Source: Candidatus Hermodarchaeota archaeon (GTDB lineage: Archaea > Asgardarchaeota > Lokiarchaeia > Sigyniarchaeales > SOKP01). From it: a DNA stretch of 28,280 bases. The stretch covers positions 1 to 28,280 of the forward strand of contig JBHLLP010000046.1 of NCBI GenBank assembly GCA_048885525.1, read 5' to 3'. Shown here in pieces: positions 1 through 28,280 of this stretch. The translations under genes and the position numbers were made by a program. Numbering within the stretch: the first letter of the stretch is position 1; the number at the start of each line of letters is the position of its first letter. The notes under the pieces were generated by a model that saw nothing but the letters and a program-made list of their open reading frames with translations, made no database searches and was not told the origin of the DNA.

Positions 1-255
1 CTCCACACCCGCACTACAAAGCGTGAACTACTATTCGTACGGATGCTCCCGCCAGGGCCTGTCCGGTTTTGAAATTACGAGCTTATGTATTTCCTACAAA
101 ATACACTACTCTGTAACCCACCTATGTAGCCGATGCTTCGACGGAATATAAGAATGGATAATATTACTCATGTAATCTTAATTCAGGCAATTTCCACTAG
201 TGAGCATTTTGTGGTCCTCCCAGCATAGGGGAATCAGCCATGCCCAACTCGGCCA
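1..255 (-). ncRNA. ffs: Archaeal signal recognition particle (SRP/7S) RNA, 5' ~255 nt; 3' end lies beyond the left edge
   Basis: The minus strand reads CGGA-CAGG-CCC-UGGC-GGG-AGCA-UCCG (plus ~40-65), the SRP54-binding helix 8 motif with a CAGG/AGCA symmetric loop. It is preceded by UGUAUUUU-GUAG-GAAAUACA (helix 6 with a GNAR tetraloop, loop at 94-97). The region is GC-richer than its flanks and has no long ORF. The 5' end is approximate. Confidence 0.9.
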
Positions 256-276
256 TAGAAATATAATTCATTATAA

Positions 277-290
277 AATTTATAATTTTC
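277..290 (-). promoter_or_regulatory. Putative BRE/TATA box of the SRP RNA gene
   Basis: The minus strand reads GAAAA-TTATAAAT about 25-30 nt upstream of the inferred RNA 5' end. The AT-rich background lowers certainty. Confidence 0.5.
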
Positions 291-330
291 CTAGTGGAAT
301 TTACCTTTATTAAGATATCAGAGATTCTCG

Positions 331-495
331 CTAGTCCTTTGAAATTATTTCCTTTTTAATCTCTTTTCTTCTTATAATAGATAAGAATTCTTTTGTATCG
401 GGAAAAACATAGACAAGGGCTTCACCGTCATCGTCAATTATAATCTCTTTATAGAATTTTCCTTTAACTTTGCTATTTAAATCATTCAAAATCAT
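331..495 (-). CDS. Small hypothetical protein, 54 aa (not in the ORF track)
   Basis: Manual translation gives MILNDLNSKVKGKFYKEIIIDDDGEALVYVFPDTKEFLSIIRRKEIKKEIISKD*. It fills the gap between two minus-strand genes and has protein-like composition. Confidence 0.6.
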   Translation of the reverse strand: MILNDLNSKVKGKFYKEIIIDDDGEALVYVFPDTKEFLSIIRRKEIKKEIISKD

Positions 496-589
496 GAATT
501 AAAAATAAGAAATAGGTATTCAAATAAACTTATAGCATGGTGATAATATGTAGAATACGATAAAATAAGTAACTGAAAAAATAGTGTTA

Positions 590-1447
590 CTAATTTATGA
601 GTAGTTTCTCTAAAAATGACTTTATCTCATTATTAGCGGGCTTTCCATGATTAAATAAGCCATTTAGATATTTACTCAGAAAGACTTTTATTTCAGAGTT
701 AAGATCTTTTATGTCAACATAAATATATTTTTTTTTCAATTTTTCCCCATCTACTAATGGTTTTATGTGTTTTTCAATTAAATTCAATGTAAAATTGACT
801 ACAGCGGTATTTACTTTTTCTTTATCACTTAAAGTTAACTCATAATTACCTTGGATAGTTTGTTTTCTTACTTCATTTAAATCTAATAGTAAATTCTCCA
901 GATCTGGTGCTAATTCTAGTGATTTTATTTTAGTATGCAAATTTTCATCATTTGTATTTGGAACTTGAGCATCACAATATTTTTCTAAATTTGCATAAAA
1001 TCTGACTAGAAGTTTAAATGTATCTTCAATTTCATACATACTTTCCCAAATATTTAGATCTATACCCTTAAGAGATTTTTCAATATTTATTTTAACTTTT
1101 TCAGCAACTCCACTTAAATATTGTGCATAATCCTCAAATGGAAACCCAAAATAATAATTATTATATTTTTCTTTTATATCTTTAGCTATAACATTCTGAG
1201 ACAGAATTTTTTCTTTTTTAACAATCTCTTTCACAAATTTCATGACATAATTACAATTTGGACAATAAGTAATCCAAGTGCCCAAAATTACTTCTGAAGG
1301 TTTTGCACCACTTGAACTTATATATCCATTAAATCCTGACAATAATTTGCCATCCGAAGAAGAGAAGGTAGCTTCTTCTGGATAAAATGTTCTTGGAATG
1401 AATTTGATACCGCATAGTGGGCAATTTAGCTTTTCCTTTTTATTCAT
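590..1447 (-). CDS. Hypothetical protein: N-terminal Zn-ribbon (CPLC...CPNC) plus a DUF4145/HEPN-like helical domain
   Basis: 285-aa ORF with two CxxC pairs. The segment LHTKIKSL...LLDLNEVRKQTIQG resembles HEPN spacing but lacks the catalytic His. Confidence 0.75.
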   Translation of the reverse strand: MNKKEKLNCPLCGIKFIPRTFYPEEATFSSSDGKLLSGFNGYISSSGAKPSEVILGTWITYCPNCNYVMKFVKEIVKKEKILSQNVIAKDIKEKYNNYYFGFPFEDYAQYLSGVAEKVKINIEKSLKGIDLNIWESMYEIEDTFKLLVRFYANLEKYCDAQVPNTNDENLHTKIKSLELAPDLENLLLDLNEVRKQTIQGNYELTLSDKEKVNTAVVNFTLNLIEKHIKPLVDGEKLKKKYIYVDIKDLNSEIKVFLSKYLNGLFNHGKPANNEIKSFLEKLLIN

Positions 1448-1687
1448 AACACATTAAATTTGTTTTTAATTATTCGATAAATGACAATACAATCTCACAA
1501 TTTTTAGTAGAATTGGCTCTATAAATACGAGAATAATATGTACATATTGCTTACAAATCGATTGCCAATGAAATTTGAAAATAAAAAGAATTAATATTTA
1601 TCATACAATAAAAATTATAACTTTAAAACTTAGTAGTTAATATTGATTTGTTAATTAAAACCAAAAAATTTATGGAGAAAATAGAAG

Positions 1688-2791
1688 ATGTCAGAAGATA
1701 TCGTATATATTGATGCTATTACTCTTGAAAATTTTATGAGAGATGTTTTTATTAAATTAGGAGTTCCAGAGGTAGATGCAAATATCATTGCTGATGTACT
1801 AATTACATCAGATTTAAGAGGAATTGATTCCCACGGAATCCAGCGATGCAAAATGTATTATGATCGCATCAAAGCAGGGATTTATGAAGCAAAGACTAAG
1901 ATTGATGTAATAAAAGATGGTCCTACTACTGCGTTATTAGATGGAAATTGTGGAATGGGGCATGTTATAGCATACAAGGCAATGCAAATGGCGATTGAAA
2001 AAGCGAAGAAGTATGGATTAGGAGCAGTGGCAGTAAGAAACTCTACCCATTTTGGTATAGCAGGATATTACTCACTTATGGCGATAAAGGAAGGTATGAT
2101 TGGGCTTGCTGTTACCAACGCACGACCTTCTATTCCTCCCACTTTTGGAGCTGAACCTATGTTAGGCACAAATCCACTAACTATCGGTGCCCCTACTGAT
2201 GAGGATTTTCCATTTCTGATTGACTGTGCAACCTCAATAATACAGAGAGGAAAAGTAGAGCTCAATGCAAGGATTAATAAACTACTTCCAGAGAATACCG
2301 TTATTGACGATAAAGGTGAAATTTTGACTGATCCAAATAAAGTTTTAGAAAAAATGTTAGAAAGAAAAGCATCTTTGTTGCCATTAGGGGGAAAAGGCGA
2401 AGATACAGCAGGTTATAAAGGGTATGGTTATGCTACAGTCGTAGAACTCTTTTCTGCTGCCTTACAGGAAGGTATATATTTGAGAGATACCCTTGGAATT
2501 GTTGAAAACGGTCAAAAAAGGTTAAAAGTCGGACATTTTTTCTTAGCCATTAACACTACAAGTTTTATTGATATAAACTCGTTCAAAAAGACTGCTGGGA
2601 ATATAATGAGGGATTTAAGGAATTCCAGAAAGATTCCCGGTGAAGAAAGAATTTTTACTGCTGGGGAAAAAGAATACATTGCCGAAAAAGAGAGAAAACA
2701 AAGAGGAATCCCTCTCAATAAAAGTTTACAAAATGACATTAAGATAATGCTAAATGAATTAGGATTAGATAAATATATATTTCCTTTTTAA
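1688..2791 (+). CDS. Ldh_2 family (ComC/AllD-type malate/L-lactate/L-sulfolactate) dehydrogenase
   Basis: Family motifs DLRGIDSHG, NSTHFGIAGYY, GTNPL, DCATS and GYKGYG in a 367-aa ORF. Confidence 0.93.
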   Translation: MSEDIVYIDAITLENFMRDVFIKLGVPEVDANIIADVLITSDLRGIDSHGIQRCKMYYDRIKAGIYEAKTKIDVIKDGPTTALLDGNCGMGHVIAYKAMQMAIEKAKKYGLGAVAVRNSTHFGIAGYYSLMAIKEGMIGLAVTNARPSIPPTFGAEPMLGTNPLTIGAPTDEDFPFLIDCATSIIQRGKVELNARINKLLPENTVIDDKGEILTDPNKVLEKMLERKASLLPLGGKGEDTAGYKGYGYATVVELFSAALQEGIYLRDTLGIVENGQKRLKVGHFFLAINTTSFIDINSFKKTAGNIMRDLRNSRKIPGEERIFTAGEKEYIAEKERKQRGIPLNKSLQNDIKIMLNELGLDKYIFPF

Positions 2792-3002
2792 TAACTTTGC
2801 ATTAATTAAATTATCCAAACAAAAATTAAATTGATAAAATATAATTTTAGCAGGAGGAAAAATAGCTACTATAACAATCGCAGTAATTATCGAGGGGATT
2901 AATTTTTTATGTATTTTAAATAAGTATCTAAAATCAACCTTAAATAAAATTATAAGCACACAGAAACTTATCTAATTATTCTATAAATCAGATGCTATTT
3001 TT

Positions 3003-4160
3003 TTAAATTCTTTTTTGTGTCACAATATGTTTTCTTAATGGTGTACAATGAGGAAAAATTGTATCAATTGCACGTGAATTATTAGACCAAATTCCTGTTC
3101 CCTCAAAATAATCAACACCATGTAAATTACACGTAAGTTGTCCGATGTTATTGAGTGCTGAAAAAATCCCCTTACCGAAGTATCCTTTCTTTATCATAGC
3201 CGTGTCCACATTACAGCGTGTAATCGGTTTTCCTGCCCAGGCTTCAAATAGGTCTGGCAATCCTAATAATATTCCTACTAATTCACCAGTTTTTTTATCA
3301 AATGCCATAGGAGCGAAAGGTTCTGTCTTTTCAAGATTATAAGTTTCCCATGTTTCAATAAATTGAGGTACATCTGAATAAGTCTTTGGATTAAAACCGC
3401 CTCTTATATTATAAAAAGATTTGGGAATCTTTTGAAATGTTTCAAAAAATTCAAATATACGATTTCTCCCTGATGCATCAGGTAAAATTTCATGAAAAGA
3501 GCTGTTAGCGAGATTACGTATTTCATCAGCATAGGCATAAAGCTCCTTTATTGATACATATCTAAATTCGACATTTTTTCCAATTTTTTTTCCTTTATTC
3601 CATGATCTTTGAGTAACATATACACATGTGTATTCTGATTCTTTTTGATATCTTAAAACTTCTAAATAGTCAAGAATCCGTGAATTTGGATCATTATAGG
3701 CTACACCATATAACATTTGTTCCTCAAAACCCATAGATTGAATCCCAATACCTCCTAGATTTTTAGGAAAATTGATATTGCCTCGAATCTTTCGGATCTT
3801 ATTTTCTTTTATAAATTTCTCACATTCTTTCATTAATATGTTACATACATTGATAGAATCTGCATGAAGCCACCCAAAAGTGCCACACTTTCTACTAAAA
3901 CTTGAATAATAAGGATCAATTTGGACAATGACAAATCCGCATACTTCTGAATCATTATAACAAATAAACGGTTTTATTTTGTAGTCCGGATCAGAGAATT
4001 TATCTTCTAAATATATTACAAGCTCGGAAATTATTTTTGATTTAATTAAAGTATTAGAAACATAAAGCTGGTTTCCTAATGCTTGTTTTATTTCGCTAAA
4101 GTCATAAGATTCTTGAACGTTTATTTTTTCAGTCTTTTTTTCTCGTAATACTTGAATCAT
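3003..4160 (-). CDS. GNAT-fold (YghO-like, probably tandem GNAT) hypothetical protein
   Basis: 385 aa. GTFGWL...IRGNINFP..GGIG and YN.P..LDYLE match the YghO-like pattern. The C-terminal KKGYFGKGIF resembles an acetyl-CoA-binding motif A. Confidence 0.7.
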   Translation of the reverse strand: MIQVLREKKTEKINVQESYDFSEIKQALGNQLYVSNTLIKSKIISELVIYLEDKFSDPDYKIKPFICYNDSEVCGFVIVQIDPYYSSFSRKCGTFGWLHADSINVCNILMKECEKFIKENKIRKIRGNINFPKNLGGIGIQSMGFEEQMLYGVAYNDPNSRILDYLEVLRYQKESEYTCVYVTQRSWNKGKKIGKNVEFRYVSIKELYAYADEIRNLANSSFHEILPDASGRNRIFEFFETFQKIPKSFYNIRGGFNPKTYSDVPQFIETWETYNLEKTEPFAPMAFDKKTGELVGILLGLPDLFEAWAGKPITRCNVDTAMIKKGYFGKGIFSALNNIGQLTCNLHGVDYFEGTGIWSNNSRAIDTIFPHCTPLRKHIVTQKRI

Positions 4161-4287
4161 CTTTTTATTTCGTCTTAAAAATTTATTTAATTAAAATAAA
4201 AGCAAATTGAATATTTTTAAAGAAAAAAAACACAATTTATTTGATAGATTTTTGGTATAACTTAATTAAGGAGGCAGGTGAAGTTTT

Positions 4288-4359
4288 ATGCATAGAAAGA
4301 ATGGTTTAATACAAATAAGACACAAGAAACTTACTAACTTCAAAAAATCAAATAAGTAA
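4288..4359 (+). CDS. Candidate 23-aa basic small protein
   Basis: AAGGAGGCAGGTGA sits 6 nt before the ATG. Translation is MHRKNGLIQIRHKKLTNFKKSNK*, followed by a T-run near 4384-4401. Confidence 0.3.
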   Translation: MHRKNGLIQIRHKKLTNFKKSNK

Positions 4360-4443
4360 GTAAAGGAATAATAGTTGTTAACCTTTTTTTTTATTATTTT
4401 TGTAAAAAAAAATAGTTTAATTTAAAAATTACTCTTTCAAATT

Positions 4444-5265
4444 ATGATTATGAGTACAATTAACAGAAGTATGTTATATAAACACAGTCTTATTATTAGC
4501 ACACTTTTTGCTATTATTGTCGTGTATATTATCTATCTTTTCAATTTCGACTTAATTTTACTAGCTTTTAGAGATTATGAAGGTGCCTTACAAGTTGTAA
4601 TTGTTATCTCTATAAGAATCTTCCTTTTATTAATTATATGTATTTATTTGTTTAGTAAGTGGTTTAAACAAGAAGCTCAATTTTTATCAGATATCCCCTT
4701 CTTATTAGGTTTGTTCTTCCTTGTACTAATTTTTGGAAAAGCAACTGATTTACTCTGGAATCTTACTTTTTATACCTTTAATGATGATATTGTTTTGTTA
4801 TTTTTAAAATTCCGATTCTTTATAATTATAACAGAAGTGGCGCCTTTAATATATCTTGGTATGGAGATAATATTCTTTAGATTGGAGGATCGTTTTAGTA
4901 AATTGAAAGATAAGGATTATATGAATAGATTAAGAGTCATATTAATTACGCTAATTATTATAATAGAAACAATAATAATTATTGCTGGACCAAATTTTAC
5001 GATAATGGGGATTATTTTGCCAATCATCCTTATCCCTTCATTATTAGGAATAGTCTATATTTTTTACATGGCATATAGACTTAATCGATTAAAAGTAGTT
5101 AAACCTGGAATTTTGACAATTGGATTCTTTCTATATATGTTGTCAAATATTTTTAGACCAGTAATGCAAAATCTTCTCGGTGAAACAGCTACTTATATAA
5201 TAGTGGTTGAGATAGTAGATATTATAATTTTTGTGATAATTTTCTTAGGGTTATATAAAAAATAA
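4444..5265 (+). CDS. Polytopic membrane protein (~8 TM), unknown function
   Basis: 273-aa ORF with about eight hydrophobic segments and no soluble domain. Confidence 0.85.
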   Translation: MIMSTINRSMLYKHSLIISTLFAIIVVYIIYLFNFDLILLAFRDYEGALQVVIVISIRIFLLLIICIYLFSKWFKQEAQFLSDIPFLLGLFFLVLIFGKATDLLWNLTFYTFNDDIVLLFLKFRFFIIITEVAPLIYLGMEIIFFRLEDRFSKLKDKDYMNRLRVILITLIIIIETIIIIAGPNFTIMGIILPIILIPSLLGIVYIFYMAYRLNRLKVVKPGILTIGFFLYMLSNIFRPVMQNLLGETATYIIVVEIVDIIIFVIIFLGLYKK

Positions 5266-5450
5266 AATTCATAACAAATCTTTTATTAAATTCTTTTATT
5301 TTCTCAAATAATTCCAAAGGATTATAGGATTATTATAAATTGCATGGACAATTATTCTGGCATTTAACATAAATAAAGAGAGTAAGTTTCTTTTTTTCCT
5401 TTAAATATTTTTGTCTCAATTTAATTAAAAATCTTATTAAAAGTGATGAA

Positions 5451-6620
5451 ATGATAGAACCAAAAAATATATGTAGGAATTGTATATTACCTAACGGATT
5501 TCTTGGAGTCTCTCTTGATTCTGAAGGATTGTGTGGATTTTGTACCGATTCAGATCATAAGAATGTTAATTGGTCTCGGACAACCATAACTACTGAAAAA
5601 AGGCAAAAAGCATTAGATGACTGGAATCATGTGGTGAAGGAGATGCTAGGGAATCATGGAAAAGCTCAGTATGACTGCATTTTAGGATATTCAGGTGGAA
5701 AAGATTCCACCGCATTATTAGATTATCTGGTAAATGATGTAGGTCTAACTCCTTTGGCAGTTACTTCTGATACTGGTTTTATGACAGATATCGCAAAAAA
5801 TAATATGAAACAAACTTTGGATCAAATACAAGTAGATCACATACTCATTGAAGGCGCTATTCCCACCTTTGCAAAGCTATATAAATGGCATTTCTTTAAC
5901 CATAACTCAAATGAAATATTTCTTGCAAGATATATCTGCGATTATTGTTCTGATTTAATCCATAGTATTGTGGTAAAGGAAGCAATTAAGCGTGCAATTA
6001 AATATGTTTTTTTTGGATATTCTCCAGATCAGATATTTAGATATTTTTATGAAATGCCGAAAGAAGAAGTAATTAAAGAATGGAAAACAGAAATACTCGA
6101 GAGTTCATTTTTTGATGAATCTAATAGCCGTTGGTATCTAACTGATGAAGAAATTGAGAGTGGAAACCTTCCACGAGTGCTTCTCCCATATCATGTCATA
6201 CCATATCGAGAACAAGATATCATTGAACTTGTTGAATCAAGAAACTATATTAAAAAAGGACATGCAGATCCTCTTCTTACGAACTGCAATGTTGTGCATG
6301 CTGCAACTTGTTATGATTTTAATCGTTACGGAGGGATTCTATATGCATATCAATACGCAGAACTCGTACGACATAATCCAGAATCGAGAAAAAAATGGCT
6401 TCGGACATTAAAAATATCTGCTCCATTAATTCTTGAGAATAAATTTAAAGAAAAAGAAGTTAATGCCTTCTTACATCATATTGGAGTCACTCAGGAAGAT
6501 TTATTGGAACATATACATGAACAGTTAGAAAAAGATCCAAATAAAGCCCAGATTGAAAGAAACATTAATATGTTTAAAAAAAAACGAATAATGAAACCAA
6601 CTATTCCAGCCACATATTAA
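5451..6620 (+). CDS. PP-loop adenine nucleotide alpha-hydrolase, N-acetyl-sugar amidotransferase (WbpG-like) family
   Basis: N-terminal CRNCILP...CGFC, PP-loop YDCILGYSGGKDS, later CDYC and TNC motifs. Confidence 0.8.
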   Translation: MIEPKNICRNCILPNGFLGVSLDSEGLCGFCTDSDHKNVNWSRTTITTEKRQKALDDWNHVVKEMLGNHGKAQYDCILGYSGGKDSTALLDYLVNDVGLTPLAVTSDTGFMTDIAKNNMKQTLDQIQVDHILIEGAIPTFAKLYKWHFFNHNSNEIFLARYICDYCSDLIHSIVVKEAIKRAIKYVFFGYSPDQIFRYFYEMPKEEVIKEWKTEILESSFFDESNSRWYLTDEEIESGNLPRVLLPYHVIPYREQDIIELVESRNYIKKGHADPLLTNCNVVHAATCYDFNRYGGILYAYQYAELVRHNPESRKKWLRTLKISAPLILENKFKEKEVNAFLHHIGVTQEDLLEHIHEQLEKDPNKAQIERNINMFKKKRIMKPTIPATY

Positions 6621-6762
6621 ATTACTAATTTCTTTTTTTCTTTGTTTTAAACTTTTTTAATCTTATTTATGGTTTTTGATAAATTAGGAGAGTAGAATGT
6701 TTTATATAGCGACTTATTCTTTTAGCAAATAACGACAAAAAAAGGAATAATTATAATCCTTA

Positions 6763-6954
6763 ATGGTAATGAATCTTGAAAAATGTTTTTTAGAAATAAT
6801 TAAAAAAACAGGTCTTTCTAGGGAAGAGATCCGTGAAATGATTGATGATACAAAAAAAGAATCAAACAACCCAATTTCAGATGAAATTGCATTGCTCATC
6901 ATTGCAAAAAACTTATGTGTCGATATTTACTCAACTTTAAATTATAAATATTAA
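6763..6954 (+). CDS. Small protein resembling the N-terminal helical (DUF2240-like) domain of archaeal RPA
   Basis: KTGLSREEIREMIDDTKKE...ISDEIALLIIAKNLCVDI matches the pattern GLSxEEI...LIxxExAxxIIAKELGV. Confidence 0.65.
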   Translation: MVMNLEKCFLEIIKKTGLSREEIREMIDDTKKESNNPISDEIALLIIAKNLCVDIYSTLNYKY

Positions 6955-6964
6955 AAAAGATATA

Positions 6965-8899
6965 CTATCGAAATAAAACCCAATAAAATATCGGGAATAA
7001 GGAAAAAAGAATCGAAAATAATAGCATCCATTCTAATAATGGTGTTGGAAGAAAAAAATTCATTATAAGTGTTAATAATGGTATAATCCCTGTTAATCCT
7101 ATAATTCTTGGTATCTGTGATGCGTAATGAGATAACACTGTTCCAAACATAAATAATGCTAGAATATATCCTCCAAAAGCTATTATCGAAAATAGACTAT
7201 GTCCAATTCCAAAAGACCTATCAAGACTAAACACTCCTACAAAGATTATTCCTATACTTCCAGCAACTCCAGAAAGTAATGCAAATTTGGATATAAAATA
7301 TTTATTTTTGATTAGAGGTGGGCTAGAAGATTTCAATCGTCTTGATAAATAACAATAAAGAAACGTTGTTGTAATACCACCAATTATACATGCTATATCA
7401 AATAAAATAGGTATAGGATTCATCAATTGGGAACCAAGCTGACTTATGGTATGGGTAATAAGATCATATCCAAATGAACTAGCAAACCCAATACTCCCAA
7501 TTAGTAAACTTAGATATATTATAAGACCACTTATTAGGGTTGATTTTATGAATTTTGGGAAATTCCAAATATTTTCAAGCTTAGTTTTAAGGATTTGATA
7601 TGAAGAAAATCTCTGTAAAACTCTATTCGCTTCTTCAGGTAAAATTTTTAACTCGTTTCCTTTGTCAAATTCTAAAATCTTTAAAAGTTTACAGCCTTCA
7701 TCAATTAATTGAATCCTTTTATTTATTGAACCCTTGAACCAATTGAAGAGAATTTTATCTTCAAATACGTCTTCTTTTTTATTATAATCCCAACTTGGTA
7801 TATACCCTCTAGGTGATAATCCTGCTTCAAGAAACAATCTTTGATGCTCAGGTTTATATGCTGAAATGAAGACTTCACAATATCGAATTTTCATTTCATA
7901 TCCGTATTTAATAAATTCTTGAATAAACACAAATAACTCTTCAAGATTATTTACATGGTATTTTGTCTTCTCAAAATTTTGCACTTGAGGAGAATATAGG
8001 AATTCAAAATATGAATCGGTACCTTCAATTCTAAAACTAATTGTTTCATAACCAAACTTATCTTTTATAAACGATTTTGATAGTTTCCCTTTGATTTCAG
8101 TTATCTTAAAATTATCGAGAACCTCATCAGGATTTTGAAGTTGATAATCTCCCAAATGATATCTATCATCAGAATAAAGATAACATGTTTCAACTTGGGG
8201 AATTATTACTGGGATATGTGACGAGCGATATTTTTTTAATACCCGCTTATCGTATAATATTTGCATTATATCAGATTCAATTTTTCCAAAAAATATGTCT
8301 TTATTTGGATAAAACCCGATGGGTGCAATTCCGCAAACACACATTGAATACTGAGATTTTGCATGGGCAGTTCTATTTTCTACATACCAGGTATATATTT
8401 TGTCCTTAAACTTATGAATCATCCCGATCATAGAACCAATCATTGCTTTTGTGATATCAATAATTCCTTGATACTTCTTCTTAAGCATGAATCCTCGAAT
8501 GTATCCACGTTTATTCTCAAAATCTAAGACAAATGTAATACATCCAGCAATCTTGAAATAGGGATCTTGATAAATGATCCATTGTATTGTAGGGTCTTGT
8601 ATCATTTTTCGGACTTCATCAATATCTTCCATTTCTTTGTACGGGTATGTTCCGTTGTATAGTTCTTTATAGATTCCGACAAGATCTTCAGCATCTTCTG
8701 GTTTTGCTAATCGAAGGATTGGACTGACTTTATGTTTTTGTACTCTATCACAGAGTTGAAAATCAAGACACATCCCTCGTTTCATATCAGATTCAATTAT
8801 ATGTTTAAATGGTTTTATGAATTGATTGGTATCATTTGGAAACATCTCATTTAATGACACTGTTAAATTTTCGGAAGATCTAATTTTTTCAGATAACAT
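6965..8899 (-). CDS. GNAT-family acetyltransferase fused to a C-terminal DUF998-like membrane domain
   Basis: The GNAT part has LRLAKPEDAEDL..IYKE.Y and RGFMLKKKYQG. The last ~190 aa has about 5-6 TM with HTISQLGS, GIIFVGVFS and GHSLFS (DUF998 pattern). Confidence 0.75.
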   Translation of the reverse strand: MLSEKIRSSENLTVSLNEMFPNDTNQFIKPFKHIIESDMKRGMCLDFQLCDRVQKHKVSPILRLAKPEDAEDLVGIYKELYNGTYPYKEMEDIDEVRKMIQDPTIQWIIYQDPYFKIAGCITFVLDFENKRGYIRGFMLKKKYQGIIDITKAMIGSMIGMIHKFKDKIYTWYVENRTAHAKSQYSMCVCGIAPIGFYPNKDIFFGKIESDIMQILYDKRVLKKYRSSHIPVIIPQVETCYLYSDDRYHLGDYQLQNPDEVLDNFKITEIKGKLSKSFIKDKFGYETISFRIEGTDSYFEFLYSPQVQNFEKTKYHVNNLEELFVFIQEFIKYGYEMKIRYCEVFISAYKPEHQRLFLEAGLSPRGYIPSWDYNKKEDVFEDKILFNWFKGSINKRIQLIDEGCKLLKILEFDKGNELKILPEEANRVLQRFSSYQILKTKLENIWNFPKFIKSTLISGLIIYLSLLIGSIGFASSFGYDLITHTISQLGSQLMNPIPILFDIACIIGGITTTFLYCYLSRRLKSSSPPLIKNKYFISKFALLSGVAGSIGIIFVGVFSLDRSFGIGHSLFSIIAFGGYILALFMFGTVLSHYASQIPRIIGLTGIIPLLTLIMNFFLPTPLLEWMLLFSILFSLFPIFYWVLFR

Positions 8900-9047
8900 T
8901 TTGTTGAATTTTTATTTCTTATATTGTGAGCTTTACAAAGATTTAACTACGAATTTTGCGAGTATATTTAAATAAAAATTAAATCAGAAAAAGCGGACTT
9001 TTTCCTTTAAATATAAAATTATAGACTGGACAAATTTATCCAAAATG

Positions 9048-9404
9048 TTAGATAGTATTTTCCAATTTACTTTTTAATTTTGAATAAATAGCATTTATAC
9101 GCAACCCTACTTCTTCAAGAAGCTTACTTTTTTTATCTAATTCTAGTTTTTGATTATTATCAGGACTATCTGTGAATTCTTTTAAATCTTTTTTTGTTGT
9201 AATTTGTTTATGATAAAAGTGAAATAAATCAACAATTTTTTGAAGAGCTTCTGCCCTAAATTCTACAATTTTTCTACGCAGTTCTTTTGCTGACAGCGTA
9301 CCAAGACTCACATTATCAATTGCCCTTCTTAAAGCTGTAAGATTATCATTATCAAACATTATGTTTTCTACCATTTTATAGAGATTTTCTTTCTTTGCTA
9401 ACAT
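9048..9404 (-). CDS. Small helical hypothetical protein (~118 aa), last gene of the membrane operon
   Basis: The ORF track starts at 9419, but GAGGAG precedes the ATG at 9404, four nt after the upstream stop codon. Confidence 0.75.
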   Translation of the reverse strand: MLAKKENLYKMVENIMFDNDNLTALRRAIDNVSLGTLSAKELRRKIVEFRAEALQKIVDLFHFYHKQITTKKDLKEFTDSPDNNQKLELDKKSKLLEEVGLRINAIYSKLKSKLENTI

Positions 9405-9408
9405 GCTT

Positions 9409-12400
9409 TTACTCCTCAAAAATATAATTTTGAATTTTTATAAAGAAACTATAAATATATTCATATAGATCTTCCGCAAGTTCCTCTAAATTTTGGTTCT
9501 CCAAGTTGATTAAATCATACTTTTCAATATAACTTTCAAATTCTTCTTTGGAAAAAGGAAATTCTTCTGATTTTGCTAAGTTAATTATAAATTTTTCTAC
9601 TTCATTTATAGATAAAATTTGATTTACATTATAGAATTGTTTATAGACATTCAGAAGGTATTTTTTAATTAGCCCATGTCCAATTTTAATAGCTTTTTCG
9701 TAGTCATTATGGTTGATGAACCTAAAGATCTTGAAGATATCATAATTGAAGTCACTAAATTCGCGTGCAAATGCATCTTTTAAATTTTCCTTTTGAATAA
9801 TATATTTTCGAGGTTTTGGTCGAAATATATTCGTCAAATCTTCTGATTTTTGGATCTCTTTTTCGATCACATCAACCTGATTCTCAGAATCTGCCCTACT
9901 TTTTGCTTCAAAATAATCCTCTAATGCTCGTTGATATTGATCACCAACAGAATATGAAGTTCTTAATGCTTCTGAACCACTTGCTCGTTTTGGATGATTT
10001 TCCACTAAGTAGCCATGTTTCACTAATAAATTGAATATGTCATCTCTGATTTTATTGATGTGTTCTTTTTTATTTGTCTTTTGTGAAATTCTTGGATATA
10101 AGATTTCTTTTAGATGTTTTTTGATTTTTTGTTTATATAGATTACCTATTTGATCAAAATTTTGAACTTCACTAAGAAAACTTATTATTTCATTTCGATA
10201 GGGAAAATACCTTCCTAAATCTTTTTCGAATATAGTCTTTTTAGCCTGTTCTAAGATTCTTCGTTCGCTCTGTGTTAAATTGTACCCTTGATCTTGCATA
10301 AACTCCACAATTTCTCCGTATGGGAGGATCTTTCTACTTTTTATATTGTTCCAATCTACTACTACAGGGAATGGTTGATATATATCATCTCTTCGCACCA
10401 AAATTTCGTTATTTTTCATATTCATTAAATAATCAATTTGATATGTGTCATTTCTTTTGGAGGTATAATATCCTGTACCATATAATTCTTGGAGATTCAT
10501 TTGGGCTTTCAATGTAGCAATATCGCGTTTATCTGTTGCTCTAAATGAAATAATATTATTGAAATAATTGAACAAATGAGAATGGAGATATCTTATTTGA
10601 TTTGCCGAAAAAACCAAACCAAACTCGTGGTGAATAAGAGGATCTAAGAAAGTATTAATCTTACCATAATTCATTTTCCAGTCTAAAAAGTTGGCATTGA
10701 AAAAGATATCAACATTTGGGATAAAAATGATTTTCTTATGAAACTCATCTCTATGTTTGATATAATGTATAATCTTTGCAATAATCAGAAATGTAGAGAA
10801 TGTTTTTTTATCAAGATCTCTTAAACCAGACAGATCAATAATCACCGTTTTATCTGTTTTTACAAAATCATTGGCATGAATTCTATCCTTACCTGAGATG
10901 TTCTGAAAAAATGAAAGATCTTGATGAGTAAAATCAGAAAATACTGCTAACAATGAATCATTAATCGGATTTTTTTGCCAATCATTTAAAGTCTGCATAT
11001 CCAACTCAATTGATTTAAGATCCATGTCGGGATTTTTTTTAATCATATTTCGAAGCATGTCAATGATCCTTTGGTCTTTTTGGAACGCCATTCCGAATGC
11101 GTCAAACATGTATTCAAGATATTCGGCATTATCTTCTTCATAAGGAATATCAGATATGAGAGGGTCAATAGTAAATGCACTTCCTAACTTAAAGTAGAGA
11201 ATCCTATTTATCAATTGGGAGTTTTTGAAATAATCTAATAAAATTGACCATAACCCATTGAAATCAAATATTAAGCATGGAACACCAACTTTTATCAACT
11301 CTGCAACTATTTTCATAGCTACTAATTCACGATGTATAGGCATCCCATTTACAATCAATAAACTCTTAATTTGTTCTTCCGTAAATCCTACAGGTACTTC
11401 ACTTTCAAGTACTTCTGTATTAACAGTATGGCCAATTATAATAAAATTCTGTAGATATAGTGGTGTATTGAATTCAGCAGCAATTTTGGTAATAACTCCT
11501 TTTTTAAGAAGATCTACAACTGTAGTAAGAGGTGCTAGATTAATCCCTTGCACCATGAGTTCGTATAATTGAGTGCCATTTAACCGGAAATGGTTATTTT
11601 TTAATATTGAAAATAGGTACCCAGATAATAGTTTTTGGGATCTTAAATCCTCGATCCTATAATTTTGAAAATGTAAATTAAAAGCATCCTTTAGTGATTC
11701 GATTTTATAAGTTAGATCTTCTTCAAGTTCGTTAAAATTTTCGCGTTTTATAGTAGTAATGAATTTATAGGAATTAACTGACATAGTTAATATGCTATAC
11801 CACATACCTAATTGATAACCTAACCATTCTTCAGCGTCAGCATCGTTTTTAATTTCTTTCCAAAGTAATTTTTGTTGGGTTTCTTCATGAACATAGTTTA
11901 AACCGTGCTTATAAAACTCATAATATCCAATTGGTTTATTTCTTAAAGTATAACTAAATGAGAGTTTATAATTGTTTAAACTTTCAAAAAATTTCTCTGC
12001 AAGGCAAAATGGACTTTTTAAAATATACTTAAGATTTACCATCTTCAACCCAAGTAAAAGGTGATTATTGATTTGAAGAAATAAACTAAAGGGAAATTCT
12101 CGCAATTTATAAAAATGGATATTTTTAAAAGGATCTACTAACACACAATTTTCTGTATGTAATAATTTGCTTTTCGTAATTTGAAAGAACACAGCACGCC
12201 ACCAAATCATTAAAAAACCAATTGAAATTAAACAATTAATGCAGATAACATATATCATATTAATTGAAATGGAAAAAAGGATGTAGTCGAAATAGACTAT
12301 TATTACTATAATGAATAGGGCTTTTCTAAGAATACTAAAACTATTACCATTCAATAATTTCTTTTTATTTACTAAACCAATCGATGTTGTTACTTCTTCT

Positions 12401-12528
12401 TTTATGAAAAAAGTCCTTAAAGCATTTATTAAAGCGGTATCTGATAGTAATATAATTTTGAAATGATGGAAATTTGCCACAAAATTACTTTTTAAAGTAT
12501 TAGTATATTTTTTAATATAATATCTCAT
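9409..12528 (-). CDS. Membrane-anchored HerA/VirB4-like protein with degenerate Walker motifs; 3' part of a probably frameshifted ~1272-aa gene (13228-9409)
   Basis: IIIGHTVN...VPVGF...LLIVNGMPIHRE...GVPCLIFDFNG, VIIDLSGL, IIFIPNVD and GLVFSANQ...NIISFRATD follow the HerA/VirB4 motif order. GKS/T and DEAH are absent. There are two TM helices near the N-terminus. Confidence 0.8.
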   Translation of the reverse strand: MRYYIKKYTNTLKSNFVANFHHFKIILLSDTALINALRTFFIKEEVTTSIGLVNKKKLLNGNSFSILRKALFIIVIIVYFDYILFSISINMIYVICINCLISIGFLMIWWRAVFFQITKSKLLHTENCVLVDPFKNIHFYKLREFPFSLFLQINNHLLLGLKMVNLKYILKSPFCLAEKFFESLNNYKLSFSYTLRNKPIGYYEFYKHGLNYVHEETQQKLLWKEIKNDADAEEWLGYQLGMWYSILTMSVNSYKFITTIKRENFNELEEDLTYKIESLKDAFNLHFQNYRIEDLRSQKLLSGYLFSILKNNHFRLNGTQLYELMVQGINLAPLTTVVDLLKKGVITKIAAEFNTPLYLQNFIIIGHTVNTEVLESEVPVGFTEEQIKSLLIVNGMPIHRELVAMKIVAELIKVGVPCLIFDFNGLWSILLDYFKNSQLINRILYFKLGSAFTIDPLISDIPYEEDNAEYLEYMFDAFGMAFQKDQRIIDMLRNMIKKNPDMDLKSIELDMQTLNDWQKNPINDSLLAVFSDFTHQDLSFFQNISGKDRIHANDFVKTDKTVIIDLSGLRDLDKKTFSTFLIIAKIIHYIKHRDEFHKKIIFIPNVDIFFNANFLDWKMNYGKINTFLDPLIHHEFGLVFSANQIRYLHSHLFNYFNNIISFRATDKRDIATLKAQMNLQELYGTGYYTSKRNDTYQIDYLMNMKNNEILVRRDDIYQPFPVVVDWNNIKSRKILPYGEIVEFMQDQGYNLTQSERRILEQAKKTIFEKDLGRYFPYRNEIISFLSEVQNFDQIGNLYKQKIKKHLKEILYPRISQKTNKKEHINKIRDDIFNLLVKHGYLVENHPKRASGSEALRTSYSVGDQYQRALEDYFEAKSRADSENQVDVIEKEIQKSEDLTNIFRPKPRKYIIQKENLKDAFAREFSDFNYDIFKIFRFINHNDYEKAIKIGHGLIKKYLLNVYKQFYNVNQILSINEVEKFIINLAKSEEFPFSKEEFESYIEKYDLINLENQNLEELAEDLYEYIYSFFIKIQNYIFEE

Positions 12529-13228
12529 ACGTTCTAGTTTTTTTTTCAGTAAGAATTCCTTTGCAATGATAAAATATAGAAAAATAAATTGATGTAGTAA
12601 AAGATTCGATAGATCTCAACGAAGAATATCGTGTACTTTCTTTATCGAAAACATTTATTATAGGTTTTTGGATGACTTGATATGAAAAGGGAATTCTAAT
12701 TCTTTTGGAACTTAATGCTTTTATAAACTGTTTTATTGTAGGATGAATATTTTGAGGTATAACCTTTACTTCAAAAATTCGAAGAACTAAATGGGTAAGA
12801 TCATTTCGATCAGTACAATATAATGTAGAATATTCGTTTCTATCATACCAAAATACTAAATGTTCAAATGGATTAAATATAGTCTTATTTGCGAACGTAA
12901 ATGAAAATAAATTCCTCAATAAAAAGAATTGATCATGGAAGACAACAATAAATATGCATAATAAGAAAATCCCAATCACAGTTGATATCAGAGGATTATG
13001 ATTTATAATATAAGATGAAAGTATCACAGAAAATGTTAACACTGAAAGAAATATTGTTTTTACAATGGTTAGAACATTATTGATATCTTTAAATGAAGGA
13101 TTCACATCCCATATGTCAAAATACTTATTTTTTTGTCCATCTTCCTCTTCAGTTTTTTCCACTTTCTTTAGTTTGTTTTTTCTTTGAGAAATGCTATGTT
13201 CATCTGCACGTATATAGGTTTTTACCAT
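12512..13228 (-). CDS. 2-TM membrane protein; probably the 5' part of the frameshifted HerA/VirB4-like gene
   Basis: Removing one base from the T9 run at 12538-12546 gives ...GILTEKKLERMRYYIKK..., joining this ORF to 9409-12528. It is also similar to a second repeat in the downstream ORF. Confidence 0.8.
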   Translation of the reverse strand: MVKTYIRADEHSISQRKNKLKKVEKTEEEDGQKNKYFDIWDVNPSFKDINNVLTIVKTIFLSVLTFSVILSSYIINHNPLISTVIGIFLLCIFIVVFHDQFFLLRNLFSFTFANKTIFNPFEHLVFWYDRNEYSTLYCTDRNDLTHLVLRIFEVKVIPQNIHPTIKQFIKALSSKRIRIPFSYQVIQKPIINVFDKESTRYSSLRSIESFTTSIYFSIFYHCKGILTEKKTRTYEILY

Positions 13229-13229
13229 T

Positions 13230-14093
13230 TTAGATACACTCTTTACGAAATAGTTTAATATAAATAAAAATTAAGATGGCACTCGTACCACAAAAAACTA
13301 GTGACCAGGTATTTATACTCCCCAACTTGGCAGGAAAATAACTAATCTCAATTGATATTATCAATCCAAGAGAAATAGTTAGAATTATTAATCCAAATAA
13401 GAAATACTTATAAATTTCTTTAATAGAATTTTGATATATTAGATTTTTTTTAAGAGGTCCTTGAATGCTAATTCCTCTTTTGCCTTTTGAATCAATTGAA
13501 TTTCTTATAGAATGCAAAGCGATTGATTTCTCAAGCTTTTTAGCATTGAATTCATTATCAAGATCTTTTTGAACACTCTGCTCTAGATTTTTGATTTTTT
13601 GGATAATTAAAGGTTTTAATGTGCTTACATCATTTTGTTTATGTTTAATACCAGGGGAAAGAAAAGAAAATAACTCTAAATAGGATGATCCCATAAAATT
13701 TGTATTATTTATAGTTTTATGGAGATTCGGAACTTCTAATTTGCATAGGTCAAAATAAATGTTAAACATCGCTTTAATATACTGAATAGGAATTTCGCCT
13801 TTATTACGTAGAAATAAAGCCTCAGAATCTCTCACAATATCAATCTGCTCATCTTTAAAGATATGAATCTGTAAATTCTTATCAAAAATCTGATTGATTG
13901 ATGTCATATATTGGAATAAAGTCTCCCCTGAGCTTCTTTTACGGGGCTTCACGCCAAGATTTATCCCAATTTCATCTAATCGATTACTTGTTAAAATAAA
14001 ACTAACTACAGCTAACTTCTTGTAATTTTTAGTTTGTTTACATATCTGAATTAAGTTTTTCAATTTCATATCATCAATATAATTCTTATCCAT
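13230..14093 (-). CDS. Hypothetical protein with an N-terminal helical (possibly HEPN-like) domain and 2 C-terminal TM helices
   Basis: 287 aa with a GGAG RBS in the end of the upstream gene. Hydrophobic segments are FLFGLIILTISLGLIISI and WSLVFCGTSAILIFIYI. Confidence 0.8.
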   Translation of the reverse strand: MDKNYIDDMKLKNLIQICKQTKNYKKLAVVSFILTSNRLDEIGINLGVKPRKRSSGETLFQYMTSINQIFDKNLQIHIFKDEQIDIVRDSEALFLRNKGEIPIQYIKAMFNIYFDLCKLEVPNLHKTINNTNFMGSSYLELFSFLSPGIKHKQNDVSTLKPLIIQKIKNLEQSVQKDLDNEFNAKKLEKSIALHSIRNSIDSKGKRGISIQGPLKKNLIYQNSIKEIYKYFLFGLIILTISLGLIISIEISYFPAKLGSINTWSLVFCGTSAILIFIYIKLFRKECI

Positions 14094-14096
14094 AGA

Positions 14097-14834
14097 TTAG
14101 TCTCCACCCTCAATAAATGAATTTATTATATTTTCTAGTTCAATTTCTTGTGAATTTTGACTATTCGTCTTATATTTGAGCTCTTCTTGGGCAATTAATT
14201 TATCTAAATCTAACGGTTCTTGAATATGATTAAGAACTTTTTCCACCATAGTTTCAGGTGTTTTTTCCACATTATCGAAGGTATTTAATGTACGGAAGTA
14301 GAAAATAGTAAAAGGAAAAATTAGCATAAAGGCAATCAAATGGAAAATATAACCGATATCAAAATGATATAGGTAAATAAATTCTGTATTATAATCTACG
14401 ATTTGTAAGAAAGGAAAATAAAGTCGTTGAGGGGTGAGGTACATGATGGGAAATGCTATGATATAAAACAAATTTAATATAAGGGATGTGATAAGTAAAT
14501 AACTATAAGGACGGTAATTTGCAATAGATTTGACCCTTTCTACATCTTTAAATAACATAATATAACCTGAAAGTATAAGAGAACCTAAAAAAATAATATT
14601 AAGAGGAAGTGGGACAGACAGATTTTCGGGACGTAGAGCTTCATTTAGCTGAGAACTGGGGATTAATAAAGTAGACCATTCTTTAAATATATTATATTTC
14701 CATGAAACAATAAGCTCATAATCTAGAGTATATATTTGAAAAGAATACCATTCTACAAATAAAGAAAGAAATAATAAAATGAGACCACATAAAAAACTTA
14801 TTTTAAATATTTTTATGGTACTAATGGCTATCAA
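14097..14834 (-). CDS. 4-TM membrane protein with an acidic C-terminal tail
   Basis: 245 aa with four hydrophobic segments. The TTG start overlaps the upstream TGA (TTGA at 14831-14834). Confidence 0.8.
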   Translation of the reverse strand: MIAISTIKIFKISFLCGLILLFLSLFVEWYSFQIYTLDYELIVSWKYNIFKEWSTLLIPSSQLNEALRPENLSVPLPLNIIFLGSLILSGYIMLFKDVERVKSIANYRPYSYLLITSLILNLFYIIAFPIMYLTPQRLYFPFLQIVDYNTEFIYLYHFDIGYIFHLIAFMLIFPFTIFYFRTLNTFDNVEKTPETMVEKVLNHIQEPLDLDKLIAQEELKYKTNSQNSQEIELENIINSFIEGGD

Positions 14835-17179
14835 TCCTCAAGAAATGAACTGTATTTGTCTATTAAATCATTTTTAACTTTGAGTTCGTGAGCATCGGGC
14901 TCTGACATATCCTCTTCAAATAATTTAACTTGCTCAACTTTTTTTTTCATTACTTTGTCCATGTGATATAAACGCGCATTATCCTTCTCGATTTTCTTAA
15001 GAATTGGAGAATCAGGATTCTTTCCCAAAATTTCATACCCGAATTGTTCCATAAGCTTTGGAGGAAACCTTTCATTAATTAATACTAAACTCGTTTCATC
15101 TAAGCCTAAATCTCTTTGATAATATGGAGTAGCAAATAGTTGTTTGATATGACCTTTATGTTTATTATATTTAATATAAATATACCCTATAATTATCGTA
15201 TATAAACTAATAATTCCATATCCTAAATTAATGACTAATTTTAATAATGAAAATCCTTGAAATAAGACTATTAAAAGTAATACAAACCCATAAACAATAA
15301 ATGGGGTTGAAGCTATTCTTATCTCTATCATGAATCTTTTCGCTACTTCGCTATTTAACTCGATTGCACTTTTCTTCTCTGAGTATGTCTCAATAAGAAA
15401 GTATTTCTGATCGATATAATGTAAAAAATCGGATAATTTAGAAATATCGACAACATGAATATTTGAATGTCTTTGGTATGCAAATGGAACAAGTTTTTCC
15501 GTAAAACCTACATTGTTTTTACTTACTATGAGAGGCTCGATTAACACTTCATATTGTAATGGTCCTGAGCGAAGAAATAAGGTTTTATGAGTAATCGTTT
15601 TTTCTGGATAAATTTCAATGTGAAGATATTGCATTATATATTCTAACAATTCTCCACTACTTGCTAAATCATTAATAATAGTTACCTCTGCTTTCTGAAG
15701 AGCTTTTATGTATGATTGAGGGATCTTTTTGGTGAGAAAACTCCTTTCATTGTCATTTATAGGTTTGTAATCAATTGAGTCGGCTGAAACCATAAGTGTT
15801 CCTTCCAGTTTACTTATAATAATTGGGACTATACATATTAGGTCAAGAAATTCATGGATATGTATAGTCTTTAATGCTAGTGCATCAATTCCAGCAAATA
15901 CCGATCGAAGTTTTTGAGATTTCTCGATAATAGAGAAATCAGATGCCTTAACTTTTCTATATAATTTCTCTATAGTAATAAAATTTTCTTTATATTTGTT
16001 GGCTTCCCTTGACTTTTTAGTGTCTTCTACTTTTCGAGGTTCATCTAAAGTTCCTAAAAGCTTCTCCCCATCCTCATTAGGGAGAATAATTTCAGATTCA
16101 TCCTCTTCAAGCATTTCTTCATAATCTATATTCGATTTGTCATAATTATCTTGTTCAGTAACTCCAAGTTCCAGATTTTTGATCTCTTTTTGTGGTATGC
16201 TATGACTGCCTGTTGTTCGTGGATATTTAAATTTATCTTCAAACCATGGTTCAGATTCGTGTTCTTCTCTTACTTCATGCTTAATATTAATGTCCGTTTC
16301 AATATTAGGATTAAAGATGAAATCTCCATTTACATACTCTATCGTAATTCTTCTATTTTTAATCCATTCTTTACCATAGATTTCATACCAATCACGATAT
16401 TTTTCAGAATGTACAATAATATACCCATTTTTTTCTTTTGCGTATTGAAGTACAAATTTGTCAGCTTCAACACCACTTTGTATTTGATGTATAATCCTAT
16501 TGTCCTTCAGCTCTTCCAATTTTCTTTTATTATCGATTTGATGCTTTAAAGTATAATCGCAAAATATAGTTATGTTTTCAAAACCTTTAGATTTTAATAA
16601 TTCTCTCAATTCAATTAAATAACTAATCTTAGCAAGTTCTCCTTGTTTTCTATCACCCCCCATCCATGCAACATTTGAACCATCAATTATGATATCAGTT
16701 GATGGACTAAGGACGTATTTATAATCTGAAATATTTTTTTTGGGTTTGATTTTCCATTGCGGATGTTTTTGTTCTGAAATTATTGGTAAAGATGATCTTC
16801 TCTTTATAATTCTGTTTGAATTATTTTTTTCCTCCAAAAGAGGGAAATCATTTAATTTTTTTAATCGTACATATTGATTTGCTGTTTCAATGATTTTTTG
16901 TGCTGTTATTTGACCAATACCATTAATTTGTGTCAATTTTGCAACTGTAGATTGTGATAACTCTTTAGGTGAAAAAATTCCTTCTTTTTCTAAAATTTCA
17001 GCAAGATGAGGTCCAACGCCTTTCAAAACTGTTAAATCTTCCTTTACAATACTAGGGGTTAGATTCATCGCTTCTTGGTCTAAATGAGAGAAATATGCGT
17101 CAGATGTCTCTTCCCAATCATGCTCTTTTTCTACTCTACTCGACTTTTTTTTCAATAGATTTTGTTGGGTATCTGTCAT
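14831..17179 (-). CDS. Multidomain membrane protein: HhH pair + Zc3h12a/Regnase-like NYN (PIN) nuclease + acidic linker + uncharacterised domain + 2 TM
   Basis: DLTVLKGVGP...LTQINGIGQITAQKI is the HhH pair. IIIDGSNVAW...EADKFVLQYA...IIVHSEKYRDW...RRITI is the NYN/PIN domain. Two TM helices lie near residues 625-670. Confidence 0.85.
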   Translation of the reverse strand: MTDTQQNLLKKKSSRVEKEHDWEETSDAYFSHLDQEAMNLTPSIVKEDLTVLKGVGPHLAEILEKEGIFSPKELSQSTVAKLTQINGIGQITAQKIIETANQYVRLKKLNDFPLLEEKNNSNRIIKRRSSLPIISEQKHPQWKIKPKKNISDYKYVLSPSTDIIIDGSNVAWMGGDRKQGELAKISYLIELRELLKSKGFENITIFCDYTLKHQIDNKRKLEELKDNRIIHQIQSGVEADKFVLQYAKEKNGYIIVHSEKYRDWYEIYGKEWIKNRRITIEYVNGDFIFNPNIETDINIKHEVREEHESEPWFEDKFKYPRTTGSHSIPQKEIKNLELGVTEQDNYDKSNIDYEEMLEEDESEIILPNEDGEKLLGTLDEPRKVEDTKKSREANKYKENFITIEKLYRKVKASDFSIIEKSQKLRSVFAGIDALALKTIHIHEFLDLICIVPIIISKLEGTLMVSADSIDYKPINDNERSFLTKKIPQSYIKALQKAEVTIINDLASSGELLEYIMQYLHIEIYPEKTITHKTLFLRSGPLQYEVLIEPLIVSKNNVGFTEKLVPFAYQRHSNIHVVDISKLSDFLHYIDQKYFLIETYSEKKSAIELNSEVAKRFMIEIRIASTPFIVYGFVLLLIVLFQGFSLLKLVINLGYGIISLYTIIIGYIYIKYNKHKGHIKQLFATPYYQRDLGLDETSLVLINERFPPKLMEQFGYEILGKNPDSPILKKIEKDNARLYHMDKVMKKKVEQVKLFEEDMSEPDAHELKVKNDLIDKYSSFLED

Positions 17180-17203
17180 ATGTATTCATAAAAAACTCGA
17201 CCA

Positions 17204-17211
17204 TTTATAAA
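17204..17211 (-). promoter_or_regulatory. Putative TATA box for a near-leaderless transcript of the membrane operon
   Basis: TTTATAAA lies 25-32 nt upstream of the ATG at 17179, and no RBS precedes that ATG. Confidence 0.45.
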
Positions 17212-17325
17212 GAAAAAATTAGTAAATTCTCGTAGGGCAGATTTTATTTTATAAGAGACAAATTTAAATTATTATAAAGAATCCTAATCATGAAAAATGA
17301 CAGAAATTTTTCAACCAAAAATAAT

Positions 17326-17446
17326 GACGAGCACCCGTCTGTACCCTGGATTTTTGTCTTTTGGTAGTGTATTAAGTACACTCTGATTTCACCCTCCTCC
17401 TTTATATTTTTGAAGCATAATTGCTTCTACAGAATGGGTGCGAGTC
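17326..17446. other. Structured intergenic element (candidate ncRNA or small inverted-repeat element)
   Basis: Arms 17326-17343 and 17428-17446 pair and enclose two small hairpins (17366-17382 and 17412-17427). Confidence 0.5.
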
Positions 17447-17703
17447 TCCTTTTACTCTATAAAAAAATGAATTCAATAAGATTTCCTTTATTCTAAACTA
17501 AAAAAAAGGTATGTTTAAGCTATTTATTCTACTCTTAAACATTGAAATTCTTTTTTTATTATCGAATTGTTGTTATAGATTGTTGTTTTAGTCTTTCCTA
17601 ACTTTTTTTTCTTTTAAATTAATTTGTTCTCTTTGATAAATAAAAAGAGTAAACGTGATGTAATATCGTAATTGTATTTGGGAAAATTAAAAACCTAAAA
17701 GAA

Positions 17704-17970
17704 GTGAAGCATACTTCTAAAAAATCAATTATATGCCCTTTATGTAATAAAAAAATTACAATAGGCGTAGAAGATTTCATTTTAAAAAATCGGAACCGTT
17801 ATGTGCATTTCCCTCACATTCATTTACATGGAGATCCCCTTCATGCTTTAATTTGCTATGTTAATTCAAATCTGGATATACACAATATAGGAATTATAAA
17901 AAGTATCGAGATATCAAGAGATTCTAAGACATTTACGCAGTTAATGAAAAAATGGACAAATCCTTACTAG
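17704..17970 (+). CDS. Small putative metal-binding protein (CPLC...HIHLHGDPLH)
   Basis: 88 aa with a GTG start, CxxC and a His-rich motif; it ends 13 nt before the helicase start. Confidence 0.75.
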   Translation: MKHTSKKSIICPLCNKKITIGVEDFILKNRNRYVHFPHIHLHGDPLHALICYVNSNLDIHNIGIIKSIEISRDSKTFTQLMKKWTNPY

Positions 17971-17983
17971 TAGGTGATGCCTA

Positions 17984-20509
17984 ATGACAATAACCGATTT
18001 TTCTGACGATATTGGGGATGATGAAATAGATACTGATTCTAATCGTGAAATTTTCAAATTTATTACAGATAAACGAATTTTACGAGTTCTTTTTGAAAGT
18101 AAAATATTCCTATTACGGGATATCCAAAAAGAAGCAATTAAAAAAGGTTTATTCTTCAGTAAATCATTTTTAGTATGTGCACCTTCGGGCAGTGGAAAAA
18201 CATTAATTGGGGAAGTTTGTGCTATAAATAATGTATTTCAGAAATTTGGGAAGTCAGTATATTTGGTACCATATAAAGCTCTTGCTTCAGAGAAGTACTT
18301 TCATTTTAAAAAGAGTTATGAACGATTTGGAGTGAATGTTGAGCTTTCGATAGGTGATTATGACGTTGATGATTCAAAACTACAAAAAGCAGATATTATA
18401 GTTACTACATATGAGAAAATGGATTCTATTTTAAGAAATTTTTATGATAAAGAATGGATTTGTGAAATTTCTACCATTATTATTGATGAGATTCATATAA
18501 TTGGTGAAAGCGATCGGGGATCAAGACTAGAATCACTAATAGTTAGATTAAATGAATTCCTCTGCAAACCACAATTAATCTCATTATCAGCAACCATTGC
18601 AAATCCCGAATTTTTTAATTCATGGTTATCCTCACTTGGAAATATAACCACGTTAATCAAGTCTGATGATCGTCCTGTACCACTCCACTATAAAATTGAA
18701 ATAACCCAAAATAAAGATTCTACAATTAAACGACTTGTAAAAGCGACTTTAGAAAAGGATGGACAAATTCTTATATTTCTAAATAAAAGAAGAGGCGCAC
18801 AACAATCCGCAGAGAATGTTAAAAATTTGGTTAAGAAATTTTTGAAAGATAATGAAATAAATGTATGTAAAGCTTTAGAAAGACGATTAACATCTATAAA
18901 AGGTGGGCATAAGGATTTAAGGAAAATAATTAAATATGGAGTAGCCTTCCATCATGCGGGACTACTTCCTAAAGAACGTAAAATCATTGAAGATAATTTT
19001 AGGAAGCGGATAATTAAACTAATATGCTGCACAACAACTCTTTCCGCTGGGATCAATGTTCCTGCACGTTTAGTCATTCTAAAAGACTTTAAGAAGTATG
19101 TAACCTCGGGACATAAAATAAAGAATTTTTCTGGATATCATGAGAATGGGGACGGGTTTGCATATTTTAAGCCATTTTCTGCAAATGAAGTATTTCAGAT
19201 CTTAGGAAGAGCTGGAAGACCAGGTCTGGATTCAATAGGATATGGAGTAATATTAGTGAAGGATATTGAAGAGAAAATGTGGGTTGAGGATCACTTTTTT
19301 GAAAATACATCTCTTCATACAAATCTAAAACCACGCTATAATGACCTTTATTCCGGGTTAAATAAGATTAATACACTGAAAGAACAAGTCCTTTTACGAA
19401 TCTATGAAGAAAAAAAGATTACAATTGAAAAATTAAAACAATTTTTCGAAAGAACATATTTTTGGTATGGTATTAAATATAAAATGAAAGAACAAAAGAT
19501 TCCGATTGAACAGTTATTAATGATAAAAGAGATTACCCCGATTAATATATTGAAACTTCACTCTAATGCTCAAAAAGTTAAATCTTTAAAGGAACATAAT
19601 TTTCAAATCAAATTATCTAAATTTAATGATTCAAACATTTCAGGATATATAAAGACGCCATATGGTGTCTATTATTCTCAATTTGATATTTTAACTGGAA
19701 TTCAGTGTAGTTGTGGGTTTGAGAATGGTATCTCCGATAATTTTGCGAATGAAGAATTTAGTTTCGAGTTCTGTGATCATGTATCAAGTTTCTTAATTTA
19801 CCTTATTCAACTTCCGGACGTTAATTTCCAGAAATATGTAGAAACTATCATTCCAAAATCTGTGAAGAACCAATATATCTTAAATTATTTGTTTGAGAAA
19901 GGCTTAATTATTAAAACTGATGATGGTAAAATTAAATGTTCTCAGTTTGGTAAACTAATAATTCGATTATATTTATATCCAGTTTCTGGTGTAATGATAC
20001 GTTATAAGCTTGAAAATGTTGAGATAAAAAGTTTCCAAGATTTAATTAAAGAAGCATATGAGATTTTAAAGGCTGAATTTCGTGTAAAGGATTATAAAAT
20101 GCTCCAACCGATTATTGAATGGGCTGATGAAGAACCCATTGACCAAATTTTAGAAAAATATAACATTATGGCAGGTGATTTATTCACAGTAAGGGATAAT
20201 TTAAAACGGATTATCATTTTTATAGGAATTATTGCAAATAATCTGAGTACGCATGGAATAGATTTACAAGATAAGTTGGTCAAAGTAGCTGAGATGGCAG
20301 AAACCCTCCAAATACGCTTACAGCATGGAATTCGAGAAGAGTTATTTGATTTAGTATTGAGGTTGAATGATGTTGCTCGTGTGAGAGCACGGATTTTATA
20401 TAATGCCGGTTATCATACCGCTACACAAGTAAAAAAAGAAAACCCTTATATTCTTAATCAAAAAACGGGGTTAGGAATAAATCTAATTAAGAAAATAATT
20501 AAAGGATGA
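17984..20509 (+). CDS. hel308: Hel308/Hjm (Ski2-like) SF2 helicase with an inserted SWIM zinc finger and C-terminal HhH
   Basis: Motifs APSGSGKT, PYKALASEK, DEIH, LSATIAN, HHAGL, TTTLSAGINVPA and QILGRAGRPG. The C-terminus has RARILYNAGY. AGGTGA RBS at ~17972. Confidence 0.88.
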   Translation: MTITDFSDDIGDDEIDTDSNREIFKFITDKRILRVLFESKIFLLRDIQKEAIKKGLFFSKSFLVCAPSGSGKTLIGEVCAINNVFQKFGKSVYLVPYKALASEKYFHFKKSYERFGVNVELSIGDYDVDDSKLQKADIIVTTYEKMDSILRNFYDKEWICEISTIIIDEIHIIGESDRGSRLESLIVRLNEFLCKPQLISLSATIANPEFFNSWLSSLGNITTLIKSDDRPVPLHYKIEITQNKDSTIKRLVKATLEKDGQILIFLNKRRGAQQSAENVKNLVKKFLKDNEINVCKALERRLTSIKGGHKDLRKIIKYGVAFHHAGLLPKERKIIEDNFRKRIIKLICCTTTLSAGINVPARLVILKDFKKYVTSGHKIKNFSGYHENGDGFAYFKPFSANEVFQILGRAGRPGLDSIGYGVILVKDIEEKMWVEDHFFENTSLHTNLKPRYNDLYSGLNKINTLKEQVLLRIYEEKKITIEKLKQFFERTYFWYGIKYKMKEQKIPIEQLLMIKEITPINILKLHSNAQKVKSLKEHNFQIKLSKFNDSNISGYIKTPYGVYYSQFDILTGIQCSCGFENGISDNFANEEFSFEFCDHVSSFLIYLIQLPDVNFQKYVETIIPKSVKNQYILNYLFEKGLIIKTDDGKIKCSQFGKLIIRLYLYPVSGVMIRYKLENVEIKSFQDLIKEAYEILKAEFRVKDYKMLQPIIEWADEEPIDQILEKYNIMAGDLFTVRDNLKRIIIFIGIIANNLSTHGIDLQDKLVKVAEMAETLQIRLQHGIREELFDLVLRLNDVARVRARILYNAGYHTATQVKKENPYILNQKTGLGINLIKKIIKG

Positions 20510-20790
20510 AAATGAATTCAAAAACTGTAGACATAAGCAAAATAAAGATCCAAAAATCAGAATCATCGTCAGAGGATTCAGATAATAAAGAACCTCAATC
20601 TAATAAAATGGTGAATGAAAACATTGAAGATATCTGTGATGAAAACTTGACCACGCTACAAAAAATCCATGCAATATTACTCAATTGTGTGAATCTCTCA
20701 AAGAAACAAAAACTCGAATTCTGTGAAAGTGAACGGTATTTTATGAAGCTCTATCTGAAAAAAGTACAAGATAAAAATAGAACCGAATGA
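20506..20790 (+). CDS. Hypothetical protein, 94 aa
   Basis: ATGA overlap with the helicase stop codon suggests translational coupling. Confidence 0.65.
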   Translation: MKMNSKTVDISKIKIQKSESSSEDSDNKEPQSNKMVNENIEDICDENLTTLQKIHAILLNCVNLSKKQKLEFCESERYFMKLYLKKVQDKNRTE

Positions 20791-20877
20791 ATGGTAAAAT
20801 ATAATAAATATCCTAAAACTTTGAAGATAGATGATAAATATTCAATAGATTGAAAACAATTAAAAAATAATCTTGTG

Positions 20878-21847
20878 ATGAGAAATAAAAGTATCAGAAA
20901 TAAAAAAAAAATTCATTGATGAATTTGCTCGAGGTAAGAAATTAACAACTTTTCAAAAAAACCGATTAATTTTTGAAATTGGGGTCATTCGAGGGGATTA
21001 TGAACTTGGTTTACAATTTATTAATTATATCAAGGAAAATAAAGCTGCCATTGAGTCTTTTATTGATGATTTAGATTCTGAGAGCCAAAATGAAGTAAAA
21101 ACGATATTAATGAATCTTGAATTTATAAGCACTCATACTCCAATAGAAACGGTGCATAAGTTTATTATGAGAGGGGCTGAAGTACTTGCACAATTAAATA
21201 CCATTGAATCTATTAAAAATAAATATGAATTGCCATTGGATATGTATGAAGAATCCATTTTTAAGTATAAACATGGTTTAAAGTTTGTACCTCAAAATAT
21301 TCTAAACGCTTTGAATAATAAAGATTTTCTTGATTGCGGTGCTTATATTGGTGAATCAGCACTAATATTTGAAAGAGACTACAAACCAAACAAGATTTAT
21401 TCTTTTGAGCCAGTTCATGAAAACTATAATTTACTTATAGAAACTATTAAATTAAATAACTTAGAAAAAGTAATCCCTGTTGATAAAGGTGTAGGCGAAA
21501 AGAGTCGTACTGCAAAATTCCATTCTCAGGGTATTAGTTCATATATTTCTGAAGATGGAAATGCCGAAATGGAACTTATATCTATTGATGAATTTGTTAA
21601 TGAGAATAATCTTTCTGTTGGGTTGATTAAAATGGATGTGGAAGGTTATGAATTAGAAGCATTAGAAGGAGCAAAAAAAACAATTCAGGATCTTAAACCT
21701 GTTTTATTAATAGGGATATATCATAATCCAAAAGAATTGTTTGGCGCAATTAAATATATAAAAACGATAACAAGTAAATATAAATTTAAGATTAAACACT
21801 TGGCGGATATCAGGCCACTTGGAGAGATTCACTTAATTGTTTGGTAA
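20878..21847 (+). CDS. FkbM-family SAM-dependent methyltransferase; N-terminus apparently frameshifted at an A10 run (track ORF 21110-21847)
   Basis: Motifs FLDCGAYIGES, IYSFEP, IKMDVEGYELEALEGA and IGIYH. The frame is open from 20882 with no start codon, and the ATG at 20878 joins it if one A is removed from 20902-20911. Confidence 0.85.
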
Positions 21848-22133
21848 ATAATTTAAACATCCATGTAAGCTCTTATCGAACTTTCTTTTAAGAAATTAAG
21901 GAAGCAAAATGAAAATACATAAGTATGTCTTTACGAGTAGCAAAACTTTACTCCGAAAAATATGTCTACTAAAAATTTAAATTAATTATAATGTAGAAGA
22001 TTTAAGTTGAAAATATCTATATTTCTTTTGCTATAATTGAGAAAAACTTCAATTTTATTCCAATAGACTTTTTATTTGAATATTTAGGATCTTATAATAG
22101 ATAAGAATATAAATTTGTAAAAAGGTCTTAATT

Positions 22134-22349
22134 ATGAGTTCTCAAACAGTAGAAAAAAAGGAGCACATATTCCCTATTTACGAGACATATTTAGAGGACT
22201 CAATTAATTTTGATGATATCATTATTCCGTTCTCAGATATAGGTAGATCCAAAACCCCTTCATATATTTACAAGGGGGATGAAGATATCACTTTCAAGAA
22301 AAGGCACCCTATATTTCAAAAACTTTTATTAAATGAGTTTACGGAATAA
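22134..22349 (+). CDS. Small hypothetical protein, paralogue of 22946-23185
   Basis: 71 aa; shares MSS.T.EKK, IIPFS..G, YIY.G and F..RHPI.Q..L.NEF with the downstream ORF. Confidence 0.8.
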   Translation: MSSQTVEKKEHIFPIYETYLEDSINFDDIIIPFSDIGRSKTPSYIYKGDEDITFKKRHPIFQKLLLNEFTE

Positions 22350-22454
22350 GGTCAAAGTTTATTCTTATTATATAAATCGTCTCTTTACAAAAATGTTAAA
22401 TATCATTTGATAATAACATTAATTTGAATACAATTTTGTAAAATTTTTATTTAG

Positions 22455-22793
22455 GTGAGAAATTTGGTATATATTATAACAGAACATTGGTGGCCTCCTG
22501 GTAAATCAGAGGGGGTCGGAAAAGTCTACCTTGAGGTAATGAAAAAATTTCCCGATGACAGATCCATAGTTAAACCAATTATTCAGTCAGCAGTATGGCC
22601 TGTTCCAGAAGCGATGCACAGTATTACTGTAAGTACCGTCCAACCTGGGAAGGTTAAAGAAGCTATGGATCTGTCAACTAATCGATTACTTATGTTAGGT
22701 AAAGCCATCGAAGGATTCCGATATACGATGAATATAGCTTATGATTTAGTTGAAGCTATGCCATTCGTGGGTTTAAAAGCACCTGAAAGTTAA
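22455..22793 (+). CDS. Hypothetical protein (~110 aa)
   Basis: Clean ORF. The true start may be the TTG at 22464, after AGGTGA. Confidence 0.8.
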   Translation: MRNLVYIITEHWWPPGKSEGVGKVYLEVMKKFPDDRSIVKPIIQSAVWPVPEAMHSITVSTVQPGKVKEAMDLSTNRLLMLGKAIEGFRYTMNIAYDLVEAMPFVGLKAPES

Positions 22794-22945
22794 GATTTTA
22801 GTATAATTTAATTTTTAAATTCCTTTTTTTTAATTTTAAAGTTATTATATATTTATAGAAATCATAAAATCTCAGATGACTTGTTATTTTTCTTTAAATA
22901 TTTATGATCTCATCATGTATTAGAAGGTGTAAATGTGAGAATATA

Positions 22946-23185
22946 ATGAGTTCTAAGACATTAGAAAAAAAGTCTGAAGAGATTATTAAAGCAGAGGTTA
23001 TTAGTGAACCTTTTAGACTGAAAAAATTTATTATTCCCTTCTCTCAATTTGGGAAGCCAGAGCGATATATCTATTTAGGTTTTGAAAGGATTCCTTTTCG
23101 AGAACGGCATCCCATATATCAAGAAATCCTAAAAAATGAGTTCGCTGATGTGATAAAGCAATTTAAAAATATTATTAGACAGTGA
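22946..23185 (+). CDS. Small hypothetical protein, paralogue of 22134-22349
   Basis: The start was moved from 22904 to 22946 (MSSKTLEKK) by alignment with the paralogue. Confidence 0.8.
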   Translation: MSSKTLEKKSEEIIKAEVISEPFRLKKFIIPFSQFGKPERYIYLGFERIPFRERHPIYQEILKNEFADVIKQFKNIIRQ

Positions 23186-23234
23186 TTTAAAATACCAATT
23201 TAATTTAATCCTAAACTTAGAATATCATTGTTCT

Positions 23235-23753
23235 TTACTGATTCAGTTTAAATAAAGATTCCTCTATTTGCAATAAAATTCCTTGGTTTAGGAAATTCCT
23301 TGTTAAAAGTTTTACTTCTGAATCAGGAATCCCATATTTTTCAGCCATAACTTCTATCACATAATAGGGGAATTCTCTATAAAGCTCAGACAATTCTATA
23401 ATAAGTTTTTTGAACTTAGCATAATTTTCATTGTCATTATCTTCCTCAATTATTTTCTTATGTGATTTAACCAAATTATCAATTTTATAATCATTTGATG
23501 CTCTAAATTCTGGATAATTCCCTAACTCCTCTAAAGCAAGCTCATTCTGTCTTCTTTTTACGGATTCCACTGCGGATGAGATGCCTTTGACAATTTCGCC
23601 ATTCTCTAAAATCTTAATAACTATATGCGAATGACCACAACGGACACATTTTTTTGTTTTTTGAGTTGTTCTCACATACGTATATTGTTTACATTTCATA
23701 CAAGGAAACACTAAATACGGAGTTTTATCCCTTTTCCATGCCATATCCTCCAT
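23235..23753 (-). CDS. Zn-ribbon (DUF1922-like) protein with a possible C-terminal winged helix
   Basis: YLVFPCMKC...KKCVRCG. The C-terminal EVMAEKYGIPDSEVKLLTRNFLNQGIL is wHTH-like. Confidence 0.75.
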   Translation of the reverse strand: MEDMAWKRDKTPYLVFPCMKCKQYTYVRTTQKTKKCVRCGHSHIVIKILENGEIVKGISSAVESVKRRQNELALEELGNYPEFRASNDYKIDNLVKSHKKIIEEDNDNENYAKFKKLIIELSELYREFPYYVIEVMAEKYGIPDSEVKLLTRNFLNQGILLQIEESLFKLNQ

Positions 23754-23769
23754 TTTTAATCACGTTATT

Positions 23770-25914
23770 CTATTTAGGATTTTCTAAGATATTTTTTATG
23801 ATAAAATATAGTTCTTCCTCATTATCAATAGCAATTCCTTGAAATTCATACTGTTTCGAGAATTCTTGAATTTTTCTTTTCATGACACGTTTCTCCTCCT
23901 CAATATTTTCTTGAAATTCAATAAAATCAAATATGATGATTAAAAGTGAACAAATTTGCTTAAAATCCTTGATGTCTGAAAGTAATGTATTAGAATTAAG
24001 TTCTCTAGGGTTATAAATCTGGATAAGCACTTTATTATGTATTACAATATGAAGATCTGATTCCTCAACTTCAAAAAGAAAACCATCGTGTTGTAATTTA
24101 TTTCGTATTCCAAATTTCATTGGAAATGATTTACTAATCTTCAAGGGGCTGGTTAATTTAACGGGATAATCTCCATCAATAAAAGATAGGAGTTTTGATT
24201 GAATATTTCTTTTTATTATCTTTCGAGGGTGATATTCTGGAGATTTTATGGTGCACTGATCTATTTTTGGAACTAAATTTTCCTCTTTAACCGTATCTTG
24301 AAATGAAAGTTTTTGGTACGAATCTTTTAGTTGATGAGGTTTCTTAAGATTAATATTCATACGTTTTAATTTATTCAAGGCAATTTGTAGATAAATTTCA
24401 TCTCGAGTCTTCTTACTATATAAAATAACTACCTTTCCCTCTCGATGGCGTGCTGTTCTTCCTTTACGTTGAATTAATCGAATTTCAGAAGCTACCACAT
24501 CATAAAATATAACTAAATCACATTCAGCAATATCTAGTCCTTCTTCACCAACGTTAGTGGAAACCAGAACATTATATTCTCCATTTTTAAACTGTTCTAA
24601 AATCTCTATTTGTCGATTTTGGGATAACCCTTTATCATCCTGAGATTTAGTTGCCTGTCCCACAAATCTTACGGGTTTTATTCCATTAATCTTTTTAAGA
24701 TTATGGGCAATATTTTTTACAGAATTCCTTAATTTTACGAATACTAAGATCCGTGAAGAAGGATTATTAGATAATTCGTCTAAGATAATTTTTATTAATA
24801 TATTATATTTTGGATGAACTAAACTTTCAGGAGAGATTTCCGCATTCTTTTTAAGTTCCAAATAAATACGATTTAAACGTCCATCAGAAGCTAGAATTCT
24901 TGTTGCTTTTGAACTAGATTTCTTTTTCGCATCTTTATGAAGTTTGTTAAAATAATCTAATAAGACATTTAACCCTTGTTGCTCAACGAGTTCGAGCATA
25001 TGATATAAAATTAACCCTTGGGCGTTGATAGATAAGGCACTATACACACCAGTCTTTTCTCCATTATTATTTAAGCGGTTCACCAATTCAGCATTTACTT
25101 TCAATAGATCTTTTCGAATTACCTTAGTATGTAATTGTTCTCCTTTTGGTTCGAGGAAGTTAAGTTGTGATAGATAATGTAATCGTTCTTCTAAAACAGC
25201 GGTAATTAATTGGTATATATCTTCCATTAAACTTGTCATATCGACTCCAATTTTGTAAATATCCATCGGTTTTAAGTATGTCTTCACATCTTCATCCTTG
25301 CGTGTACGGATATGGATATTATCTAAAGGGATGTATAAATTTTCGCATAAAGTGTTAATTTTACTTTTTGAAGATCCAGGTGAAGCTGTTAGTCCAAGAA
25401 TAATTCCATCAGGGCTTTGTTCTACAAATTCGTCTGCAATCATAGTGTATGCATATTCACCAGATGCATGATGAGCCTCATCAAATATAATTAATGCAGT
25501 ATTGTGTAAAGTATATTTTCTGTTTACTAAGTCGTTTCGCAGCGTTTGGGGTGTATAAAATAATATTTGCGTTTCAGCAAAAATACCGACTCTATCTTCT
25601 GGAAGGGTTTTTCCAGTTAGAATTGCACATTTTTCTTTTGAAATCTTCAAGAATTTCAAGAATGTCTCATAATGTTGATTAATTAAAGGTCGTGTTGGAG
25701 CAAGTACAATAATTTTGCTATTAGGAGGGAATTTTTCTAATATTTTACTTGCTACAAGCACAGCAATTATTGTTTTTCCAAGCCCTGTCGGTAATACTAC
25801 TAGAGAATTTTTATCGACACATTCATTTGCTATTTTAACTTGATATTCTCTTATTTGAAGTTCGTATGAATTTAATGTTGAGATTCTATTAGTTTCTTCT
25901 TCTATTTCACCCAT
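23770..25914 (-). CDS. hef: Hef/FANCM/Mph1-family helicase with a degenerate C-terminal ERCC4-like domain
   Basis: Motifs REYQ, LPTGLGKT, APTRPL, DEAHHA, GLTASPG, RFVGQA, GEEGLDI and IQRKGRTAR. Confidence 0.9.
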   Translation of the reverse strand: MGEIEEETNRISTLNSYELQIREYQVKIANECVDKNSLVVLPTGLGKTIIAVLVASKILEKFPPNSKIIVLAPTRPLINQHYETFLKFLKISKEKCAILTGKTLPEDRVGIFAETQILFYTPQTLRNDLVNRKYTLHNTALIIFDEAHHASGEYAYTMIADEFVEQSPDGIILGLTASPGSSKSKINTLCENLYIPLDNIHIRTRKDEDVKTYLKPMDIYKIGVDMTSLMEDIYQLITAVLEERLHYLSQLNFLEPKGEQLHTKVIRKDLLKVNAELVNRLNNNGEKTGVYSALSINAQGLILYHMLELVEQQGLNVLLDYFNKLHKDAKKKSSSKATRILASDGRLNRIYLELKKNAEISPESLVHPKYNILIKIILDELSNNPSSRILVFVKLRNSVKNIAHNLKKINGIKPVRFVGQATKSQDDKGLSQNRQIEILEQFKNGEYNVLVSTNVGEEGLDIAECDLVIFYDVVASEIRLIQRKGRTARHREGKVVILYSKKTRDEIYLQIALNKLKRMNINLKKPHQLKDSYQKLSFQDTVKEENLVPKIDQCTIKSPEYHPRKIIKRNIQSKLLSFIDGDYPVKLTSPLKISKSFPMKFGIRNKLQHDGFLFEVEESDLHIVIHNKVLIQIYNPRELNSNTLLSDIKDFKQICSLLIIIFDFIEFQENIEEEKRVMKRKIQEFSKQYEFQGIAIDNEEELYFIIKNILENPK

Positions 25915-26525
25915 TATTTATCTTTCTCCACTATAAATGTATAATTTCCAACTTGAATTGAGTTGATTTCTTTATTGCTTTTATTATATGATATAATTAG
26001 CTCTCCTAATTGAAGACCTAATTTTGAGGGGTAGATCACACCATTTCCATAAGATTCGAATAAATATGGGTGTTCCTTTTTAATTTGTTTCAAATTCGAC
26101 AATAAATCTGATCCATTTTTAGCAATATTAAACCCTTTTCCTCTTTTTACAAACTTAAATGTATAGATGATATCATTTAAGAGTCTGATGTATGATTGTT
26201 TGATTCTTATTGTTTGAGGTACATTATCTCTATAAGCTTTTCCATTCCTTACAGCAATTAGATACACCTTATTATTAGCTCTTTGTTTTTTGAGTTTGTA
26301 TCCTTGAAATATATTCTCAAAAATTTCTTGGAAAGCAAGTATTAATGAAATAACTTCATCAATTTCAGAAGTTGGAATTTTAAGTTGTTCGAGTAACCCT
26401 GTAAAATTCAATTTTTTATTATAATTGCCTTTGTAATTCTTTAATATATCTATGATTTGGGTGAATACTTGGATCATATTCCGGAGTGCTATTTTAGAAT
26501 CGTAAGAATTCATACCTGAAGTCAT
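25914..26525 (-). CDS. Hypothetical protein, 203 aa
   Basis: TAATG overlap with the hef start suggests co-transcription. Confidence 0.8.
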   Translation of the reverse strand: MTSGMNSYDSKIALRNMIQVFTQIIDILKNYKGNYNKKLNFTGLLEQLKIPTSEIDEVISLILAFQEIFENIFQGYKLKKQRANNKVYLIAVRNGKAYRDNVPQTIRIKQSYIRLLNDIIYTFKFVKRGKGFNIAKNGSDLLSNLKQIKKEHPYLFESYGNGVIYPSKLGLQLGELIISYNKSNKEINSIQVGNYTFIVEKDK

Positions 26526-26878
26526 TATTAGGAATAATATAATGAGTAAATAAAAAGGAAAAATCGTGATAATCTTTTCTTAAAAAAGAAATTAGATTTT
26601 TATATTTACAAGACAAGTAATCAAACTAAGGGGATTTGTGATTAATGAATCCACTACTTCAAAAGGAACTCCAGGATATCACTAAAATTTTAAAGATTAT
26701 CTATTTAATACCCTTTTAAATGCAAGAATCTAAATTTTATTATTTTGCGGTTTTAGGGGAGTGTTTCTTAAAAGATCCTTAAAATATTAGAAAAACATAA
26801 TTAATAATTAAAATATTTTAATTTAAGAATTAGTATTTTTAAATCCAAATTTAGTTATAGGTTATTCAAGAGATCAAG

Positions 26879-28280
26879 ATGAGTGATTTATTGTGTGTAT
26901 TTGATGTTGGAACAACAGGGTCAAGAACTATTATTTTTGACATCAATGGGCGAGAAATTGCTAGTGCTTATGAAGAATACCCCATCGTCAAACAACCATT
27001 AGGAATCTCAGAGCAAGATCCTCTCGCTTGGTGGAAAGCTACCAAAAATACATGTAAACAAGTTGTTAAAAAAGTAAATATGGAAGATATTATTGGGATA
27101 ACTGGAGGGATCCTTAGAGGAAATGCAACAATAATTGATAAGTATGGAGAAGTATTGCATCCAGTAATGTTATCAATGGATGAGAGAGGAATGGATTTCC
27201 AAGCAGAAGAAGGATTGAGGTTATCGATTTCTAAAATGCTATGGTTGAAAAACGAAAAACCTGACATATTTAATAAGGCTTTTAAAATAATCTTTCCAGA
27301 TACTTATATTTACATGAATTTATGTGGAGAAGATTTATGCATTACGGAACCTACAAATGGGATTTATGGAATAATGAACATGGACACATTAGATTGGGAT
27401 CTAAATCTTTCTAATAAATATGATTTACCAGTTGGTTTATGGCCAGATCTTCACACCCCAGGAGAAATAGTAGGGGAATTATCTAGTAAAGCCGCCAGAG
27501 AACTTGGATTAAAAAGTAATATCCCTGTAGTATTAGGAGGGGGGGATCAACAATGTTCTGCTTTAGGAATGGGAGTAATTAATCCAGGTCAAGCCAAAGT
27601 AACAATGGGGACATATACCATTGTTAATTATGTTATGGGTAATAAACCAGCGAAATTACCTCCTGGAGATATTCCAATCTTCCCACTTCCACATGTAATT
27701 AAAGGAAAATGGATATTAGAAGGGGCTATGCCCGGAACTGGAATTGCATTGAAATGGTTTAAAGATAATTTTTCTCAATTACAAATTAAAGAAAGTGAGG
27801 AGAAAAAGATAAATGTTTATGATGTTTTATGTAAAGAAGCAGAAGATATTAGTCCAGGAAGCGAAGGCTTATTGTTTATACCTTTACAAATGTTTAGAAA
27901 GGGAACATTCCATGGTCTGGGATGGAATCATACCAGGGCTCATATGATCCGTTCAATAATGGAGTCAGCAGCTTTAAGTGCTCAAATGTATTTAGGACTT
28001 ATAGAAGCTGTAGGACGTACAAAAACTCCAGAAATAAAGGCAGATGGCGGTGGAATGAATAGCAGTCTGTGGGCTCAAATTTTGTCCGATGTTATGGATA
28101 AAAAAATTCTCATTCCAAAAGTTAAAGATTGTTCTGCTTTAGGGGCTGCTATTTTAGGTTATTATGGTTTGAAAAAATATAAAAGCTTAAATGATGCGAT
28201 TGGAAAAATGGTTAGATTTGAAAAAGAATTTGAACCAATTAAATCAAATACAAGGATTTACAAGAAACTTAATAGATTAT
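26879..28280 (+). CDS. FGGY-family carbohydrate kinase (xylulokinase-like), truncated by the right edge
   Basis: Manual translation from ATG 26879 gives MSDLLCVFDVGTTGSRTIIFD...EQDPLAWW...LWLKNEKPD...GGGDQQCSALG...DGGG...ALGAAILG. Confidence 0.92.
   Translation, partial: MSDLLCVFDVGTTGSRTIIFDINGREIASAYEEYPIVKQPLGISEQDPLAWWKATKNTCKQVVKKVNMEDIIGITGGILRGNATIIDKYGEVLHPVMLSMDERGMDFQAEEGLRLSISKMLWLKNEKPDIFNKAFKIIFPDTYIYMNLCGEDLCITEPTNGIYGIMNMDTLDWDLNLSNKYDLPVGLWPDLHTPGEIVGELSSKAARELGLKSNIPVVLGGGDQQCSALGMGVINPGQAKVTMGTYTIVNYVMGNKPAKLPPGDIPIFPLPHVIKGKWILEGAMPGTGIALKWFKDNFSQLQIKESEEKKINVYDVLCKEAEDISPGSEGLLFIPLQMFRKGTFHGLGWNHTRAHMIRSIMESAALSAQMYLGLIEAVGRTKTPEIKADGGGMNSSLWAQILSDVMDKKILIPKVKDCSALGAAILGYYGLKKYKSLNDAIGKMVRFEKEFEPIKSNTRIYKKLNRL

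Follow-up and report, generated by a model that had tools for sequence, protein, structure and literature searches.

The window analyzed here (the whole stretch of 28,280 nt, GCA_048885525.1 JBHLLP010000046.1:1-28280, from a Candidatus Hermodarchaeota archaeon) contains a run of tightly packed genes on its minus strand, and the question raised by this locus is what kind of machine, if any, these genes encode. The ORF listing contains six minus-strand ORFs between positions 9048 and 17179, which correspond to five co-oriented genes, A-B-C-D-E (table 1). The difference in number is due to gene D, which is represented by two ORFs of 238 and 1039 aa that lie in different frames and overlap by 17 nt at a homopolymer of nine A residues; a single extra A within this run splits the gene in this assembly. 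The read-through protein P0001 (1272 aa) is identical to the window letter for letter on either side of the junction and continues across it as ...TEKKLERMRYY..., the reading expected from a run of eight A residues, and all relatives of D consist of one ORF each (~1260–1300 aa). The single ORF in the relatives and the read-through in P0001 indicate that the two ORFs represent one gene and that five is the correct number of genes. The split of D in this copy is a frameshift or an assembly error.

The junctions consist of a 4-nt overlap (A/B), a 3-nt gap (B/C), a 1-nt gap (C/D), and either an 11-nt overlap or a 4-nt gap (D/E) depending on whether gene E starts at TTG 9419 or at ATG 9404. Apart from the split of gene D, which needs correction, the five co-oriented genes with junctions of at most 4 nt that were proposed in a first-pass annotation are real; the D/E junction keeps to this length with a start at ATG 9404. 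The TATA box proposed upstream of gene A is also present, although such a box is weak evidence by itself in DNA of 29% G+C; its spacing to the start codon implies a transcript that is leaderless or carries a very short leader. Rfam and tRNA scans of the window returned no matches.

Table 1. Coordinates of the genes, domains, and motifs discussed in the text.
Feature	Position	Strand	Remark
Gene A	14831-17179	-	782 aa
Gene B	14097-14834	-	245 aa
Gene C	13230-14093	-	287 aa
Gene D	9409..13228	-	~1272 aa on read-through; 238-aa and 1039-aa ORFs in this assembly
D ORF 1	12512-13228	-	238 aa
D ORF 2	9409-12528	-	1039 aa
Gene E	9048-9419	-	123 aa from TTG 9419; 118 aa from ATG 9404
A9 homopolymer shifting the frame of D	12538-12546	-	8 A in the read-through protein P0001
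TATA-like box TTTATAAA	17204..17211	-	centred 28 nt upstream of the A ATG (17179); read from sequence
(HhH)2 DNA-binding domain of A	16880..17041	-	residues 47-100; kept in all orthologs
NYN (Zc3h12a-like) nuclease domain of A	16310..16696	-	residues 162-290; sporadic insert
Conserved C-terminal module of A	14834..15982	-	residues 400-782; alpha/beta domain, TM hairpin, helical tail
TM hairpin of A	about 15131-15367	-	within the C-terminal module
First [TM hairpin + alpha/beta] module of D	about 12530-13100	-	homologous to the second
Second [TM hairpin + alpha/beta] module of D	11485..12363	-	residues ~56-348 of the 1039-aa ORF; homologous to the first
VirB4/HerA-fold domain of D	10273..11484	-	residues 349-752 of the 1039-aa ORF; eroded Walker A and B
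Walker A position of D	11326..11349	-	NGMPIHRE, no GK[ST]
Walker B position of D	10708..10731	-	IIFIPNVD, no acidic pair at strand end
Hel308 helicase	17984..20509	+	divergent from A; Pfam DEAD, Helicase_C, Helicase_dom4_arc
Hef	23770-25914		6.6 kb off

Based on hydropathy and two AlphaFold models, four of the five proteins are membrane-anchored, as had been annotated: A carries a transmembrane (TM) hairpin, B has 4–5 TM helices, C ends in a C-terminal TM hairpin, D contains two TM hairpins, and E has none. The large soluble domains are all predicted to lie on one side of the membrane, which is taken as the cytoplasm.

Protein A consists of a RadA-type (HhH)2 domain, an NYN insert, an acidic variable linker, a conserved alpha/beta domain, the TM hairpin, and a helical tail that terminates in the motif KYSSFLED, conserved in ortholog alignments. 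The description of A as an HhH-NYN nuclease is correct for both domains (Pfam HHH_5, E 4e-12; PF11977 RNase_Zc3h12a, E 2e-17, 64 bits against a cut-off of 23), but the nuclease is not part of the conserved identity of the protein. The (HhH)2 domain is closest to the N-terminal domain of RadA/Rad51 in profile matches (2e-10). The NYN domain, with the first motif IIIDGSNVAW of the IDGSNVA type found in NYN/Zc3h12a-like nucleases, is present in 5 out of 68 A-family proteins, is missing from all eight A orthologs of the same genus, and was gained or lost between sister A sequences. A structure model of the C-terminal module (pLDDT 87.7) has no significant match in the PDB (best Foldseek E-value 0.24), and both VIA-align lists are taken up by generic helical-hairpin matches.

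No Pfam or NCBIfam match was found for B, C, or E. Protein B carries an acidic C-terminal tail after its TM helices, and its only PADLOC match (PDC-M46A, E 0.006, 14 bits) is at chance level. Protein C is a helical soluble domain of ~225 aa followed by the TM hairpin. Its earlier labeling as HEPN-like does not stand: an alignment of nine orthologs contains no invariant R or H among 36 invariant columns and no conserved Rx4-6H motif, PDB profiles gave no match, and the ESM atlas gave no usable feature match, with all structure rows at a TM-score <0.5. Two of these atlas rows were rejected, an Abi_C row with a TM-score of just 0.32 and a T4SS-pilin row (TM-score <0.5) that covers the TM hairpin alone. 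Protein E is soluble and predicted to be helical from the ortholog alignment. The NYN domain is fused to E rather than to A in two or three genomes: one fusion (L018:12065-12937) has a C-terminal NYN domain (Pfam 2e-10), and two more (G080 and G108) are likely from their position alone. NYN nuclease domains have been recruited to two subunits, A and E.

Protein D contains two copies of a module made of a TM hairpin and an alpha/beta domain, a Walker-less VirB4/HerA-fold domain, and a winged-helix-like and helical C-terminal region. The two modules are homologous (hhalign probability 99.4%, E 1e-21, 222 columns) and also show weak sequence cross-matches. The third domain has the VirB4-type RecA-like C-terminal domain fold as well as the HerA ATPase fold and hexamer-type motifs; VirB4 is its best structural match, and its best sequence-profile match in the PDB is HerA of defense systems. 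The VirB4 motifs Walker A (GxxGxGK[ST]) and Walker B (hhhhDE) are absent. In alignments, none of the 58 family members and none of the 13 distant Asgard relatives has GK[ST] at the Walker A position, which reads NGxxxxRE in the Loki family and mostly GGxxxER in the 13 distant relatives; Arg replaces the Walker A Lys in most D-like proteins and is preceded by an acidic residue (ER) in most of the distant forms. The family also shares a conserved loop (G.YS..R...Q) that two active ATPases included in the alignment lack. The model of D places a winged-helix-like element after the ATPase-like domain; among the relatives, the evidence for a wHTH is limited to a sub-threshold Pfam match and a wHTH label given by a submitter. 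Searches of Pfam, NCBIfam, and PADLOC returned no family for D at E ≤ 0.1, and specifically no CagE_TrbE_VirB, AAA_10, or DUF87; PF12846 has no match anywhere in this genome, and a single-sequence search of the PDB returned nothing useful. The first-pass reading of D as a membrane-bound HerA/VirB4-like pseudo-ATPase is borne out by its fold and by the erosion of both Walker motifs.

The first-pass annotation had named a lack of conserved gene order in relatives as speaking against its proposal. The order A-B-C-D-E is kept in all eight loci of the same genus and in seven out of eight loci of six further genera; in the eighth, D is not called but a D-sized gap is present. Overall, at least eight genera of one Lokiarchaeia family share this order, and the spacing between B and D is 0.9–1.0 kb in the 19 genomes checked (9 genera). 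With the B of the window as query, B was found in 69 of the family's 101 other genomes (10 out of 12 genera) and in none of 19 genomes from three other families of the order. These counts overstate the support, since the genomes compared are related to each other. The stable chromosomal position and the mostly single copy of the locus make it a poor fit to a mobile island. The gene set matches no model in Pfam, PADLOC, or NCBIfam, in line with the novelty claimed for it, and literature searches retrieved no description of it.

The proposed link to Hel308 and recombination turned out to be much stronger than claimed: across Asgard classes, D-like genes are linked to those for Hel308, XPD, and a RadA paralog. 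By copy counts, this genome has no strong Hel308 homolog besides the Hel308 gene of the window, which is the ortholog of the cluster-linked copy; it is a conserved, divergent neighbor in 14 out of 16 fetched loci of the family (seven from the same genus and seven from other genera). Walker-A-less D-like proteins also occur in Thor-, Baldr-, Frey-, and Hel-labeled Asgard lineages. In Thorarchaeia (7 loci, 5 genera) and in a second family (f30), the D-like gene shares a 4-nt overlap with Hel308 (8 loci in two families), and a RadA paralog and XPD are part of the same operon. Hel308 is located within 10 kb of a D-like gene in 15 out of 25 non-Loki loci (8 families). The coupling has limits. The D-like gene and Hel308 are all that the Loki operon and the Thor, Baldr, and Frey clusters have in common, and Hel308 beside the Lokiarchaeia operon is divergent and not co-transcribed. 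Profile searches with A, B, C, and E detected nothing homologous in the loci of Thor, Baldr, Frey, or MK-D1, the sole match (G312) being a complete Loki operon, and hhalign comparisons of ten Thor/Frey neighbor families with A, B, C, and E gave no match; a Thor protein of ~200 aa matches the first module of D weakly (hhalign probability 25%, E 7.5e-4, 163 columns). Promethearchaeum syntrophicum MK-D1 carries a D homolog (DSAG12_02162, one of two near-identical copies) that has no Hel308 within ~3–9 kb, and the divergent neighbors of MK-D1-type D homologs (594–598 aa, 2 TM) have no detectable relation to A. The hef gene lies 6.6 kb from the operon, and its linkage was observed in just one other locus (L042).

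Since relatives of D adjoin or overlap Hel308, XPD, and RadA paralog genes across Asgard, the operon looks like an undescribed membrane-anchored DNA-handling complex. The explanation favored here, with a probability of about 0.5, is that the operon encodes a membrane-anchored scaffold complex that works with Hel308 and handles DNA for recombination or repair. The complex would be located on the cytoplasmic face of the membrane with D as its hub. By analogy with the VirB4/HerA fold, D probably assembles into a ring, with two TM hairpins per chain that would anchor it in the membrane. Having lost Walker A and B, D would be incapable of canonical ATP hydrolysis and therefore a scaffold rather than a motor. 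A, B, and C would be further hairpin or polytopic membrane subunits, of which A would bear its RadA-type (HhH)2 domain on a long acidic tether together with, in this genome, the NYN nuclease, and E may be a small helical adaptor. Through putative physical contacts with the complex, the neighboring Hel308 would act as a motor in trans, supplying energy and DNA unwinding, and XPD and the RadA paralog would join in other Asgard classes. Such a complex would handle DNA, its presumed substrate, at the membrane for recombination or repair; in the most specific version, transferred or imported DNA would be handed over to the recombination machinery.

Archaea and eukaryotes share Hel308, XPD, and RadA as core proteins of recombination and repair, and we know of no membrane-bound partners for them. 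A conserved, Asgard-specific family of dead VirB4/HerA-like membrane proteins, with translational coupling to Hel308 in Thorarchaeia and a position next to it in Lokiarchaeia, would define a new archaeal DNA-metabolism module, and D would be a new case of a secretion-type ATPase turned scaffold. The operon offers a concrete way to ask whether DNA exchange or import takes place in Asgard archaea; Lokiarchaeia cultures exist, and MK-D1 is a cultured strain.

A more specific version of this explanation is a true trans-membrane DNA transfer machine analogous to Ced, type IV secretion (T4SS), or competence, which is possible but unlikely. Here a channel would be built from B, the TM hairpins, and further membrane proteins, the dead VirB4-like ring would serve as a cytoplasmic vestibule, and Hel308 would pull DNA through in a ComFA-like manner. 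The structural match to VirB4 agrees with such a machine, as do the apparent resemblance of the TM hairpin and N-terminal domain module to VirB3-VirB4, the HhH domain that A shares with ComEA, and the clusters of other Asgard classes, in which the RadA paralog, XPD, and Hel308 are co-operonic and polytopic 5–7 TM proteins and large M28-type membrane proteins are also encoded. However, the large soluble domains are all predicted on one side of the membrane, presumed to be cytoplasmic, and no Pfam family of VirB2 pilin, VirB6, VirB8, the coupling protein VirD4, or relaxase was matched in A, B, C, E, or the scanned flanks, although divergent archaeal versions could escape these models. The VirB4-like subunit also lacks the ATPase motifs; to our knowledge, every characterized T4SS or Ced system requires an active VirB4-like ATPase. 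Neither an extracellular component nor a model for a pilin, VirB6, or a relaxase was detected; transport across the membrane, in whichever direction it might run, is thus unsupported, and the import, export, or surveillance role suggested in the first-pass annotation is still conjectural. The most far-reaching reading, a dedicated Asgard-wide membrane-docked machine for DNA exchange and recombination in which the dead ring, anchored by TM hairpins, docks the SF2 helicases Hel308 and XPD and a specialized RadA paralog, and in which DNA that reaches the membrane or is tethered there is fed directly into homologous recombination, is likewise unlikely. If true, it would be a Ced or competence analog in the lineage from which eukaryotes arose and would bear on the origin of sex-like DNA exchange.

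It is rather improbable that the complex has nothing to do with DNA and serves, for example, to export proteins, build the envelope, or shape membranes by means of hairpin proteins, with Hel308 as a mere syntenic neighbor. Membrane proteins without known fold or function make up four of the five, VirB4-type ATPases are also used in protein secretion, hairpin anchors can shape membranes, and M28 peptidase-like membrane proteins are present in Frey-type clusters, but A carries the conserved (HhH)2 domain and the D model a winged-helix-like element, and a complex without a role in DNA would hardly account for the 4-nt overlaps with Hel308 and for a RadA paralog and XPD in the same operon. An anti-virus defense system that combines a HerA-like scaffold with nuclease effectors, comparable to Sir2-HerA or DUF4297-HerA, is very unlikely. 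The HerA profile match of D, the gain and loss of NYN on A and E in the manner of defense effector domains, and the D paralogs in variable contexts agree with defense, yet no PADLOC model matches any subunit apart from the chance-level match of B, the nuclease is missing from 63 out of 68 A proteins, and the HerA proteins of defense systems are active ATPases. Furthermore, the locus is syntenic, mostly single-copy, and fixed in its chromosomal position across genera, unlike defense islands, and being linked to Hel308, XPD, and RadA suggests that it belongs to housekeeping DNA metabolism. Least probable is a decaying, now functionless remnant of an integrated conjugative element, for which the dead motifs in a VirB4-like fold, the frameshift of D in this assembly, and the paralogs beside active DUF87 ATPases could be cited, because long ORFs that are intact at 30–65% identity in dozens of genomes from at least eight genera, the conservation of both the Walker A replacement motif and the inserted loop, and the read-through P0001 with identical flanking sequence indicate selection rather than decay.

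Among known systems, VirB3-VirB4 of type IV secretion (TrwM/TrwK of R388, PDB 7o42 and 8rtd; Thermoanaerobacter VirB4, 4ag5) is among the closest to D. In contrast to these proteins, D is devoid of Walker A and B, contains the hairpin-plus-domain module in duplicate, has an extra winged-helix and helical C-terminus of ~290 aa, and has no Pfam VirB4, AAA_10, or DUF87 match; no VirB2, VirB6, VirB8, VirD4, or relaxase partner was detected, and the place of such partners would be taken by A, B, C, E, and Hel308. HerA, known from HerA-NurA end resection and from Sir2-HerA and DUF4297-HerA defense, differs from D, which is membrane-anchored, catalytically dead, and interrupted by the family-specific loop, and the operon contains no NurA, Sir2, or DUF4297 partner family. 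As is proposed for the operon, bacterial competence (ComEA, ComFA, DprA, RecA) combines a membrane-anchored HhH DNA binder, an SF2 helicase-type motor, and a recombinase that act together at the membrane. Beyond the HhH motif (NCBIfam comEA, E 0.038), competence and the operon have no homology; a ComEC-like channel was not identified, and A is predicted to carry its HhH domain on the cytoplasmic side. D resembles FtsK/SpoIIIE in the order of its parts, with four N-terminal TM helices, a RecA-like domain of the FtsK-HerA superfamily, and a C-terminal winged-helix-type element. The crenarchaeal Ced DNA import system (CedA, A1, A2, B, D, E) uses two VirB4-like paralogs, CedB and CedD, that split the N-terminal domain (PMC11868833; also PMC9905601). 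No sequence similarity between Ced subunits and the operon was found, nor any match to a named Ced family in Pfam, PADLOC, or NCBIfam, and the operon, which belongs to the Asgard lineage, differs from Ced in its inactive VirB4-like protein, in the lack of a detected pilin, and in its coupling to Hel308, XPD, and a RadA paralog. CedB-type clusters are among the nearest named ESM atlas neighbors (a CedB-labeled neighbor at 0.89), and Ced is likewise a chromosomal archaeal membrane system with VirB4-like proteins that is tied to recombination repair.

The gene order of the operon, running from an HhH protein (A) through a polytopic protein (B), a helical protein with a transmembrane (TM) hairpin (C) and a VirB4/HerA-fold protein (D) to a small helical protein (E), was compared with that of related genomes. 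The source names of homologs point to a Lokiarchaeia-type Asgard archaeon. A-B-C-D-E was found in all eight fetched loci of the same genus, seven of which also contain a divergent Hel308. Elsewhere in the family, eight loci from six more genera were compared, of which seven have A-B-C-D-E (in the eighth, a D-sized gap stands where D was not called) and seven have a divergent Hel308. With the B protein of the window as query, B was identified in 69 of the other 101 family genomes, and the remaining three families of the order gave no hit in 19 genomes. A D profile recovered full-length D in 54 out of 68 family genomes. The B–D spacing of 0.9–1.0 kb, which equals the size of C, was the same in the 19 genomes checked (9 genera), and the complete operon is also present in G312, which is assigned to a different family. 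Overall, A-B-C-D-E is a conserved five-gene operon with a stable chromosomal position and mostly a single copy; some genomes contain extra D paralogs. Two loci (genera g12 and g14) hold about 1.8–1.9 kb of extra sequence between A and B, indicating that the operon tolerates an inserted gene at this junction.

Six minus-strand open reading frames (ORFs) cover the operon, two of which, overlapping by 17 nt in different frames, belong to D. On either side of the split, the unsplit 1272-aa D protein P0001 is fully identical to the window, and its junction (...TEKKLERMRYY...) is the reading expected from eight A rather than the nine of the window. Because P0001 reads through and D is a single ORF of about 1260–1300 aa in every relative, the first-pass annotation was correct in counting five genes, and the sixth ORF is a frame-split piece of D; the split is either an assembly (homopolymer) error or a real slippery-run frameshift. 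The tight packing that had been described also holds: A and B overlap by 4 nt, B and C are 3 nt apart and C and D 1 nt apart, and D and E overlap by 11 nt if E starts at TTG or are separated by 4 nt if it starts at the ATG. The TATA box reported ahead of A is present and its spacing suits a leaderless archaeal transcript, which is weak evidence in DNA of 29% G+C. Downstream of E, T-runs are followed by a new TATA-like box ahead of the next gene. The synteny of this gene holds in all 8 loci of the genus that are long enough to include it and in two from another genus; it may be a sixth associated gene. The A–Hel308 intergenic region contains a G+C-rich segment with inverted repeats; no Rfam family at gathering score and no tRNA was identified anywhere in the window (38-255 and 17326-17446 included).

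Coordinates of the operon and neighboring features in the window
Feature	Position	Strand	Description
DUF998 gene	6965-8899	-	644-aa protein with DUF998 membrane domain, directly downstream of E
Operon A-B-C-D-E	9048-17179	-	five co-oriented genes
E, alternative start	9404	-	ATG
D, longer ORF	9409-12528	-	1039 aa
D, shorter ORF	12512-13228	-	238 aa
A9 homopolymer	12538-12546	-	site where D splits into two ORFs
C-terminus of A	14834-14860	-	acidic tail KYSSFLED
TATA-like box TTTATAAA	17204-17211		centre 28 nt upstream of the ATG of A, read from sequence
Inverted-repeat segment	17326-17446		G+C-rich
Hel308	17984-20509	+	helicase, divergent from A

According to hydropathy and two AlphaFold models, A has one TM hairpin, B 4–5 TM helices, C a C-terminal hairpin and D two hairpins, whereas E has none; these predictions give A, B, C and D as the four membrane-anchored proteins proposed, with E soluble. 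All of the large soluble domains are predicted to lie on the cytoplasmic side, since the anchors are hairpins or are placed after long N-terminal domains that lack signal peptides.

The hub of the set is D, which has no match to Pfam, NCBIfam or PADLOC models. Searched exhaustively with phmmer, 1.8 billion representatives yielded only 195 clusters, and the source names seen for the family are all Asgard-type. In the model of the 1039-aa part (pLDDT 83.7, 58-sequence alignment), residues 349-752 (1039-aa ORF numbering) are predicted to have a VirB4/HerA/TrwB fold. Structure matches were VirB4 4ag5 (25.2, 332 residues, 4.2), DndH-C 7es4 (25.0, 326 residues, 4.2), Sulfolobus HerA 4d2i (24.1, 319 residues, 4.9), TrwB (about 22, about 345 residues, about 4.4) and FtsK (about 14, about 225 residues, 3.9), and the top Foldseek rank was full-length TrwK/VirB4 (6e-11, about 700 columns). 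The family profile matched HerA chains in the PDB at 1.5e-4; the elements aligned are IIDLS, the Walker B strand, the sensor and an Arg motif. Neither canonical ATPase motif survives: NGMPIHRE occupies the Walker A position (GK[ST] in 0 out of 58 members) and IIFIPNVD that of Walker B, and the family shares a conserved loop GxGYYSxxRNxxYQ with invariant R692 and Q697. The HerA/VirB4-like pseudo-ATPase assignment is thus upheld. The N-terminal half of D is a tandem duplication of a TM hairpin plus alpha/beta domain (hhalign probability 99.4%, E 1e-21, 222 columns), and the model contains a winged-helix-like element and a helical region C-terminal to the ATPase-like domain; a Baldrarchaeia homolog was annotated by its submitters as a wHTH protein. 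Two full-length D paralogs in genome G012 (L017:1077-6875 on C76; L016 on C59) have other neighbors: one precedes a 631-aa DUF87 (HerA-type) protein with Walker A GxxGxGKT, the other is flanked on one side by a TPR protein carrying a Cdc48-N fragment and on the other by a DUF285 surface protein.

Among the remaining proteins, A had been described as an HhH-NYN nuclease. Both domains are confirmed by Pfam (HhH 4e-12, NYN 2e-17), and the profile closest to the HhH is the RadA/Rad51 N-terminal domain (2e-10), but NYN does not define A: it is present in 5 out of 68 A-family proteins, at the same site each time, which in the genome of the window lies within a variable acidic linker, and is absent from all eight same-genus orthologs. 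Of the five NYN-bearing proteins, three have a sister without NYN in a quick maximum-likelihood tree (97–100% support), on which the label needs five changes. In G012 it is E, not A, that carries a C-terminal NYN fusion, and the same is judged from position for G080 and G108. NYN is thus optional, an accessory domain acquired by two different subunits, which argues that the complex meets nucleic acid. The conserved tail of A, with FLE invariant in nine orthologs, looks like a short docking motif for a partner. The HEPN-like identity suggested for C was rejected, since without a conserved Arg or His the Rx4-6H motif is not supported; profile and atlas searches with C gave no match. No family in Pfam, PADLOC or NCBIfam matches B or E.

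The D profile reaches more distant relatives across the phylum, and 27 such D-like loci were fetched (source names Thorarchaeota, Baldrarchaeia, Freyarchaeia and Helarchaeota), with a further homolog in Promethearchaeum syntrophicum MK-D1 (DSAG12_02162) fetched separately. The proteins are 760–800 aa long or split into a module gene (about 140–360 aa) and an ATPase-like gene (about 475–535 aa). None of 13 examined contains GK[ST], most reading GGxxxER (Arg for Lys, acid for Gly); most share an inserted loop missing from two active ATPases aligned alongside, and an acidic Walker B is retained in many non-Loki forms. Profile searches with A, B, C and E gave no hits in the D-like clusters that belong to other classes of Asgard archaea.

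Seven Thorarchaeia loci (five genera) and family f30 share the order RadA paralog, two small genes, XPD, a ~200-aa TM protein (a weak match to module 1 of D), D-like, Hel308, a ~500-aa TM protein, a KaiC-like ATPase and a polytopic protein, with D-like and Hel308 overlapping by 4 nt. In L040:2352-17831 (Thorarchaeota G194) and six similar loci the conserved operon comprises about 14 genes, most without a Pfam match; besides the RadA paralog, XPD, D-like, Hel308 and the KaiC-like ATPase it encodes a module protein, one protein with 2-3 TM and one with 5-7 TM helices, a protein with weak Rad51 similarity and several unknowns. Other D-like loci are flanked by RadA paralogs or XPD. Hel308 lies ≤10 kb from D-like in 15 out of 25 non-Loki loci from eight families, and although such counts overstate the statistics because related genomes are not independent, eight families and the translational coupling of D-like and Hel308 go well beyond chance. 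The cluster Hel308 is the ortholog of that in the window, the only strong Hel308 in its genome and likewise in one complete same-genus genome. The best Rad51-family gene of the genome is a different one from the cluster RadA, which is a paralog. The link to recombination proposed from Hel308 is strengthened by this coupling across Asgard classes.

The genome of the window carries, on another contig (C72, L053:5093-10450), a 413-aa RadA paralog with an extra C-terminal HhH near 6-TM and 2-TM proteins and a KaiC-like ATPase (GESGTGKT), resembling the other half of the Thor/Baldr clusters that hold D-like and Hel308. In Frey-type clusters (L026, L043 and L050 of Freyarchaeia; L030) the split D-like genes come after those of two membrane proteins, one small (3-4 TM) and one large (870–1016 aa) with an M28 peptidase-like domain; a RadA paralog is directly upstream in the three Freyarchaeia loci, not in L030.

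The operon thus encodes DNA-binding-type domains with sporadic nuclease accretion around a hub whose family is deeply coupled, genomically, to Hel308, XPD and a RadA paralog. D would form a ring-like scaffold on the cytoplasmic face, A, B, C and E would assemble with it, Hel308 might supply the motor, and the complex would act on DNA at the membrane, in recombination or repair. In a more specific and less probable version DNA would also cross the membrane, in an analogue of Ced or competence; model searches turned up no pilin, VirB6, coupling protein or relaxase, and the soluble domains are predicted to be cytoplasmic. A defence system is unlikely given the lack of a PADLOC match, the fixed chromosomal position and the optional nuclease. 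A decaying remnant can effectively be discarded because the sequence is conserved, including the motif that replaced Walker A.

As first proposed, the set corresponds to no recognised system: it matches no system model of PADLOC, Pfam or NCBIfam, no description of it was found in the literature, and database homologs are all named "hypothetical" or "helix-hairpin-helix domain-containing". New here is the Asgard-wide link of the D family to Hel308, XPD and the RadA paralog, to which the D frameshift, the optional nature of NYN and the rejection of HEPN for C are added. Catalytic motifs, sequence models and partner genes place the set outside VirB3-VirB4, HerA and FtsK, and probably outside Ced (CedB/CedD; PMC11868833); VirB3-VirB4 and HerA are closest to D by fold, and Ced and FtsK are close by analogy.

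Follow-up and report, generated by a model that had tools for sequence, protein, structure and literature searches.

Gene A of an Asgard archaeon encodes a membrane protein in which an NYN domain of the Regnase type stands between a helix-hairpin-helix (HhH) head and a membrane hairpin. What might such a domain do there, and is it an integral part of the protein? A sequence-only reading of the window, the whole stretch of 28,280 nucleotides analyzed here, had proposed a membrane-localized nuclease or nucleic-acid receptor serving a complex encoded by the operon, with the NYN domain as a possible exchangeable insert. Our results uphold the architecture, the tethering, and the exchangeable nature of the NYN domain; they do not uphold a further suggestion, that residues 414 to 453 represent a degenerate PD-(D/E)XK fold.

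Layout of the gene A protein

The reading frame of gene A is delimited by the start MTDTQQNLL and the C-terminal KYSSFLED, both of which are kept in an alignment across 22 orthologues, the latter as the invariant terminus of the predicted cytoplasmic tail. Its parts follow in the order HHH_5, NYN, acidic disordered linker, alpha/beta domain, membrane hairpin, and tail (Table 1). Pfam matches and two hydrophobic helices bear out the proposed layout of HhH, Zc3h12a-type NYN, and two transmembrane (TM) segments. All the motifs quoted earlier are present, namely, DGSN (166-169), EAD(K) (238-241), and HSEKYRD (257-263), and so are the C-domain stretches DFSIIEK (414-420), GIDALALK (430-437), and LICIVPI (447-453).

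Table 1. Features of gene A and its operon in the window
Feature	Coordinates	Strand	Basis or remark
Gene A (P0002), membrane-tethered HhH-NYN protein, 782 aa	14831..17179	(-)	ORF, single and intact
(HhH)2 domain, RadA/Rad51 N-terminal type, residues 47-110	16850..17041	(-)	
Zc3h12a-type NYN/PIN-like nuclease cassette, residues 158-294	16298..16708	(-)	Pfam PF11977, phmmer, Foldseek
DGSN; D166 and N169 = Regnase D141 and N144	16673..16684	(-)	Alignment to solved ZC3H12B/C/A
EADK; A239 = Regnase D225 position, D240 = D226	16457..16468	(-)	Alignment
HSEKYRD; E259 = Regnase D244 position, D263 = D248	16391..16411	(-)	Alignment
Acidic disordered linker, residues 295-394	15998..16297	(-)	pLDDT <50; 29 D/E vs 14 K/R
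PWFEDKFKY, conserved short motif within linker	16223-16249	(-)	Orthologue alignment
Conserved alpha/beta C-domain, residues 395-600, family-defining	15380..15997	(-)	pLDDT 85-92
TM hairpin, TM1 624-646 and TM2 648-669	15173..15310	(-)	Hydropathy 2.5 and 1.8
C-terminal helical region, predicted cytoplasmic	14834..15130	(-)	Ends in KYSSFLED (14834-14857)
Gene B, 245 aa, 4-5 TM segments	14097..14834	(-)	4-nt overlap between its start and the stop codon of A
Gene C, 287 aa, soluble N-domain and C-terminal 2-TM hairpin	13230..14093	(-)	
Genes D (12512-13228) and E (9409-12528), membrane-anchored, HerA/VirB4 fold, eroded Walker motifs	9409..13228	(-)	
Gene F, 123-aa helical protein	9048..9419	(-)	Orthologues in two genomes with C-terminal NYN

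Pfam places HHH_5 at residues 47 to 100 (16880-17041; E 3.8e-12), which coincides with the tandem HhH previously read at about 16880-17040. The head contains two helix-hairpin-helix motifs within a five-helix bundle, as expected of an (HhH)2 domain, and when the gene A model was searched as a whole, the pdb_via matches were to the HhH only. Homology of the whole protein to RadA/Rad51 (Foldseek E 5e-4) was rejected, since the TM scores are 0.07 to 0.2 and the head domain alone matches.

The acidic character of the linker, noted earlier, is evident from its composition, and its WF..KF motif is found again in NYN-plus and NYN-minus orthologues alike. Membrane tethering is supported by the two adjacent hydrophobic helices, and the long helices predicted by the structure model (605-639 and 643-683) span the hairpin. 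The protein lacks a signal peptide, its N-terminal part ahead of the hairpin is 620 aa long, and four K/R residues directly follow TM2. From the missing signal peptide and these basic residues, we infer that both ends of the protein are cytoplasmic.

The NYN domain and its active site

The RNase_Zc3h12a profile (PF11977) scores 64 bits over residues 162 to 290, where the curated gathering cut-off is 23 (E 1.8e-17), in agreement with the NYN domain placed earlier at about 16308-16695, and a six-frame genome search gave the same assignment. With phmmer, the domain aligns to the solved structures of ZC3H12B/C/A. Foldseek returned ZC3H12C, MCPIP1, ZC3H12B, and KHNYN at a probability of 0.90 to 0.97; these matches (7ndk, 3v33, 6sjd, and 9s2d) have a TMt of 0.33 to 0.37 and an rmsd of 10 to 13 Å for a low-confidence NYN model (pLDDT of 45 to 82), this part of the model resting on four sequences.

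The label "Regnase-1-like" holds at the level of the Pfam family but not beyond it. No RNA-binding Pfam domain, zf-CCCH included, occurs in the protein. Behind the NYN lies the acidic disordered linker, and the nearest full-length relatives found are bacterial NYN proteins. A word-limited homologue search restricted to the NYN region recovered only three NYN proteins of bacterial or metagenomic origin (454 to 458 aa; 30 to 38% identity) besides two members of the family, with no sign of a special closeness to the eukaryotic Regnases. The function of prokaryotic RNase_Zc3h12a members is not known (PMC5499597).

Is the domain an active nuclease? DGSN and EAD had been described as intact and SND-x-YRD as written HSE-K-YRD, and these letters are confirmed. 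Relative to Regnase, the domain keeps D166, N169, D240, and D263, while D225 is replaced by A239 and D244 by E259. These departures from the consensus (D225 to A and S-N-D to H-S-E), the low confidence of the NYN model, and the dispensability of the insert in most orthologues would fit a catalytically dead domain, retained solely to bind nucleic acid or protein or carried as a neutral passenger. We regard this as unlikely: "AD" at D225/D226 is the usual form in this archaeal NYN clade, free-standing proteins included, and the active site is well conserved among the ten A-fused NYNs, all of which keep the D141 and D226 equivalents and are acidic at the D244 position; N144 is kept in 9/10. The D248 position varies among D, E, and N. 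That three core acidic positions are invariant in all ten copies, over branch lengths of 0.2 to 0.9, argues for purifying selection on the NYN active site. Because almost every fused copy retains its core catalytic residues, an active NYN nuclease is plausible from sequence.

NYN as an exchangeable cassette

Both NYN-plus and NYN-minus orthologues exist, and most are NYN-minus. The domain is carried by about 10 of 153 family representatives and is missing in about 93%; among 23 aligned orthologues of gene A, it is absent in 18 and present in 4. In one NYN-plus/NYN-minus pair, P0005 and the G005 orthologue are 76 to 77% identical, with gap-free flanks and a clean 146-aa indel that corresponds to the NYN domain. 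Fused NYNs form three well-supported clades (100/99, 99/94, and 96/86) interleaved with unfused NYN proteins, and they occupy three positions: the middle of A, the C terminus of A (P0123), and the C terminus of F (loci L060 and L074, whose F homologues match PF11977 at 2.3e-13 and 2e-10). In this phylogeny, fusion of NYN domains took place at least three independent times, from three different lineages. Together, the absence in about 93% of representatives, the indel between 77%-identical orthologues, and the independent acquisitions strongly support the proposal that the NYN is an exchangeable insert in the gene A family. The insert region is hypervariable, and P0006, P0047, and P0048 carry unrelated inserts.

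The genome under study also has a solo NYN gene elsewhere, which adjoins a bpMoxR-VWA conflict-type system.

The family-defining C-domain

The C-domain carries the invariant residues D432, P452, S465, Y471, G539, E548, P549, K562, Y568, N573, H575, K592, and E597 and has 233 representatives among 1.84 billion proteins. It matched nothing in Pfam or among PDB sequences (nothing below E 0.25 in the PDB profile search), BFVD held nothing for it, and the ESM Atlas gave no usable match for residues 395 to 782. The VIA wide search with the whole A model returned generic helical hairpins for residues 600 to 689 only.

If residues 395 to 600 formed a degenerate PD-(D/E)XK, Hjc-like fold, as the resemblance claimed for residues 414 to 453 would imply, A could be a membrane-tethered (dead) junction binder. 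This appears improbable. An hhalign comparison of the C-domain alignment (A5) with an Asgard Hjc alignment (A7) gave a probability of 0.2% and an E value of 0.31 over 20 columns, although this sole aligned stretch is the matching alpha1-beta1. The order alpha(384-412)-beta(416-418)-beta(433-442)-beta(445-455) does suit the start of the fold, and the invariant D432 precedes the second strand; yet of the pattern E...PD...(D/E)xK, D432 alone is conserved, and an invariant proline falls at the ExK position, where the sequence is I-P-I-(K/I). Nor did fold searches using larger gene A queries return a restriction-endonuclease-like match. Canonical Hjc was found in no searched genome of this Asgard family, compared with 28/81 across the phylum, which favors this reading; however, Hjc is also missing from many Asgard families that have no gene A protein.

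The operon and its distribution

The genes of the operon overlap or abut, and the order A-B-C-D/E-F is kept in about 40 loci, gene B being syntenic in these. In every other genome, D and E are fused into a single ORF of about 1270 aa; here they are split by a +1 shift within an A9 run. Five of the six operon proteins match no family in Pfam, NCBIfam, PADLOC, or PHROG. An HEPN reading of subunit C was rejected, as there is no conserved Rx4-6H and the Abi_C echo in the Atlas has a TM score of 0.32 to 0.37. The predicted complex of A residues 684 to 782 with E residues 380 to 1039 scored 0.00, a value that weighs neither for nor against binding. Given the tight packing, the synteny, and the fusion of NYN to subunit F, a role of gene A in the operon's complex is plausible from gene arrangement.

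Foldseek assigns D/E to the HerA-type P-loop fold, with an E value of 3.3e-8 to HerA (4d2i) and a TMt of 0.63 to DndH-C and VirB4 (7es4 and 4ag5); 7o42 also matches. Two pairs of TM segments lie ahead of the P-loop domain. At the columns that we take to be the Walker motifs from the order of motifs in HerA, 18/18 orthologues read LIVNGxxxxR(E/D)L and (I/V)P(N/H/Y/F)(I/V)D instead of GxxGxGK[ST] and hhhh(D/E)E. IIDLS was rejected as Walker B, because the same order makes it the preceding strand and puts Walker B at IIFIPNVD.

The A family is found in 90/134 genomes of one Asgard family (Hodarchaeota-type labels) and essentially nowhere else in the class. Its distribution is patchy, with several copies in some genomes. 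The system is missing from about a third of the class's good-quality genomes and is therefore dispensable. Throughout the family, the chromosomal surroundings of the locus are constant, with Hel308 on one side and the same genes on the other. The DNA sequencing runs listed as containing the sequence are sediment metagenomes, the best of which may be the source sample; no RNA run is listed.

These features bear on two further explanations. One is a defense system against viruses or mobile elements, in which a HerA-like ring scaffolds a swappable nuclease effector, here the NYN, after the pattern of SIR2-HerA or DUF4297-HerA; this overlaps with the reading that we prefer below. An effector-like domain that is acquired independently and moves between subunits and positions, a hypervariable region with unrelated inserts, a patchy distribution with several copies in some genomes, defense HerA complexes and DndH among the structural neighbors of D/E, and the surroundings of the solo NYN gene would all agree with it. 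We nevertheless judge it somewhat unlikely. A search of PADLOC-DB 2.0 with the operon proteins gave nothing above noise (one weak match, PDC-M46A on B, E 0.006), the locus occupies a fixed context rather than a variable island, and most systems have no recognizable effector. Moreover, defense HerAs are active ATPases, whereas D/E has no functional Walker motifs.

The other is a machine for DNA transfer or uptake akin to conjugation or Ced/Ted, with D/E as the VirB4-like component alongside the membrane subunits B and C, the HhH head as cytoplasmic DNA receptor, and the NYN processing the transferred strand. Every orthologue has eroded Walker A and B motifs and the operon encodes no other ATPase, so a motor is missing. 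The searches picked up no pilin, relaxase, or VirB6 family, and our literature search found no paper tying Asgard archaea to such systems. D/E does match VirB4/TrwK and TrwB as well as HerA and has its TM segments before the P-loop domain, the head is of the RadA N-terminal type, and Hel308 is a constant neighbor; in the Atlas, the C-terminal hairpin of C bears a weak resemblance (TM 0.49 by row) to pilins of type IV secretion systems, but this similarity is below 0.5. On balance, we find a transfer machine hard to credit.

Proposed role of gene A and its complex

Our best guess for the operon is nucleic-acid handling at the membrane face, with the NYN as an optional effector. We give about an even chance to the full reading, in which A is an adaptor that faces the cytoplasm, is held in the membrane by its helical hairpin, and forms a nucleic-acid-handling complex with B to F. 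In this complex, D/E would be a scaffold ring and not a motor, because its Walker motifs are dead. The HhH head would recruit nucleic acid, or a partner bound to it, to the inner face of the membrane; HhH domains of the NusA AR2 type can make protein contacts rather than bind DNA, which counts against this part. In the lineage studied here, a self-contained NYN cassette has been inserted after the head, ahead of the linker. Where present, this cassette would be an optional effector, cleaving the captured nucleic acid as a metal-dependent endonuclease, with RNA the default expectation for the family. Since most orthologues lack NYN, the core function of the complex would be independent of the nuclease. 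Tentatively, and as a possibility rather than a probability, the operon may encode an undescribed membrane machine of one Asgard family, in which a tether with a RadA-type HhH brings nucleic acid to a catalytically dead HerA/VirB4/FtsK-like ring (anchored by four TM segments) and which has taken up Regnase-family NYN nucleases as plug-in effectors repeatedly and independently.

Fusion of the same nuclease family to one membrane complex at least three times is unusually clear genomic evidence of a working partnership, and the natural pairs of NYN-plus and NYN-minus orthologues allow direct comparison. The host complex is unannotated, confined to one Asgard family, and built on a HerA/VirB4-fold protein without ATPase motifs. 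Working out its function would reveal a new membrane system in the lineage nearest to eukaryotes and would, for the first time, set archaeal Regnase-type nucleases in a functional context.

Comparison with known systems

Regnase-1/ZC3H12A-D, N4BP1, and KHNYN share with gene A the PF11977 family, DGSNVA, D226, an acidic D244 equivalent, and YRD, and in all of them the nuclease adjoins a nucleic-acid-binding module. In gene A, however, this module is (HhH)2 instead of a CCCH zinc finger or KH domain, the D225 position is Ala and HSE stands for SND, the protein is membrane-anchored, and the NYN is an optional cassette in an otherwise conserved protein. The head itself resembles the N-terminal domain of RadA/Rad51/Dmc1 and NusA AR2 but is not followed by a RecA core.

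HerA-NurA, SIR2-HerA, and DUF4297-HerA share the HerA/VirB4 P-loop fold with D/E (E 3e-8) and are likewise genetically coupled to a nuclease domain; VirB4 and FtsK are, like D/E, membrane-anchored. Unlike the HerA-nuclease pairs, all orthologues of D/E have NG...R(E/D) at Walker A and (I/V)P.(I/V)D at Walker B, which predicts a protein without ATPase activity, and the nuclease partner is an NYN, present in a minority, rather than NurA, SIR2, or PD-(D/E)XK. The membrane-anchored RNase Y and RNase E of bacteria offer a functional analogy only: they are endonucleases at the cytoplasmic face of the membrane, as proposed for gene A, yet they are housekeeping enzymes of unrelated folds, whereas the nuclease of gene A is dispensable and lineage specific.

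Gene A encodes a membrane-tethered protein with an optional NYN cassette

Gene A, which opens a tightly packed operon (order A, B, C, D, E, F), encodes P0002, a modular membrane-tethered protein whose NYN domain is an optional, repeatedly acquired cassette. The window is AT-rich (GC ~29%) Asgard archaeal DNA; the titles of related contigs read Promethearchaeota, and several of these contigs bear the labels Hodarchaeota, Hodarchaeum mangrovi or Loki_b32. A sequence-only reading had placed tandem HhH motifs and an NYN domain in P0002: the Pfam domains fall exactly there, and every motif it quoted is present. We modeled P0002 with AlphaFold2 on an alignment of 23 orthologues (mean pLDDT 65). Given the lack of a signal peptide, the 620-aa N-terminal part, and the basic residues after TM2, both termini are probably cytoplasmic. 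The linker, otherwise variable and disordered, keeps a short motif, PWFE(D/E)KF.YSRL, with a related form, KWF..KF...WY, in other orthologues, and the C-terminal KYSSFLED is invariant. PWFE(D/E)KF.YSRL and KYSSFLED are candidate partner-docking sites.

Positions of the operon, P0002 segments and related features (nt, window nucleotides; aa, P0002 residues; other loci and proteins are named)
Feature	Position	Strand	Detail
Operon A-F	nt 9048-17179	minus	
Gene A (P0002)	nt 14831-17179	minus	782 aa, single ORF
HHH_5	aa 47-100		Pfam E 3.8e-12
HhH head	aa 50-105		pLDDT ~85, confident
RNase_Zc3h12a	aa 162-290		Pfam E 1.8e-17, 64 bits, cut-off 23
NYN region in model			poorly defined, pLDDT 45-82
Acidic linker	aa 273-393		disordered in model
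PWFE(D/E)KF.YSRL	nt 16223-16249	minus	in linker
C-domain	aa 395-600		alpha/beta, pLDDT 85-92, confident
Long antiparallel helix pair	aa 605-639, 643-683		AlphaFold2 model
TM1, TM2	aa 624-646, 648-669		hydrophobic (hydropathy), inside helix pair
C-terminal region			helical in model
KYSSFLED	nt 14834-14857	minus	
B		minus	245 aa, 4-5 TM segments
C		minus	287 aa, C-terminal 2-TM hairpin
D	nt 12512-13228	minus	238 aa, 2 TM
A9 run	nt 12537-12545	minus	one extra base
E	nt 9409-12528	minus	1039 aa, 2 TM, large cytoplasmic part
Likely winged-helix element	E residues ~841-862		invariant motif HP.RASGSEALRTSYSVG
F		minus	123 aa, helical
88-aa protein, Hel308-type helicase	nt 17704-20509	plus	
HhH-E fusion ORF (Loki_b32)	L053:9098-12784		~1230 aa
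557-aa protein	L024:8913-10586		C-terminal NYN
Solo NYN gene	L045:3389-3871	plus	
Solo NYN gene	L045:12681-13136	minus	

The sequence-only reading had also suggested that the NYN domain may be an exchangeable insert, and the orthologues bear this out. Only 4 of the 23 aligned orthologues carry it (P0002, P0004, P0005 and a protein from genome G015); 18 have only a short linker at the site, and in P0006 an unrelated insert of about the same length sits there. A profile search with the last 385 aa of A retrieved 233 representatives from 1.84 billion proteins, and by a local NYN HMM about 10 of 153 A-family sequences contain the domain. P0005 (838 aa) and its orthologue in genome G005 (692 aa) align without gaps over residues 1-174 (76% identity) and over the last 519 residues (77%); their layouts differ by a clean 146-aa indel equal to the NYN domain. 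The insert site is hypervariable. Elsewhere, the domain lies at the C terminus of the A-family protein P0123 (Pfam 2.4e-13) and, in two genomes, is fused to the C terminus of the small subunit F (2.3e-13 and 2e-10).

In a maximum-likelihood tree of fused and unfused NYN proteins, the fused copies form three separately supported clades with unfused proteins interleaved: the main mid-A clade (support 100/99); P0102, another A-family protein, with the F fusions, within the NYNs of roughly 550-aa proteins (99/94); and P0123 with NYNs of other multidomain proteins (96/86). This topology implies that the putative A-F complex recruited NYN domains independently three times or more. The F-fused NYNs stem from the lineage of the roughly 550-aa proteins; one member of that family, which occurs in several genomes, is a 557-aa protein on G001 contig 151 that adjoins a second, truncated copy of gene A. 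Contig 42 of the window's own genome carries two solo Zc3h12a-type NYN genes, each encoding roughly 150-160 aa: one overlaps the tail of an 828-aa ORF that lacks annotation, and the other belongs to a small operon beside a bpMoxR AAA+/VWA pair, a setting reminiscent of conflict systems.

The NYN region of P0002 matches the PIN domains of ZC3H12C, MCPIP1, ZC3H12B and KHNYN (Foldseek probability 0.90-0.97, low TM). By sequence alignment to solved ZC3H12B/C/A, P0002 D166, N169, A239, D240, E259 and D263 correspond to Regnase D141, N144, D225, D226, D244 and D248; "AD" instead of "DD" is usual among NYNs of this archaeal clade. Of ten A-fused copies compared, all have an acidic residue at the positions of D141, D226 and D244 and nine keep N144, and the D248 position varies (D, E or N). 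Conservation of this kind speaks more for an active nuclease than for a remnant in decay.

The C-domain is not recognizably a PD-(D/E)XK nuclease

The family-defining C-domain has invariant polar residues in the orthologue alignment (D432, E548, K562, N573, H575, K592 and E597), which suggest a functional site. The degenerate PD-(D/E)XK fold proposed earlier for this segment found no support: hhalign against an Asgard Hjc alignment that we built gave a probability of 0.2% (E 0.31) over only 20 columns, and an invariant proline occupies the ExK position. Fold searches with the P0002 model were swamped by the head and hairpin, the C-domain yielding no match of its own. The canonical Holliday-junction resolvase Hjc (PF01870) was not found in the window's genome or same-family genomes searched (0/18 and 0/12, two partly overlapping draws); phylum-wide, 28 of 81 genomes yielded it.

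The operon is family-restricted and includes a putatively dead HerA/VirB4-like subunit

Members of the A family are present in 90 of the 134 genomes, and 10 of the 13 genera, of the window's own taxonomic family; beyond it, one weak match was found in a sister family and none in the remainder of the class. The order A-B-C-D/E-F is kept in ~40 of 57 related loci; next comes a gene for a DUF998 protein, and Hel308 and a small protein are divergently transcribed. In the window the small protein has 88 aa and contains Cys/His, and the helicase is of the Hel308 type; nearly all orthologous loci show this divergent pair, which may reflect either a functional link or inherited synteny. Pfam and NCBIfam searches returned nothing for B to F, and their hits in PADLOC and PHROGs did not rise above noise. 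At L053 and G083:C64, the HhH head and the first part of the C-domain are fused straight to the E homologue in one ORF of ~1230 aa, which looks like a deletion of B, C and D.

D and E form one ORF of ~1270 aa in every other genome examined; their split here stems from one extra base in an A9 run, which could be an artefact of sequencing or assembly, a genuine frameshift or a slippery site. The E model matches HerA (4d2i, Foldseek E 3.3e-8), the DndH C-domain and VirB4 (TMt 0.63), as well as TrwK and TrwB. All 18 aligned orthologues have eroded Walker motifs, with LIVNGxxxxR(E/D)L at the P-loop and (I/V)P.(I/V)D where Walker B would be; together with the fold match, this marks D/E as a predicted HerA/VirB4-fold pseudo-ATPase. 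The apparent lack of an active ATPase sits poorly with a DNA machine of the conjugation or Ced type. A second, more divergent D/E paralogue type (33-40% identity) occurs at L081, L082, L083, L085, L086, L097, L099 and L102, often in the same genomes; by BLAST, no homologue of A, B or C was detected next to it.

Possible function and relation to known systems

We infer that A-F would assemble as one complex on the cytoplasmic face of the membrane, where the HhH head would recruit nucleic acid and the NYN domain, where present, would cut it. Several features hint at a conflict or surveillance role: the swappable effector, the hypervariable insert site, the patchy distribution of the A family, and the solo NYN beside a bpMoxR-VWA system elsewhere in the genome. 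Against a classical defence island stand the constant chromosomal location and the fact that most members lack any effector.

Both named domains, HHH_5 and RNase_Zc3h12a, are established families; Matelska et al. (2017; PMC5499597) listed only 23 archaeal RNase_Zc3h12a members and gave the function of bacterial members as unknown. We found no paper on the features that are new here: the architecture of HhH, NYN, unknown domain and TM hairpin, the behaviour of NYN as a cassette, its repeated recruitment, and the operon that hosts it.
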